Positions 1-64,000 of a DNA stretch of 64,000 nucleotides are shown here, in pieces. The position numbers were made by a program, and so were the translations under genes. Location of the stretch: the NCBI GenBank assembly GCA_963924565.1, contig OZ004613.1:21266001-21330000 (forward strand), in the 5' to 3' direction. The notes below the pieces were generated by a model. The model was given only the letters and a program-made list of their open reading frames with translations, searched no databases and was not told where the DNA came from. Source of the DNA: Ascidiella aspersa (lineage: Eukaryota). Position 1 is the first letter of the stretch. Every line of letters begins with the position of its first letter.

Positions 1-1017
1 TAACGCACACATTTTACGAACATGAGTAAGTAACAAAAAATATATTATTCCACTAATATTAATTCGTCTTCTCTGGATACGTATATATTCTCATAAAATG
101 AATGTTCTACTGATTAAGATTTGACGTTAAAAGGGGTGGAAAAGACTTGAAATGTGCTTAAAAAATCCGTAAAGAAAAAAAGGTAAAACACAGTTTTTGG
201 TACATTTGTGTGCAAAAACGCGCCCCACTCTACTACAAAGGAGCATATATAATAATAAATAAAAGTGATTGAAGCAGTGGAGAAATGTAGCTTAAACCTT
301 TCAAAAGTATAGTCTTACATAAATCTTTTCGATCTAAATTAGAGGGACAAACAAACTTTTCGATTTGATTTAAAGGGACAAATTATATTGTTACTTAGCC
401 TTAATCAGACAGCATTACTTTCCGATTTATATACTGTTCGACTTAACATAAATCGAAAGGAAATGTTGTCCTATTTAGACTAAATCAGACAGTAAATTTG
501 TCCGATTTAAACGTTGTCCTATGTAACTTAAATCGAACACAATTGTACTCCAATTCAAGCTAAATTACACAAAAAGTGTCCGTATACTATTAAGGTATAA
601 GCGATATATTTTTTTTCCAAACGGCGCCCCTTGTTAATAGGTCTAAGCCTCTAATTCTCGAGAAGAGGGTTGGCGAATTGTAGTTAGCAAAGAAAAGCTT
701 ACTCTCGTACGTTATACAAATGACAAAGTTACGAGCACGGCAGTTGCGAGGCCATGTAAGGCAATAAAAAACTTAGCAACTATAGATACGAAACTAACTA
801 ATTAGTGCTCTTTATTACCATCATTTTGCAAATACAAAACTTGACACTTTTAGTGTGAGTGTAGCACGATTTATTAAAAAACATTATAATAAATATGATG
901 TGGGCCTACAACCAAAGCTTAGGGCGGGCAACGTATTTTAGCTCTTTTGTCCGTATACGTTGCAAAACAGTGCTTTAATGCGGAACAAGTCAATGCAATT
1001 TGCGATCTTTGTTGTAC

Positions 1018-4000
1018 CTATTCTTTCTTCGTTGCTTTGTTCGCAACGTAAAACCTTCCTCTCAACGCAAAAGCGACCAAAGAAACCACTCCCATGAACA
1101 AGTAGATTTGGCGGTTAAAAGGCAAACCTGGAAGGCAAACAAACACAGTTGTATTCAAAAAATTAAAGTAGCATTAAAGGAATTTTCTACGCCAGCGTTT
1201 TTCAACCGTTCTTCGAGGCGTCCTAAATACTAAGCGTAAGAATAACACCGAAGCTTTGGTGACCCAATTCTCTTCATTAAAGCGTTTGTAAGTTACCAAA
1301 TTATATGACGACTCAAAATTATATAATCTTAATAAATCTAATTATGTAAAGTTCTGCATTCGGCGAAACAACCAAACTCTTTGGCGACCCAATTTTGAGT
1401 CGCGGCCAATGGGTTAAGAAACAATGTTCTATCCGATGTTAGTGACAAACTTACCCAACTTTTGTTAAATGCTATACACAGTAAAAAGGATTCAATGAAA
1501 GATACACAGTTACACACACTTTAGGTTAAGTCATTTCTAAGGTGATTTTCAATGTTTATGCAAACACAAAAGTGTACTTTAGGTTAGTCTAAAACTGTTT
1601 TTTAATTCAAATTATAGAAAAATATTATCTGTGGCGTATTAGACTTCTTCGTTTGTAAAACTCGCCGGAGCATTTTCGTGTCTCCTTTAAAATTTTTACA
1701 ATAAATTCCACTAACATTATATAGGTGTTTAATTAATAAGGACTTTTATCTTGCAATATAATTTAGCTTGCAATATAAATTAAGACTTCTTTTAAGATTT
1801 AAACTTTTTCTGTATACAGTAAAGTGTCCTAATCTGAGTTCATTAACTATAAAATTTACCTGATTATTTCATAAAAGTAAGTATTCGCTTACCTGTTTCG
1901 GACGAACAGTTGCTAAGAACACCCAAGCAAACCATTAGGAACGTTGGATAAAACACATGGACGTGCCTGGTGTAGCGGTGAAAGAAAACAAGGTCGGACA
2001 GAATCCAACTTGACCACATAACAACGACGGGAATTAACGCTAATGTGCATGTGGTGGGTTTATCGAAGAAGCCTGAAAAGTGGCAGCAAACGTTATCAAC
2101 AGCTTCGATTGATTTTTGTGTACATTCTGTGATCTGAGTATATTCTGTGATCAGGCCCTTCTGAAGTCGTACTGACTAGCGACAACGGCACATATTATTT
2201 AGTATACCGACTCGGTTTGGCCGCAGGTAATTAGTTCGAACCTCACCGCAGGCTAGATTGTTTAGCTTTGTCGAATAGGCCGACTGATTTCAATAGGCCT
2301 TTCCAAAGTGAACACACAGTAAGTCCTAAAAAGCAACAACACACCAAGTAAAAAATAAATATGAAACCATATAGTATTACGATCAACGAAACCCGTTTGG
2401 AAGTCCTACAATCATTGAAATAAGGCCTAAATGGCCAAAATAACGCATAAAACTGTAGGGAGGGGGTATCGGGCTATCGGTGGCCATGGATCTGGCATCG
2501 GTCGTTTTGGTGCCGACGTTTGGGCGCCCTAGTGTGAATGGCGCCGTTAGGGCGACGCTGTTTTGGCACCGGATTTTTTTTCTTGTTTGGGATTATTTGT
2601 GGGTAATGGGTAGGGTTAGAAAATGGATTGGAGTTGAAATTATTGGGGAAGTTAGTGATGTAATAAGGGGTTGGGATTGCGGGTAAATAAAATGTAGTAT
2701 AGGCCTGATCTGGTCATTTAGGTCTTTTTACTACGGGTTTAGGACTTATTCCGAATTAGACGGTATTACGCCTATTGGGTATCAGTCCTATTCTGGTCTT
2801 GTCCGAACTGTGTTTTATTTTTACGTTGACGTTGTTCTTATTTGGTCTTATGGCTGGAGTTCTTTCCAAAGTCATCAGGGGTTGATTTGCTGTTTACGGC
2901 CATTTTAAACATCAATTAGCAGACACAATTGCAGGTATACAACATACCTCTCAAGGTACCAACTTCTAAAGAAGGCCCGTCTTGGTACATTAGAGTGGTT
3001 GTTAAAAAGAAACTGCAGCCGAATGAAGAAAAGTAAAGAGCCCAACACGCTGATCCGTTTACTACGAGAAGGTCAAACCACTTCGTCGAAATTGCTGAAA
3101 AGTTTCACGTAAAATCATGATTATTCACAAACAGGGCTTACTTAATAATTTGTTTATTAAAAACTAGAATGCAAAATAACAAGCGACAAAGCAAAATATG
3201 TATCACGCATAGTGTGACTGTGCCACAAATTGAATTATTGGAGAACTTTAGTGCCGACTACTGCGTTTGGCCGTGGGAACCGCCGTTGATCGGCTACCCG
3301 CCTACTGGGTTTCCCTGGGGGGATAGAACTTTGTGTGAATTTTGACCTCCGTTTTCTCAGCTCTGCGTAAGTGGGTGTTTTGTATTGCGTTATTTGACGT
3401 GGTCATTTTCGGGTGGATAGCGAGAGAATCGCACGCATTTTAAGCACGGTTTGCAATATCTTGGTTAGCGACTGTAGCATAATGCGAGCATGTGGTGTGC
3501 ACGGGTGTTTGCCGAATACTGATTGAAGTACTGTCTAATAAACGTCGACAACGTAAAGTCAATCCTTAGCCTTAGCAGCTACTTTGGGAATCGTGTTTGT
3601 CTTCCCACTATAGACATACGTTTTTTTTATTATTTCTGTCTGCACATATAGCTGGCTTAGGGCAGTGTAAGGAATTGCAATTTAAGAAGAAGCATTAGGA
3701 CTTCCATCCTTTACGTTAGGTTTTTCTAAAAAAAAATTTGTGCAAAAACAGAAGACGGTGCAATCAAAAAATATATTTAGAGCACTTAGCGCCTTTATCA
3801 TTACTGGACAATTTTAAAAACGTACCTGAATTGTCACTAAGGCTTTCGGACTTTATCATTGCCATGATTAAAATGAGAATGCTGCTGAATCCATAGGTGC
3901 AAATCAAAAAGAACATAAAAAAGAGTTTTTCAAATGAGTATGTGAACACCCAGCCTATTAGACCAAGTGCGTGAATTGCCCAAAGAACATAGTAGAACTG

Positions 4001-4988
4001 TAAAACATGTTTTTTATTAATATGTAATTTATCATTTTAAGCAACCGCAATCATAAATAGTGCAAATCTAGTCACAAATACTCAAAGTTCAATAAGGTAA
4101 CTTTTAAAGGGTTTATTGCGAATGGAATATTGACCTTTTACAACAGTTACGAAATTTGATAGGCTTAATAGATAAATATTTTCCAATTTGATGTAAAATA
4201 GTTGGTAAATAATTTGTAATCAATTTGTTAAATTTTCATACTTATAAAAGTAGTACTTTGTTGTTTAAGGTGTGTGTAAGAATACTTACTGTGTTAAATA
4301 TCTTTTGCTTTCCTTCGAGTATAAAGAGATAGCCAAGAGCGACGTAGTTCAACACGAAACATGAAGCAAACATCAAAGGATACTGTAAGATAAGTAAAAT
4401 TACACTCTATCGATTTCATAACAAGATAATTTAATGGTAGCACCAAATCGCCTTCTGTGCGTTTCTAATGTTTAGCTGCAACTCCTTTTTTATTTCACTG
4501 TTTTAATACTTTGTTTACAACAATCGGGCGCGCGATGCAATACAATGCATTTAAAAATCCGATTTTCCTCTCATAATTTATTGGAGTTTAAAGGCTACTT
4601 ACGAAATATATATTGTAGTTTGTACTTACGAAAAGAGGGTGGGGACTAAAATCAATTCCAGGATATTTTGTCCTCACGACGGAAATGGATGCAGCTGAAA
4701 AATATATAAATCATTGATTGCAAGTTGTGCGCGTTGATATTTTTCACTGAAAATCTTACATGTAAATTCCGCAATATTCCGGAGATTGTTTTTGTTGTTT
4801 ATTTAAATAGGCCCAAGTTCATTGGCTAACTCTCCATAGAATTTGCTATAACATATAATTATCTCCATTGGATATAAGTTACCTGGCAAAAAATATGCTA
4901 GTTGTCCACCACCCAGCATGAAAGTAAATACTCCTGTCAACAGATTTAGACCCAAGCTTCCAAGAGCACATTTTTGTCCAAAATTCAT
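1018..4988 (-). CDS. Uncharacterised multi-pass membrane protein, 290 aa, 7 exons (TspO-related-like family by motif resemblance)
   Basis: Hand-assembled exons 4988-4883, 4694-4630, 4382-4290, 3997-3826, 3094-2948, 2072-1893, 1127-1018. All introns are GT-AG and all phases are compatible: 873 nt from ATG to TAG with no internal stop. Starts MNFGQKCALGSLGLNLLTGVFTFML; contains VRTKYPGIDFSPHPLF, LLVVNGSACWALY and DLVFFHRYTRHVHVFYP; ends ANKATKKE*. About 7-8 hydrophobic segments. Family assignment is from memory of motifs only. Confidence 0.8.
2175..2330 (+). mobile_element. Degenerate tRNA-derived SINE copy
   Basis: B-box/T-arm and 3' acceptor strand (agttcgaacctcaccgcaggc, ~2234-2253) resemble the intact tRNA-like head at 22275-22350; the 5' half is decayed. 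Confidence 0.5.
2480..2706. repeat. Dispersed repeat with degenerate TTAGGG/TTGGG-like tract; second copy at ~6835-6984
   Basis: Shared blocks tctggcatcg..gttttggtg, aattatt..gaagttagtgatg and aggcct occur in the same order in both copies. Confidence 0.55.
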
Positions 4989-7678
4989 TCTCACTATATT
5001 TATACCAAACGCGGAAGTAGATGCAATGTCTGCCAATGGAACTAATATAACAACACTGGAAAAAAGTAAGGTTTAAATTAATTAACGTTTTAATAGTGTG
5101 CTCTTTCTAAAACCGTACATATAATTAAGTTTTACGTCCAATAATATAATTTATTAAATGGACTAAAAATCACTTTGCTTCAGGCTACATATGCACAGTT
5201 GGACGTCTTGACTTTGGAGTAACATATTTAAAAATGTTATGCATTCTATACTGTCTGTTTCGAATTAACTGTCCCTGAGAATTTAAAATTTCGGGTGTTT
5301 AATCTGCACATGGATATATAGACTGTCGGATTTGCCTTAGCACTTGCGCAAATGGCAGGCCGTTTTACACATATTCGTAGACCCCGTACAAAACACTCAC
5401 TGATCTGTTACGAACATTACGCCGCAGTCAGTTCTGATGAAAAGTTTATTGTTTTGTAAAACACCTGTCACTGAATTTTAGGACGGCCACAAGAATTATC
5501 TGAATAAATGTTGTGGTCATTAACAACATGGTGATATCTTCTTCTGTAAATTAATGATAGTCACGCATTGTTTGGTTCAGTTGAACACTGGGCTTCAATA
5601 TAACGCAAATCTTCGAAATAAAGACGGCAAAGCAAAAACTATATAATATGCTAAACTTACTATTAAGGCCCTGTCTTATATACATTGGTTATTATTGTTT
5701 GACTGGTATAAGTTAATCTGTAGCTAGAATTCTAAAGCTGCCCTCATCTACCTGTGTGCCATTCAGACCATAGCGAACTACTAGACCGCAAAATCACTTA
5801 AAATAAACGCTACCTTCAATTCTGAATGGGAAGCCTATCTAGCCTGTTCGCAGCTAGCCCGCCAAAAAAAAAAAAAAAAGAAGTGTACCTGCTGTTAGAC
5901 AGTGGTTCTCAACGAGGGCCATGGTTGAGAAACCCTGTGCTAAGACATCGGTGTATATGAGAAGCCAGAAATGAGTCAAACTGGCGATAAGCGAAAGCGC
6001 AAATAGATCTAAATATTGTGCTCCTAATAATTTTTCGGAGCATTTACGAGCAGTAAAACAACAAACGGTCACAGTCATACCATACCTGAAATTACAGCTG
6101 AACGTTACACATCCACTTGTACATCACACACCAATATGTTTTCTATTGTTACATAGGTATACTTGTTAAGCCATTTTGTCTTTGGTTTTTATTCTTTGTT
6201 TGAGCATTGAGCTTTAATTCGATCAGATGCTGCTCAAAACGGCTAGCATATTTTTTGGTGTTCATTCGTTACGGCAGTTATTTAAATAGAAATATATCTA
6301 AGCACGCAAGGCGCCAAGGCGAGTACCAGCACAAAAGCAGCCGAGTTTAAATGCAACTTCAAGCATACACAGTCTTCTCGTTTTTCCGCAAACAGTGAGA
6401 CAAGGACGAAGGCGTTTCCTATTAAGTCTGCTCGGGAGATTTTCGGCGTTACTTGCTGTGGGATAAAGTGAAATTTGACATATATGAACTAACAAAGCGT
6501 AAGCTTCAATCTGTTGGAGTCAGTGTGCCATCTGTTAAGGGTTTTCCATGAAGAATGCTTAGACTTAAATACTTCGTAAAACATTTATAATGACTTTGTG
6601 AAATAGGTAATGTAAAATGCTGAGAATGCCCATAGCAGTCGACGTATATTGCGATAGCGTTTGGGCTAAACCTGCTTCACAGTATTTTGATCGTTCAGTA
6701 TATATCCGATACGTCTACGGTTTTATTTGCTCTCCCAGGGAACAATTTAGGGACAGCCCTGAGTCTTTCACTTTAATTTAAACGCCCAATAAACCAAACT
6801 GTATAGGAAGATAATATGGGACGATCGGAGGCAACTGTCTGGCATCGACTGTTTTGGTGTCGTCGCCTTGGACCATGATTGGGTTTAGGGGTTAAAAATT
6901 GGGTTGGGTGCAGAATTATTAATGAAGTTAGTGATGAACATAAAAGGTGGTGTTTGGGGTAAGGTAGAATTTGTGGAGGCCTTATTAGATAACAATTTAG
7001 ATAACAAACCAATATAATTGACACTTAACATTGGCTCTTACTCCACGACAGGGCAATCGGTAAATACCCTTATGGTTTTTAACTAATCAGGTCAAACTCA
7101 AGTCTTACTGATGGTTGCATGAGATCATTTCAGTACGTTAGCGGGCCGCACCTGTTCAACAATTATATTTATTATATCTGCACTCCTTTAATTTATAATT
7201 TCGATATAGTGCCTATGGCAAACGCTTTATTTGCATTTTGAAATAATGATAGCATAGAGTGGTGTGGGTACCCACATAAATGTTTTCAAGCGTCAAAAAT
7301 GATTTAACAAACGTTTGAAATGCAGCCACTTTCACTTGCGCCGCATGCGCCGGAATTTTTTGGAAATTATGTTGTGGCTGTCAAGGATTTGTTAAGGTTT
7401 TTTTTTATCAAAACGAAACAAATCGAGCAATTTAAGACAGCAGGCGCAATAGGTGGAAATATTACGCGGATCCTATGTGTGTTTGTGAAGAGTGTGTGCG
7501 GCCCAGAAGTCAAAGTTTGACACACCTGGTTTAGATTTATATTGTCAAATTAAAACAGACAGACTGACCAAGTAGTTAAAGTTAATTGGTAATAGCACAT
7601 GGAGTGTAGTGTTAAATATACCCTAAGAGGTTGCTATATAAATTAGGCGTTTTTTTAGTTTCTATTAACGCGCTTTAT

Positions 7679-8155
7679 AAGGGGTCGGGAACCTATGGCT
7701 TGCAAGCCATATATGGCCCTTTTTGAGAGGTCATATTGCTCTTTTGATGAACGAATATTGCCTGCAGATAAAAAGGTCTAGATCTAGATTCTAAGCTATC
7801 ATTTCACAGTATGATCTGTACAAAATTGCAAGCTGCCACGGCCGCTTTCGTAACTTTATATTTCCTTTTTTATTACACATAGTAGGAAATTTTCGGCGCT
7901 TCGCGCGAATCTATCTATATCCAAAATGCCCTATTCTTTCTACGGAACTCCGTAATCAAAGTTATGCATAGTTCGCTAATTAATTTTTGATGCATATTAT
8001 GTTCTGTCCTTTAAATTGGGACAAAATAAACGGCCCTGCTCAATGTACTAGTTTTTGCAAACCTATAGCTAGATGTTTTACATGGCTCTCTGGAAATACA
8101 TCCACGAATATCTGACTTTTATGGCTCCCTTAGCTAAAAAAGTCCCCGACCCCTG
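7679..8155. mobile_element. hAT-type MITE
   Basis: Termini aaggggtcgggaac / agtccccgacccctg; flanking 8-mers cgctttat / cgctatat (7/8 TSD). Confidence 0.7.
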
Positions 8156-11100
8156 CGCTATATCATTACGCTTCCGGCGAGTCTTTGCTTGGTTTATATG
8201 TTTATTTACAGCTATAGGGTCAATATTCTCCTTACAAATTTTGCCAATATGCCTATTTAAGGTCGATTTTTGTGTAGCGAATGCGTCATTCATCCTCGCA
8301 AAGAAAATATATTTACAAAATGAAACCACATACACACACGATTTTTTTCGAGCTTCAACATCCATTGAAATAAGCAGGTTTATTACTTGTATCATGACGT
8401 CATTTTGACGTAGTTATGGTCACGTAGGGATTTTTGTGTGTCGCGTCGAAAAGTGTTACACGCGTTAATTATCAGTGATGATCGTAGCACGTTTACTACA
8501 GGATTCTGCCTGAATCGAACAAATCACAATCCCTCGGATAAAAGAAAAATAAACAGTTCCAAATAATTATACCTTCCAATTGTGGCATCCATGAGTCTTA
8601 TAAACTCGCAGGGCTTGTTCTCGCTTAGCCATGTAACAGCTGTTTTGGCCTGTCGAAAAACCAACACTGAATACAGACTTTTCAACAAAAAATATACATT
8701 ATTATCATTTTCGGTTTTGTAGCCTACTAACATTCACAAAGTTTCGAAAAAATCCTACAAACCAACAGTCCGCGCAAAACGTTTTAATTAAAAACAACTC
8801 GCGAATTTTTGGGAGGCACAACTTTAGGATTAGCCTATTATTTTGGGGTTTTGCCGAACTTTTAAGAACCACGTCCCATTGTTCCCCGTAATACGTTGTC
8901 CAGCCGTTGAAGCCTGTATAACAGAAAACTTGTATTACAATGTGCCAGATCAACCCGCCATGAAGGCATTTCGCTCTTTCTTTACCTCTGCGATTCATAC
9001 AGCTAAAATTCCATGCATTTAAAATACATAAACAGGAAAATGAAGGCGAAGTACTTCACTATGCCAAATAAGACTACACTGTGCTGGAATCAAGACTGTT
9101 GTCCTCTTAATAATCGCAACTTCACCACAAAATCCGTTAGTAGTTTCTATACAAGCTAATTCCGTTTTAAGAGAGCCATAAACTTGAGTAATTTCAAATT
9201 GGAGCGCTCTCGTCCTTTTTTTCGTGTCTTGCAATGCGTTACAGATTTATCTGAATTTTTAACTAACTTATGTATGCTAGCACAACTTGTAATTGTTTTT
9301 GGTTTAACTAAAAGCTATACGGACGACCAGACTGACTAAAGCTACTTTCGCTATACAGTCAAATGATTCGCATTTAAGGTCATTTCAAATATATCGAAAC
9401 AGCTGGTTGTAAAAATGCTCCAATCACTCAAATAATAATGACCAAACCTTGACTGTCAAGAACTAAAGTATTTCTCGGCAGCAATCCGAAATCACCATCT
9501 TGCTTAGCAATTAGAAAAGTTTACATATTAGCCAGTATTGCACAAGGCGTTTACAGTAACGTTTAATGAAAGTCAGCCAAAAAGTTTGTATTGCTCAATA
9601 CCGGAAATGACCAGCTTTCCGACTTCCGATGTATCACGACATGTTTCTTAGAAGGAAAACAGATTCGTTAGTAATTTTACGAAACAGTAATTTTTGCGTG
9701 AAATGTCAACTCTATCTCTGGCTGAAGTGTTGATAACTTAATATTCATATGACGATTGGTCACTAATGAAAAATTTGAGTCAAACACAACTAAATAAACA
9801 TTAACGAGTGCTACTTATAGGTTACAGTTCAAAAAATTGTTGTAAACGAATCTGAGAGGCCACCTTAGGCGTATTAGTGCAAATTAGACCGGGTGTGACG
9901 TGTGACAATGATGTAAAAAATGATTTTATCATAGTGTCTCTTGTTTGCTTGTATGTTTTTTCTGCATGTTTTTCACCCTTAACCCGTTTCTCGCTATCTG
10001 TCCATTGCACTTTTCTCGCAAGTTGTTTCGACGTTTATCTGCAAGGAAAGGGAAATCTAAACGAGAAGACTTGCGAGTACATTCGAGTTCATAAGTAAAA
10101 ACTTTAGACGCCTCTTGCAGCGCCCAGCAGGCATTGGCAGGGCGTGAAGTACGGACCTGATAAATCGACGTAACACCATTCCGTCGACCCTTGCGTCCTG
10201 TTTACAGGATTTACGGATTGTTCGCCATACGCCTATATACACGCAGTATCGCAGTTCCATAAAAACAAAAGGTAGCGTTAGTAGCAAACGCATGCCCATG
10301 TAATAACTCTTAAAATATTACTCCAGGCGTAGTTACTCAGTAGCTTTGACAGTTTTCAAACTAATAACAATTCGGCCTATATTTAAATCAAGGTCGTCCC
10401 TAGGGCGATAATTTTTCAACCTGTGAAATGAGAAACTTTGAAAAATGTTTACCTAAAAATTTTTTTTTCAAAATCTTGACCTATTAGAAATACATTAATT
10501 TAAAAAACAAATTCTTGTCTGAAGTACTGCATTAGTGTCTTGGCGTCGTCGGTCACTTGTTTTTATTCTTTTTCTCACGACCTATAGAACACAAAAATCC
10601 AATTATTTTTCGGGTGTATGCAAAACTCATGGAAATGCTGAGATGATATTTTTGTCATTCCAAAAAGACAAAGAACTATAAAAATGCCAAATAAAAACAA
10701 GACTCTGGTGCGTAAACAGTTGAAATACAAGGTAAAAATAATTTTAAAAAATTAATAAAGACCTAGGATATTATCGAAATAAAAATGGAATAATTGCAAA
10801 TTACAAGCGAGAAAAGACAGCAAAAATGTTCAACACATTTGTCCAAACTATAGTTTTGTAATTTTGTAAGCGATTTATGTGTATTTGTAAGTTATACTTG
10901 ATATTTGGGCAGGAAATTCGCCGTCTGGTCAAATGCCATTAATTTTTTCCAAAGAATAATGAATAAAAAATTCATCCAAAAGTTAGACTTCAGATATCGG
11001 CCACAATGCGACCATACACTCACAATAAACAAAAAGCGAAACATTTTTTATTAACTCAATAATTCCATCAACCTGATCTGATGTATTTAAACAACAACAA

Positions 11101-12095
11101 TTAATTATGACGTCACTGCTTCTTTGTTCCAGCAATGACCTGTTTGATTTCGAGATTCCCGCTTATTTCTAAATAGTTGACCTTGAAGAGAGAAATGCGA
11201 TGCTCGAACTCGGCTCAAGGTCGATCGTCGAACGCCAGCTGTCCAGCGTGACGTCATAAACAAAGTTTTGTAGGTTTTATTATATTCCTATACTGTGCAA
11301 GTGCATCAGATCAACCCACACAGCGCAACATTAAGCTCATATACAGCTGTTTGTTCTTATAAACGCGACTACAGCAAATACCACACTCCATGATTTGATG
11401 CACTAAATATGAATCTAAATAATAACTCGCGGACCCTACGTTTTCAACCTTTTCCTAAGGCAGGACTTAACAAACTGGGGGTCAACGAGTTTAAGTCGTC
11501 GCGAGTAAGTCCGTATACATTTTCATACAAATAAGTGTTGCATCTACGGAATTGTTATTTTTTTCTGATTGACATTCACGCCAAAGCGTACAACGAGAAA
11601 TGTTATATTTTAAACTTTCAAACCTGGGGGGTCGTGGAAAGTCTTAATAAATAAAAGGGGTTGCAGACTGTAAGGTTTGGTAAACCCTGTTATAACGCAC
11701 CCACTTGTACTAGCTAATATAATATTTAATGGCGTTATTTGGTTTTGGATCATATTAGCCTACGTTTTTTGTAAAGTTGATTGGAGTTTTGTCTGTTGAT
11801 AATTTTAAAAAGCATAATTCGGCTCTAAAATGAAGATGCGGAAAATGTAGCAATTAACAAAACACAGTAATATAGATTAACATGCATTAAATTTCGCTAT
11901 TTAAAATTTAAACCTCAATTATTGCTTTTTCACAAAATTAAAAACGTTTCAGATTTGTAAACAAATTTGTTTAACAAAGTTACAAATAGACTTTATAAAC
12001 TAATTTTTTGACATTTGCATAAATTTTATCCGCCCTTGCGTGTTTATTCACCTGCCAGCCGCAGAAATGCATAACGTTTTTAAAATCATTGTTCA

Positions 12096-14620
12096 TTACA
12101 GAGTTTTTGAAATCATTTTTCGGATGCAATACACCATGAATATTGTAATTCCCTGAAGCCCGTTAATTGACGTGTGGATGTACGTCAGCACAAGTGACGT
12201 CACTGAATTTCCGAGACCTGACGCAACAATAAGGCGGCTGTTTATACAGAATGTTGCATTGTCGTTATGTTGATGGTTTTTCCAAACACTATAAGCAACA
12301 CTAACCAAAAATATGCATGCAAAATCACGTTATATAAACGTGCAAAATCAGTCGACACAAACGTTTAAGAATAATTTTTAAACGTCTAAAAATCACTTTA
12401 TACAAACATGCAAATTTACGTTGTACCTGTAAAAAATCAAAGACCCCAGCTCGATCCGGGAACCAGCATGACAAAAACGAAGGAAGAAATGAACTTCTTT
12501 GCATTTTCCATCTCTTCTCCTTGTCTCCGCTCCTCCCTACCCTTGAATGGGAGCGCTGCATAAGCTGCGATTAGAGATGCCAAGAAGTTCACCAGCAGAA
12601 CAATACCGAGCGGGACAGTCACCGAGAGAACGTACACCAATATACCGGGATCCAACCAGCATCTGCCGTACTTCAGCATTCCCTGTTGAATGAAACATTA
12701 CAAGTTTTAAGGCAGAATAAATGAACACCAGTTTATATTGGTTCGGCAGTAATTTATCTATTTAAACCAACGTGAATTTTAAGGTCCGTTTAAATGATTA
12801 TACAGTTTTGATAGTTATCCTTTATCTCAATTTTTTACCTGTTGATATTGCGGCACTTTTCGTAGTGGATGCTGGGCTTTATGTAGTCTTCCGAATACAA
12901 CAGGCTGTAACGAGCGCCGAGCCAACTATCAGTCTGCTGTAAGTCTGGTGCCGCCTTGATAGGTTAACCCTATTCAAATACAAACGGTATTGTTCAACGA
13001 AATGTCTAATTGATGAAAGGCGTGTTATGCATGTTATGTTTATTTCGTATGTGTCACAGCCGCTTTGCCTTAAATTGAGGATCTTAAAGACCAGTTTTCT
13101 AAGGGCCAAATAAAACCATGCATTTTTTCAATTATTAGATCAGAGTGCTCTAAGTTTAACAGGAGTTTTAGTATATTTATATTTGTTACGTCATAATAGT
13201 AGATCCGCCCTGCACTGAATGCATAGAAAACGTAAGATCAGTAAGGAATAAATCACTTGCAGATGTCCGAAGAAAACTGAAGCCAATTAAACATAGAACG
13301 ATAATCATTCTTTGGTGTTTGCGGAAATTGATTAGGAAATGGTAAAGACGACTCACCCGTCCTTAAGCTGTTTCTCGCCAAACAACTGGCCAACTTTAGC
13401 TCTTGTGATGTTTCTATCTTTAGCAGCACAGCTCGTGGATCAACTGTTTTGCAATAAACTTTAGCAGCCGACTGGTTCATTACTCTTTCCTTTAACCAAT
13501 AAAACTTATTTGTGTAAGGAGGGACGCCGGAGAGGGGGGGGCGCGGGGGGCAAGCGTCCCTCCTGCCCTTTGTTAAGGGGGGCAAGGGGGGGAAAAGTGC
13601 CCTATTCATGAAAAATGATATATTGCTTTCACAACGTTAAATATTACGCGACGGAAATCATAAAGGGGTAGGGATTGAGCTACGGAAAAATGCAAAAAAA
13701 TTCGTAAAATGACATGCTTGACATTTGTAAAACATTTTTGATACCATTTTAAGCCAATCTAGAGGGCGTGGCGGCAAAAAATTTTCCGGGGGAATTTATT
13801 GTTCCCTTAAACTAGTGCAGCATGGAAGGTTGCCAGGTGCGCCATGGCCAGTAGAAAAATATTCCACACATATTTTTACCATTTAAATTTTTTTCTCTCA
13901 AAGCTTAGCTTGTTGATCCCCAAGTTCTTTTAAGATAATTCAACTATAAGGCCTATAATGTAAAAACTTGCAAGCAATTTACAAGAAACGGCAATCAGCA
14001 CTATAAGACTTACTAAAAATCATAGATGAAATGATTACTTGTCACATGCGAGACAGACATATATGCTTTGTTAGAAATGGGAATATATTGAATAGAATAG
14101 AACATTAACCGCTTTTTGATAAGACAAAGTTTGGACGAACCCGGTTTGATTCATTGACTCAGAATCTGTTACAATTGAAAGAGTGATCAATAAATATAAG
14201 GTTACGAAACAATTACCGCAGTTGAAGAATTTATCATTTAATACAGAAGAAAGAAACAACTGACATTTTTTATTATAATAAAGTCCAATATATTATGTTT
14301 AAATCTTTTAAAATAACAAAATTACCACTAAATAACAACTTACGATTGTATTGGCAATTTGGTTTTTTTGTTGCGGAATACGTTCACAATCGAAGTAAAC
14401 TCCACTCTATTGTTGCCATTATACAAAGAAGCAGAACAATTTATGTATTTGTCGCACAACTTTCCACCACATGCCACTGTAACCAACAAAAATAAGTTGT
14501 ATATTTAATATAAATTACTTATTAACCACTAAGTAAAGTTATCTCACCTGTATTAACAGTGTAGCTCCAATAACTAAGAAACACCAACAAACAAAATGAC
14601 AGTTACCAAACCCACCGCAT
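12096..14620 (-). pseudogene. Decayed adhesion-class GPCR gene with an N-terminal C-type lectin domain
   Basis: Signal-peptide exon 14620-14548 reads MRWVW*LSFCLLVFLSYWSYTVNT (TAA at 14605-14603). Exon 14476-14344 is open. CTLD exon ~13519-13357 (KFYWLKERVMNQSAAKVYCKTVDPRAVLLKIETSQEL) abuts a GC-rich insertion. Exon 12682-12427 has family-B TM5/TM6 motifs (RCWLDPG..VPLGIVLLVNFL..VPGSSWGL*FFT, TGA at 12439-12437). The exon from 12217 has a TM7 motif (YIHTSINGLQGITIFMVYC). No GAIN domain or TM1-4 exons were found. Confidence 0.7.
13519..13610. mobile_element. GC-rich MITE-like end inserted into the C-type-lectin exon
   Basis: Abrupt switch to G-run sequence (agggacgccggagagggggggg...aaaagtgccc) exactly where CTLD coding sequence stops; it produces the spurious N-terminus of ORF 13253..13609. 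Confidence 0.55.
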
Positions 14621-14979
14621 CTTCACGAATACACTTTATCTTTATACACCAACTAGGCGTTATTTAATTTTAAATACAAACTGTCGGAATACAAAATCGT
14701 TGAAAAGAACAACAATGTCGGCAGGAAAGCATTGTAGCGACACTTCGTCATTTTAGTTGTAGATATTACAACGAAACAAGGCCTTTTAATGTAAGACAAC
14801 TTCAAGGATTTTTCTCAGAGAAACCTTAATTAATCAAAAACATGTTTTCTTGAAGAAAAACAGGTTTCTTACAAAATCACAACTAGACTGTCTGCTCTTC
14901 TTTCTTAATTGCTGCCCCTGCATTGTATAACAGATTTAAATACAAATTAAGATTCCTAACGTCTTATGTGCATCCACAC

Positions 14980-15782
14980 AGGATCAAGTCGCTAATTTAT
15001 CGAGAAAAAAAAATGCTATTGATGTGCTAATAAACCTTTCCCCGCCAACGAATGAAGCCCGAATTGTTAGACGGTACCCCCCCCCCCCCCACAGATTCAG
15101 GCTTCGCACATCAAAGGCCAGTAGATATCTTTTCACTCCCAAAGGCATATCAAGAAAAAATAGAAATGCGAAAATCACGCAAAAGAAGATGTGCCACCGT
15201 GCTTACAAGTTCTCCCTACAAGAACACTTTGGCAGCGTCTAAGTCGCCCGTATCTAAGCAGTTATTCGTGAGAAGAGAAAATAAAAATGTAAAGACTGCA
15301 TCCAAGCAAGTTACAAAACGAAGGAAGCAAGCTTCGTGCAAACGTGCTTTAACAGAAGACCCAGAGTGTTTTTACTGCAACGAATTGTATTCTCTTTCTT
15401 GTGCTGGCGATGGGTGGATCCAGTGTTCCCAATGTAAACGATGGGCACATGAAGCATGCAGTGGATGGAGTAAAGAGGATGGCAACTTTGTGTGCGAATT
15501 TTGTTTGTAAATTGTGAATGGTGTAGTCAAGGATGTATTAAAATATCGTCCTAGACGCTGGTCCACTTTGCCCTTACATGTCGGGGTAAAGTGGACTTTC
15601 AAGGGGTTTGAAAAACAGGCAGTAAGATTTTAACGGGTACCCTTTTCAAACAAATAATCACGTGTAAATAGAGATGTGGTATGCCACTTTTGGTAGAATA
15701 CGATAAACATTCATTTTTCAAAAGAGGGGGTGAACCCTGTCATAATAGGTCTCAGGGAGTCCGCTTTACCCACATTTCCCCT
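14980..15782 (+). mobile_element. 3' remnant of a DNA transposon (pogo/DDE_1-like) whose transposase ends in a PHD finger
   Basis: ORF 15052..15510 has a basic linker (VLTSSPYK) and a C-terminal C4HC3 PHD (CFYC..WIQCSQCKRWAHEAC..FVCEFC). A subterminal palindrome gtccactttgccc..ggggtaaagtggac lies at ~15561-15596, and a TIR-like end tttacccacatttcccc is followed by TA at ~15766-15783. The catalytic core and left end are missing. Confidence 0.65.
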
Positions 15783-16001
15783 ACATGATGTAACTGACGG
15801 CTCAAGGCACTTTATATAATATATCGCACAGGCGAGGGCTTTAACGCAATTCATATGCATATCTGATTTATTAAACTGTATACATAAATACCAGGGGTGG
15901 AATCCAGGAGGGGTTCCAGGGGGGAGGTGGTCGTTGACCCCTACAAACTCCATTTCTGCATTTTTTACTACGAAAATACAATTTATTTTGCGATTCGCGA
16001 A

Positions 16002-16342
16002 TTAGTGATGTCCGTTAATATCGGATAGGAGCCGATACCCGATACCAAGTGGTATTATTGCTTTTCTCCGATACTAGAGTGGTATCGGTGCCGATCCGAT
16101 ACCAAATTAATATAGGAATTCAGCCATAGTTGCGTTCCAATGCCGATATTTTTATTTTGAAAGGTATATTATTTACAACTTATAGAAACCACAACTCTAA
16201 AGCAAATTTACGCATATTAATCTACAAAAAACACGTTTGAACGCTTTATACTTTGACCTTTTGTGCTTGTTTAGTATAGTAATGTAATTTGGTATCGTAT
16301 AGGATTGCAATACTTATCGTCACAAATATCGGATGTTGGAAT
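16002..16342. mobile_element. MITE with TAG termini and GATACC/GGTATC subterminal repeats
   Basis: Inverted ends tagtgatgtcc ... ggacatctcta; related partial copies at ~23810-23890 and ~36033-36133. Confidence 0.55.
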
Positions 16343-17631
16343 AAAATGTATTGGACATCTCTACTGATTATCTTAACTTGTTTTTTAGTCTGACTTAGCC
16401 CATAATGTTAAAATCCTTTTTCCCCAAAGTCGTCAAACGTCTCATCGCATCCCACAAAAAACTTAAGTTTATTTTCGAAGATTGCGGTTCGTCAATGGAA
16501 TCCAGTTGTTCTAAAACTTTTTAAGCTTGCGACTCTGTAAAGAAATATCAAATATCAAGGCACCGTTGTTTGAAAATCTATCTTTACTTAAAAGTCCGAA
16601 ACCAATATAACTCACCCGTATTACGCGGAAAAGTAAATACCCGGTACCACAAAACTTTCAGTTAATCACAAACTGAATGTGTAAAATATGAAGGATCTTC
16701 CCTCCCACACACGTAAATGACGACAATGATTTTGAATGGGAGCAAATATTTGGACTTTACTGTCTTAATTAAAGTCTGTTATTTATAAGCACCGACTTTG
16801 CTTAAGACAAGAAAATCCAAATTACGAACATTAACTTTGAGTTAACTCACTAAGGTTTAGGCTTGCGTCAGTTTCTGTTTTATGTTTTTTCTGGAATTCT
16901 GTTTGTCACATATTAACGCGTTATGCAAACACATTTCTGCAAGTTAAACTGTTATTGGCTAGCAATCACGATGACGTATTTAAAACAGTTGGAATGTTGG
17001 CGACCTCTAGCGTAATCGAAAAAATTTTGTTTGAAATATCCAAATGTAGTGTTTATTCGTTTTTATTTTGACCTGATATAAATATAAAAGCTACAAAATA
17101 TGCAGAACCACAATCGCAATAAATAATCTTAATTTATTGCAAAATCAGCTAAAGACGTCTATTTTAGTGCAACGGGTTATTAAAATTCACTCCGGGGTTA
17201 CTCGAGGTCACACACAATTACTCTACTGGACTGGCTGTAACCCTTTATGTGACGTATAAAAGGCAGTTTTCGATACGTTATATTTTATTGGTATGAATTT
17301 TATACTTTTTGAAATCGATTTGATTTTGACTCAATTTTGAAATCGATTTGATTTTGACTCAATGTGTAAACTTTGACAAAATTTTGACTTTTTAAAGTCA
17401 AGATAATTGCCTTAGACATCAATTTTCAGTCATCACTTATCACCCCTTTTACATTAAAATCACTACTCACAATCCCAATATTTAAAACTGGGCAATTATA
17501 AGCACACTATTGCTATTAACAATGTATGTTAGCGCTTCTTAATCACTGCGCGGCCGCCAAAAGTGGATAAAATCTTCTAAAATATAAAACATACGTTTTT
17601 ATCAATTTTAACGTTCGCCATTGGCCTAGCT

Positions 17632-17926
17632 CAGGGATGTCCAACATTTTATTATAGTGGGCCGCATTGACACTTGAAATAATTTAATGGGCCGCAGAAC
17701 CTATTAAGTTTCAAGATTAAGTATTGGTCTTTAGAGGTATATATGTATATATATATTTTACCCATATTATACTATTAATGCGCCCCTAAAAGCTGACTAG
17801 TACATTTTAATTAGGCTAATATTGAACGTTTAAAATACTACTTGGGAGTGAAAATGACTAGCGGGACGCACAAAAATTTCAGGCGGGCCGCAATGTGGCC
17901 CGCGGGCCGCAGGTTAGACATCCCTG
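17632..17926. mobile_element. hAT (Charlie-like) MITE
   Basis: TIRs cagggatgtccaac / gttagacatccctg; perfect 8-bp TSD gcctagct (17624-17631, 17927-17934). Confidence 0.9.
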
Positions 17927-18859
17927 GCCTAGCTCATTCATCCAGCAGTTATTTAAAGATAAAGCAACTAAAGGAGCTAAAAATGCCCTTTACACTTACA
18001 GGAATGGAATTGCGACTAAATGGAAATATCATATCTCCATGGAATTGCCAGATGTAATGAAAAAACGCTGTTCTCGATCACACTCGGACTGAAGTCCTTA
18101 AACGAAATAATTTCGTTTGTTTAGTATAAATTGACAAAGCTAATATATAAGGAGACATAATGAATTGGGCAAACAAAAAAAAAATTGTACATTGCTCGAA
18201 AATATATGGCCCTTCTCAAAATGTTTTCGAGACATTTATGTAACGAAAACGAAACATTTATACATAAACTTTTACTTCATTATCAAGTAAGTTGCGATGC
18301 ACAGCCAAACTCGTACATAGATTGTAACTGAAGTCGATTCTACATACAAAGCGTTGGATCGGCCTAATGAAAATTAGCTTGCTTTTCAAAGGGTTGTTAT
18401 TAGGGTAATATAACAACAACTTTTTTATGACATTAACGTATAACGCAATCTCTGAAAGCTGACATGCCTACCCTTGTTGGACGCAATTGATAATGTTTTT
18501 ATGGCGCAAAATCTTTCACTTCACACAACGAACAAATCAGAATGTTTTATTGAAAGCAACACGTCCACGATTGAACGCTGTTGTAAATAAATTGCTGTTT
18601 GGTAGGGAAACATAACAAACAGACATTTATTTTGACATGTAATCAAAATATTGTATTGTGGCATTTAAATAGGTCCTTTGTAAAAACGGCAACACAACAC
18701 CGTATAGTCAAAAGTTAAGTTGTGGGAACAATTCTGGTTTGCAACAGCTTTTACCACGTAGCAAAATAACGCTCATAGAGATACAAAGATAGGTCCATCA
18801 AAGGCATCACATGTATGAAGTCACGCAATTAATAACTAAACAAAACAGAACTCCTCTTA

Positions 18860-20194
18860 TCACGTTCTGTGTATAAAATAATAATCAATAGCAGTAGAAA
18901 AGAGAGCAAAGCTGATTCCGCCAAGAAGGGCCGGCTTGATGCCAGCTCGTAGCCCAATAAGCCCTCCAGTCACAAAACCAGAATAGGAGCTGTTTTTGAT
19001 ATCTGCCACTCCACGATACTACAAAATATCACAATTAAACCTTAAAACTCATATTTGTAACAACACATATGTTTTACCTAAATATTATATCGAAATTGGA
19101 TTGTTATACAAAATGCATAAACATATAATATATATTCATAGAGGAGTATAAGTTTCCAAATTACAAGATTGTAAACCACGGCTAATAAAAACAACCTACT
19201 CATTATACAGATGGAAGATAACCAATGATTTCTTTTTAAATAAAGAATTTGGCTTTATAGTCACTTTACCTGTTTTAAATATTGCATGTTTAAAGTGTCT
19301 ATTTAACAACAGTTCAGGGTATATTTAAATATACACTTATTTATTTCAAGGTAATATTGGCCTTACTGATTCAATTGTGCACTCCGCTGCTGAAAACATT
19401 GCGCCAATAACAGCAAAATTTTTTGCATTAGATCCCATTCTTGTCCTCATTTCTTTCAAGGTTTCCTTAACAGTTTGAACCTTTGTAGGGTCTGTATAAC
19501 TTGGTGACTCAATTCCCATTGTGAAGAGTGCGAAAACCACTCCAAACCCTGCACCTGTAAATATAATCATGATTTTGCATTTTCCCACTCTTTAGAAAGA
19601 AGTGCATTATTTCTTAATCTTTTTACTTGTATTTCCGTTTGACCAAGACCCTGTTTTATGTGCCTTACAAATACTTTTACACCAACAGTGTTTCTAGTAA
19701 TGTAGAAACTACCTAAATAATATTTCTTTGAATCCACTTAACACCAAAGGTAAAATTATATATTATATACTCCCCCCCCCCCCCCACGTAAAAAACAAAA
19801 AACAAAAACAAGATGTTCTCTTCAGTCAACAGTAATGGAAATTTCACCCCGAGATGGCTAATTGCACATTGTATTTGTAAATTTCAAGTTATTAAAGAAA
19901 AAATGCAATTACATAATATAAAGAAACTGCATTTGTCTGGAAAGAAAATAGACCATGCGAGTTTTATGCCATACCTGCAACACAGGCAATTGTAGACTTG
20001 AATGCACAACTGTTCATCACCTTTTCTATCCTTATTTCATTTATACTTGGAGTTGGTGTTGCAAAACCGCCAAAACTTGGGTAAGGCTCATTTCGCTTTA
20101 CTTTGTCTGGCCCAACCAGATTCTTAAGAACGGTACTGTAGTTTATGGTGGTAAAATTGTATGACTGTTTGTTTTCACTTGATGGGTCAGTCAT
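18860..20194 (-). CDS. TIMM22: Mitochondrial inner-membrane translocase subunit Tim22, 188 aa, 3 exons
   Basis: Exons 20194-19975, 19554-19367, 19018-18860, GT-AG and in phase (567 nt). Motifs: [71 protein letters not shown]. Confidence 0.95.
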
Positions 20195-20530
20195 ACCCTT
20201 ATTTATGTACTTTACTTTTTATATTAAATAGAATATACCATTGTATCATATATTGCAGGTAAAAATGTTGAATCCTGATCTGTAGGAAACCAATTCAATA
20301 GAAGTTGAGACATATTATATAAAAAATTCTATTTATAAAAAGTATCTCTTTGTCGGACTTATTTGGCCAAGAAACTTTGAATTTCTACTTATGTCCATAA
20401 CTCTTACAAAATCAGTAAAAAAATTAAAAAGAAAATAAATATGGGAGTTAAATACAATAATAATACTTGAGTTAACGAAACCCAAACTTGCATCCTAACC
20501 CTAATAATGTTAGCAATATATACCCTAGAT

Positions 20531-20986
20531 CAGTGGTTCCCAAACTGTGGTACGCGTACCACCGGTGGTACGCGAGAGTCTTTCAGGTGGTACGCGACTA
20601 ACTTCAGCATAACTTGAGGTTTCGCACGTTTATGACGTAACACTTATCTTGTTCAAGATAATTAAACGCTAATTGTTAGCTGGTTTAATATGTATGTAGT
20701 GATAAACTAATAGTGAGCGGTGTAGTATTGTCGTATGTGTTGACCAGCTGGTGAAGAAAAACAACTATCGCATTAAACCTTGGGTTTTGTTTAATTTATT
20801 GCTTCTTTGTCTTCCTGGTATGGCGTTTGGTAAAGTTTAATTCTGCTTACATGCTCATTTTCTTTTGTATAATATGCTAAAATAGTGAAAGTTTGAGAAA
20901 TTCTAGTAAGGTGTAACTTAGGTGGTACATCAACAGTGTACAAAAGCTCAAAATGGTACGCGAGAAAAAAAGTTTGGGAATCACTG
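20531..20986. mobile_element. hAT-type MITE upstream of TIMM22
   Basis: TIRs cagtggttcccaaact / agtttgggaatcactg; perfect TSD ccctagat; repeated subterminal ggtacgcg motif. Confidence 0.9.
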
Positions 20987-21324
20987 CCCTAGATGCAACA
21001 TAAAATGGAACATTCTAGGTCAGTTGTTCCCAAAGACAACCAGCAGATACCACTCTTCGACTTACAAGTAAGGTCTTATCGTCTTACATTAGTGATTGTA
21101 TGGTGCATTTGTATAATATTTTCACTTTTACATATTCTCTTTAACTCTTATCCCCCCATATCAGTGGCAACAAGTGTAACATCACTGGAAAGGTTTAAGG
21201 CCTAACTTAATTTGTTGGTACAGTTGGAAAATATTTTTATCATGTATTATTTGGCTAATATTAATATTTTTTGTTTTGATATTTATAAAATATAGACCGG
21301 TCTTAGTGTGGAGGTAAACTTGTT

Positions 21325-21657
21325 TGGCACTTGAATCCTACCACATTTTCGTTGGCCGGGTATACTGCTCACATTTTGAGTTTGGGTGGGTCAACCAAAA
21401 GGGCACTGTTATAGAATCCTACCACAACAAACATTATTTGGATTAGGGTGCGTGTTAGGTTATTAAATAAAAATACCTGATCAACCCTGAACCAAACACT
21501 AGATCGACACCCTAGCCCAAATATTGTGCGTTGCTCAACGCTATGGTAGGATTCCAGACTGCGCCGGTTCAAGCATTTATCATTATATTTATTTTCGGCG
21601 CTGGTCTTTTATGTAATATTTATTTTCGGCAAGTGGTAGGATACTAGATCAGCGCCG
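21325..21657. repeat. Palindromic MITE-like structure built from the motif GGCGCTG(N)TCTAGAATCCTACCAC (two nested inverted pairs)
   Basis: Forward copies at ~21326-21345 and ~21403-21425; reverse copies at ~21544-21565 and ~21633-21657. Single arms at ~46021-46046 and ~54722-54746. Confidence 0.6.
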
Positions 21658-22274
21658 TTTATTTTGACATCGACATAATAGGATGAGAAGTTGTAGGTTT
21701 TTCTCCTACAACGTTTTTATTAGTTGAAAATTACAGCAACTTGAATGAAAGTTCGGTATGTGAACTGGCGAAACCGCACAGGGCAGATAATACCATTGTC
21801 ATTTCGGCGAAATATTTTTTGTATTTTTCAGAACTTTTGTCAATCCGTTTACCACAATATAGTTTTTCGTTAATCTAAGAACTAAAAAATAACACATTCA
21901 AAAAAATGTAATAGCGAGTTGAATAAACGCTTATAAGAGAACCTATACACCGATATTTTATAAGTTTTCTACTTAGGAAGATTCACTCATATTTATTGCA
22001 GTTTGTATTGCTAATAAACAAAACAAACTAAAATAAAAAAAGTACATACTGTTTGCTGCGATGGCTTTTCGGTGTACTATTGATACGGAAGCCGTAATCG
22101 TTGGTCATAAAGCAACTTCCGAGGGGCTAGATCACAGATGTTATTAAACACATATGTTTGTGTGTGTCTTTCATTGATTGATACGGACTGATGATCCCCC
22201 AGTGTGAAGCTGCTTGTACTAACAAAATGTGCAAGTATTGGCGCATGGTTGTTTCTCGACTCGCTCCTCTCTGA

Positions 22275-22350
22275 GCCTGCATAGCTCAGTTGGTAGAGCG
22301 ACGGTCCCGGCTTGACCGGAGGTCGTGAGTTCGAACCTCACTGCAGGCCA
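22275..22350 (+). mobile_element. tRNA-like Pol III unit (SINE head) between two 121-bp direct repeats
   Basis: Cloverleaf: acceptor GCCTGCA/TGCAGGC, D arm GCTC-AGTTGGTA-GAGC, stem CGGTC/GACCG with loop CCGGCTT, T arm GTGAG-TTCGAAC-CTCAC. A and B boxes are intact and TTTTT follows 5 nt downstream. Direct repeats lie at 22056-22176 and 22404-22524. Confidence 0.75.
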
Positions 22351-22858
22351 GTTGTTTTTCTGGCTTGCTCTGCTTGCATCATAGATCGACAGATTCGGCG
22401 AGTCTGCGATGGCTTTTCGGTGTACTATTGATACGGAAGCCGTAATCGTTGGTCATAAAGCAACTTCCGAGGGGCTAGATCACATATGTTATTAAACACA
22501 TATGTTTGTGTGTGTCTTTCATTGCTTGCTAAAAACTGTATCTCACTTTTTAAACATTTATTGATACAATATCAATGTAACCAATAACCATATATCTTAT
22601 TTTTTCATCAGAAAAGAAAGATTGGCATGGGGAAATACCTTGGGGCTTTTAAAGACGTGACAATAGCAACAATCAATAAAGGAAACGAACAACGAAGCAA
22701 TGGTTTAAGGTACAGTAGTTCACATTCACACAAAGAAAGGTGCTTAAACAAATGTTGTAAAGAAAGTAAAACAATTCCTGATTAATTATCCTAAAAATTT
22801 ACTTTGTGAATTTGAACATTTTACAATTTAATTGTCATGCGATAGTCGAACCTTGACA

Positions 22859-23465
22859 GGCTATAACTTTTTTCCCTTCCCACGATTTTGCAAAAAATTA
22901 CTGTTGAACTACATAATACAACACCTAATAACATAACGTTAGTCACTAACTCATGCCATTCAGATTATGGCAGAAAATTAACTTTTTCGAAGTCCTCTCA
23001 ACGAAGAAAATGCTATATTTTTCGTGCGAAACCTCCCAGTTTGGCGGGCTATAACTTTTTTCCCCTTCCTATGATTTTCCTAAAAATTACTGTTTAACTT
23101 ACTAATACAACACTTAATAACATAACGTTAGTCACTAACTCATGCCATTCAGATTTTTACAGAAAAATAACTTTTTCGAAGGTCCGCTCTACAAGAAAAT
23201 GCTATATTTTTGGAGGAAACCTCCCATTTTGGCGTACTATAACATTTTTTCCCTTCCCGAGATTTTCCTAAAAGTTACTGTTAAACTACCTCATACAACA
23301 CCTAATAACATAACGTTAGTCACAAACTCATGCCATTAAGATTTTTGCAGAAAAATAACATTTTCGAAGGTCCGCTCTACAAGAAAATGCTATATAAGGC
23401 CTATCTACGAAAAATTGCTATATATTTCGTGTTAAACCTCCCATTTTGGCGGACTATAACTTTTT
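22859..23465. repeat. Tandem repeat, ~188-189-bp unit, ~3.2 copies
   Basis: Marker tcatgccatt recurs at 22951, 23140 and 23328; this explains the similar ORFs at 22888, 23142 and 23330. Confidence 0.9.
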
Positions 23466-26400
23466 TAATATATCGGTATAACGTTTCTCTGATAAGGGTT
23501 TATAAAACTCGCTATTAATTTTTCTTTAATTTGTTTTTTTAGTTCTTAGATTGGCGAAAAACGTTTTTGTGGTAAACGGGTTGTAAACAGTTCTAAAAAA
23601 TACCAAAAATTATTTCGCCGAAATGACAATTGTCAGATAACATGTTCATTTAGTCTAGTGACACAAAAAATAGGTAGATCCCCGAAATAGGAAAAAACAT
23701 AATTCTTGCCCAGGGGTTCTTTTTACACCGCGCTTTCCTTGACACAATTTACCAAAAATTTCGCCACCTTTTCTGAATAATATGTTACCTGGCCACACTA
23801 CCTATAGATTAACGATGTCCGATACTCGGCATTTTCTTCCGATACGGTACCGATACCCAAATTATGGACGAAAACATCGCGATACGATACCAAATGACGT
23901 CATTACTATGCTTAAATGTGCAAATCAAATGAAACTAAAACGTTTAAAGCAGGGAGTTTAACCAAACCAGAACCATTTTACAACTAATAGTTTAAAACAG
24001 TAGTCCCCAAACTATTTTCATCACGACACAAATTTACGTGTTGTGGCCAAGACACAGACGACTTGTATGCAGTTAGTTAGCCTAATTCTTAGCAAACAGT
24101 TAAATATATTTGAGGTTATTTGAATAAAATTTCCAACTCTTCAAATTTGAAACGACACCTGGCGCATTTAGCCCGTAAAATATAGATTCGCATATTGCTT
24201 AAAAAGCGGCACTTTTTTTCGCTTTTTCACTTTTTTAACAGAATTCGCAAAAAAGTTTGTAGGCTATTTGCAGTAGGCCTACTTAGTAAAATCTATCAAA
24301 AAATAGTTTTTGGTGTAGCATAGCCTGCGACCTCCCTGTTTCGGTACGTGTCCTTGTCCAATATCCATTATGCCGGTCTTGGTACCGAGTACCAAATCAA
24401 GAAATTCGAACACAAGAAAAGAACGACAGAGGCTCTTTTTTATGGCAATATGCTGTTGAACACATGTTAAAACTTAAACTTAAACCCGCTTTTTCAGAAT
24501 GTTTTTAAATTATATTTTTATAACAGCCGCCAATGAATCAACTTGGTTTAAGAGAAGCTAATTTTTTTTAAATCCAACGCCGCTATAAACATACAAAAAA
24601 TGATTTTACCTAGGATTAGATACTACCAGTTACGCCATGTATGTGCTAAGCACTTCTCTCTTTTCCTTTCTATCTCTAATTTTTGTGGAACGTAACGTAT
24701 AGGTTGCCTTTTCTGCGCGGCGCTGCTTTGCATTAGATCACCTTTCAGAAAGCCATATAGTATTCTTCTAAAAGTCTGTTTTTTGTTTTAAAGCTTTTTT
24801 TTCTGATCTGTACTGCTTTCATATGCTTTTAGCTTTTTTATTACATTTTTACTTTGCTATGTATTTTAGTAACTGACGATGTCAGTATAGGCGATATAGG
24901 CCTATATTTCTTTAAAAATGTCTAATACTGATTTCACTTGGATTTTTAAACCTAACGAGTCAAACGTAAATTAAAGAAATGTGTTTTATAAGAAACTTAA
25001 ATTTAATTTGCCTGGATGACTTTAGTCAGAGTTAGATCAGCAGTTTAAATGATTATATAATAATTAGAGACAGTTTCCCAACACGAAATTAAAGAAACTT
25101 GCATGGTATATGTATGATATGGTAAGAAATACAAACTATATGAATAGAAAGTGACATTTGATTTAGGATAACTTAATGATGACCTTGAATAGGGGTCGCA
25201 AATTGCTGTTGTGACTTAGGCCTACGCCAAATTACTATTCCCAAATTTTAAGAACATAATAATTCGCAACACAATAATTATTTGCGAAGATAAGTAATAT
25301 TAATTCAAACAGAAAATTTAACTATTTTCACGTTATTTATACATAAAGATTTTGCGATCCAAAGAAAATATGGACTCTTTGCTGACCTACATAATGGTGT
25401 GATAATACCTCAATTAAAAAAGCGCAATATAAAGCAAGCTTTAAAAAAGTAAGATAAATAACCCAATTGTATTAAAAATACCTAAAAAGCTTGTCGAAGT
25501 CAAGACATTTGTCTAAATTAAAGTCAAGTCAACTGATGTTGCTCAAAAGACATATGTCAAGTCAAATCATTGACTTAGTCATTAAAACACTGGTAGGTAG
25601 CATGCTATATATTGCAAATAAAGATGGAAAATATATATTTCAAAAAAACACTCGAGTAATCAATGAAAACAAAACGTGAACTTCGTTGAACGGTAGTTTA
25701 ACGAAGTGTTGTTAAACAAAAAACAGCAAAACAAAAATATATAAACGAAACACAAAAAAAAAAGATTTTTATGGTTTCTACGGTTTCTGGTTAAAGCATG
25801 ATATACCGACTTGAAAAATCTTGTTTTTTTTTAATAGTACAATGCTGTGTATACAAATCATAACAAAATAGGCCTACTTCCAATATGTGCAATAACAGCA
25901 AAACTTTAAGTTTATCATGATGTTAGCATAGACTTAAGTCACAGAAAGCATTTGTTCCACAAATTTGAAAATTGTCACACAATTTCCATTGCTGATCTCT
26001 ATAGTAAGAGTAGATAAGTAAGGAGTGTAAATTTATATCAACTTTAATAAGAAAAAGCTAAAAAGCTGCTTAGCTTCCTACATGTGGCAAGACTTTTTTC
26101 CTTATGGCTCCCCAACGCTTTGGCTACGTTGATCCTGATTGGTTGGTCGTAGAAGACGATCAGTTTTCCGTAAGACCAAAGAGTGAACATGGACTAAGAC
26201 ACTGTATTGTAGCCTAGATAAGTTTTGTAGTTCCCGCTTAGTAATCAAGTAAACTTTCAGCTTAACGTGGGACTAACATTGTAGATTTAGGCCTACGTTT
26301 GACAGTAGAGACAAAATATTATTGATAGACTAGGTAAGCGCAAGTACGTTTTACAGCTTCACCAAGTAAACTTGCCTACGGACAGCACCAAGTGCTTTAG

Positions 26401-29400
26401 AATGCGTGGAGTTTAATTTTGCCAAACACCAGTAATTGTTTCTTTTCAACGATTGTACCACGCATCAAAGCGATTTTCAAAAACGGTCTACATGGTGCAC
26501 TCTGACGTAAAAAGGTTACCAAAGCTTGCATTAAATAACAGCGGTAAACTATATAAACAACGTTCAATTTGCAGAAAACGCAAAGCAAATATTTATATTT
26601 TTAGTAAAACTCCCACAAAGCTCAAATAGGTGGATCCTTAAAACCTGATTTTGATTTGTCCATGGCTGGTAATCTCAAACAGTCAATTCCTAATTGGTTT
26701 AAGGGTGTCAACAAAATTAAAAAAAACATAGTCAGTCTATTTCTTTGTGATATTTCTAAATGTCACTAACTTAACTGCTATAATACTCTGTTATATTTAA
26801 TTTTATTGAAGTCATATTTTGTGGTGTGCAAAATTATTCATTGTTGGCTTATAGTTCGATTTGTTTAGCAAAACAAATTGCGCGGGTTACATAAATAAAA
26901 AGATCAGACAAACGGCAGCCTTTCGTACATGAATTGTTCAGTTCACAAAACAATAATGTGGAAAAGATAAATTTGTCTGCAAAATATTGTACGTTTTTGA
27001 TTTCTATTAGTTTAGGATCGTATTCAAAACACCGAAAAATAAAATTATTAACTTTTGCAGGTCGTGTTATGATCCTTATTATTTTTATAAAACAGTTTAG
27101 TTAAGCGAATAGCAAGCGTAGTGAATACTCGAAATTCAGGCATCTAAGTCGTGGAAGGACCAGTTAAACTGAGAGGCATGCTGCCCGAAGTCCCTATCCA
27201 GTTGAAACGTTTGCTGTAATAAATTAAACATAATCAGAAACGGAAAATAAGTCTCCCAAAAACAGTAAGTATACATGTCGTTTTTTCTGTTATACACCCA
27301 AATTAACAGTTGTAACTTTTTAATATTATCGACAAAGACGTACAATTGTTATGGTTCACACTCATTAGTTGAGGTCAGTATCGATAGTGGAGAGGCCATT
27401 TTATGGAACCGTTTACAATATGCAATATTCGTTTTATGTATATGAAGCTTCAGTAATAATTGTTGGCTAGCAAGCATTTCTCTGTAGATGACACAATGAT
27501 TGAACTGGTGCGACTCCTTTATCCAAACTTTATCCGAACGTCAAATCAGACAAACGGACAATTATTGCTGCAGCCCCATCCGTGCATACACCGACACAAA
27601 AGATCAGTTTACGTACGGTTTAGGTTTAAATAAAAACAATAATTTTTAATTTTCAATTATTATTTTAAACTCTTTCACGGACCGATAACAAACTCCTCGC
27701 TGACCGGCACCAAAATTAGAATATATATGAATGCAGAACGTCAGCTTTGTTCCTTGGGCAGCCTAGGACTAGCTTTTGTTGCGTATTGTCCATCGACATA
27801 TATTTCGTAAGTGTGCCGCCGATTTTTTTAGTTATATTGGCGTGCCAGATGTGAAAAAGGTTGCGGGGCATTACTCTAAGGTAATCTTGAGTTTCGGGCT
27901 TGAAAAATTCTCCGTTTTTTCTAAGAAGGTGTGAAAAATATTTATGCTTAATTACAAAACTTCTCAAACGAATAACGTTACAAACCTTTGTAACCCTTAG
28001 TTTGCCCCCGGACAAGAATTAACGAGCAATATTTGCAAAATATACGGATGTTTTTTTCTGGTAATTACAATTTTTATGTTATCGAGACTAAAGACTGTTT
28101 AGACATGCAATAGCTAGAACTTCGAAATGGAAAGTAGAAGTGACTATAATTTTTGTTTGTGTTCTCGCATATACATAGTTTGTAGTTCTTTCAAACTTCT
28201 GGTAGACCTATGATTGTACTTTATGTTTTTTTCGGTAAAAATCCAAAATTTCACAATATATGAAAGGGCTTATCTTCATTCAATCCAAAACCACTGGCAG
28301 CCAAAGTCAAAGTTTAGCTAGAAATGCAAAAAAACTACATGCACATATAGGCTCGAAAGATCGAGTCACACACTTAACTACGTGTGAACAGCGTGTTAAG
28401 GCTAATAAACGGTAGATTTTTCTAGACAATTCTTGGATCCGCCTCTTTATGGACGTGTCGCAAGGAGGGTTGTAAATGTTAAGGAAAGTGGCAGTTTAGA
28501 ATAAGATACTATCGGCAATATCTATGACAAGCATTTACCTATTTGAGACGAATGATGCTTTGTAGATACTTGTTAAAGAAGCGAGGTGAAGTTGCAAATG
28601 GCAAGCTGTCGACGTACTTCGTCCAGGACTTGACGCTGTTAGTAAGAAGCACACATTAAATGGCACCACACACGCTGGCGAGCACTATTGGACCAAAAAG
28701 TTTAGGTAAAACAACTTCGACTCCAAAGGTAGTGTGTGAAGCACGGTTAGAAACTCAATATTCATGGTATACGTTATTAAGTCAGATATAATTCCCAACC
28801 TAACCCTAAGGCAGGGAAAATGCAAGCAATACATATCACATATTTAGTGTTTGACTGGCTCTAATATAAATAAAATACCGGGAGTTTTTTTAGCCATAAT
28901 TTATTTTAAGAGTGATCTTAAGTAAATCTTTTTGGATAACAAAAGAAGCAATTATATAATAAAATTATTTCTGTAGGCTATATTTTATTGTTTACCTATG
29001 AAACGCACGTCAAACCTGGTGCAGGATTACAACCAACAAAATGCAACTATGTTTTTCTTTTTTAAAATCATCAATTAAGAAGTTAAAAAAAAGTTTTTCT
29101 AAACTTGTCTTATACATGGTAAAATGCATATTAAATCAGTACATATTCATAAGAACAGACACGCACCTATTTTATTAAATATATGACAACATAATATTTC
29201 CGGCAAGAAATCTGTCAGTTTTAACATTTTTAAAGTGTGAAAATCATCAACAATTTAACTGGTATCACTAAGAACAAAGAACCCCACTCCAATACTACAT
29301 ATGGATTCGTACAATGGCAAAAGTTGCATAACTGCATGAATTTATATAAGATGAAACGTGTGGGCACGTTTCGCCTTTCACAAATAATGAGTCATGAACA

Positions 29401-30463
29401 ATATAAACACATAAAAAATGCCTTGTATTATTTTTAAATTCAATGTTAAAATTTAAATTCAACAAGATTTGTTTTTGGCTCAAGAAAACTGACACACGTA
29501 GGCTAAGTCACTGATAAAATAATCATTTAATATATGTCCAAAAGTGCGCAAAATGTTTCTCGCCACTGCGGGTTGATACCCCTATAAGAGAAATTTATCA
29601 AGCAAGCTCTTTTGTACGATGCTATAAGCTTTGGCAGCTCAAATATATGATAAGATACAAAGCATTTTTAAAAGATACGGTAAGTCTTGAAAGAGGAATA
29701 TCAAAGAGTAGTTGAGTTTTCACAGATATTTTAGTTGGTGGTAACTGCATACACTTTAACTTACAATATTTATACTTGATCACCCTTTACTAACCGGTAA
29801 GCCTGAACCTAAATGCCATAATGATATTAGTTATTAGAAGGATAGTGTGCATTCAAGTGCATCATGCCTTCTCAAATCATAAACAAGAATGGGTTATGCG
29901 CAGTGGTTAAAATGAACATAAAGTCTCCTAAACGCAGGACGCCTTTTTGGAAATTTATCAAAAAATTGTTGATTTTTTAATTTATCAAAAAATTATTGAT
30001 TTTTTATATGAAACGTTGCTTTTTATTTTTTTAGATATATACTTTAATAATAATGAGCTGATACTTTAATAACAATGAACTTTTTTGAATACATCACGAC
30101 ACCTGTACTTAATACCTTACAATATATTCTTCACATTTAATGACCAATATTTTCACGTTGAACGGAACTATTATTGTATCCGATCTGGAACCCGGTTTTG
30201 AAAATAAATATAGTCGAACCTGATCTTTTGAATTGCTCCGAACCGTAACTGAACTCTGAAAAAATCCTTGAGCCGGAACCGACCTGAAATTTAAAAGTCA
30301 AACGGTTCGAATCGCTGCCTAAAGCCCTAAACGACGCTCCAGTATGATATAATTACTTCCGGTACGTCATACAGGTACAAAATTTGTCTTTACGTCTCCT
30401 TTTTATTTTTTTGTTGCCTATTGGTTGGCCGACACGTGAAATAAATTAGGTTAAGGTTTAATT

Positions 30464-32061
30464 CAGGGCTGCGCAGTCGGTTAAAAATCAACCGAGTCCG
30501 ACTCCGGCCTAAAAAATCAACCCGAGCCCGATCCCGAAATGGCAATTTTGTTGAGTTCCGAGTCTAGCCCTGACTCTACAGCAGGGGTGACGAACCTATT
30601 TGCTGTCGCGGGCCACTTTGTCAGTTACCACTGAGTAAGCGGGCCACACAGCTTTTAACTCATGCTATAAAACCTGTTAAAATCATCAAAAAAATGTTCA
30701 ATGGCAAGCTAAGCTTACACTTAACTGGTTACTACTGCAATGTACTGAAGCAGCAACGGGCTCATGGTGTTAAATTTAATTATTATTAGTATATTTTATG
30801 ACCCAACAATCAATAAACAGTTGAATCCTAAATTGATGGTTACTGTATGGATTTACACAACAGTTTCTACGATTCCTGCATGATATACGCCAGTGGTTCT
30901 TAACCTTTTTTTAGCCACGCCCCCCCTTTTGTAATTTTTCTATGCCCCTACGAAAACCAATTCGTCATTTTTTGATTAATATCACTGAGACAATATGAAA
31001 ATAGTCAAGCGTATTGCTGGTCACTCGAAGCGCGAAAAAAATTGGGTTTTGATTTTATTGAATTGGCTAAATTGCAATTTAGGAGGCTTTTAGCATTGGG
31101 CACACAACAAATTGCTGTGCTCGTCACATTGATTTTTATCGAGCTGATTTTGACAAACGTGTTGTGAGGAAATTTACTCCACAAGTTGTAAGGCTGTGAT
31201 GTCGAGCGCAAAAAAAGTCAAGCGCAAAAATTAAACATTACGTTCTCGTTTTTTAAAAGATGTGACAACACACAATACATAGGCAATATTACAAAGAATG
31301 TTATAGATTTGCGCAAAAAAGAGTCCCCCTGTTGCTAGCCTGTTGTCATATATAAAATATGGAACAAAAATAGTTCGAAAGGGATAACTTTTGTCGTTTA
31401 TCTATTGGTTAGCAAAACTGAAATTAAATAGGGCCGTTATTTCTTCGGTGATATATGTATAACATAAAGACAGAAAACAGGCAATGGCACTCAAAGAGAA
31501 TTTGTACTTAAAAAGAAAAAAAGTAGATAATTGAAATTACGCGCGTAGCGCGACAATTTTGGGCAGTTTCAAAGGTTGGAAAAAATAGAGTTTGTACATC
31601 TGTAGGAGTGGTGCCTAACCTAAACGAAACCATTAAAATCACTGAAGAAAATTAAATAATTAAGTAAAGCTCGCGCCCCCTTAAGAATTGCTTGGTCGCT
31701 GATATACGCGTTATTTAATCCGGCTATCAGCTTTTGATATCGCATCGCAAAGAGTAGAAGCGGGTCAAAGAAACTTTAAGACTGCCTTGTCCTCACCCGA
31801 ATGCTTCGCGGGTCACACAAAATTCTTTTGCGGGCCACGTGTTCGTCACCCCTGCTCTACAGTCTGTATTCCCCCAATTTTCGTAACTAAAATAACGTGG
31901 ATATTCATCAATACACTTTTGGGGTTGTCGTATAATTTATTCACTCAGATTCCATGGTTTGAAAGTATTCCACCTTCAAAAATTGTTTTTCCAGTCACCG
32001 GCCATATCAGTTTTTAAATTTAACCAACTGCTCGAGTCTCGAGTCCGACTCGGCAGCCCTG
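30464..32061. mobile_element. Three nested hAT-type MITEs
   Basis: Outer 30464-32061 (cagggctgc / gcagccctg). Middle 30582-31854 (caggggtgacgaac / gttcgtcacccctg, TSD ctctacag). Inner 30891-31701 (cagtggttcttaa..., TSD atatacgc). Confidence 0.8.
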
Positions 32062-32959
32062 GTTTGAGTAGCATATTTGTGCGCGAGATCGAACGAAACC
32101 CGCCGGTGTCTTAGTGTTACCTTCTTTGTAAAATAAGTTTGGGCCGCCATCTCTATTTTTCATAAATAAAGTATGGTAACTATTCTTCTTTTACCCTCGT
32201 TCATGTTTTTTAATTTAATTTAAAATTTCTGTGGCACATAGACGGCTTATATGCAGAATTTGAAATAAGTAAAGCCAACGCTTCTCATTTAGCTAACATT
32301 GTTAAACTTATTGGAGTTACAGTGTTCGTTAATTTACTCTTATGTGTTTCTTTCCCGCAGAAAATAAAATGTTAAAGACTGTTGCTTCTCATCTAAATAT
32401 ATAATGTAAAAGTTTTACGCAAATCGCATCTATTCATACAGTCAATTGTAACATAAAAATATTGCGATACGCTCGCATGACCTTAAGGGTCTTTATTCAG
32501 CTAGGACACAGCTGATCATCGGAGCTTATTGTTTAAAAAAAGATTATATTTTCAGTTTACTGGGGCAAACTTTAAATACGTTTTTGGTAACTTTTTTAAT
32601 CCAGTCCAGTTGTAAATTATGGTAAAATTGGCAACGCCCTTAAAACTCTATGTAATTTTTGATCGACATTCCTTAAATGCATTTCTACATTGTGCATTAG
32701 GAATGTCAACTTTATAAAAAAGTTCAACAATTTTAAAAGTTTATTGCTGTTGCTAATCTAACCGTTAAATTCCTTTAAATGAACTTTCTCACGGTGTTTT
32801 ATTTTTACATCCAATGAGCGAAAATCAAAGCGTCGTACTTCATTACTAACATATCTACAACTAGATCTGCGTTAATGGCAGTTGACTAATAAGCGTCTGT
32901 TGAGTTTCGTAAACATAGTTTTTTCAAGTGGTAGCGTCCTCGAGGCCCTAGAGGAGAGT

Positions 32960-35900
32960 CTACGGTCTTCCTCCTTGAAGCTGATCTTTGAGAGCCAAAA
33001 TACTGCGCCTTTGCTCATCAGGAAGCATCCGAATCTGCTCCGGAGTCAACTGGAGGACTTGCATGATCAGGGCAGCCTACAAACACCACGAATCAATATA
33101 GCCCAGCTGCAATGCTATGTCTGGCAACGATAGAAATTGACAATGATAGACGGAAACCTTAGAACAGCGGTTCTCAACCAGTGGGACATGGCTCACTAGT
33201 GGGCAATGGAAACTTATGAGGTGGACCACACAACAATTTAGAAAAGTTAGATTAATTAAAGAATTAGTTTTATTTGTGTCACTATAACTAATTTTACAGA
33301 AATATTGATTTGGGGAGGAAATGTAAATGAAACGTAAATTTATTGTTCAGAAGTACTTCACTAATGCACGGTTGAATAAATAATCTGTCTTGTTATATGC
33401 TCCGCTATGTTTTGTTCTAAATCGCTTTTATAGTTTGTTGTTTCATAAAAATAATTGAGCCACAAATTTTTTGAGCAACGAAAATGGGCCACAAAAGAAA
33501 AACGTTGAGAACCACTGGCTTAGAAGAATCACCAGTAAATAATATTTAACAACATAATATCAGTCCGATTCTGTTTTTTATCGTCCAATATATTTTCTCA
33601 CTAACTATTCCGTGAATATGGCTAGGAACTAGGCCTAATGACACTCTGAATTAAATGTTAGGTTTCTCTGTAGTTTTAAGTGTGAGAAACAATTATCTTG
33701 CTTTCATGATATCTACGGTAAAATTACAGCAGATGAAAAGGCTAAGAGACAGTTCGTCTTCATAGCTTTACCTTTTCTTGGTCATGCTCCGCGCCCGGCT
33801 CGACAGCTGGCTCATCCGGGGGACCGGTTCTTCCCCTTCGCGGATCACCCCTGTCTTGATTGGGGGGTGGGGGCGGGTGGCGTCCGGTGTCCATTGGCGG
33901 TCTGTCCAGTGGCGAGCTACCAGGGCGATCGATGGGTGGGCGACCGTTGCCACGGTCCATCGGATGTTGATCACGTGGAGACATTCCCCGTTCCAGTGAA
34001 GACCGGGCTCTCTCCAGGGAAGGTCCGCGCTCCTGAGAAGGCGGAGGACGATCTGGAAACCAATTCAGTTTACATATATTAGTGGCAATTTGCCGTTCGT
34101 TAGTCGTCACATTAGAAAAATGCGTTAATTAGCGTAAATAAACAACGTCATCGCTAATTATTTTCTTAACGTTTCGTTGCTCGCGTTTCTTTCTACTGTT
34201 TTTTGCCGGGTGCACGCGAGTACATTGTAAATTAAAAGCCTTTTTTAATGTAAGACAACGAAATTAAAAATGTAAATTAAAAGCCTTTTTTAAAGATATT
34301 ATGTAAAAACAACCCTTTTTGCAAAAAAATGGTTAAGTTCAGTCTAAAAAATATTGCCCGTAAGCTTACAGTTTTTAACGAGGTCGGAGGCGAAAAGTAA
34401 GGTTGGGAACCTCCGCTTTAAACCAAAGTAAGTTTGTCTAAACCAGAGGCGTGCAACATACGGCCCGCGAGACCTATTTATGTGGCCCGCACAGACTACG
34501 TCAAGTAGCCCATTGTTTTTTGAAAAATTGTCACTGTTTAAGAAGTTATGTGTAACGGAATCATTGGCATTTATCGAATTTGTATTACGTCACATGTCCG
34601 AACCTCCATTATTGCGCCATAGTGTGCATTGTAGTAAAACTGCCTTGTTTTGCTTGCAAAAAAGAAAGGTTGATTATGAAAGATGGAAATTCAACAAGCG
34701 AGAAAGATAGATTGCATTCTTTGTCAAAACGTTATATCAGTAATAAAAGAGTATAATTTATAAGGGACACCATAGTTAAAAACGCTCTGCTAATTATGAT
34801 AGCGTTGTAGGTCAATTGCGGGTTGATAAAATGCTGCAATTGAAAAAGTCTTTGAGCAAACAACAAGAGGTATTTCATTGTTATGAAAGACGTTGAGCTT
34901 GTTACAAAACTGGGCTATAAGTTATCGAAAGCAATTGCCGAAAAAGGAAAGCCTGTTCAAGACAAAATTCAGGAATCAGCTCACAGATGAGCACTTGTTA
35001 AGTGAACTTCGAGTTGGCACTTCTGCCAAAACTAACAAGATCTCTGGTGAGAGAAGATATCACTCATCTCATTAATCGTTTAATGAGTAACTTGATTCTA
35101 CACGGTTTTCCAATAAAAAAATTGTTTAAAAAATATATCTGTTGTTCGATTGTCCGGCCCGCACCACCATCATAGTTATACATTATAGCCCGCTGCGATA
35201 AACAGTTGCACGCCCCTGGTCTAAACGAAACACAATCAAATCTAAGATGGCCATACCTCGCGGAGGAAACGGCCGCCCGTAGCCTTCGGGGTGATGGGGT
35301 TCCATGTGAGGGGGTCGATGACGGTCGCGGTCCATTCTCCTGTCGCCCGGATCCCCCATCACGTGATCCACGGGAACGCGGTCGATGCCTCGCACCTCCA
35401 TTTCCATTCGACGCGGAGGCGGCGGCGCGTTTCTAAAATAAAAACAATCAGGCGTGTTTACGGCGTCGTTCGACAAAGCGCCGGTTTCTAGCACTTTTTC
35501 GTTTACTTTGTCAGACTTGGACAACTAGATTTATTTTAGCTTTTGAAAATTAGATTAGAACTAAAATCCGAGCATTTTAGTTTTTTTTTCAAATTAGATT
35601 AGGATTAGACTTAGATAATTTTATTTTTCTTAAATTACATTAGAATTAACCGAATTATTAAAACAACGAATTTCAACTGGAATTGGAACTAAATTAACAT
35701 TACAATTTTTATCCCTTTTAGCATAGTTCCAGTTATTTGTTTTGGCTGAGAGGCTACAAATGCCGTTGGACAAATTAGGATTTTTGGTGAAATCCGAGAA
35801 TTAGAATTATAGCCAGAAAGCAATTCAAAAACTAGATTTTTGCTCTAATTTATTGAATAAAACAACTAGATTATCTCGTTGTTTAAGTCTGTACTGTGTT

Positions 35901-38900
35901 TCGGCGAGCTATAGCCGAAGTTTCGAACGGGGGTTTGGGCTTGTGGTGTGCTGAGAAACAAAAAAATTCGCCCTTTAAAAGGGTAAGTTGTTTGTTGTAC
36001 AGGAAAATATAATCATATTTCCTAACTTCAATATCGGCCAAAGTATCGGCCTACATTTACCGATACCGATATATCGGTAGACGCCAAATATCGGCCGATA
36101 CTATCGGTAAACCGATATATCGGTCTATCTCTAATATTAACAGTGTATTTAAAAAAAATACACGTTTTTTCTGGAAGCACTCGAGTGCCTAGCCAAACAG
36201 TTTGAGCCGTTGTTTAAAAAAACGCAGCGGCACCTTAAAAGAAACGCAAGGCACAGAATAATTGTTATTTTTTATAATTGTCCTGTGCCTTCCCTTATCT
36301 TAGATATCAAAATACGTTGCATATCAAAAGCAGTTGTTGAGTAAATTACGCATTACACTGGTGATATACTTAAAATTGCTTTTGCAACCATATTATTGGA
36401 GTGGGATTTCATTTCTTAGAATGCACAACAAAGGATAGTCAGAATGATTAATAAGAGAACAAAACAGTTTAAAACAAATTGACGTTAAAAAGTTATGTCG
36501 TAACGTGGTAAACACTCAATTGAAACAACCTGATGTTTTCGAACGAACTTGTGGACAAATATGAAAGACTTTAAAATTTAATCATGCGAAAATAAAAAAG
36601 GGTCCCTAATAAAATGAAGAAGTGGGCGCGAGTCACAGTCGCTTCAAGGATTAAAACATTACTCACCAGTAACAAAATACACATCGGCTGACCACAGTTG
36701 TAAGTAAGACGGTCATTTGCTAGTAATTTCTCATAAGCGGTACATGCTCAAAATCATGATAAGAACCACTGCCTAGAACTCGGGTATCATTTTTGTTGAC
36801 ATAAACCGGGCACCGCTTAAACTGGTCACCTATATCCAGACTTGGACAACAAGATAATTCTAATTTTCTAATTCAATGAATTAGAGCAAAATGAAGTTAA
36901 TTCTACTCTACTTTGTGAATTGCTTGTGTGATCTAATTCTAATTCAAATCTAATTCGGATTACACCATTTTATTTTTAGTCTCTCAGTTCAAAAAAAATA
37001 ATTTAAATTAAAACTCTTTGGTTGGAACGACTTTTTTGTCATTTTTACAGTCTAAAAAGAATCGAAATTAGTTCGTACATATACTATTCACGTTCGTATT
37101 AGAACAATTTGAGGTTTAAATTAAACTGATTGTGACTAAATAAATGAAAATCTAGTTTAAATTTGATTTTTCATGAATTCGGTAATTCTTATTCTAATCT
37201 AATTTGAAAAAAATCAAAACGATCAATTCTAATTCTAATTTATAATTTGGAAAAACTAAAATGCTCCAATTTTAATTCTAATCTAATTTTAAAATGATTA
37301 AATCGCCTATATACTGAATTCAAATGATGCGAGCCTATATCTGAATTCAAATGATGGGATTTGTATTAAATGTTTGATAAAAGAAACCTTTCGTTGGGCG
37401 GTCCAACATCCATTGGGTGACCGCGAACATCGATTGGATCTCTTGGCGGCAGAGGCCTCTCTCCCTCTCGCAAACCAAGTCCCGGTAATGGACTTCCGTT
37501 CGGCCGGACGTCCTGTAAGATGGCGCGAAAACAGTTTTGTTGTAAATTTAAAGTTCATTAGGTATAAAAATGTGGTCTCGTAAGATAATCTTTCGACAAA
37601 AGATGGAGAAAAAAAATGAAATACAAAATACATTATATAGGAGATTGTTTTCTGGGAATTACTTTATTTTTCGAGAAGCGTTTTCGAAAAGTTTATTGTC
37701 GGACATTTATCCATTTTGGACCAACCGCGAAGTTAAACGTTTCTATCAATGCGGGTTTAATGGCCGCTTAAAAATTGTGTACCCTTTTCAGCACAATGTA
37801 AAGGTTATTTTACAGAAACCACAAATGTGCCGTTGTCTGCAGTTGGGCTTTTTTCACATAACTGAACGCCTTTCTAGACTGACAGTTGAATGAATTGTTG
37901 AGATTGCAATGAACCCAAATGGGTTTACGAGATTCTATCAACAAACAGAACTAGTCAAGTTTTTACGTGACCCACTTGATAATGTTATCATTGGTAAAAT
38001 ACGATTTTTTAGCAACTAGTTGTGTGGTCGGGGTGTTAAAATCAAGGTCTAGTCACACCGAAATAGGACTAATGTATAACAATAGCTATAATGAGGTCTA
38101 ATTTTGAATATGGCCTAAACCAGGGGTCGGCAACCTTTCGTACGCTGTTTGCCCGATTATAAATAATGTCAAAATGATAACAACTCGCGTGTCCAACATT
38201 GTTCTATGTTTGGTTTTGCACTGGCAATCAGGGCTGCGGAGTTGGTTAAAAACAATCCGTGTCCGACTCTGGCCGATATGAGATTTCATCGCGTCCGGAG
38301 TCCGACTCAGCCTCTGTATTTCACCAATTTACGTAACTAAAATAAGGTATTCAGCAATCCACTCATAGGGTCATGGAAAATATGCCTCAAGCATATGCTA
38401 TTCCACCTTAACAATTTACAGTTTGCTGCCTAAATCAGTTTCGAATATTGCTACTGCGTATGCGCACACTTCGGACTCGGGTAGTTTTACCTGGTCTTAC
38501 TCGAGTCCCGAGTTCGACTCAGCAGCCGTGCTGTGATCTGACATCTAATTTATGTATCTTTTTTGAAATACACTTCGATGCTTTTAAGCCGATACCTAGA
38601 AGTGTTAACTATCAGTTTCGCTTTTTGTTGGTTTCTCAGTCGCACCAAAAACACGTGCTTACTTTTAATGTAGAACAGTGATTCTCAAACCTTTTTTGCG
38701 TACGGACCGGTAAAATATTAAAACAATTTTTGCGGATCGATAGACCTTCAAAAATTAAAATCAACCCAAAATGTAATTATCACAAAAGTATACAACTTAA
38801 AAGCATATAACGAAAACTTCAATGTAATGAGAAATTTGCTGCTGTCTTATTGATATCACACGGGTTATACGTGGTTCTATTGAAGTTTTTCACATACAAC

Positions 38901-41900
38901 TGGTCTTAAAGTTTAAGACTTAAACAAGTTGTAGCATACTTTTAAACAATTGGGCACAACACTTGCAGCATTGTGACGTACGATAAAGTTCAAAGTAGAC
39001 CATTAACTCTATGTTACGTCCAAATGCTGCAAATTACGGAACTATATATAAGTTCTAAATTTGATGGACAAGCCTTCAACATCTTGCTTTTTGCAATTGA
39101 GATATAAATTTGTAATAAATTTGGCGGACCGGCGGGAAAGTTAACGCGAACCGGCGGTTGAGAACCACTGATGTAGAATGCCCTGCTTTAACGTAGTAAA
39201 CGTTACGACAAATTTGGGGCATTGTGACGTAATACAAACGGTTATTGGTAAACAACGAGTATAACGCCCACAAAAAATAGTATTAAGTACAACACAGTTA
39301 ATACACTTATTTGTGACACGAACTGGCAATGTGTGCAACCATTTAGTTAGCGCTAGTGTTAGTGATGTAATAATAATGTTAATGATGTGGCAGTGATGTA
39401 ATGGTTGCACTTTCTTAAGGTGGTATGACGTGCGCGTAAAATCATTTGGCGTGCTATGCAAAATCATCTTGCGTGCCATGTCGGGGTAAGACCTAAATGG
39501 TATATAGATTTATATGTAATTATGTATGCTCATAAATGTCCACCAGTTGGTCGGTCATTCGGAATGTTAGAGTTGTACTAATGGGAGAAGTTTATGCGGC
39601 GGTTATTTCAAATAGTTAAATGAGATCGTGTTTATCCGCAAACACGAAATGGGGGCGTCTTTGGTATTATGTATGACGTGCTTAGGCCAGAGTAGCGAGC
39701 TAAATCTGATATTTAGTCGACCCAACGAAGACACACTATACAGCATTGCTTTTTGCTTACTTTTTATCGGTTTTAAACAAGGCATCAGCAAACTTACTCG
39801 GGATGGTAAAACCTTTTTTGAGTTTTTTTAACACATTTCGCAAACTTTCGAGTTTATTTTAACGGTAGTTACCACACATCGCCGGAACAAAATCAGTAGC
39901 CCAAGCAACATTTTATTATACCTAGTTTAAGTCAATATTGTATTAAACTGGTAAACATATCATTTAACCATGTTAACGTCCGATATTTCGTAATACACTT
40001 TAAAGCTCACCCCTTCTAGTCTGGGTCCGTCACCTGCAGCGAGAAGTGGCTGAATCGGGTTTTGTCTGTGTAGCATTTTCTACATAATAAGGAAAAAGTA
40101 TAACAATAATTGCATCAAGGTTGGGAGTACCAGAACACATATTACATTAAAGAAAAACCCACATTTGTTTCCTAACAAGAAAACATATAAGCTAGTGAAA
40201 AACACTTGGGTTGTATCCAGACATGTTTTATCTGATCTTATGATTGCAAGCTCCAAAGGGGTCTTTCCTTTTTCATTCAAAAATAGCTATAATATGTAAA
40301 CTTGACATGCAGTATTTAACAGATATAAACGAGATGATGTCTTGGCGAAATGGGTTCCTTTTTTTTTTTATTAATCTTTGAGACCAAATATAGCAATTAT
40401 GACAATTATACAATGCACAAAATAGCACAATAGTTTGACCAATGGTTATCAACGCCACAAAATCGTTACCATTGCAATCTCTGGATCAACAATTCTCATG
40501 ACGACCTGTGCTTGCAACAAAGCATACGCAAGTTGTGGATTTTGCAGCAGCATGTTTCTTGCTTCAACTGGATTATTTTGGATACATTGCTGAAAAATAA
40601 ATCACCTCTTCAATAGACAACCTAAGCTGTAAAGGGTGAAATAAAATGCTCTGTAGCCACCTTCTAACCACAAAAGGCTGTTTTTTTTAATTTTAGGCGT
40701 AGTTATATAATGTATTAGAACAGTGCTTCCCAACCAGTGGGTCGCGAAGCATTTCTAAATGTTACAGTTTTGTGTTTGATCAGGAGATTATTGCATTATC
40801 ATTAGGTAACATTGCGTGTGAGCTTGTCTCCAATCAAGCGTTGTGTTGATCTGATAATATCCAACTTGAAATCTCAAGTTTTGCGTTAATAGTAAATTGC
40901 ATGGGATACATTGTTTCTTTTCTCATTATTTTTTTTTTTATTTGTTTGGTCATGTCTTATTGTGGGTCACACAATAAATTTGCATTAAAAGTGGGTCACG
41001 TCTGAAAATAGTTGTATTAGAATACCTTCATTTGCTTCATGAGTTCAAACATTTGCTCTGGGGGAAGACTAGCCACTGCTTTGCTTATTGCTTCTGGAGC
41101 ATCTTGCGGTGCTGTTGGTTCTCCGAATTCCGATTCCACTGGTGGGCCCATTGCTCGAAAGTTGTTCACATCATCCTGGCAAAGATTGTATGAAATTTAA
41201 AATGTCATTTATGAGTCTAGTTCAGTGGTTCTCAAAGGCAGCCACTTGGCTCACTTTGGGGGGAATTTAAAATTTTGGGGAGGACATTTTTTCAAGGGAG
41301 GAATTGGGGAGGAAAAGTGGATAAAAATGGATCACTTTTTAATATTTGGTATTTAACACATTTAACTAAGTGCGCAAAGTTTAAATGGGAACGTCTACTT
41401 ACCATATAAACTTACGTCATAATAGACTCTGTGTGGTTTACAATATCGATTGTTTTGTCACAGTGAGTAAAGTTCATTAGCATCAGGTGTCTGTTTTAAT
41501 CTGTTTGTTTGTTTTAGCATGGTTATAAGTAAGTAAAAGTAATAAAGAAAGGGAAATTCGGCAAAATGCCAAGCCAATGCTCGAGAGCAAATTTAACCAA
41601 TTCACTCATTTAAAAAACAGCTAATGTGGTTGGATCCACAAGTTTGTGCAAAGTATGACAAAGTAACGGTTGCAGAGCATACACTTCTTCCATTTCCGAC
41701 TACATATTTAGTTGAATGTGGTTTTAGTGACATTACAGATATTTTGACCAAACAGAGGAACACTTAAGATTTGCAAACGCGGAGATCTTCGGGCTAAACT
41801 GACATGCTTTTTTTTAAACATGAAGCTCATGGTTCACATTAACAATGAAAACACTTTGTAAATTCGTTATGTAAATTTTGTTCGGTAAAATTGCTCTTTG

Positions 41901-44900
41901 CGTTTTTTATTGCTTTATAATCGTACCCTACTTTGGTATTGTTCACTGTTATCTCTGAGATAAATCATAAAAACGCATCTTGCACATCATATCCATGGTA
42001 CTGTGAAATTTTGGCAATATACCTTTTTGGGATTTTTTTGGGAGGAATTAACAGTCTATGAGTCTTTAAGGGAGGAATATGAAAAAAACTTTGAGAACCA
42101 CTGGTCTAGTTCAATTCTCAGCAACACTTGTGCCGTCTCATAATTCTAAGACTCGGGACCATACTAACCTTGCTAAGTAATCCATGGTGAAACTTGGACA
42201 ACACATTTTGTTAGGTTAAAATAAGAAACCTTTTTAACTTTCCAAAATGGCGTTTTATCAATATAAAAGATTAGGATTGTATGGCTTAAAATAGTAGTGT
42301 GCAATCTTTTTAGTTTTTACCGAAGGTCTTTTATTTTTTAATACGTTAGACTGAAGTGAATGTACAATTTATTTAGGGGACAAAGTTTACAAGATGATTG
42401 TCATTCCACATACAGACAGTTACATCACAAAACAAGAGTAATAATAAAAAACCTACACTTTTCAAGAGTATTTTAAAACAGTTATAATACCTTTAATGGT
42501 ATAATCGAATTTATTACATTAGTCCTAAAATAACCTAGGAAAATATTTAAACAATTTTCCATTTTTTTATTTTAGAGTGGATTCACAATGTAAAATAAAA
42601 TGATTAACTAAAATGCTGACATTTTGTTAACTATATGGTTTGGGTCCCTCTTGCTGTGTGTATTACATTAGAATAAGTCACCAATTTATTTTTTGCCTTA
42701 TTTTCTATGCCTAACAACTAACAAGACACTTAAAGGTCATATAAACTGGCATGCTGAAGTTTTTGTTAAAAAAAAAAAATAAAAAAGCCAAAAATATTTT
42801 CCCTCAGCTAATATTGAGTGATCAAAAATCATTTTCACAGTTCGCCAAAATAAAAAAAAAACTGTCATAATTCCAAGTTTATGGTTTTGAGAAAAACGCA
42901 TTTTAAAGTTTTTTTTTGTTTTAAAAAAGTTTTTCTTTTTGTTGACAACTTTTGTGTTTATTAACAAAACGGAATAATTTGAATATATAATATTAAGTAC
43001 TACATACTAAAAGTAGTCATAACAAATATTATATATTAAAATCGTTTTTTTATAGAGTTACAACAGTTTTTCAGAATTGAAGGAAGTTACAACACTTTCC
43101 AACCACCCACTGTAACTACTTTTTTTAAAATACTGCGGTTTAACTTCCAAAATACCCAACAAAAACAGAATACCATGATATTTCACACCCGTTTGTTCTG
43201 TTTTTGATGGTTTCACCCATTGTTATGCTACTAAACTAGTCTTAAGTCGCTACTTTGGTTATTTCATAAAACGGTGGTAACTTTACAAAGAAAGGAACAC
43301 AAAATCCTAAACTATCGTAAATAGACACATACAACACTTTTTAGCAATTTTATGAGAAACAATTGGATCTACTACACTTTTAAGAAATTCATATCTCGAA
43401 AACTAAAGATACAACACTATTCGAAAAAAACGCGGAACAATTTCATTAGTAAAATCCAAAAAAACAATTTTGGCATTTTTGGACTTACGACAGCTTTTGT
43501 TATTAGCGACAATTTCTAGTTCATTATTTATGAAGAAATTGTTATAAATATTTTCTTTATTTATTATTATCATTCAAATTTATGAAGTTGAAAAAATTTT
43601 ATACCCAGCCAGAGATTGTCAATTCTTGCAGTCATCCAGTCTGCTATCAGCAGACATTACAGTTATCTGGACGTTTTTAACAAAAGTTTGATGACTCCTG
43701 GCTTAGTGGATCAGATTACATTATTATATTTTTGATTTCATCTCACAGCTGGCATTACAAAGATTGTTATTCGTTTAAACTAAATATGTTGGACCATTAA
43801 GGGACATTTCAAAAAATGCGAAAAAATGGCAGTTTTTCTGCATTTATTAAGGAATTAAACTATTTAACACCAAAATTTAAATCTGTCTTACTGCACAATA
43901 CAAAATTACCATATCAGAGGGCAATTTGTGATGACATATTTAGCAGAAAATTTTGAGCAATAAACAAAAGTGAGCATCTATGAATGCTGAAAACCCAAAA
44001 TCAACTATTCAGGTATTTATTAGTTGGGGAGTAAAATTCATTAGGACTTTGTGAACCCCATAGCTTTCAGAAAAATGCTAACCCAACTATAAAAAACAAA
44101 TGTTAATTTCAAAGTAATAAATATTCCAGTGACTAAATACAAAAGGAAATACAACAAAGCTGGTGCATATAACCAGATATATACATACACATGAATGTGG
44201 AAAAGCTGTAATCTAGCTTTTCTGGCGTCATCTTTTATCAATAATAACAGCTTACATATCATCATAGTACACAGGGATTCTACAAAACTAACCAAATCAG
44301 TCAACCATTTAAAGAATTTCATGCAAGCAAGACCAAGTCAAGGAAAACTAGCCTGCGGTTGAGTTTAAACTCACAATGAATGTAGTACTAGAGATGCCCT
44401 TCAAAATAACGTTGTTTGTCCCAACAAAATGCAGTCAACTTTTATGTTGTGATTGTTTTGCTAATTTTCTGCTCTGTTATATCAGTTGGTAGAGCTGTGG
44501 TAACTACATTGCCATCGCCTTGAGTTCAACTAACCACAAGCTAGTTTTTTAGCGAGACTTTTTTGAAATCCTTATGATTTGACTGATTTTGGTTAGTCTA
44601 TTAAAGGCTTCTGATGAGTGCAGTTAACATTATATATATAAGTACAGGTAATAAAATATAAGTAAGTTGAAAAGAAACTACAGCAGGGTACCAGCTGCAC
44701 GCAGCCCACCCCTAATTAAAAGACTAAAAAATGAAGTAAAAAGATACCTAAGCTAAAATATTACCAAACTGTTGTAAAGAGTATATTTATGCAGAAGTGT
44801 GATACACAATTTTCATGCTTAAATAATTCAATATGATTTAATCTGACCTGGAAATTGGTGCGATTTTTCTCACTTGTAGCATGATCAACACGGAGTGACC

Positions 44901-45385
44901 TGCCATGCAATTCCCTTCCATTTAAATTCCTCATTGCACTCATTGCTGTTTCCTGGTCTTGATATTCAGCAAAACCATAACCTTTCGGTTTGCCAGATTC
45001 TCGGTCAAATACCAAGCTGAAATTTAATTTAAAAATTATATTTTCAAATAATCGTACACTTAATATTTATTAATACTTCATAATTATTACCGAAAGCTGA
45101 CCACATTTCCAACTTCATTAAATGTATCTTTAAGCTGTTCTTCTGTTGCCTCATAAGGAATATTTCCAACTGTAACAAGTAAAATTATTGAGTAAACATG
45201 TGGTCAAACAATAAATGAAAAAGTATTATAATAAGTTTTCTATTCAAATTGTGAAACATTGTAATATTTAGTTTAGTTTAACACACAGTGGCACCAGAGA
45301 ATAAAAAACAGATATACCTACCAAAAACTGATCTTACAGATCTTTCGTAGTCAACTGGGTCTCGATCTCTCATAGACATCATCAT
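32960..45385 (-). CDS. CSTF2: Cleavage stimulation factor 64-kDa subunit, ~449 aa, 10 exons
   Basis: Exons 45385-45322, 45169-45091, 45016-44848, 41175-41026, 40589-40470, 40079-40011, 37512-37388, 35432-35257, 34052-33772, 33076-32960; all in phase (1350 nt). RRM ([29 protein letters not shown]), hinge ([29 protein letters not shown]), Pro/Arg/Asp-rich region and C-terminal domain ([19 protein letters not shown]). Confidence 0.95.
33165..33517. mobile_element. hAT-type MITE in the last CSTF2 intron
   Basis: TIRs cagcggttctcaac / gttgagaaccactg; TSD ccttagaa / gcttagaa. Confidence 0.8.
34444..35218 (+). mobile_element. Internally deleted hAT element (SPIN/GTF2IRD2-like transposase remnants)
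   Basis: TIRs cagaggcgtgcaac / gttgcacgcccctg; perfect TSD gtctaaac; decayed coding pieces [12 protein letters not shown] and [13 protein letters not shown]. Confidence 0.8.
35514..37305. repeat. Two oppositely oriented copies of an (AATTAG)-rich MITE in CSTF2 intron 7 (~35514-35890 and ~36839-37305)
   Basis: Both carry the terminus gacttggacaac. The attagattag/aattagaatt tracts of copy 1 are reverse-complemented (ctaatctaat/aattctaatt) in copy 2. Confidence 0.6.
38676..39170. mobile_element. hAT-type MITE
   Basis: TIRs cagtgattctcaa / ttgagaaccactg; perfect TSD atgtagaa. Confidence 0.85.
41223..42103 (+). mobile_element. Internally deleted hAT element retaining a dimerisation-domain fragment
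   Basis: TIRs cagtggttctcaaag / ctttgagaaccactg; perfect TSD gtctagtt; [22 protein letters not shown] readable at ~41684-41762. Confidence 0.85.
44470..44630 (+). mobile_element. Degenerate tRNA-derived SINE copy
   Basis: A-box-like tcagttggtagagc and B-box-like gagttcaac, followed by a gactgattt tail shared with the copy at ~2282. Confidence 0.45.
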
Positions 45386-46899
45386 GTTTATTAACGGTGG
45401 ACTGTTAACTTTTAAAAATGTAATATTTTGATGAAAAATACCTGCATCACATCAAGGTTAAAAATGTGTTAATCTGATATCCGATTGTGCCAGCAAGAAG
45501 GCAGTTCAAGGGAATGAAAAGGTTATCAGGTGTTGTGTTAGCGCATAGCCATCAGCCACTGCGGAAAGTATGGCAAGTTCACCCGGGATTTTTTTTAACC
45601 TTTTAAAAGTCCACCCTAAAAAAAATCTTAACTGCAACCCAATTATGTGAAACACCTGTGCACCCTTAATTATCGCATTGGTATATACGTTTAAAGTGTA
45701 ACGTATGCAATAAAGAGTGCATTGGGAAATGATTAAGTCCACCTGGAAAATTGAAAGTGCACCCGGTAACACAGTTTTTTTTAGGTGGTGCACCCATGGG
45801 TCTTGTCAAGATTTGTCATATTTTCCAGGCTGGGCCATCACTCATTAGTGCCCCAAATTAGTTGTTTTGTTAGGCTGACAAATCACGAGAAGTCGAAAGT
45901 TGGTGATTTAATCTTTATCACGTAAAGTTGGCATATTTCTGGAGGCCTAATGGTGCTTATTTAAATTTGGGGATGCAGATGGCCGAGGTGGCTATTTTGA
46001 CAAACACTTGTAAAAAATCTGGCGCTGTCTAGAATCCTACCACATTTTCGTATCATGTTAATGTCACGTTGTGGATTATCCCTTGCGCAGTTTCACTAGG
46101 GTTCCTCTTTTTCCCGGAACTTTTTTACTTCAGAAGAAATTATATGACTTTTCGTGTTGGTGTTTTTTAAACGCAAAATTAATCGTAGTTGTACTCACTA
46201 GTCTGAAAAGTATGGCAGATCTCGTGGGTGCATGGCTGAAAAAATCCGGGTGATCGGGTGCAACAAAGGTAAAAGAAGTGCTCCTCGGGAGCAATTTTAA
46301 ATTCTAGGGTGCACTTTGTGATTTTCCTATGTACTCTGTATTTCATATTAAACTGTAAACGTATGCCGCATAAGTGTTTTACATATTTGGGGTGTAGTTC
46401 AGATTATTTTAGAGGTGCAAATTTAAAATACCTTTAAAAAATGTTTATTTTAGTCCCGTTTCTCTCTGCAAAAACAACAGGGGGCTTGGTGCAGTCTCGC
46501 AGTGACCTGTTTATGATTCCCATACAATAATAGGTAAAATAATTTTAATGAATTTTTCCGCTGGTAAGCGCAAATAAAGCAACTCGGGCAACGACTTTAA
46601 TAGGTTTGGTAATATTTTTTTTTCCTCATATTAATTAAAAACGACAAGTTTTTTTCAGTTTTGCTATGTTGCCGAAAAACCGAAATTATAAAAAGAAAAA
46701 TTCCTGAGATTCGGGATCGTTGTTTAGCGGGTAATCCCGGGAATTTCCCGTCGAAACATTTTTAGAAGGCGCCAACTTAAAAATCGAAGTGCAATGCGTT
46801 CAGCTGCGAAAGTTTTTGTGAAATTTAAAAAATAGAGAGATTGTAATTTGCTACGTAATTGAAAAAATCTCAGGTGCGCACCTGACACAGAATAAAGAC

Positions 46900-47790
46900 A
46901 CCAAAAGCTAGTCAGCAAATAATTTCTGGCAGATTATTTCAACGTCAAAATAAACTTAATTACGTATATTTTTTTCGAAAAATAATTTTACCACCGTCTT
47001 GAGAATGGACTATGTTTCTTAGATTTTGAAAAAAAAAATTAATATTCGAAAAAATATTAATATTCAATATTAATATTCGCCATAAAAAATAAATTAAAAA
47101 TTTCATCCCAGGTTGAAACTAATTTTTTTAAGTAGCGCAGGAGTAAACCTTTCCAATGATGCCTCGCTTGCTATAAATTTGTTGGGGAGTAAGGGTTTAA
47201 TTCGGCAAAAACCGATATTAATATTCATGACATATCGCGATAATTTTTGAAAGTCTCTAGTACCCTTATTAAAAATCACAATCGAACGAAACTTTCACAC
47301 GTTCATTTTCAAAGGCGTAGTTTGCCAAAGAACAAAAAAATATAAAAAATTTCAAAGTTTTAAAAATTTCATATTAATCTATTAATAGTCCCGATATCGC
47401 GATTTTTCACCCAAAAAACATCCGACCACAATAGGCACAAATAATTTTCATCCCACCATAAAATCAAACACATTGCATAGACATTGATCTCACCTTTCCA
47501 ATGATGCCTCGCTTGCTATAAATTTGTTGGGGAGTAAGGGTTTAATTCGGCAAAAACCGATATTAATATTCATGACATATCGCGATAATTTTTGAAAGTC
47601 TCTAGTACCCTTATTAAAAATCACAATCGAACGAAACTTTCACACGTTCATTTTCAAAGGCGTAGTTTGCCAAAGAACAAAAAAATTTAAAAAATTTCAA
47701 AGTTTTAAAAATTTCATATTAATCTATTACCGGTGATAGTCGCGATATCGCGATTTTTTACCCCAAAAGGGGTAGTTTGTCAAAGAACAA
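46900..47790 (+). repeat. Left TIR: 247-bp outer domain plus ~1.7 copies of a 345-bp unit
   Basis: Unit start acctttccaatgatg at 47147 and 47492; the second copy decays after 47729. Confidence 0.95.
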
Positions 47791-47975
47791 ATGCTACTTA
47801 TTGAAGATAGTTTCCACAAATATAAAAGATATATTACACTTATTTCCACGCAACAACAGAAATAAGCAAACATACTTTTAAATTTGGGTTATTTTTTGTT
47901 GTTCATTTTTTACCAATTTAAAAGTTTACAAAAAATATTCTTACCAAATATTTGTTCATCATGTGTTGTTGTTTT

Positions 47976-50900
47976 TTAACATTGTTTGCAAAACCAGGGT
48001 TCGTCGTTGTTATCAATTGCCCCTTGAGGAACGTGTGTTTGAACACATTCCCTGTGGAACCATTCCTTACAACTGCTGCATTCTATTAAGAAAAGCGCTT
48101 TGTTATCGGCTAATCTACAATTACAGTAAATGCTAGTGTGTATAGCTAAAGGTTTTCTTGATAAACCTGGTCTATTCCTACGCGTAAAAAATGGAGCAAC
48201 AGAACGATTTAAAACTATTTTCTGAATGTCACTGCGCAATGTTGCCTCTTTAAATATTACCTGCTCTGGTTTGATGCCGGATAGTATTGCAACTGCAAAA
48301 GCTATTGCAAAAGGACCACAATTGGAGCTTCCCTTCTGTTGGCATACCTTGGGAAATTCGAATTTAATGTTTTTAAAATTTTTTAAGTAGACAAGTTTGG
48401 ACAACTTGAATAGATCGTCCGAGTTATATTCGCTATAATAACTGTCGTATAATTGTATGGAATTACTCTCCGTTGAAAAAATGTTGGACGCCGTTACCCA
48501 ATGGTTTGAATGAACATTTATAATTTGAACAAATTTTCCGACAGAACAATTTACTGAAGGAAAATGAAACGGTGTTTCATAAGCATGAATGCTTTGTAAC
48601 CCTCCAATTTGAGGAAATTGTGTTGCCATTATATGCATTACCGAATCAATATGCTTATCGCTTAGCCATGTGTCTTTTGACAATAATTCAAGGTGATCAC
48701 TTTGATTCATGGTAAAACTGGTTTGATATTTTACACCACAACAACGGCGTCCCCAGGAACTAACAGGCAAATTGGAATTACAATCGTGGCCCTTATTCGT
48801 GTTTTTGATTGTCGATTTTCCGCGTTTGTTCGGACTAGAGCTTCTCAAACCCTTTGAAGGAGCTTGAAGATACTTCCCAATAGTCCTATCTGGCCCTGTG
48901 GTTCTTGGCTTCTTAGCCCAGCTTTCCTCTTCCTGTGGCTGGACGACTGCTCTTTTACGTTTGGACTTTTGCGCCAGCCTTATATTGTCTCTGAACTCTC
49001 GAACTAAAGCGACGTTCTGATCGTTGTACACTTGTGCAAATTCGGCAACATTACAAAATTTCTTACCAAAGCACCGCGTTCTTTTTAACTCCTGCTGACT
49101 CTTTTCCATGACCCCTTGTGTCCTATTATCTTTAGATAAGTTTTGATCTGCACTCCTAGACATCTTATTGAAAAACTCGGATGCGCGTTTATACGAATCG
49201 TCCGTTCCATGCCGGCCCAAGTCGTCTAGCATCAAACCTGTCCAAAGTGCAATTTTTGGCAAACAATTGACAGCAAATTTTTCAATAAATTCTAGACAAT
49301 AAAATTCGTTGTGATAATTTGCCTTTGTATCCTTGACTGCCTTTCCTGCTCTGCTGAGGGTTTTACTAAAATAGCTGACAAATGGGTTTGTTGAAATTGG
49401 GGTTTGGTCATTTTCAAGTGCGCTCTCCCCCGCATCCCTTTCGGCAAGAACAAATTGTTGAGAAATATCATCTTTGCGTTCAATTTTGGATTTTAACCAA
49501 TTCCAACTTATTTTTACCTGCATGTCATTTTTAGATGTAAATAAAATTACCATGTGATACAAAATATTGTTTATCGCATCAAGAGATTCCGCGCACATCA
49601 ACAAACCCATCACATACATTGCCTCTTGCCTTCTTTTAGGAAGAAGGCCACAAAGGCTTTTCATATTCTTCATCGTGTGACTGCCACACAAATGAAGAAA
49701 GGGCTTGCTAAAAGTCCTATCAGTTGCTTTTCCTGACACCACATTAAAACAACGGTCTAAATAGGCTTCCAAATCCTCATTCATATAAACTGACAAAAGC
49801 GATCGAATAATTGCCATGCTTCCATCGCAAATGATTTGACGCACAACGGTTTTTCCAACTAACTTATTTTCGTCCGAATAAAACATTTTAAAAAATTTTG
49901 AAATGGAAACGATATTGTGACTGTTGGTCACGTATGTCACAACAGCCAAAGGGGCTTTTCCCTTGTTTGGGTGGCGCACAGATATTTCATACGCGTAATA
50001 GGGCGCTTTTTTTCCCGAAGCTTTAATGACTCCCCCTGTTGCGTCAATGTACATAATATCCGTTTTAGTTCTTTCGTGAAAAATGCGTAAATTATCCAAC
50101 GACCAAAGCATAAGGCTACTTGGAATGCTTGAATGAAATCGAATGGTCCCTGGTAACGCGGACTTGCTTTCTGCACATTTCTCTGCCTGCGCAACCTGCA
50201 TTGCCTTTATCGCGTCGGTCTCGTTGCAGGAAGGAAGTTTTATTTTATTTCCCTCTGCTCTCGCTTGTCTCAAAACGTTATAAATAGGCGCGTTATCGCG
50301 ATTGCCTGACTCTTCCACTTCGTCGTCCAACTTGTCTAAATTTTTTAAGTTAAAGCGGCTGGGCAAAATGTTAGCCAACTTTTCCTGCATGGCTTTTCTT
50401 CTATCACCCTTCAACCTGCATGCAACGATATCGCCTTTTCTGTGCTTTACATCGCCTGTGTAGTTCACCTCAAATGTTTTGTCGGTATTGTTTCGCAAAT
50501 CGATACTAGCTTTACAAGTGCAAAATTCGAACGTACAGTACGCTTTACAATTAAAAGCACGGGTTTTATCATTTTTTTGATTCCAGAAATGTCCTGCAAA
50601 GCCAAAACTACAGAACGGGTTACTTTTTTTAAGTGCTTGCCGAAACACGTCAACCCAATTTTTATTTGTAAAGTTTCGACCAACGACAGATTTTTTTAAC
50701 GGAACCCAATCGGATTCAGAAAGTTCAAACGTATGTTGTTTTAATATATCTTTTTTAGGGACCCAAAACTCGCAACTACTATTTTCAGACAACGCTGACT
50801 CGTTTCCGTCACAAGACGACACATTGCCAATATAACCACTTTCATAAAACACGGGTATAGCACAAAGCAAATTATCACTGATATCAACATCCGAAGCATT

Positions 50901-51659
50901 GCTGCTGCTGCCACAACTGCCCTCGTACAACACAGCGCCATTTGTACTACAACATTCCACAACGGACAACCGCTCCTGACCCAGCACCTTGTTAAATTCA
51001 TCACCATGTTTAGCAAAAAAACCCTTAAGCTTACGAACTTCACCTCTAATTTGTTTTTTTGAAACATTTTTGGCTTTCAATTTACCTAACAAAGTTATCC
51101 AGCTACTACCACACGCAGGATCGAAATCGAACGATTCAATGGCGACTTTTATCGACGTAATTTTGTTATCTCGTGTAACGTCGTTACTCTCATTTTTCAA
51201 AACAACGTCTAATTTATCCATGCGAGGAAAACTATCACTGATGTCAAAATCCGAAGCATTGCTGCTGCTGCCACAACTGCCCTCGTACAACACAGCGCCA
51301 TTTGTACTACAACATTCCACAACGGACAACCGCTCCTGACCCAGCACCTTGTTAAATTCATCACCATGTTTAGCAAAAAAACCCTTAAGCTTACGAACTT
51401 CATCTCTAATTTGTTTTTTTGTAAATTTTTTTGTTTTTAGTTTACCTAACAAAGTTATCCAGCTACTACCACACGCAGGATCGAAATCGAACGATTCAAT
51501 GGCGACCTTTATCGACTTTATCTTATCATCATTCGGTACTGTACTAAGGGCACCGCCATAAATTCGTTGAATCTCTCTGCAAAAATAATAATCTGTTAAA
51601 GCACTCGTGGGTTCGAGCTCATTGTTCGATGGAACCGAGGTCGTTGCTCCAACGGTCCT
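47976..51659 (-). CDS. MULE transposase fused to a Ulp1/C48 peptidase and a PHD finger (large terminal exon)
   Basis: The open frame extends 69 codons upstream of the listed TTG start to a splice acceptor at 51660; first in-frame ATG is at 51221 (1081 aa). Putative Zn/DNA-binding region CKAYCTFEFCTC..VKH; DDE core YIDATGG, IICDGSMAII, CGSH (CxxH), RTQGVMEKSQQELKR; Ulp1-like WLSDKHID, NHWVT, LYDS, QQKGSSNCGPFAIAFA; terminal PHD CNC..ECSSCKEWFHREC..WFCKQC. Confidence 0.9.
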   Translation of the reverse strand, partial: RTVGATTSVPSNNELEPTSALTDYYFCREIQRIYGGALSTVPNDDKIKSIKVAIESFDFDPACGSSWITLLGKLKTKKFTKKQIRDEVRKLKGFFAKHGDEFNKVLGQERLSVVECCSTNGAVLYEGSCGSSSNASDFDISDSFPRMDKLDVVLKNESNDVTRDNKITSIKVAIESFDFDPACGSSWITLLGKLKAKNVSKKQIRGEVRKLKGFFAKHGDEFNKVLGQERLSVVECCSTNGAVLYEGSCGSSSNASDVDISDNLLCAIPVFYESGYIGNVSSCDGNESALSENSSCEFWVPKKDILKQHTFELSESDWVPLKKSVVGRNFTNKNWVDVFRQALKKSNPFCSFGFAGHFWNQKNDKTRAFNCKAYCTFEFCTCKASIDLRNNTDKTFEVNYTGDVKHRKGDIVACRLKGDRRKAMQEKLANILPSRFNLKNLDKLDDEVEESGNRDNAPIYNVLRQARAEGNKIKLPSCNETDAIKAMQVAQAEKCAESKSALPGTIRFHSSIPSSLMLWSLDNLRIFHERTKTDIMYIDATGGVIKASGKKAPYYAYEISVRHPNKGKAPLAVVTYVTNSHNIVSISKFFKMFYSDENKLVGKTVVRQIICDGSMAIIRSLLSVYMNEDLEAYLDRCFNVVSGKATDRTFSKPFLHLCGSHTMKNMKSLCGLLPKRRQEAMYVMGLLMCAESLDAINNILYHMVILFTSKNDMQVKISWNWLKSKIERKDDISQQFVLAERDAGESALENDQTPISTNPFVSYFSKTLSRAGKAVKDTKANYHNEFYCLEFIEKFAVNCLPKIALWTGLMLDDLGRHGTDDSYKRASEFFNKMSRSADQNLSKDNRTQGVMEKSQQELKRTRCFGKKFCNVAEFAQVYNDQNVALVREFRDNIRLAQKSKRKRAVVQPQEEESWAKKPRTTGPDRTIGKYLQAPSKGLRSSSPNKRGKSTIKNTNKGHDCNSNLPVSSWGRRCCGVKYQTSFTMNQSDHLELLSKDTWLSDKHIDSVMHIMATQFPQIGGLQSIHAYETPFHFPSVNCSVGKFVQIINVHSNHWVTASNIFSTESNSIQLYDSYYSEYNSDDLFKLSKLVYLKNFKNIKFEFPKVCQQKGSSNCGPFAIAFAVAILSGIKPEQVIFKEATLRSDIQKIVLNRSVAPFFTRRNRPGLSRKPLAIHTSIYCNCRLADNKALFLIECSSCKEWFHRECVQTHVPQGAIDNNDEPWFCKQC
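50874..51515 (-). repeat. In-frame tandem duplication (360-bp period) of a ~94-aa N-terminal module of the transposase
   Basis: 50874-51155 and 51234-51515 are near-identical; both encode IKVAIESFDFDPACGSSWITLLGKLK...NGAVLYEGSCGSSSNASD.DISD. Confidence 0.95.
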
Positions 51660-52430
51660 CTACAAGAAGACAGAGTTAGACGATCCAATCTAAACTACTA
51701 AAGTATTGAGGACAATACAGAGTTGAACCACAGCACTTACCACAGGCTTGGAGTCCTCCTGTTTTAGCCCGCTGGTCGAAGGAGCACATGTCCGTGCTCC
51801 AACGGTACTCTACAAGAAGACAGAGTTAGACGATCCAATCTAAACTACTAAAGTATTGAGGACAATATAGAGTTGAACCACAGCACTTACCACAGGCTTG
51901 GAGTCCTCCTGTTTTAGCCCGCTGGTCGAAGGAGCACATGTCCGTGCTCCAACGGTCCTCTACAAGAAGACAGAGTTAGACGATCCAATCTAAACTACTA
52001 AAGTATTGAGGACAATATAGAGTTGAACCACAGCACTTACCACAGGCTTGGAGTCCTCCTATTTTAGCCCGCTGGTCGAAGGAGCACATGTCCGTGCTCC
52101 AACGGTACTCTACAAGAAGACAGAGTTAGACGATCCAATCTAAACTACTAAAGTATTGAGGACAATATAGAGTTGAACCACAGCACTTACCACAGGCTTG
52201 GAGTCCTCCTGTTTTAGCCCGCTGGTCGAAGGAGCACATGTCCGTGCTTCAACGGTCCTCTACAAGAAGACAGAGTTAGACGATCCAATCTAAACTACTA
52301 AAGTATTGAGGACAATATAGAGTTGAACCACAGCACTTACCACAGGCTTGGAGTCCTCCTGTTTTAGCCCGCTGGTCGAAGGAGCACATGTCCGTGCTCC
52401 AACGGTCCTCTACAAAAAAATATAGTTAGA
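51646..52430 (-). repeat. 150-bp tandem array, 5 copies; each is an 81-nt intron plus a 69-nt phase-0 exon
   Basis: Units start at 51661, 51811, 51961, 52111, 52261. On the minus strand each has acceptor tcttcttgtag (tttttgtag at the first) and donor gtaagt. Exons 52409-52341, 52259-52191, 52109-52041, 51959-51891 and 51809-51741 encode (R/S)TVGARTCAPSTSGLKQEDSKPV with point variants. Confidence 0.9.
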
Positions 52431-52444
52431 TGACTCAGCACAGA

Positions 52445-53470
52445 TATGTGATGAATATTAAATATCGGTTTTTGCCGAATTAAACCCTTACTCCCCAACA
52501 AATTTATAGCAAGCGAGGCATCATTGGAAAGGTGAGATCAATGTCTATGCAATGTGTTTGATTTTATGGTGGGATGAAAATTATTTGTGCCTATTGTGGT
52601 CGGATGTTTTTTGGGTGAAAAATCGCGATATCGGGACTATTAATAGATTAATATGAAATTTTTAAAACTTTGAAATTTTTTAAATTTTTTTGTTCTTTGG
52701 CAAACTACGCCTTTGAAAATGAACGTGTGAAAGTTTCGTTCGATTGTGATTTTTAATAAGGGTACTAGAGACTTTCAAAAATTATCGCGATATGTCATGA
52801 ATATTAATATCGGTTTTTGCCGAATTAAACCCTTACTCCCCAACAAATTTATAGCAAGCGAGGCATCATTGGAAAGGTGAGATCAATGTCTATGCAATGT
52901 GTTTGATTTTATGGTGGGATGAAAATTATTTGTGCCTATTGTGGTCGGATGTTTTTTGGGTGAAAAATCGCGATATCGGGACTATTAATAGATTAATATG
53001 AAATTTTTAAAACTTTGAAATTTTTTAAATTTTTTTGTTCTTTGGCAAACTACGCCTTTGAAAATGAACGTGTGAAAGTTTCGTTCGATTGTGATTTTTA
53101 ATAAGGGTACTAGAGACTTTCAAAAATTATCGCGATATGTCATGAATATTAATATCGGTTTTTGCCGAATTAAACCCTTACTCCCCAACAAATTTATAGC
53201 AAGCGAGGCATCATTGGAAAGGTTTACTCCTGCGCTACTTAAAAAAATTAGTTTCAACCTGGGATGAAATTTTTAATTTATTTTTTATGGCGAATATTAA
53301 TATTGAATATTAATATTTTTTCGAATATTAATTTTTTTTTTCAAAATCTAAGAAACATAGTCCATTCTCAAGACGGTGGTAAAATTATTTTTCGAAAAAA
53401 ATATACGTAATTAAGTTTATTTTGACGTTGAAATAATCTGCCAGAAATTATTTGCTGACTAGCTTTTGGT
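52445..53470 (-). repeat. Right TIR: outer domain plus ~2.25 copies of the 345-bp unit
   Basis: Unit boundaries at 53223, 52878 and 52533; the third copy is truncated near 52445. Confidence 0.95.
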
Positions 53471-53607
53471 AATAAAGACTGGTCATTAGTAAATGATAAG
53501 GGTTATTTTTACCAAAAATAAATATCACGTTAGCGCCAGCCGCCAGCCGAACTCTTATAATTATTCGTGTGTGACCAAACTCTATAGAAAACATATTTTA
53601 TTTTTTT

Positions 53608-53658
53608 GTTCGGCCCACTGATCTCTATGAAATTTTCATAGAGATCAGTGGTTCGGCC
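53608..53658. mobile_element. 35-bp TIR-only palindrome flanked by an 8-bp TSD (probable P-type excision footprint)
   Basis: gttcggcc [cactgatctctatgaaa t tttcatagagatcagtg] gttcggcc; perfect 17-bp arms at 53616-53632 and 53634-53650. Confidence 0.75.
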
Positions 53659-55053
53659 GGAGTAGGCCCATAGAATATTGACATGGTCGGACTCGGGTTA
53701 TTTTTACACGAATACACGATAATAATCTTTATCTTAACCAAGTCGGCAAACTTATCTAAAACTTCTTATTTTGTTGGGTTATTGAAATATTTTTCCAAAA
53801 AAGCATATTCAGTCTTGTATTAGCGATGCCAGTCTGAATATTTGGAGTGTGTTCGCTTGGTGATGTTCGCCTGGTTCACTGCGATTTACTGTTCACTGCG
53901 AAAAAAATATGTTTTTCGTAGCAATAGAAAAATGGCCATTTGGCAACCTTGCAGACCCCTTTGTAAAACGCGATAACAATTTATTTGCACCTTGGAATCC
54001 TCTGAACAAACATATTACCCCACGTAAATTAAAAAAAAAAAGATAAAAAACTTTCTGACTTGAAATACATTTTTGATCTATATTTAGATTAACTTAGTTT
54101 TAAATTTGTAGACTGCCTTTTTTACATGTCTACTTTTTATCTGTTGCTTTGGGTTTCATTGTTATTTACGTCGTAAGCGCGCAATATTAATGTTGCAAAT
54201 AGGCCTAAAATTTGTGCATAACATTTTTGAGGCTAATTAGTTGTTTATGATTCAATATACTGTGCCAATATTGTATATTGAACCAATGGTTTTAATATAC
54301 GAAAGTACCATCAACCAAATCTTCTTATTTTAGGGACATTCCCTATAAATACTAAAATCCCCGAAATTGAAACCAATGATGTCCTTTCGAATGTTCTGAT
54401 AAAAATTGTTACTTCATATTTACACAAACTTGTCTCATCAAACTAAATTATGATCATAAAAATACGAAAGCCATTATATTCGATAAAATCGACAATTTCG
54501 CATTCAAATTTATTTGTCATGGAATTCGACAAATGTTATTCAATGCTGAACGTATCCGACTTCAAACAGATATTGATGACTCTTTTACAGCAACCCATTT
54601 GAAATTATGACTTATGTTGAAACTTTAGTTACCTATTACATAATACTCCTGAATGACACAATACTCCTGAATGTCAAATTGGTAAACGATTTTTTAGCTG
54701 ATGTAGTAGTAGTAGTTAAGCCGCTGGTCTAGAATCCTACCACATTTCCATCCGGGGTTTATTTTTAACATTATTTGGGTTGTAGGTTAGGGTGCGAGTG
54801 GTTTATATGTCTATATATTTAATATTTTAATTTTTTATTCAGAAGTGATATGCTTGTATATTTTTATCAATACAAAAAATATACTTCATGATATTTTGAA
54901 AATATATCTTAAAGAGACCATTTTATTTATTATTGCAGATAAGCAATTTGGGAAAGACAAATCTTATTGTAGTTGGATAAAATCTTATGACAACTTGAAT
55001 GTGTTTTCGTCATACAGGTTTTCCAAATTAAAATTGTAGGGAATTCAATAAAA

Positions 55054-56882
55054 ATGAAACCTTGTGTAAACATTTTTCCCCAACCCAGCATGGCTGATGC
55101 AAAAGTTTCTGTTCAAGTCACAAGTAACTTATGGTTTGACTGTCACCCATCTATGACACAGCTACAATAATTGTTTAACTTATTTTCAGATTTACCTATT
55201 AATGCATATGTGACAATCTATGCTTCAACTTATTCAGAAAAACTTTTATTTGATAGTTTTGCAGTCTATGATACTGGACCAAAAGGTACATAAACTTAAT
55301 TTATATATACAAAAGTACTATGAACATGACGGACTTGTTTTTACTAGGTAAAATTGATTTAGGATTAAGTGAATCAATTTTGGGAACTTACTCAGGTATT
55401 AACCAGATGGGATTGTTAATGTCATTGGAACCTTCAATTTTAAACGAGGTATTTAAGCTACACAAAAAACTTGATGTAAATACAAATTAATTAAACTACC
55501 TACATTTTCAGATTAAAAATGCAAGATTTGTTGTAAAAGATGTGACAAAGACACAAAATATAACACTTGCAATTTATACTGGACGTTACACTTCCATTTC
55601 TGATCTACGCTCAGACAAAACAAAAGTATGTTTGACGAGGCAAGATATTTTACGACTTTACATGTCACCTAGTACAAGAAGAATTCTTATTAACGAAAAC
55701 AAAGTTAAAGGAACACTGTTCATACCAAAAGGAAAGGGGCCATTTATAGGTATTTTAGAAATATGTATATATGTATGTTATGATTTTTGTTTTTAATTAA
55801 ACTTTTTGGTTTTAATAGTTTTAACTCTTGTGCATTAAATCGTTAAGGACATAAAATACACCAATTATTTGGTTAAAAACATTGACAATGCCTATTAGCA
55901 GTGTCAGGTAGAGTGCCTAAAATATTCCTTTTGTTGTATACAAAAAAAAATATGTTCACTAGTATTTTAATAAAATATTTAGTTTAACACACAGCCAATA
56001 TTTTTCTGCAATATGCAACTTTTAATAATATTTTACCAATTATTTTAAGTGCTGACAATTTTATGATCTCAACTACCTTGAATGACAGGTGTGATTAACA
56101 TGCTTGGTGCAGTAGCAAACCCAAATGAAGCAAAATCAGCTCTTCTATCATCGCATGGATTTGCCACCTTAAATCTCAAGTATTTTGGATTTAGAAATTG
56201 GGTGTATCATATAAATATGGAGTTTTTCGAAGCTGCTTTAAATTTCATGAAAAATCATGAAATGGTGAATGGAGCTGAAGGTATATCAGTTGTTGGATTG
56301 TGTAAAGGTGGCCAAATTGCTTTGTGTATGGCTGATTGCCTCAAAGACATAAGGTCGGTAATCGCGATCAATTGCTCAATTGTACCAGTTCATAACTCTC
56401 ATTATTTCCATGACCAGCTATGGCCTGCAGTTGAAGAAGGTAATTTGTTTTCTCTTCCAATGAATAGTAGCAATGTAGTCCATCCTAGAAATATTTTTTT
56501 CCCTCTTACATACAACATGAATCCCACTATGGATAAGAGATCTATGTTTAAATTCTTCAATAAACTTAACATTCCCTTTTTGTTTCTGACAGCTTTGCAA
56601 GATGATAATGTTCCATCTGAACACTTTACAAATCAGGCTGAGCGCCTGTTTAAATTAGCTAAGCATCCTAATTATAGCATTATAAGGTACCCAGGTGCTG
56701 GCCACTTACTTTCACCTGCCTATACTCCTTTTTGTGTTCGAAGTCCCGTTGCCGGAATATACACTAACTTGGAATGGGGCGGCCTAAAAATTCCCCATTG
56801 TAAAGCTCAGGTTGATGCTTGGGACAAAACCATATCGTTTTTGAAAGAAAAATTTTTGCCTGACAAAATCAGCAAACTTTAA
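55054..56882 (+). CDS. Peroxisomal acyl-CoA thioesterase / bile acid-CoA:amino acid N-acyltransferase family protein, 432 aa, 5 exons
   Basis: Exons 55054-55123, 55190-55285, 55348-55448, 55512-55749, 56089-56882, in phase (1299 nt). N-domain GKIDL..GTYSGINQMGL and GTLFIPKGKGPF; nucleophile elbow GLCKG; QDDNV; YPGAGHLL; C-terminal SKL (PTS1). Confidence 0.92.
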
Positions 56883-57960
56883 CTGTCCGGTTTCGATCCA
56901 AATGTTGCTGTAAGATATATATTATAAAACATCCAGCATGCTTACTGTTGCATCAAGACATAATTTTAATTGAATATTCTTTTACTCTTTTGTGTGCAAT
57001 TGTTTTCCATTTTTGAGTCATAATTTCAAGAGTTTTTATATTGTCATGTTTATTTGTTAGTTACAGTTTCTAATTTTTACATAGTTGGTATATATGAATT
57101 CATTTATTGTATATTTTTTTCGCAACAAAGCCGGATGCAATGCCAGGTACGATATAATTTTGTTAAATGTTTGTATATTTTTGTCACAAACTCAACTACT
57201 ACGTTAGCTATCCGCGCTTTGCTTAACTGTCATATTTGTTGATTTTTTATATATTATTTATTCTTATGTAATTATTTCGTTTGATATTGACATAAATTGC
57301 CGAGATACGTTTAATAAATTGCTTCCTTAACTTGAAAATATATTTTACGATGTTTATATCTCAAATAAAATTTATCTGTTCGCATTGTTGTAAGGGTGTG
57401 CGTTGCAGATCTTTGCTTAGGGATGTTCTTTACAGTTCAGTGAGTCGATCACTGGAACACCTACGTTCGGCAATCATTTACTTAAAGAATGCGAAGCCCT
57501 TTGCATAAGCAGTACACCAACAACCAGTTCAGTTTAATTTTGCAAAAATTATAAGTCTAGATTCTACTTTTCCAGCAATTTATTAATGTATACAATTAAT
57601 CAAACATGTCAATGAGAATTATTATGTCATCGAATAGAGATTAAACAAGCAACATTGCAGTGATAATACACAGTAATATGTTTTGTCAGCTGTGACTTAC
57701 TTGAATGACAGAAAGTTCGACAACGAGTAACGCGATTCGTTAAGGCCACGTGGCCACAAACCCGAACCGTATTTTTGCCTTTTTTAAATACATAAATGTA
57801 AAAAATAACTCCTTTGTAAGGCCTATATCGAAATAAGAAAACTGCAACTTTGGTTGGCAACCACTGTGACACAGTTATTCAACAACTACTTTCACATATG
57901 TTGCACAACGAACCAAGAAAATGAATTAGGCAATAAGCCTCTCTTGCATGTTGTCTAAAC

Positions 57961-58345
57961 CAGTGGTCGGCAACCACCGGTGTGCGGACCGGTGCCGGTC
58001 CGCGAGAAGTTCGTTACCGGTCCGTAGCAGGGTTGCCGAATAAAAAATTGATATAAACCCAAACCGTACGTAAAATGCGGAAAAAACAGAATAAAGTAAA
58101 AAATAATTAAATGAATTTTTCATTCAAAATACATTAACTTCCGTTTAAACATTCTCCATGTTTGATTGGTTTGATAAAAAATCCCTATTAGTATTAAGCA
58201 CTCGTGAGCATCAAAACAACCAGTGTGCTGTGGCCATATGAGTTGTATTGCAAAATGATTAATTATTTTGATGTTTAAGGCCGGTACGCGAAAAAAAATT
58301 TAGTTTTAAACCGGTCTGTAGTGCCAAAAAGGTTGCCGATCCCTG
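57961..58345. mobile_element. hAT-type MITE
   Basis: TIRs cagtggtcggcaacc / ggttgccgatccctg; TSD gtctaaac / gtctgaac. Confidence 0.8.
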
Positions 58346-58528
58346 GTCTGAACAGATCAACCGCAACATGCTAAATTCGTATAGGCCAAATGTGACTGAC
58401 TAAAAAGACCGAAAAATGTTGATTAACTGAGCGAGACGCCGCGGCAAAGTCTTAAAAACCGGCACTTTCCCGGATAAAACCGAACATATCGTATGTGCCG
58501 CTTGTCCAAGGGTTATAGTAGCGCTAGA

Positions 58529-58774
58529 GCAGAGGCGTAGCCAGGGTATTTTGCGCCGGGGGATTCCTGTAAAATTGCCGTCCCTCCATATGTTTAATCA
58601 CATTTTCGATTACATTAACTAACATAATACGGTATACCTTATACGGCAAAACAATATAAATTTTAGTAAAACCACTGTATTTAAAGAAGAAGCAGCCTTA
58701 TTTTTCCATTTGTAAGTCTCATTTTGGCGCCCGGGGACATACGTACCCTTCCGACCCCCTTAGCTACGCGTTTG
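58529..58774. mobile_element. Small MITE
   Basis: Inverted ends cagaggcgtagc / gctacgcgtttg; no clear TSD. Confidence 0.5.
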
Positions 58775-59172
58775 CGCAATAAAGCAGGTTAAAAACTCAC
58801 GCCTTCTTTTTTAAACAAAAAGTGCTAAACTAATCACTGAATAATTACTGAAAATAATTATTGCTAATAACTGAATAATCCAAGTTTTTTGACTTTTTAT
58901 TTGAATAATTAAGCATAATAAATTAAAACATGTGTGTTATTATTGAACCTAGCCTACTAGTACTGTGTTATTACGAGTATAGTTACATTGCCACAAAGCG
59001 TTTTTCAGTTTATTCACCAGTTTCAACAAGACCTTAATATGCAAAAAATGGCAATTGAAATACAGCTACGTTATATTTAATCTGAGTATGTGCAACGAAG
59101 TAAATCAGTTTTTATAATCCATGCATGCTCAGTTTTGGTCGATCCGCTAGGGTCCTTCCATTAACATCCCAT

Positions 59173-61477
59173 CTATTCTAGCAGATCATCATCTAGAAAA
59201 CAAATAATGAGATCTACTATGGTGGCCTACATATGTAACGTTTATCTGACTTCATGTGTTTGCATGTTACGTGGATAGGTCTTCAACTTAAACAATAAAT
59301 TGTGGTTGTTTAACACTGCATTTATAGCGTCTCGTAAAGAAAAAGTTTATCAAACCACAAAAATTGAATGCAGTTTTATACAACATAAAAAAGTCGAACA
59401 ATAGAGCGGTGAACGCAAAATGATGCCCCGCAAGCTTGAGATGTTTTCACGATTTTTTAACTATTAGGACTTTTATTATACCGTTTTTGTAACGTAACGT
59501 AACATTTCTTAAGCAGGGACTGTATTATAGATGTCCTTGGATTGACGACACCCGGCTAATTTGTCGATTTAACCTACCGAATTGGGGGGCTAACAGATTG
59601 TTTAATTGCTTGATTTTTTCCTCTGCATCTGCTTTGTCGGAGGAAGCCTGAATGTCTTTTGCGATTTCCGCTATTGTTTGGTCAAACATGTCCGGATCCT
59701 AAAAATATAAAATTTTTACTATCGGAAAACGGGCTTTGTTCGACTGCGACATATAACTGTTTTATAGGAAAGGTATCCTAACTGTTACATTCACGGGACA
59801 ACTTTCTTCATTACACAGTTATAGTTAAGGAAGATAAATACAACAGTGGTTCCTAACCTTGATTTGATCAAACCATTCACAAAAAATGAAAATAATTTAA
59901 TTGTATTTTGTTAATAAATCATTGGATGTAAAAAAAATTTCTATAAATTTATAGGCTGCTTAGGCCTTTAATGCGCGATTGAATACAGTTAAACCATTTT
60001 AGTTATGAACTGCAGCACACGAACGGTTCCATTGAATTTTATCGTAACACCCGAGAGACTCTACCGTTTTTGCACTTACGTGTCGACTGTCGCACTATGC
60101 CAGTGTTATTATTTAGTTATTTTGAAATGACATAATTAGTTCCAGTCAAGTCAATTAAAGCAATTAGTCAATTTTAAGTCGTTGACATAAAAAGTAAACG
60201 TTAACTATTAAAATTGGGTATTTAGCTCGATTATAAACAAAACTTCTCCAAAAAAATAACAAACACCCAACATATTGCAAGCAAAAGCTTTTACGTGCGA
60301 AATTTAAGATAAATAACTAAATTTTTAATGAAAACACTTTAATTCAACCAACGCCATTTGTCCAAAAGACTTAAGTCAAGTCAAGGCAATTGAAAACCTA
60401 AAATAAGTGTATTACAACACTGCATATATATGCTGTGTAAAAACAATTCACGTCAAATTTTAATTTTTCTTTTACCATTATTACAACTCAAATTTTAATT
60501 TTTCTTTTACCATTATTTAAAATTATATGTAAGGCATCAAGTTAGAGTCTTTTAACTCAAACTCTGCACACATTTTTGAAGGACTTTAAAATGTGCGCTT
60601 ATACAGAAGTAATTGTGCGCATATTTTCACGTGCACATCGGGCTAATTGGAGGGCCACCGTTAAGAAACACTGGTTTTGTCTGTATTCTATTATTACACT
60701 TTTGAAACTATAACTATGAGCGTAATAATAATAATAACAAAACAATCTTCCAAGTTAAAACTGTATAACATACTTGCGACTGAAGATTTTTCAAATAATC
60801 GACGGCAACATCCATGTTTTCCTGGTCCCAGAAACGTAGGCCTTTTAGTACCCACCTTCCAATTGTCTTGGCGATTCGTAACGTCCTAAAACCGACACAA
60901 CATAATTTGTTACGCAATATTAATTTGCACATCAAAGTACTCTTTACAAAACTTTGGCTATGTAAAGCGTAATCCAACAGCATTTTTCAGCAATACCATT
61001 TGCATTTTTGGCCTACTACAGTATGTGCGGCGCCACATACAAATTGGTATAAATACCAGTGGAACAAAAGACACACGGTCATAACATTTTGCAGTCGTGA
61101 CGTTAAACAGTAAAAAATATGAAAACCCAGCGCAAAATTAGTTAACACGTTTGCAAGTCATTTTTAAATGACTTAAGACAAAGTCAAGTCTTTTACAAAA
61201 ATAAAAGGAAATATTAAATAAAAAAAATAGTTTTATGAAACAAAGTCACGTGACATAATAGCTTAAGGCAAGTTAAGCTTTTCAAGACCAGTGACTTAAG
61301 TGTATTACCTTAAATCCTTACAACCCTGGTATACACAACAGCGAAGTAAAGTGCCACTCACTTGTGCCACGAGCCTCTCCATCTTCTTCGTCTTGTGACT
61401 CGGTGAAGACGTCTATTTGACTCGGTAAAAACAACCAAGGAAAGAATAGACAACAATAGAAGGGTTTTGTTGTTCAT
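59173..61477 (-). CDS. Secreted cationic (antimicrobial-type) peptide precursor, 122 aa, 4 coding exons
   Basis: Exons 61477-61362, 60885-60774, 59698-59578, 59192-59173 with GT-AG introns and matching phases 2/0/1 (369 nt): MNNKTLLLLSILSLVVFTES-NRRLHRVTRRRRWRGSWHKTLRIAKTIGRWVLKGLRFW-DQENMDVAVDYLKNLQSQDPDMFDQTIAEIAKDIQASSDKADAEEKIKQLNNLLAPQFDDDLLE*. Confidence 0.85.
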
Positions 61478-64000
61478 GACCAACGTTCCTAACCACCATA
61501 TAATAAAGTTATGTTAAAATAATATAAGACAACAGTAGTAACGGTACGAATCCGTAAAATGCCACGCACAACAGTACCAACCTTACTTACTTCTATTATT
61601 CTTGTATAGGCGTTTTTTACTCTGTAAATACAGACCTATGTTTTACGACAAAAGTTTTTTTTTTGACAAATAGTGTCGCAATATAAATGTACATATTTGC
61701 TAATATTAGTCAATGCACACTTTTAACCGTTTTAGAAATAATAGGACTTTAAAAGACCAGACAATTATCTGAATTCATATATATAACTATAGTTCAAAAA
61801 TCTTATCTTTACCGGTTCCCTTGCATCCAAAGTTACAAACGCTTAATTTAAAAATGTTGCATTTCATACCCATATATAAAGCACATAACAATATACCTAT
61901 TTCTACCCTACGCAAAACGGATCGATTCGCAAAAGCATTCAAGACCAGTATCACGCAAGAGGGAAAAAATCAAAAAAAGTTCGGTCATTGTTGCAGATAG
62001 TTCAGCAGCCATATTTTTACATACAAACCTTGGTTCACGTTATAGCATACTTTCAGTGCGACTTTTATTCACAAAAATTTGCATCGCTAAAGAAACAAAT
62101 ATTGACAATCCAAAAACGTCTTGATGTCGCCAATGCGAAATATATATATATTACCTTTAACGAACGTTTGATCGGTGCAGTTTATGACTTTTTGAAATTT
62201 GAGTTTTTACGTTTTGCACACAATATTCTCGAAATTGTTAAGCGGTAAAAAAAATGTTGACATCATTTTGTTGTATTAAAAGCTTGTAAAAGTCCAAATC
62301 TACACGTAAAGGCTTATGAGTAAAAACTCGGCCGGGCCATACTGTCGCCTAAGCAAAACCAGTTCACAAAAAATCAGTTTGGGTTCGGTTTTGGACTCCC
62401 TGGTTTACCCCGTATATTTACAAAGAACTATATAAAGAACTACCTTGATTTACGGCACTACGAATCGATTTACAAACAACGCAAATAAAATGCTAATTCG
62501 AGTCTTTTCCCATTTTGGAGGAATTTGTTCATAAAAGTCTGCCTTATGCCATACAAAAACATACGAAATTCCCTAGATTTTGCAATAATATTGGAAACAT
62601 TTTATATATGCTTTTAATTGGTTTGTGCGTGCAAATTGAGCTCGTGCGAATATGATCATATTAATTTGCAAAAAGTTTATAGAAAATTTCAAAAATGCAT
62701 GGTCGTGCATTTTGAAATCACTAAGACGTGAGATATATACATACTTCTCCCAATTATCATATTGGTTGGTAGATTCAGGTTAAGCTATTTGCATTTTTCC
62801 GTTTTGCGAGGAGTTTTTATTATTTTAATGGTAATTTGCGTAGCAACATATGGCGAAATTCCAAGGTATATTTGCATGTATTATTTAGTGCTATGCGCTA
62901 ATTACTACAAATGACCAAATTTGACTTCTTACCATTCATCATTTCAATAGCCAAAGCAGCTCATTGTTAAAGCCTAATAAAAAAGTCTATAAACGTTTTT
63001 AAAAGTATGCATTACAGATTTACGCGCCTTCATGCTAATTGTTGTATTGTAGAACGGGATAGTGCGCGTCACAAAGTATTCAGTAAATTCAAAGACAAAT
63101 CAGACCATAATATCAGCTATTATATCACATTTTTTTGCAGACATTTGTAATTATCACAGATTTTAATTAGTACAAACTTTTCTATAATCACCCTTGACGT
63201 AATTTGCGCATTATGGTGCGAGCACACTATAACTTAGTCTAATTAGCGAGGTTTCATCATCAAAAACAACTGAACCAGCACTTCGTTATACGTCATTATC
63301 ATTGAAACAGTAGTCATGAGAAGGGACCAGTGCCAAGTCGTTCATAACTTTATTATCCCTTTGTAGAGCATAGTCTCTCCTGTATTGCGACTTTCAAAAT
63401 TTTTAGTAAAAAAATAAAAAAACGTATTTTCTACTATTTCGGTTTTAGGTCTTCTTGTTAAATAACCACGCATGTAATCTAATTTCTGTACAAGTATTTG
63501 CGTGATAGCTTGGTCAAATGTAACCCCGGTCCGACTTAAATAACCAATCTTGTAATATTCGTTAATTATGAAAAAAAATGAGGTGTTTAAGGAAAGCTTC
63601 TTAATAAACTTATAAATACCGTTTACGTAGAAGTTTTGAACCATCTTCAACAAGTTTAAATAGATATTATATAGGAGTGTTTGACCAATTTATAGCGTCA
63701 AGTTTTTTAATAAGTTAGCAGCAAATCGCATTTATTTTTTATATTTAATGTTATTTAATAAAATTTGCATCGACAAAATATCCCAAACAATAAAGAATCC
63801 AAATATGATATTGCTTTACAATTTGGTCAAAATATAAGATCAAAATAGTTTGTGGAGTAAGGTAAGCTATATTAGGGTTACCATATTTTCGTGACCTGAA
63901 ATCCGGACACTCTTTAGTCCCCACTAGCGGTTTTTAAAATGAGGTATGAACACATTGTCTGTCAATATGACATCACCCTAGCAATGCTTTGCCTAACCAT

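What the first reader, a model, noticed from the sequence alone, without database searches (positions are those of the whole stretch)
46900..53470. Very young, apparently coding-competent Foldback-type MULE with a transposase-Ulp1-PHD fusion
Seen: perfect 9-bp TSD, ~830-bp TIRs differing at about one base, an uninterrupted 3.68-kb exon, and intact D-D-CxxH-E, protease H/D/Q/C and PHD residues. Established: 9-bp TSDs and the DDE+CxxH core mark the Mutator superfamily; Foldback-like modular TIRs and accessory Ulp1 or PHD domains are known from some animal Mutator (Phantom-type) elements, so the parts are not new individually. Inference: this is a recent, possibly active element. Combining a chromatin reader (PHD) with a deSUMOylase could counter SUMO-dependent transposon silencing or steer insertion toward promoters.
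Basis: partly seen in the sequence, partly recalled or inferred. Interest (0 to 1): 0.8.

Follow-up and report, generated by a model that had tools for sequence, protein, structure and literature searches.

The report
Rehavkus-like foldback transposon in sea squirt
This is a recently inserted copy of a foldback DNA transposon of the Mutator/Rehavkus kind in a sea-squirt genome; its transposase is fused to a SUMO-type protease and a PHD finger, a build already seen in other animals, so it is a good specimen but not a new kind of element.

Summary
Window 46900-53470 is a 6,571-bp element with a perfect 9-bp duplication (AATAAAGAC), 830-bp inverted arms with one mismatch, and a 1,227-codon open frame.

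- **Protein:** a WRKY-type zinc finger, a DDE/CxxH RNase-H core, a Ulp1 protease with intact H-D-Q-C, and a complete PHD finger.
- **Fold:** no Pfam transposase model hits the core. A confident model (pLDDT 89) is closest to the IS256-family transposase ISCth4 (Z 11.3), which is Mutator-related.
- **Classification:** conserved blocks, 9-bp duplications, repeat-built arms, a subterminal minisatellite and the PHD match published Rehavkus elements (Mutator superfamily), not Phantom.
- **Not new:** the core-Ulp1-PHD build recurs in Styela and medaka, and Ulp1 plus PHD in animal Mutator transposases was published in 2010.
- **Age:** arm identity is no clock, because private changes sit in both arms. 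The nearest copy differs by 0.86%. Reads from one DNA run suggest the insertion is absent or heterozygous there.
- **Coding competence:** unproven. There is no in-frame ATG before codon 147, and one upstream cassette carries a stop.

The anti-silencing and targeting idea is untested. Another agent of this scan called a giant relative elsewhere in this genome Rehavkus-like. Verdict: new member of a known kind.

The parts
46891..46899 (.). Left copy of the 9-bp target-site duplication AATAAAGAC
46900..47729 (+). Left terminal inverted repeat, 830 bp, starting ACCAAAAGCTAGTCAGC. It contains about 2.3 copies of a 345-bp subrepeat (47147-47729).
47976..51659 (-). Long open frame of 1,227 codons plus stop. 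The first in-frame ATG is codon 147 (51219-51221).
47979..48134 (-). PHD finger (C4HC3). Closest solved relatives are PHF2, PHF8, DIDO1 and BPTF.
48225..48707 (-). Ulp1/SENP-type (C48) cysteine protease domain with H, D, Q and C at 48501-48503, 48444-48446, 48336-48338 and 48318-48320
48942..50165 (-). RNase-H-fold DDE transposase core with an alpha-helical insertion. D 50043-50045, D 49824-49826, CxxH 49677-49688, E 49104-49106.
50433..50750 (-). N-terminal four-stranded zinc finger of the WRKY/GCM1 type, the likely DNA-binding domain
50869..51528 (-). 360-bp tandem duplication (94% identical) inside the N-terminal part of the frame. The 83% subfamily also has it.
51645..52430 (-). Subterminal minisatellite, 150 bp x 5.2. 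Each unit is a 69-nt phase-0 segment bounded by AG and GTAAGT. The unit at 52041-52109 has an in-frame TAG.
52641..53470 (-). Right terminal inverted repeat, 830 bp, with one mismatch to the left arm (53028 against 47342). The 345-bp subrepeats continue inward to 52443. A TATAAA lies about 85 nt upstream of the first cassette.
53471..53479 (.). Right copy of the 9-bp target-site duplication AATAAAGAC

Best explanation
A full-length copy of a Rehavkus-like foldback DNA transposon (Mutator/MuDR superfamily) in an ascidian genome.

Shown:
- Its one long gene encodes a WRKY-type zinc finger, a DDE/CxxH RNase-H transposase, a Ulp1/SENP-type cysteine protease and a C-terminal PHD finger.

Inferred mechanism:
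- The zinc finger binds the repeat-built arms.
- The DDE core cuts the element out and pastes it with a 9-bp staggered cut.
- The protease and PHD finger are accessory modules. They have been kept by selection in active lineages and act on SUMO-like modifiers and on histone H3 tails near the transposition complex.

Status of this copy:
- It is recent and probably not fixed.
- Whether it can still make protein is open.
For: Element structure and family:
- TIR and TSD anatomy.
- Seven further paired copies have perfect 9-bp TSDs. Sizes run from 0.8 to 9.8 kb, as expected for autonomous copies plus deletion derivatives.
- At least 42 arm-end matches and many protein-coding copies are in the genome. 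Intact frames exist at 99%, 84%, 83% (two copies) and 45% (two copies) identity.

Transposase core:
- A profile of the core finds 2,705 relatives.
- D, D, C, H and E are invariant or nearly so.
- The AF2 model has pLDDT 89.4.
- Its best structural matches are ISCth4 of the IS256 family (Foldseek E 1e-4, probability 1.0; VIA Z 11.3 over 244 residues), then P element (Z 9.9) and Hermes (Z 9.2).
- The N-terminal domain matches WRKY and AFT2 zinc fingers.

Rehavkus match:
- Published Rehavkus sequences share the same ordered blocks: DATGS, Y.Y, PV..M.S..H, D.S.A...FN...YL, LC.AH.MKN, N.YC, PLW[ST], TN..E..F..LK.
- The published Rehavkus description also fits: 9-bp TSD, long arms with tandem repeats, a subterminal minisatellite, a PHD finger.

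Accessory domains:
- The C-terminal profile hits Ulp1 (1EUV) at 5e-11 and SENP1 at 7e-10.
- dN/dS between subfamilies is 0.15 for the core, 0.21 for Ulp1 and 0.51 for PHD.
- The same core-C48-PHD order is in Styela clava and Oryzias latipes proteins.
Against: - No Pfam transposase model (MULE, Transposase_mut, FLYWCH) hits the protein.
- A profile search of solved-structure sequences finds nothing for the core.
- The Rehavkus match was judged by eye on a published alignment, without a statistic.
- Structural Z-scores for IS256, P and hAT lie within about 2 units of each other.
- The minisatellite lies upstream of the gene. The published description puts it before the 3' TIR.
- No start codon was found for the conserved N-terminal part, and one cassette has a stop.
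- RNA coverage is very low, 59 reads, and cannot be assigned to this copy.
Confidence: 0.82

Rival explanations
1. It is a Phantom-type MULE: an animal Mutator subclass with a FLYWCH finger and a canonical MULE domain.
For: It has a 9-bp TSD and foldback-like arms, and some Phantom elements have such arms. Phantom is reported from tunicates. The N-terminal finger has the WRKY/GCM1 fold to which FLYWCH belongs.
Against: There is no Pfam FLYWCH or MULE hit at E up to 10 for this protein or for the 13 relatives scanned, whereas Phantom proteins are defined through those hits. The conserved blocks match the Rehavkus rows of the published alignment.
Confidence: 0.06
2. It belongs to the Zisupton superfamily (zinc finger plus SUMO-protease transposons of fish and other chordates), not to Mutator.
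For: The architecture is a zinc finger, a transposase and a Ulp1 domain. Close relatives occur in teleosts (Oryzias, Mugilogobius) and ascidians. From memory, the Zisupton paper reports urochordate members.
Against: Zisupton makes 8-bp TSDs; this family makes 9 bp in eight copies. No Pfam hit of any kind falls on the core, so the KDZ model did not fire either. The blocks match Rehavkus.
Confidence: 0.08
3. This copy is a dead element: structurally complete but unable to make transposase, and mobilised, if at all, only by other copies.
For: There is no in-frame ATG in the first 146 codons, and no ATG exon in a compatible phase anywhere between the gene and the right end. There is an in-frame TAG in cassette 52041-52109. 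It differs from its nearest sister at 11 residues, all within the first 913 codons of the frame, eight of them in the zinc-finger/core part.
Against: Translation could start at Met147 and still give every recognised domain. The 3.68-kb frame is unbroken and all catalytic residues are intact. The 99% sister copy has the same 5' layout. Some RNA reads cover the frame.
Confidence: 0.35
4. It is a domesticated host gene (a chromatin factor derived from a transposase), not a mobile element.
For: There is purifying selection on all domains. Named homologues are annotated as ordinary genes in Styela and Oryzias.
Against: It has perfect TIRs and a TSD. There are dozens of copies at different sites, each with its own 9-bp TSD, plus deletion derivatives. 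Many different flanks are seen in reads at the arm end (loose ends at 46899/46900).
Confidence: 0.02

Closest known systems
Rehavkus group of the Mutator (MuDR) superfamily (Repbase: Rehavkus-1_HR, -1_TC, -3_TC, -2_NVi, -1_DY)
   Same: 9-bp TSD; long arms (26-412 bp published, 830 bp here) carrying tandem repeats; a subterminal minisatellite; a single ORF with a PHD finger; the same ordered transposase blocks.
   Different: Rehavkus is published from insects and an annelid only; this one is from a tunicate. The sources I could read do not mention a Ulp1 protease domain between transposase and PHD for Rehavkus. The minisatellite here lies on the 5' side of the gene.
Mutator transposases with Ulp1 and PHD domains in hydra and lancelet (Bao, Kapitonov and Jurka 2010, PMC2836005)
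   Same: A transposase carrying a C-terminal Ulp1 catalytic domain with a PHD finger, in animals. The authors already proposed a role for Ulp1 in transposition.
   Different: Those sequences are in Repbase only and could not be compared here. The host phylum differs.
Drosophila Foldback and other foldback-type elements (Galileo, Tetris, Tm1)
   Same: Long modular inverted arms built of tandem subrepeats. Tm1, like this element, makes 9-bp TSDs, and variable repeat numbers between copies are reported for the Rehavkus foldback elements and seen here between the two closest copies.
   Different: 'Foldback' is a structural class, not a lineage. Galileo carries a P-type transposase and Tm1 a Phantom-type one.
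IS256-family transposase ISCth4 (PDB 6XG8/6XGX)
   Same: Best structural match of the catalytic core. It has an RNase-H DDE fold with an inserted helical domain.
   Different: 10-14% sequence identity; bacterial; no zinc finger, protease or PHD.
Zisupton superfamily
   Same: Zinc finger plus transposase plus Ulp1 SUMO protease; present in fish.
   Different: 8-bp TSD against 9 bp here. No direct sequence comparison was possible.

Membership tests
Mutator (MuDR/MULE) superfamily, broad sense | Target-site duplication of 9 bp (range 8-11) | tested here: met
   Perfect 9 bp here and in seven other paired copies
Mutator (MuDR/MULE) superfamily, broad sense | DDE transposase of the RNase-H fold with a C/DxxH motif and a helical insertion between the second D and the E | tested here: met
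   Model with pLDDT 89.4. D after strand 1, D after strand 4, CxxH after strand 5, E in a late helix. All are conserved in 22-43 relatives.
Mutator (MuDR/MULE) superfamily, broad sense | Significant sequence match to the Pfam MULE or Transposase_mut models | tested here: not met
   No hit at E up to 10 on the core, and none in the 13 relatives scanned
Mutator (MuDR/MULE) superfamily, broad sense | Catalytic core closest to the IS256 family among solved transposases | tested here: met
   ISCth4 is first in Foldseek (E 1e-4, probability 1.0) and in VIA-align (Z 11.3, against 9.9 for P element and 9.2 for Hermes). The margin is modest.
Mutator (MuDR/MULE) superfamily, broad sense | N-terminal WRKY/GCM1-type zinc finger | tested here: met
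   AFT2 Z 5.2, WRKY33 Z 4.8, AtWRKY18 Foldseek probability 0.98. Conserved C, C, C and H.
Rehavkus group | Transposase sequence blocks shared with published Rehavkus transposases | tested here: met
   Eight ordered blocks agree with the six Rehavkus rows of the alignment in PMC6446971. This was judged by eye. No E-value could be computed because those sequences could not be handed to a tool.
Rehavkus group | Long inverted arms carrying tandem repeats, plus a subterminal minisatellite | tested here: met
   830-bp arms with 345-bp subrepeats and a 150-bp x 5.2 array next to the right arm. Published description. The position relative to the gene differs.
Rehavkus group | PHD finger in the transposase protein | tested here: met
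   Pfam PHD 2.9e-6, 27.7 bits against a cut-off of 24
Phantom subclass of Mutator | FLYWCH zinc finger and MULE domain recognisable by Pfam | tested here: not met
   Neither model hits. Definition taken.
Zisupton superfamily | 8-bp target-site duplication | tested here: not met
   9 bp in eight copies.
Zisupton superfamily | Sequence similarity to the Zisupton transposase | not testable with these tools
   The paper and its sequences are not held. No Pfam model fired on the core.
Ulp1/SENP (peptidase C48) | Catalytic His, Asp and Cys with the oxyanion Gln, in the family's order | tested here: met
   H, D, Q and C are invariant in 7 sequences and align to yeast Ulp1. The profile hits 1EUV at 5e-11 and SENP1 at 7e-10. 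The single sequence scores 20.6 bits in Pfam, just under the 20.7 cut-off.
Ulp1/SENP (peptidase C48) | Cleavage of SUMO or a related modifier | not testable with these tools
   Needs an enzyme assay
H3K4me3-reading PHD fingers (PHF2/PHF8/BPTF type) | Aromatic cage residues | tested here: inconclusive
   The closest solved PHDs are PHF2, PHF8, DIDO1 and BPTF. Which residues form the cage is from memory, not from a tool. On that reading the first Tyr and the Trp are kept. The second Tyr (PY or AY in relatives) is Asp in this subfamily (LADN).

The most novel reading that the evidence does not exclude
The Ulp1 protease and PHD finger are a counter-silencing and targeting module shared by a large clade of Rehavkus-like transposases; other members add USP-type deubiquitinases.

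- The PHD would bring the transposition complex to H3K4-methylated, active chromatin.
- The protease would strip SUMO from the host's silencing machinery, or from the transposase itself.
- In this subfamily the repeated N-terminal cassettes, each with an LKQE site, would serve as SUMO acceptors that the protease regulates.
Probability: 0.1. Interest if true: 0.7.

Novelty: new member of a known kind. Interest (0 to 1): 0.33.

Why it matters
**What it adds**
- It extends the little-studied Rehavkus branch of Mutator transposons to tunicates.
- The transposase-Ulp1-PHD build is old, widespread (ascidians and a teleost here; hydra and lancelet in print) and under purifying selection.
- The family has young, near-intact copies in a chordate, so it could serve for three experiments: testing why DNA transposons carry ubiquitin-like proteases and chromatin readers, studying how long inverted arms stay identical within a copy, and possibly building a transposon tool for ascidians.

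**What it does not do**
- It does not open a new category. Each part, and the combination of parts, has been reported before.

Tried and rejected
**Searches that found nothing on the core**
- Pfam scans of the whole protein and of the core gave no transposase family.
- The word-index homologue search gave only 4-5 relatives, even with a 22-sequence profile.
- A profile search of PDB sequences with the core found nothing.
- The first structure model, from 8 sequences, was poor (pLDDT 59.6) and gave only weak matches. A 43-sequence alignment fixed this.

**Start codon**
- I scanned the minus strand from the right end to the big exon for any ATG-started segment ending at a phase-0 GT. Only non-credible candidates appeared.
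- Low dN/dS in the pre-ATG codons 41-146 (0.29) looked at first like proof of coding. I rejected it as independent evidence. That stretch is copy 1 of a 360-bp duplication whose two copies resemble each other more than their counterparts in the other subfamily, so conversion from the coding copy could produce the same signal.

**Empty site**
- Neither flank has a second full-length match in the assembly.
- The left flank holds a 230-bp dispersed repeat, which blurred the read evidence.

**SUMO-site reading of the cassettes**
- LKQE is present in this subfamily only. The 83% subfamily has VQKVD or VKKVD.

**Tools and papers not available**
- The Phantom, Zisupton and Yuan-Wessler papers are not held.

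- I did not pass the Rehavkus sequences from the paper's supplement to any tool, because they are not stored session sequences and would have had to be de-gapped.
Each piece was read on its own.


Full report
**1. What is there**

Window 46900-53470 is bounded by two 830-nt inverted arms (46900-47729 and 52641-53470). It is flanked on both sides by AATAAAGAC (46891-46899 and 53471-53479).

- The arms differ at one position, 47342 against 53028.
- Each arm holds about 2.3 copies of a 345-bp subrepeat. A separate 150-bp x 5.2 array (51645-52430) lies just inside the right arm.
- On the minus strand an open frame of 1,227 codons runs from 51659 to 47979 and ends in a stop.

**2. It is one member of a mobile family**

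The window is C7:21266001-21330000 of a 308.6-Mb assembly.

The closest named homologues are from Styela clava and Phallusia mammillata. The host is not Styela clava itself, since the best match to the Styela protein in this genome is 42%.
- The first 247 nt of the arm have at least 42 matches at 82-100% identity.
- Seven other paired copies, 0.8 to 9.8 kb long, each have their own perfect 9-bp duplication. An eighth, older pair has 7 of 9.
- The protein has intact-frame copies at 99% (C8:12352238), 84%, 83% (two copies) and 45% (two copies), plus many broken ones.
- This is the usual picture of a DNA transposon family: autonomous copies, deletion derivatives and several subfamilies.

**3. The protein**

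*C-terminal domains*
- Pfam sees only the C-terminal PHD finger (2.9e-6) and, just under its cut-off, Peptidase_C48 (20.6 against 20.7 bits). Nothing hits the 570-residue middle even at E 10.
- A profile of the C-terminal region from seven family members hits yeast Ulp1 (1EUV, 5e-11) and SENP1 (7e-10).
- The catalytic His(-Trp), Asp, Gln and Cys are invariant and aligned.
- The PHD finger has all eight zinc ligands. Among solved structures it is closest to PHF2, PHF8, DIDO1 and BPTF. From established knowledge these are readers of H3K4me3.
- Which residues form their aromatic cage is also from memory, not from a tool. On that reading one cage tyrosine, present as PY or AY in relatives, is Asp in this subfamily. 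Reader specificity is therefore uncertain for this copy.

*Core*
- A profile of eight sequences (alignment A2) was run against 1.84 billion representative proteins. It found 2,705 relatives, 1,253 of them below 1e-10.
- With 43 of these as the alignment, AlphaFold2 gave a confident model (pLDDT 89.4, pTM 0.78).
- The secondary-structure order is that of an RNase-H DDE transposase. The first Asp (IDATG) follows strand 1 and the second (ICDGS) follows strand 4. CxxH (LCGSH) follows strand 5. A helical insertion comes next, and the Glu (VMEKSQQELK) sits in a late helix.
- These residues are invariant or nearly so in 22 to 43 sequences at 20-46% identity to this one.
- Foldseek ranks the IS256-family transposase ISCth4 first (E 1e-4, probability 1.0).
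- VIA-align over 48,161 chains gives ISCth4 Z 11.3 (244 residues, rmsd 5.4), P element Z 9.9 and Hermes Z 9.2, then retroviral integrases near Z 7.5.
- IS256 is the bacterial kin of Mutator (established knowledge).
- The N-terminal 110 residues of the model form a four-stranded zinc finger that matches AFT2 and WRKY domains (Z 4.6-5.2; Foldseek probability 0.98). From established knowledge this is the DNA-binding fold of MULE, FAR1 and FLYWCH proteins.

**4. Which Mutator branch**

- Phantom elements are defined in the literature by Pfam-detectable FLYWCH and MULE domains. Neither is detectable here.
- The Mutator survey of Dupeyron et al. (PMC6446971) uses as outgroup the Rehavkus group. [quoted passage not shown]
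- A Tribolium study describes Rehavkus as foldback transposons with long inverted termini and variable numbers of subterminal tandem repeats that evolve in concert.
- The supplementary alignment of that survey shows the six Rehavkus transposase cores. They share, in the same order, the blocks that define the present family:
  - [LI]x[LF]DATGS
  - Y.Y
  - PV..M.S..H....I
  - V.D.S.A...A....FN......YL..CF
  - LC.AH.MKN
  - N.YC
  - LP.W[ST]
  - TN..E..F..LK
- I take this as membership of the Rehavkus group, which Repbase and Yuan and Wessler place inside MuDR/MULE.
- The match was judged by eye.
- Zisupton, the other Ulp1-bearing chordate superfamily, makes 8-bp duplications and could not be compared directly. 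I keep it as a minor rival.

**5. The fusion is not new**

- The Styela clava protein LOC144431350 (1,023 aa, 43% identical in the core) and a protein from a Logan assembly have the same core-Ulp1-PHD order.
- So does Oryzias latipes LOC105353816 (C48 at 818-945, PHD at 962-1013).
- A sea-cucumber relative has core plus C48.
- Longer relatives of 1,500-2,100 aa add a USP-type deubiquitinase, with or without C48 and PHD.
[quoted passage not shown] They listed Ulp1-bearing Mutator elements in hydra and lancelet and suggested that Ulp1 takes part in transposition.
- Between the subfamilies of this genome, dN/dS is 0.15 for finger plus core, 0.23 for the linker, 0.21 for Ulp1 and 0.51 for the short PHD. 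The accessory domains are therefore kept by selection in the lineages that transpose.

**6. Age**

  - Within copies the first 600 nt of the two arms are 98.2-99.8% identical. Between copies they are 96.5-99.3% identical.
  - Two changes found in no other copy of the assembly sit in both arms of this copy: 46983 T, and 47121 A (the latter shared only with one distant copy).
  - So either the arms are homogenised within an element or the parent lineage is unsampled. In both cases arm identity does not date the insertion.
- The nearest copy (C8) is 99.14% identical over 4,988 nt of internal sequence (39 mismatches, 2 gaps). It has more 345-bp subrepeats, which accounts for its 9.75 kb.
- Reads come from the raw-read DNA run X10.
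  - Unique-flank depth is about 9.
  - The assembly's letter at flank position 46791 is seen in 2 of 9 reads.
  - The private arm letters are seen in 1 of 67 reads (46983) and 2 of 80 reads (47121). About 18 would be expected if the insertion were homozygous.
  - This suggests the insertion is absent or heterozygous in that sample, so it is not fixed.
  - Counts are small. The left flank contains a 230-bp dispersed repeat. No read across an empty site was listed. I treat this as a hint only.
- The assembly holds no second haplotype of the site.

**7. Coding competence**

- The long frame has no ATG before codon 147 (51219-51221).
- Upstream, each 150-bp repeat unit is a 69-nt segment in phase 0 bounded by a pyrimidine-rich AG and by GTAAGT. 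It encodes RTVGARTCAPSTSGLKQEDSKPV. The same 69-nt layout exists in the 83% subfamily, so the cassettes look like real small exons.
- Three points weigh against a complete upstream reading:
  - no cassette has an in-frame ATG;
  - no ATG exon in a compatible phase exists anywhere up to the right end;
  - the cassette at 52041-52109 has an in-frame TAG in this copy.
- One 45% copy (L044) does begin with an ATG ahead of its own N-terminal peptide repeats.
- RNA run X11 gave only 59 reads at 97% likeness or better, with no splice joints, and none assignable to this copy.
- Translation from Met147 would still include every recognised domain. The copy may be functional, but this is not shown.
Each piece was read on its own.

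**8. Mechanism**

*Shown*
- The anatomy of a cut-and-paste element.
- A DDE/CxxH RNase-H core and a WRKY-type finger.
- A Ulp1 catalytic tetrad and a complete PHD finger.
- Selection on all of these.

*Inferred from family knowledge*
- The finger binds repeated sites in the arms.
- The core excises the element. The CxxH motif is shared with hAT, P and MULE enzymes, which, from memory, excise through a hairpin on flanking DNA. The core then integrates with a 9-bp stagger.

*Speculative*
- The PHD tethers the complex to H3K4-methylated chromatin.
- The protease removes SUMO from silencing factors, from repair factors or from the transposase.
- Nothing here tests this. The LKQE SUMO-consensus in the cassettes is not conserved in the sister subfamily.

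**9. Verdict**

- This is a well-preserved, recent Rehavkus-like Mutator element: a new member of a known kind.
- Another agent of this scan reached a Rehavkus-like reading for a giant relative elsewhere in this genome. I saw the same giant frames.

Noticed in passing
window 46983 and 47121, mirrored in the right arm near 53387 and 53249: Substitutions private to this copy are present in both inverted arms. Within-copy arm identity (98.2-99.8%) exceeds between-copy identity (96.5-99.3%) in five copies. This points to arm-to-arm homogenisation in long-TIR elements.
   Followed up: partly
window 52041-52109 (minus strand): The third of five 69-nt cassettes in the 150-bp array carries an in-frame TAG (LK*ED instead of LKQED). 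A frame running through all cassettes would be broken in this copy.
   Followed up: partly
window 46530-46760: A dispersed repeat of about 230 bp (SINE- or MITE-like) has at least 40 copies at 82-88% identity across the genome. It lies 139 bp from the insertion site.
   Followed up: no
window 53615-53651: A 36-bp palindrome in the right flank matches itself on both strands. It has similar copies on C1, C2, C3 and C4. Another first-stage finding also noted it.
   Followed up: no
G000 C8:25934496-25936118, C1:16771633-16773255, C8:2494073-2495002, C4:11073164-11074093: Distant relatives of the same transposase core (about 30% identity to the Styela protein) lie in open frames of 1,662-2,850 codons. 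Relatives of similar size in public data carry USP plus Ulp1 plus PHD.
   Followed up: partly
window 47979-48920 compared with 48921-50777 (minus strand): Divergence between subfamilies falls towards the 3' end: dS is 0.65 in the core, 0.39 in Ulp1 and 0.12 in PHD. The 99% sister copy has no difference at all in the last 314 codons. This suggests recombination or conversion between subfamilies.
   Followed up: no
L043:3906-4800 and L044:7900-8722 (45% subfamily): The N-terminal parts of the 45% subfamily are in-frame tandem repeats of Lys/Ala-rich peptides (KAKEANPKAGKALVVKAT... and AKAPEAKTVGRTAVVKTVGRAAG...). N-terminal peptide repeats therefore recur in the family with unrelated sequences.
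   Followed up: no
window 47896: Four RNA reads match up to 47896, which is 80 nt past the stop codon, and then continue into unrelated sequence with full agreement. They probably come from a transcribed deletion derivative or a splice variant of another copy.
   Followed up: no

Follow-up and report, generated by a model that had tools for sequence, protein, structure and literature searches.

A tandem array of putative exon-intron cassettes in the transposase gene of a Rehavkus-like element from a tunicate

Described transposons and genes of similar build

Rehavkus transposons, which are allied to Mutator, carry one gene and generate a 9-bp target-site duplication; their transposase ends in a PHD finger, and a minisatellite lies beside one of the inverted repeats (Repbase; Dupeyron et al. 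2019, PMC6446971; for the satellites of Tribolium, bioRxiv 10.1101/2024.12.02.626372). They have been reported from arthropods and annelids, and their repeats have been treated as non-coding satellites (PMC6446971; bioRxiv 10.1101/2024.12.02.626372). Those of these papers that could be searched contain no intron-exon reading of a repeat array and no description of a C48 domain. Repeat arrays in DNA transposons are usually annotated either as non-coding satellites or as transposase-binding repeats. The array considered here, from the tunicate Ascidiella aspersa, appears to be coding and to contain introns of its own, and element copies that are almost identical differ in how many units it has.

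Ulp1-carrying DNA transposons include the KI-MULEs (Kaonashi) and other plant MULEs (PMC2528002, PMC4948706) as well as Ginger1 (PMC2836005). The present element resembles these in having a C48 (Ulp1-like) protease inside a cut-and-paste transposon. Unlike them, it resides in an animal genome, and its protease forms an in-frame fusion with the transposase and a PHD finger.

Tandem small exons of symmetric phase, in which exon and intron have been duplicated together, are found in the PEVK region of titin and in the spider Flag silk gene; in Flag, the exon-intron pairs are homogenised together. The array described below is similar in that it would encode a repetitive, probably disordered segment, its introns are homogenised with its exons, and its copy number is free to vary. 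Titin and Flag, however, are structural genes of the host, whereas this array is part of a mobile element's transposase gene and varies among the element copies of one genome.

The element, its termini and its long exon

The window, a stretch of 64,000 nucleotides from contig OZ004613.1 (positions 21,266,001 to 21,330,000), contains an element that looks like a MULE/Rehavkus transposon (Table 1). It has the 9-bp duplication, the long inverted repeats with subterminal tandem repeats, and the PHD finger of that group. The 345-bp subterminal repeats are present in both arms and vary in number between copies, and a second copy, L032, has the same termini with a different 9-bp duplication. When compared by published description, the likeness to Rehavkus extends to a single gene and to a minisatellite beside one inverted repeat; the tunicate host is one difference. 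Zisupton/KDZ elements, which occur in fish and other animals and also encode a large transposase with cysteine clusters, were considered because, among the named relatives closest to this transposase, some are in fish. They were rejected: Zisupton makes 8-bp rather than 9-bp target duplications (PMC12730594), and no match to the KDZ or CxC Pfam families was found among about 35 family members scanned.

Table 1. Features of the window copy, in window coordinates
Feature	Position	Strand	Evidence
Left 9-bp target-site duplication	46891..46899	.	same 9 bases at both ends
Left terminal inverted repeat, with 345-bp subterminal tandem repeats	46900..47729	.	830-nt arms, 100% complementary
Long last exon, 1227 codons plus stop	47976..51659	-	translation; 99% identical to intact copy L031
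C-terminal PHD finger	47979..48125	-	Pfam PHD 2.7e-6, residues 1179-1227
C48 (Ulp1/SENP-like) cysteine protease domain	48261..48782	-	weak Pfam match and profile search
Five tandem cassettes (putative)	51660..52409	-	repeat listing, splice signals, homologous cassettes in other subfamilies
Candidate cassette exons	52409-52341, 52259-52191, 52109-52041, 51959-51891, 51809-51741	-	
Candidate cassette introns	52340-52260, 52190-52110, 52040-51960, 51890-51810, 51740-51660	-	
In-frame TAG in third cassette exon, replacing a Q codon	52059..52061	-	translation
Remnant 3' intron end, before first array exon	52410..52442	-	homology with L031 stops at 52442
Right terminal inverted repeat	52641..53470	.	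345-bp repeats span 52443-53223
Right 9-bp target-site duplication	53471..53479	.	same 9 bases at both ends

The long exon contains a segment of about 120 residues, duplicated in tandem at its N-terminus, followed by the transposase core, the C48 protease, and the PHD finger. Within the core are D539, D612, and a C-x-x-H at 658-661, and the D, D, C, and H are invariant in alignment A2; the Pfam MULE family gives a sub-threshold match in one homologue only (E 0.0014), and the third acidic residue was not located. A database protein search with the core and C-terminus retrieved only a Styela clava protein and one other protein.

The protease profile (A1, 27 homologues) matches SENP1 (3.7e-9), Ulp1 (3.4e-7), SENP8 (1.2e-6), and also SENP5. 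This Ulp1/SENP-homologous domain contains the His-Asp-Cys triad and the oxyanion Gln that define C48 peptidases (H1053, D1072, C1114, and Q1107/1108), with H, Q, and C invariant and D nearly so. Because SUMO proteases and the NEDD8 protease SENP8 are both among the profile matches, the substrate is not readable from the sequence. In related transposases, a UCH deubiquitinase takes the place of C48. The PHD profile matches the solved PHD fingers of PHF2, PHF8, DIDO1, and BPTF, with values down to 5e-15.

The array, its upstream exons and the case for splicing

Tandem Repeats Finder places a 150-bp repeat of 5.2 copies, with 97% matches, at 51645-52430. On the minus strand, five GTAAGT donors (52340, 52190, 52040, 51890, and 51740) and six TTGTAG acceptors (ends 52410 through 51660) mark off, within the array, five pieces of 69 nt and five of 81 nt. 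The original prediction, that the 150-bp units split into an 81-nt GTAAGT...TTGTAG segment and a 69-nt segment, is thus borne out in all five units. It had also placed the last acceptor exactly at the start of the transposase frame, and this frame does open at 51659, right after acceptor 51660; it runs for 1227 codons to a stop at 47976-47978, and its upstream in-frame stop is the acceptor TAG itself. The statement that each exon contains LKQE followed by D is correct for four of the five units, whose exons are open, and fails for the third, where the in-frame TAG had been missed. The second unit carries a G-to-E change.

The window copy is a damaged derivative. Between its array and its right inverted repeat, about 1.17 kb of the fuller copies is missing, and the junction of this deletion falls between 52442 and 52443, where the 345-bp repeats begin. 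In the fuller copies the missing segment holds an ATG exon and six small exons, so the earlier observation that no in-frame ATG lies upstream of the array is explained by the deletion. Having lost these exons and acquired the stop in cassette 3, the window copy is unable to provide the full N-terminal extension. Its long exon is intact.

Fuller copies suggest what an intact gene would look like: a conserved ATG exon lies close within the right inverted repeat and is followed by small exons of 66-87 nt in phase 0, by the array, and by the long exon. In the intact copy L031, the ATG exon, six small exons, three array exons, and the long exon form an unbroken phase-0 chain (237, 75, 69, 75, 69, 69, 66, and 3 x 69 nt, leading to a 3684-nt open frame). 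The ATG exon of L031 occupies 8842-9078 on the minus strand, and the predicted introns measure 66-129 nt. A diverged subfamily (L056) has a 15-exon phase-0 chain (249, 66, 72, 87, 69 ...) leading to a 3789-nt frame, and a degenerate third subfamily (L033) has open exons of 66, 72, 81, and 69 nt and a broken long frame. Automatic phase-0 chaining by a simple rule found no chain at L055, L057, L058, L059, or L033; these loci are taken as degenerate copies or as limits of the rule, and not as counter-evidence. The exon 1 peptide is 45-72% identical across at least 20 loci, and in the 13 copies with both ends traceable, exon 1 runs from an ATG to a GT donor in phase 0 and measures 222-309 nt (mostly 237-309), with differences that are multiples of 3 only. 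The long exon of subfamily B has its conserved coding sequence starting right at an acceptor, without an in-frame ATG, and thus upstream exons are needed. A Pfam scan of exon 1 and of the first 280 residues encoded by the long exon showed nothing significant.

Comparison across subfamilies separates the two parts of the repeat unit. As the array period changes from 150 to 149, 142, and 136 bp, the exon stays at 69 nt and the intron varies (81, 80, 73, and 67 nt). These introns of drifting length retain the signals of spliceosomal GT-AG introns, namely a GTAAG donor, a CTAAC-type branch-point-like site, a pyrimidine tract, and a YAG end, a persistence across diverged subfamilies that agrees with the prediction. 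Cassette exons are open in 63 of 65 instances; 41 of 43 distinct cassette sequences are open in frame 0, as compared with 25 and 33 in the other two frames. Variation is greatest at third codon positions, and in 13 of 15 pairs the exons are more alike than the intron cores (L009/L013 is an exception, and win/A_up is tied), with pN/pS at 0.33-0.91. A frame-agnostic splice-site finder was run on the gene strand over the 5' regions of three subfamilies and the window array, and over the rest of the window. All 28 candidate exons in the gene regions had a length that is a multiple of 3, versus 17 of 49 elsewhere in the window. Since repeat units are copies of one another, the 28 amount to about ten independent exon types. 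An earlier, branch-point-anchored cassette finder was noisy (40 of 52 lengths were multiples of 3) and was replaced by this one. Element copies that are 98-99% identical have 3.2, 4.2, and 5.2 cassettes; hence 3, 4, and 5 cassettes occur in near-identical copies.

Together, these comparisons, rather than RNA, favour the predicted architecture of in-frame phase 0-0 exon-intron cassettes ahead of a C48-bearing transposase. The array is probably a tandemly duplicated symmetric 69-nt exon with a short spliceosomal intron of 81 nt; it would belong to the 5' coding part of the only gene that this cut-and-paste transposon of MULE/Rehavkus-like type carries. Each cassette would add a 23-residue module rich in Ser, Thr, Pro, and Lys and so lengthen the N-terminal tail of the transposase. 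Judged from their composition, the modules are probably disordered, and they would lie between a conserved N-terminal domain and the body of the enzyme. Every exon is symmetric, and therefore the number of modules can change with the frame unbroken, through unequal recombination and possibly exon skipping.

Several observations weigh against coding cassettes. One RNA-seq run, of which about 6% was read, placed 69 reads, at a depth of zero on exons 1-7 and about 1-2x on the array; no joints were listed, and the run gives no RNA proof of splicing. A database protein search with the 280 N-terminal residues that the long exon encodes found no match, and the gene models of tunicate relatives begin without such cassettes. 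Selection on the modules appears weak, since pN/pS in the cassettes reaches 0.9, and the substitutions among the five units of the window comprise four in the 69-nt pieces, a stop included, versus one in the 81-nt pieces. The array might instead be a non-coding minisatellite in a 5' untranslated or promoter region, with incidental splice-like signals and translation starting at an internal ATG. The want of spliced reads among those 69 would agree with this, as would the position of the first Met of the long frame (residue 147), a Ciona relative whose gene model begins just before the homologous domain without cassettes, and the tandem repeats known near the ends of Rehavkus elements (PMC6446971; bioRxiv 10.1101/2024.12.02.626372). 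Against it stand a 69-nt exon fixed over four array periods beside an intron of variable length, exon-length differences that are all multiples of 3, a conserved upstream ATG exon, and the preponderance of open cassette exons, and this alternative is considered unlikely. The array is also one-sided and unrelated to the inverted-repeat units, with which it shares no 9-mer, and its derivation from those units, or a role as a transposase-binding repeat, was rejected on the same grounds.

If splicing of the cassettes is confirmed, the array would clearly exemplify how the tandem amplification of an exon and its intron shapes a transposase, and annotation pipelines that mask tandem repeats ahead of gene calling would miss it. 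The copies would then supply a natural series (3, 4, 5 ... 10 modules) for probing a repetitive N-terminal tail, in a transposase that also has a ubiquitin-like protease and a chromatin reader.

Cassette peptides and their possible motifs

The SUMO acceptor consensus is psi-K-x-E, and Ulp1/C48 peptidases remove SUMO. The original prediction combined these facts in a decoy or autoregulatory loop, in which the cassettes are SUMO acceptors whose number tunes the SUMOylation of a protein with its own deSUMOylase. In its favour are the LKQE motifs of the window and the LKKE of subfamily B, a C48 domain with an intact catalytic set whose profile matches SENP1 and Ulp1, and a cassette number that differs between copies. 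However, of 36 distinct cassette peptides only 8 contain [VILMF]-K-x-E, and all of these belong to subfamilies A (LKQE) and B (LKKE or LKME). At the same spot, paralogous cassettes of the same gene and orthologous cassettes of three other subfamilies read LKKVD, PKKAK, PRKEV, or PPEKV, so that the predicted conservation of LKxE in related copies does not hold. Moreover, a match of four residues counts for little in a peptide rich in Lys and Glu, and both the SENP8 match and the replacement of C48 by a UCH deubiquitinase in related transposases argue against a SUMO-specific loop. Such a loop would be of interest if true; at present it rests on four residues and is very improbable. As little credence can be given to an anti-silencing module, in which the multivalent tail, built of cassettes and variable in copy number, would act together with C48 and PHD against SUMO-dependent transposon silencing by the host, with cassette number as the dose; in some subfamilies the SUMO sites would adjoin an acidic-hydrophobic (SIM- or LIR-like) exon, and the PHD finger would read methyl-lysine.

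A different role for real exons, which can be entertained as a tentative possibility, is that the modules carry short linear motifs other than SUMO sites, such as a basic K-K...P-K-P patch serving as a nuclear localisation signal, or sites for the multivalent docking of a host factor. The case for it consists of sequence patterns, and the constraint on them is weak. All subfamilies keep a T-V-G start, a Ser-rich centre, and a P-x-P-A end, with one or two basic residues at positions 16-17. In three subfamilies, an acidic stretch and, after it, W-x-[VI]-V are likewise kept in a neighbouring exon type.

The array and the lost 5' end of the window copy

The array consists of 5.2 copies of a 150-bp repeat with 97% matches (Tandem Repeats Finder). 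On the minus strand, five GTAAGT donors and six TTGTAG acceptors divide it into five 69-nt and five 81-nt pieces. These signals lie exactly where the original prediction had placed its exons and introns, and the long frame does open at the last acceptor, continuing for 1227 open codons. Although the five units split as claimed, an in-frame TAG in the third 69-nt piece had been overlooked; the other pieces have a Gln codon at the same place. Across the five units there are 4 substitutions in the 69-nt pieces versus 1 in the 81-nt pieces.

No ATG had been found upstream of the array, an absence that is explained by other copies of the element. Near-identical copies elsewhere in the 308.6 Mb genome contain 3.2 and 4.2 units. 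In two copies, L031 on contig C8 and L032 on contig C7, about 1.17 kb separate the array from the right inverted repeat. This stretch, ATG exon included, is missing from the window copy, whose homology stops within the intron before the first array exon. In L031, a 237-nt ATG exon starts at the inner boundary of the inverted repeat, and six small exons come after it in the same stretch. When the exons are joined at clear GT donors and at AG acceptors with a pyrimidine tract, the L031 chain reads 237, 75, 69, 75, 69, 69, 66 and 3 x 69 nt, all in phase 0, and then enters a 3684-nt open frame. In the window copy the long exon is intact, and it shares 99% identity with its L031 counterpart. The window copy, which has lost about 1.17 kb and carries a stop in one cassette, is a 5'-deleted derivative unable to make the N-terminal extension. 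Translation might still start at the first internal Met (residue 147) and yield a shorter protein. L032 lacks about 3.4 kb of the long exon; its entire 5' exon region and four cassettes remain, with the start codon of exon 1 altered. It is a non-autonomous deletion derivative.

Coordinates of the element, its copies and neighbouring features (window positions unless a copy or contig is named)
Feature	Position	Strand	Remark
DNA transposon	46900-53470		encloses the array
9-bp target duplication	46891-46899 and 53471-53479		borders the element at both ends
150-bp tandem array	51645-52430	minus	
Long frame	start 51659, stop 47976-47978	minus	
In-frame TAG in third 69-nt piece	52061-52059	minus	
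End of homology to other copies	52442		
Tandem duplication in long exon	50790-51520	minus	about 120 codons
Long-exon part lost from L032	equivalent of 48156-51555		
Single-exon gene	56082-56882	plus	BAAT / acyl-CoA thioesterase-like hydrolase, 266 aa
L032	C7:1198000-1207999		
L056	C8:9427500-9437450	minus	
W-x-[VI]-V exon	L031:7944-8009	minus	87-nt counterparts in L056 and L033
Skip in same-species DNA contigs	L031:7852-8143		about 290 bases
Stretch identical in organism B	L031:7665-7818		154 bases
Tandem duplication at L015, L016 and L021 on contig C3	around 31.288 Mb		

Conservation of the cassettes as probable exons

Comparison of diverged subfamilies reveals that the exon is the constant part of the unit. 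The array periods are 150, 149, 142 and 136 bp; an exon of 69 nt is common to all four, and the intron absorbs the difference (81, 80, 73 and 67 nt). As the original prediction required of related copies, the splice signals are kept: GTAAG, a pyrimidine tract, YAG and a CTAAC-type branch site about 20 nt upstream of the acceptor. In 13 of 15 subfamily pairs, identity is higher in the exon than in the intron core, and the exons contain no indels. A second intact copy of another subfamily, L056, has a 15-exon phase-0 chain (249, 66, 72, 87, 69, 87, 69 ...) into a 3789-nt frame, and a degenerate copy of a third subfamily, L033, still contains open exons of 66, 72, 81 and 69 nt. In the L056 subfamily, four exons (69, 87, 69 and 69 nt, all phase 0) together form a higher-order unit with a 571-bp period, present three times.

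The cassettes behave as coding sequence. In a census of 65 instances, which represent 43 distinct sequences, 63 were open; 41 of the 43 sequences are open in frame 0, and 25 and 33 in the other frames. Codon position 3 is the most variable. The pN/pS values of 0.33-0.91 indicate weak purifying selection, as would be expected for a disordered tail. A frame-agnostic finder returned multiple-of-3 lengths for 28/28 candidate exons on the gene strand of the 5' regions of three subfamilies plus this array (repeat units that are not independent and represent about 10 independent exon types) and for 17/49 candidates in the remaining window.

At least 20 other loci contain sequences related to the exon 1 peptide, at 45-72% identity. 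In 13 copies exon 1 is traceable at both ends; there it begins with ATG and reaches a GT donor in phase 0, and its lengths of 222-309 nt (most 237-309) differ by multiples of 3 only. In subfamily B, the conserved coding part of the long exon starts right at the acceptor with no in-frame ATG, so upstream exons are needed. In the approximately 6% of RNA-seq run X4 that was read, there were 69 reads with no joints listed, a depth of zero over exons 1-7 and about 1-2x over the array. The comparative case for the cassettes as real exons is strong, and it is likely that in intact copies they are spliced coding exons.

A proposed modular tail of variable length

Each cassette contributes 23 residues, among which Ser, Thr, Pro, Gly, Ala and Lys are abundant. 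The cassette peptides conserve T-V-G at their beginning, a central stretch of many Ser residues, a basic residue or two at positions 16-17, and P-x-P-A at their end. The composition suggests that the cassettes form a disordered modular tail, located between the enzyme and a conserved domain encoded by exon 1. Small symmetric exons in tandem with homogenised introns occur in the host genes for titin (PEVK) and spider Flag silk. With phase-symmetric exons throughout, unequal exchange between units alters the number of modules and leaves the frame unbroken. Array copy number does vary between genomic copies: subfamily A has arrays of 3, 4 and 5 units, and subfamily D has arrays of 5, 8 and 10.

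Same-species DNA contigs (runs X1 and X2) skip about 290 bases of L031, fusing two paralogous cassette exons, which fits DNA-level unequal recombination between cassettes. Contigs of organism B, a related species (run X3), contain 154 bases identical to L031 with unrelated flanks on both sides; the stretch is one cassette, comprising part exon, intron and part exon. The tandem duplication in the long exon of the window copy (90/100 residues identical between its copies) is a second copy-number-variable coding repeat of the same gene, and a copy on C3 has 2.8 units of a 363-bp period in its long exon.

Classification of the element and the SUMO reading

The terminal inverted repeats are 830 nt each, 100% complementary and partly composed of 345-bp tandem units. 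No 9-mer common to these units and the array was found, and the array is present at one side of the element only. L032 shares its termini with the window copy but has a different 9-bp duplication. Three parts can be recognised in the protein of the long frame: a transposase core, a C48 protease and a C-terminal PHD finger nearest in likeness to those of PHF2, PHF8, DIDO1 and BPTF. In an alignment of homologues, two D residues and a C-x-x-H motif of the core are invariant, and one homologue gave a sub-threshold Pfam MULE match. A 27-homologue profile of the C48 domain, in which His, Gln and Cys never vary and Asp almost never does, matches SENP1 (3.7e-9) and Ulp1 (3.4e-7).

Rehavkus, a Mutator-allied group, is characterised by a 9-bp duplication, long inverted repeats with tandem repeats, a single gene, a PHD finger and a minisatellite close to one end (PMC6446971; bioRxiv 10.1101/2024.12.02.626372). 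The window element agrees with this published description, and its probable placement among Rehavkus/Mutator-like elements is based on structural hallmarks and weak profile evidence. A Zisupton/KDZ identity is ruled out because Zisupton duplications are 8 bp (PMC12730594) and no KDZ domain was found among the family members scanned. Ulp1-like proteases within transposons are known from plant MULEs and Ginger1 (PMC2528002, PMC4948706, PMC2836005), as are PHD fingers and tandem repeats in Rehavkus (PMC6446971). None of the papers searched interprets a repeat array in a transposon as intron-exon cassettes belonging to the transposase gene. Among named proteins, the product of the neighbouring single-exon host gene best matches ones from two tunicates, Clavelina lepadiformis and Ciona savignyi (43-46% identity), which makes a tunicate host probable.

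A full library scan found 3983 relatives at E <=0.001, the nearest named ones from tunicates and fish. Cassettes of the array type are absent from the gene models of the tunicate relatives; other short tandem peptide repeats are found in many relatives. In relatives P0020, P0026 and P0037, a ubiquitin C-terminal hydrolase (UCH) domain replaces C48 at the C-terminus, which suggests that the transposase has been paired repeatedly with proteases for ubiquitin-like modifiers.

The original prediction suggested that the cassettes carry SUMO sites and could act as a decoy or autoregulation module. LKQE followed by D does fit the SUMO consensus formally, and LKKE occurs in subfamily B. Conservation of the site, however, did not hold up: [VILMF]-K-x-E is kept by only 8 of 36 distinct cassette peptides, and paralogous exons (L031 exons 3, 5 and 6) and other subfamilies have PRKEV, PRKMV, PPEKV, LKKVD or PKKAK there. 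Moreover, the C48 profile also matches the NEDD8 protease SENP8, so the substrate of the domain cannot be read from its sequence. Given these findings and the UCH swap, the decoy or autoregulation module is very improbable. In three subfamilies, the 66/87-nt exon type keeps an acidic run and, after it, W-x-[VI]-V, along with S-R-K-S. This pattern is better conserved than LKxE; its formal likeness to a SUMO-interacting or Atg8-interacting motif may serve as a lead only.

What the first reader, a model, noticed from the sequence alone, without database searches (positions are those of the whole stretch)
59173..61477. Hidden 4-exon gene for a new Arg/Trp-rich antimicrobial peptide precursor
Seen: a 20-aa signal-like peptide; a 38-aa segment with 11 Arg, 3 Lys, 2 His, 4 Trp and no acidic residue (+14); then a 64-aa tail with 17 acidic and 5 basic residues (about -12). 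An RRRR cluster precedes WRGSWHKTLRIAKTIGRWVLKGLRFW, which has amphipathic-helix spacing. The ORF track shows only one exon of it. Established: signal + cationic helix + anionic C-terminal propiece is the layout of ascidian haemocyte AMP precursors (clavanins, styelins, Ciona MAM/PAP families). Inference: this is an AMP whose acidic tail neutralises the active peptide, possibly released by furin-type cleavage after RRRR. I do not recognise the sequence itself.
Basis: partly seen in the sequence, partly recalled or inferred. Interest (0 to 1): 0.85.

Follow-up and report, generated by a model that had tools for sequence, protein, structure and literature searches.

The report
Sea-squirt cationic defence-peptide precursor gene
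A small four-exon gene, with two of its three splice joints seen directly in RNA reads, encodes a secreted precursor with a strongly positive Arg/Trp-rich helical peptide and a negative tail, the usual build of sea-squirt antimicrobial peptides; it is a new member of a known kind and its killing activity is untested.

Summary
On the minus strand, four exons (61477-61362, 60885-60774, 59698-59578, 59192-59173) with canonical GT..AG introns give 122 codons. These are a 20-aa signal-like start, a 38-aa segment with 11 R, 3 K, 2 H, 4 W and no acidic residue, and a 64-aa tail with 17 acidic and 5 basic residues.

Stranded RNA reads of the same species label show the exon 1/2 joint (13 reads) and the exon 2/3 joint (10 reads). 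The depth profile fits exon 4.

The gene has two 151-aa paralogs 6-16 kb beyond the window. They share its intron phases, signal peptide, RRRR cluster, acidic region and C-terminal DDDL motif. Their cationic helix is unrelated and Lys/Val-rich. A conserved frame around a hypervariable payload is typical of antimicrobial-peptide gene families.

The layout matches the linear cationic helical peptide precursors described in Ciona (PMC7387483). No protein, Pfam, PDB or literature search found the sequence.

Antimicrobial function, neutralisation by the tail and cleavage after RRRR remain inferences.

Verdict: a real, expressed, undescribed gene family of a known kind. Moderate interest.

The parts
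61362..61477 (-). Exon 1 coding part: ATG at 61477, 38 codons plus 2 bases (phase 2). It encodes the signal peptide and the Arg-rich N-terminal half of the cationic segment.
   Evidence: The RNA joint to exon 2 has 13 reads. The homologous exon 1 of the paralogs has the same phase.
61418..61477 (-). Signal-peptide-like first 20 codons: n-region MNNK, a 13-residue hydrophobic core, then T-E-S with small residues at -3 and -1.
   Evidence: Read by rule; SignalP was not available. It is 45% identical to the paralog signal (BLASTP E 3e-5). The hydrophobic core is too short for a membrane span.
61382..61393 (-). RRRR cluster (codons 29-32). It is a possible proprotein-convertase site or part of the Arg-rich payload.
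   Evidence: It is conserved in both paralogs (alignment A2). Cleavage is not shown.
60886..61361 (-). Intron 1 (476 nt, GT..AG). It holds a high-copy repeat at about 61154-61194.
   Evidence: The RNA joint skips 476 nt.
60774..60885 (-). Exon 2 (112 nt): it completes the Lys codon, then 37 codons. The first 19 are the amphipathic cationic helix and the last 18 begin the acidic region.
   Evidence: RNA joints are seen on both sides.
60828..60884 (-). Amphipathic cationic helix core (19 codons, net +5, 2 Trp), ending in RFW just before the first acidic residue.
   Evidence: Hydrophobic moment 0.74 against a shuffle mean of 0.29, reached by 2 of 5000 shuffles. AlphaFold2 helix over residues 2-36 of the exon peptide. 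The alleles V51A and R-to-K keep its character.
59699..60773 (-). Intron 2 (1075 nt, GT..AG). It holds a very high-copy repeat at about 60355-60397 and a 35-nt tandem duplication at 60453-60522.
   Evidence: The RNA joint skips 1075 nt.
59578..59698 (-). Exon 3 (121 nt, 40 codons plus 1 base): acidic helical proregion, net -5.
   Evidence: RNA depth is confined to it. It is 28% identical and 64% similar to the paralog exon 3 (E 3e-5). AlphaFold2 gives two helices at pLDDT 89.
59193..59577 (-). Intron 3 (385 nt, GT..AG).
   Evidence: Sequence. RNA depth is zero across it. The joint itself is not among the rows shown.
59173..59192 (-). Exon 4 coding part: it completes an Asp codon, then D-D-L-L-E and the stop. 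The acidic C-terminal DDDL motif is shared with the paralogs.
   Evidence: RNA depth starts at about 59192.
58990..59172 (-). 3' untranslated region, about 175 nt, with AATAAA at 59014-59009. The end near 58990-59000 is approximate.
   Evidence: Depth is 14.8, then 6.7, then 0.33 in successive bins. The hexamer was read.
61478..61490 (-). Short 5' leader with an AG 11 nt upstream of the ATG. It is a possible acceptor for a spliced leader or a 5'-UTR intron.
   Evidence: The same AG-plus-11-nt arrangement, behind strong pyrimidine tracts, is seen in both paralogs. RNA depth stops inside 61408-61524. This part is inferred, not shown.

Best explanation
This is an expressed four-exon gene for a 122-residue secreted prepropeptide of the ascidian linear cationic alpha-helical host-defence type. 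Shown: the exons, two splice joints, transcription from the minus strand, the composition, and membership of a three-gene local family. Inferred: the signal peptide is removed after residue 20. The 38-residue cationic part (+14) carries the activity. It consists of an Arg-rich stretch and a Trp-flanked amphipathic helix. The 64-residue acidic helical tail (-12) keeps the precursor near neutral and harmless during synthesis and storage, probably in blood-cell granules. Proteolysis at the W|DQE boundary frees the peptide, which then binds and permeabilises negatively charged microbial membranes. Cleavage may also occur after RRRR.
For: The strong, non-random amphipathicity of the exon-2 helix is, and its predicted helicity. 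The acidic region is predicted as two helices. The precursor has no cysteine and no Pfam domain. Two paralogs lie 6-16 kb away with the same intron phases (2/0/1). They share the signal (E 3e-5), the RRRR cluster, the acidic region (E 3e-5) and the C-terminal DDDL motif. Their cationic helix is unalignable but still strongly amphipathic: moment 0.65, reached by 0 of 5000 shuffles. Between the two young paralogs, exon 1 has 0 of 107 differences, exon 2 has 9 of 163, and the introns differ by 4-11%. Alleles keep the frame and the charge. One allele has a 1-nt deletion and a 1-nt insertion 3 nt apart that turn Leu-Arg into Leu-Lys (decoded by hand). [quoted passage not shown] It also reports that synthetic Arg/Trp/Lys-rich segments kill bacteria in high salt.
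Against: No activity, processing or tissue data exist for this peptide. The tissue of the RNA run is unknown. The signal peptide was judged by rule only. Net +14 and 122 residues lie outside the ranges used in PMC7387483 (charge 3-10, length 50-100). pN/pS between individuals is about 0.83 from only 8 changes, which is also compatible with weak constraint. Ciona genes with the same layout include Ci-META4 and Ci-META6, named as metamorphosis genes, so the layout is not proof of immunity.
Confidence: 0.6

Rival explanations
1. It is a secreted peptide with a non-immune role: a hormone-like, neuropeptide-like or developmental (metamorphosis) signal cut out of a precursor by proprotein convertases at RRRR.
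For: It is a small secreted precursor with a conserved tetrabasic site. Ciona genes with the same layout carry metamorphosis names, Ci-META4 and Ci-META6.
Against: There is no basic site or amidation Gly at the C-terminal side of the cationic peptide. The putative ligand part is the least conserved part of the family, whereas signalling peptides are usually the conserved part. The amphipathic +14 helix with a counter-charged tail is typical of membrane-active peptides.
Confidence: 0.2
2. It is a membrane-active or cell-penetrating peptide aimed at animal cells and not at microbes. Possible roles are cytotoxicity in allorecognition, anti-predator or anti-fouling action, or gamete interaction.
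For: It has very high charge, an Arg run and Trp anchors. The genome holds several other secreted poly-Arg genes. Botryllus morula cells release cytotoxic granule contents.
Against: There is no direct evidence. The closest described peptides of this build in ascidians were tested as antimicrobials and were active.
Confidence: 0.12
3. The transcript is real but the reading frame is not used: a non-coding or decaying gene.
For: Nearly neutral pN/pS of 0.83 from 8 changes. No homologue in the protein collections.
Against: The frame is open across four exons in phase. An allele with compensating 1-nt indels keeps the frame. The paralogs keep the same phases and open frames. Exon 1 of the paralogs is identical while their introns differ by 4-11%.
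Confidence: 0.04

Closest known systems
Ciona linear cationic alpha-helical antimicrobial peptide (LCAMP) precursors: Ci-MAM-A, Ci-PAP-A and the candidates of Ohtsuka & Inagaki 2020 (PMC7387483), especially the group with the signal consensus starting MNKSALL (includes KH.S921.1)
   Same: The order is signal, cysteine-free cationic amphipathic region, then anionic helical proregion. There is an acidic residue and no basic motif at the boundary. A Trp stands immediately before the boundary: Ciona has W|NQ or W|NE in several members, and this gene has W|DQE. Arg runs and Trp/Lys/Arg-rich payloads occur in both. By eye, this signal matches 8 of the 15 specified positions of the MNKSALL consensus in ungapped register.
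   Different: This precursor is longer: 122 residues against 50-100. Its tail is 64 residues, whereas PMC7387483 calls the tail short or absent in the MNKSALL group. Its charge is higher (+14). No similarity could be scored, because no reference to the Ciona proteins was available and all collection searches were blank. Homology is therefore undecided.
Styelins, clavanins and clavaspirin of Styela clava, and botryllin of Botryllus schlosseri
   Same: They are blood-cell peptides made as prepropeptides and cut to a cationic helical peptide. From my own knowledge of the cDNA papers, the precursors of styelins and clavanins also end in an anionic extension.
   Different: There is no KHK motif (a feature shared by styelins and botryllin). 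The composition is not His-rich or Phe-rich. There is no Gly before the acidic part. No sequence similarity was detected by any search.
Frog skin dermaseptin-type precursors
   Same: A gene family with a conserved signal and acidic region and a hypervariable cationic helix (own knowledge; PMC7387483 cites conserved signals in LCAMP families).
   Different: In frogs the acidic piece lies before the peptide and is cut at a Lys-Arg site. Here it lies behind the peptide, with no basic site. The two are unrelated in sequence.
Arg/Trp-rich antimicrobial peptides such as indolicidin, tritrpticin and lactoferricin (own knowledge)
   Same: Arg for charge and Trp as an interfacial anchor.
   Different: Those are short, non-helical or extended peptides from other precursor types. 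This one has a regular amphipathic helix.

Membership tests
Ascidian LCAMP precursor layout (criteria of PMC7387483) | N-terminal cleavable signal peptide | tested here: inconclusive
   By rule only: a basic n-region, a 13-residue hydrophobic core, and T and S at -3 and -1. It is conserved in the paralogs. SignalP was not available, and the joined protein was not submitted anywhere.
Ascidian LCAMP precursor layout (criteria of PMC7387483) | Cysteine-free cationic amphipathic alpha-helical segment | tested here: met
   No Cys in any exon. Hydrophobic moment 0.74, reached by 2 of 5000 shuffles. Predicted helix.
Ascidian LCAMP precursor layout (criteria of PMC7387483) | Anionic helical proregion behind the cationic region, with an acidic residue at the boundary and no basic motif | tested here: met
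   17 D/E against 5 K/R in 64 residues. Two predicted helices in the exon-3 peptide. The boundary is RFW|DQE.
Ascidian LCAMP precursor layout (criteria of PMC7387483) | Precursor of 50-100 residues and helix charge of +3 to +10 | tested here: not met
   The precursor has 122 residues and the whole cationic part is +14. The 19-residue helix core alone is +5. These are screening limits of that paper and not biological definitions.
Ascidian LCAMP precursor layout (criteria of PMC7387483) | Microbicidal activity of the released peptide, salt-tolerant | not testable with these tools
   This needs synthetic peptide assays.
Ciona MNKSALL-signal LCAMP family (KH.S921.1 group) | Conserved 23-residue signal consensus | tested here: inconclusive
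   By eye against the consensus printed, 8 of 15 specified positions match for the window gene and 8 of 15 for the paralogs, including MN at the start and V-[LF]-x-E near the end. Leu-rich signals match easily by chance.
Ciona MNKSALL-signal LCAMP family (KH.S921.1 group) | Scorable sequence similarity outside the signal | not testable with these tools
   The full Ciona precursors are not in the paper's text or supplement. The collection searches were blank.
Ci-MAM family | Conserved signal consensus starting MDRKIVFAL | tested here: not met
   This signal starts MNNKTLLLL, compared by eye with the consensus.
Styelin/botryllin family | KHK motif and at least 30% identity among mature peptides | tested here: not met
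   There is no KHK in any exon peptide. Identity to styelin sequences could not be scored, because there was no reference for them.
Local three-gene family on G000:C7 (window gene plus L006 and L008 genes) | Four exons with intron phases 2, 0, 1; similar signal, RRRR cluster, acidic region and C-terminal DDDL motif | tested here: met

The most novel reading that the evidence does not exclude
The window gene and its two neighbours found a previously undescribed ascidian peptide family whose precursor delivers two payloads. One is a poly-Arg cell-penetrating or nucleic-acid-binding module, freed at the conserved RRRR. The other is a freely evolving amphipathic helix. Both are held in check by an unusually long helical acidic tail ending in a conserved DDDL motif, which may serve granule sorting. 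The many 'signal + W/Y-(G)-RRRR' first exons elsewhere in this genome would then be one modular system for generating new defence peptides.
Probability: 0.15. Interest if true: 0.6.

Novelty: new member of a known kind. Interest (0 to 1): 0.4.

Why it matters
It adds a transcript-supported, undescribed gene family to the small set of known ascidian host-defence peptide precursors, in a species outside Ciona. The three genes share a frame but have different cationic helices: one Arg/Trp-rich and two Lys/Val-rich. They give a natural experiment on how the payload of such precursors is exchanged while the signal and acidic tail are kept. The Arg/Trp-rich helix is a candidate for a salt-tolerant peptide. 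For genome annotation, it shows that short multi-exon peptide genes of this kind were absent from every protein collection searched here.

Tried and rejected
Protein collection searches, all blank:
- Exon 3 against 1.84 billion cluster representatives.
- The exon-2 open frame, the paralog exon-3 open frame and the exon-1 open frame against the 5.8-billion-cluster collection. Each query was a natural stop-free frame given by reference, so that full-length proteins fell within the length limits.

Other searches that gave nothing useful:
- Pfam gave only a sub-threshold CdiI_2 hit at E 0.064 on exon 3, which I treat as noise.
- PDB sequence search gave noise: plectin and designed helical repeats.
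- ESM Atlas look-alikes scored 0.90 or less, were unnamed or SpoIIAA-like, and I treat them as noise.
- Rfam gave nothing.
- A full-text search for two short motifs of the window and paralog peptides found no paper.
- A search for the assembly size in papers, to name the species, found nothing.

Complex prediction of the exon-2 peptide against the exon-3 peptide gave no answer (score 0.01, mark 0.34). This is neither for nor against the tail binding the helix.

- The four exons were never joined for any search, fold or signal-peptide tool.
- Full-length homology search, full-length structure prediction and SignalP on the joined protein were not done.
- One script walked the codons across the exon borders only to name the effect of single-base variants. 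It printed and saved no joined sequence.
- Ciona, Styela and Botryllus peptide sequences were compared by eye only, from the text of papers, because no reference to them existed.

Readings considered and rejected:
- Membrane anchor: the hydrophobic core has only 13 residues.
- Protamine-like nuclear protein: it has a signal peptide and an acidic tail.
- Chance ORF chain: RNA joints rule this out.

Full report
OBSERVATION

The region was read on both strands and the junctions were located by script. The gene lies on the minus strand.
- Exon 1 is 61477-61362. It starts at an ATG and ends AA|GTGAGT.
- Exon 2 is 60885-60774, behind TTTTAG. It supplies the G that completes a Lys codon and ends CAA|GTATGT.
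- Exon 3 is 59698-59578, behind TTTTTAG. It ends TTCG|GTAGGT.
- The exon 4 coding part is 59192-59173, behind TTTTCTAG. It completes an Asp codon and stops at TAG 59175-59173.

The lengths 116 + 112 + 121 + 20 give 369 nt, or 122 codons plus the stop, with intron phases 2, 0 and 1.

- a 20-residue signal-like start;
- 38 residues with 11 Arg, 3 Lys, 2 His, 4 Trp and no acidic residue;
- 64 residues with 17 acidic and 5 basic residues.

The mechanical ORF list shows only the 89-residue frame around exon 2.

IS IT REAL?

One RNA run of the same species label was available as raw reads (X3), and about 6% of it was read.
- It gives a joint 60884/5 to 61361/2 (skips 476; 13 reads from 12 starts).
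- It gives a joint 59697/8 to 60773/4 (skips 1075; 10 reads from 7 starts).
- Both joints have CT..AC ends on the + strand, which is GT..AG for a minus-strand gene.
- Outside two intronic repeats, all reads have the first mate on +. This is the usual sign of a minus-strand RNA in stranded libraries.
- Depth lies on exon 1, exon 2, exon 3 and on 58951-59192. It is zero in the unique parts of the introns.

Three things support it:
- Depth is zero over 59302-59535.
- Depth is 0.63 in the bin that holds only the last 8 exon bases, then 14.8 in 59068-59184.
- The paralogs have the same junction.

An AATAAA at 59014-59009 fits the fall of depth near 59000. The two other runs (X1, X2) cover exons and introns alike and behave as DNA.

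A GENE FAMILY

Searching the whole assembly (308.6 Mb, 75 contigs) exon by exon found only the gene itself for exons 2 and 3. Exon 1 found two weak matches, 6 and 14 kb beyond the window end on the other strand.

Reading those places shows two nearly identical four-exon genes of 151 codons, at L006:5798-8551 and L008:3343-6167. They have the same intron phases.

What is shared with the window gene:
- the signal peptide (45% identity, E 3e-5);
- an RRRR cluster at the same place;
- the start of the acidic region at the end of exon 2 (...YLK.LQ.Q);
- the acidic exon 3 (28% identity, 64% similarity, E 3e-5);
- a C-terminal DDDL motif.

What is not shared is the cationic helix (no alignment). In the window gene it is Arg/Trp-rich. 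In the paralogs it is a longer Lys/Val/His-rich segment that ends in Gly before the acidic part.

Both helices are strongly amphipathic:
- Window gene: moment 0.74 over 19 residues, reached by 2 of 5000 shuffles.
- Paralogs: moment 0.65 over 30 residues, reached by 0 of 5000 shuffles.

A relic exon-3-like piece lies between the paralogs. Between the two young paralogs, exon 1 has 0 of 107 differences, exon 2 has 9 of 163, and the introns differ by 4-11%.

VARIATION

Against the window, the RNA run shows six amino-acid changes (T5I, L24F, V27A, V51A, I85M, L111M) and two silent changes. With 286.7 non-synonymous and 79.3 synonymous sites, this gives a ratio near 0.83. The numbers are too few to test selection.

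A minor allele (3 of 8 reads) has a 1-nt deletion and a 1-nt insertion three bases apart, plus two substitutions. Decoded by hand, these turn CTA CGT into TTG AAG, that is Leu-Arg into Leu-Lys. Frame and charge are both kept, which argues for translation.

STRUCTURE AND DOMAINS

AlphaFold2 without an alignment gives one helix for the exon-2 peptide (residues 2-36, pLDDT 86.8). It gives two helices for the exon-3 peptide (2-18 and 22-36, pLDDT 89.1).

No Pfam family reaches threshold. There is no PDB relative and no Rfam match. The precursor has no cysteine.

WHAT IT MOST LIKELY IS

The organism is a tunicate. A glycoside-hydrolase-6 match, which among animals occurs only in the tunicate cellulose synthase (own knowledge), is present. 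Earlier notes of this scan also call the genome ascidian.

For Ciona, PMC7387483 reports the following:
- Signals are conserved within families.
- The boundary carries acidic residues and no basic motif.
- Synthetic Arg-, Trp- and Lys-rich segments kill E. coli and S. aureus at low micromolar levels, also in high salt.

The window gene has all of these structural features. It also shows the conserved frame around a variable payload that is typical of such families.

I therefore read it as a host-defence peptide precursor. The signal is removed, the acidic tail offsets the +14 segment until proteolysis at W|DQE, and the free peptide attacks anionic membranes. Only the first layer is shown: gene, transcript, composition and family. 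The rest is inference, at about 0.6.

THE RRRR SITE

It fits the proprotein-convertase pattern and is conserved in the paralogs. Furin is reported in Botryllus morula-cell granules.

A profile of exon 1 also found other genes in this genome whose first exon encodes a signal followed directly by W/Y-(G)-RRRR... runs. Some are followed by an acidic exon (L019, L021, L020, and the L018/L022 pair). Their exon-1 donors are in a different phase, so they are separate families.

Together with the active Arg-run peptides of Ciona, this suggests the Arg run can itself be payload. Cleavage after RRRR stays open.

COMPARISON WITH KNOWN FAMILIES

By eye, the signal matches 8 of the 15 specified positions of the consensus that PMC7387483 gives for a six-gene Ciona group including KH.S921.1. 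Several Ciona members have Trp directly before an N-Q or N-E boundary, followed by ...NVEDMD. This resembles W|DQENMD here.

This is a lead and not a test.

The Ci-MAM signal consensus does not fit. The KHK motif of styelins and botryllin is absent.

All four large protein searches were blank, and no paper holds the two motifs searched. The sequence family is therefore undescribed as far as these tools see. Tunicate genomes and transcriptomes as such could not be searched.

LIMITS AND STEPS LEFT OUT

The joined protein was not sent to any tool, so there is no full-length homology search, no full-length fold and no SignalP result.
- The tissue and condition of the RNA run are unknown.
- The complex test of helix against tail gave no answer and is not evidence either way.

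VERDICT

This is a new member of a known kind, of moderate interest.

Noticed in passing
L006:5798-8551 and L008:3343-6167 (G000:C7:21335798-21338551 and 21343343-21346167, + strand): Two nearly identical 151-codon paralogs of the window gene in a roughly 7.5-kb tandem duplication. Their cationic helix is Lys/Val/His-rich and ends in Gly before the acidic part.
   Followed up: partly
L006:9577-9669 (G000:C7:21339577-21339669, +): An isolated exon-3-like open frame between the two paralogs (profile E 4e-14). No matching exon 1 was found. It is probably a relic of a further copy.
   Followed up: partly
window 60355-60397 and 61154-61194: Very high-copy short repeats inside introns 2 and 1, built on AAGTCAAGTCAAG-like motifs. 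Summed contig depth reaches about 150,000 in the DNA-like runs. RNA reads lie on both strands with many loose ends. It is probably a MITE-like element.
   Followed up: no
window 60453-60522: A 35-nt unit duplicated in tandem (91% identity) in intron 2.
   Followed up: no
L019 (G000:C7:13608057-13608152, -), L021 (C6:21663845-21663916, +), L020 (C6:419797-419883, -), L018/L022 (C1:27844664-27844753 - and 27848413-27848502 +): Other genes whose first exon encodes a signal peptide followed at once by W/Y-(G)-RRRR... runs of up to 12 Arg. L019 and L021 have an acidic exon downstream. L018 and L022 form a head-to-head pair 4 kb apart and contain Cys. The genome seems to hold a varied repertoire of secreted Arg-rich peptides.
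   Followed up: partly
window 61478-61490; L006:5784-5797; L008:3329-3342: All three genes have an AG exactly 11 nt upstream of the ATG. In the paralogs it follows long pyrimidine tracts. It is a possible spliced-leader or 5'-UTR acceptor.
   Followed up: no
window 55542-56882 (+): Open frames of 84 and 266 residues that look by eye like an alpha/beta-hydrolase of the acyl-CoA thioesterase / BAAT C-terminal type. This is the next gene on the low-coordinate side. It was not tested.
   Followed up: no
L013 (G000:C5:19613851-19614090, +): A glycoside hydrolase family 6 match (28.1 bits, over the Pfam cut-off). This is expected for the tunicate cellulose synthase gene and was used only to place the genome among tunicates.
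   Followed up: no
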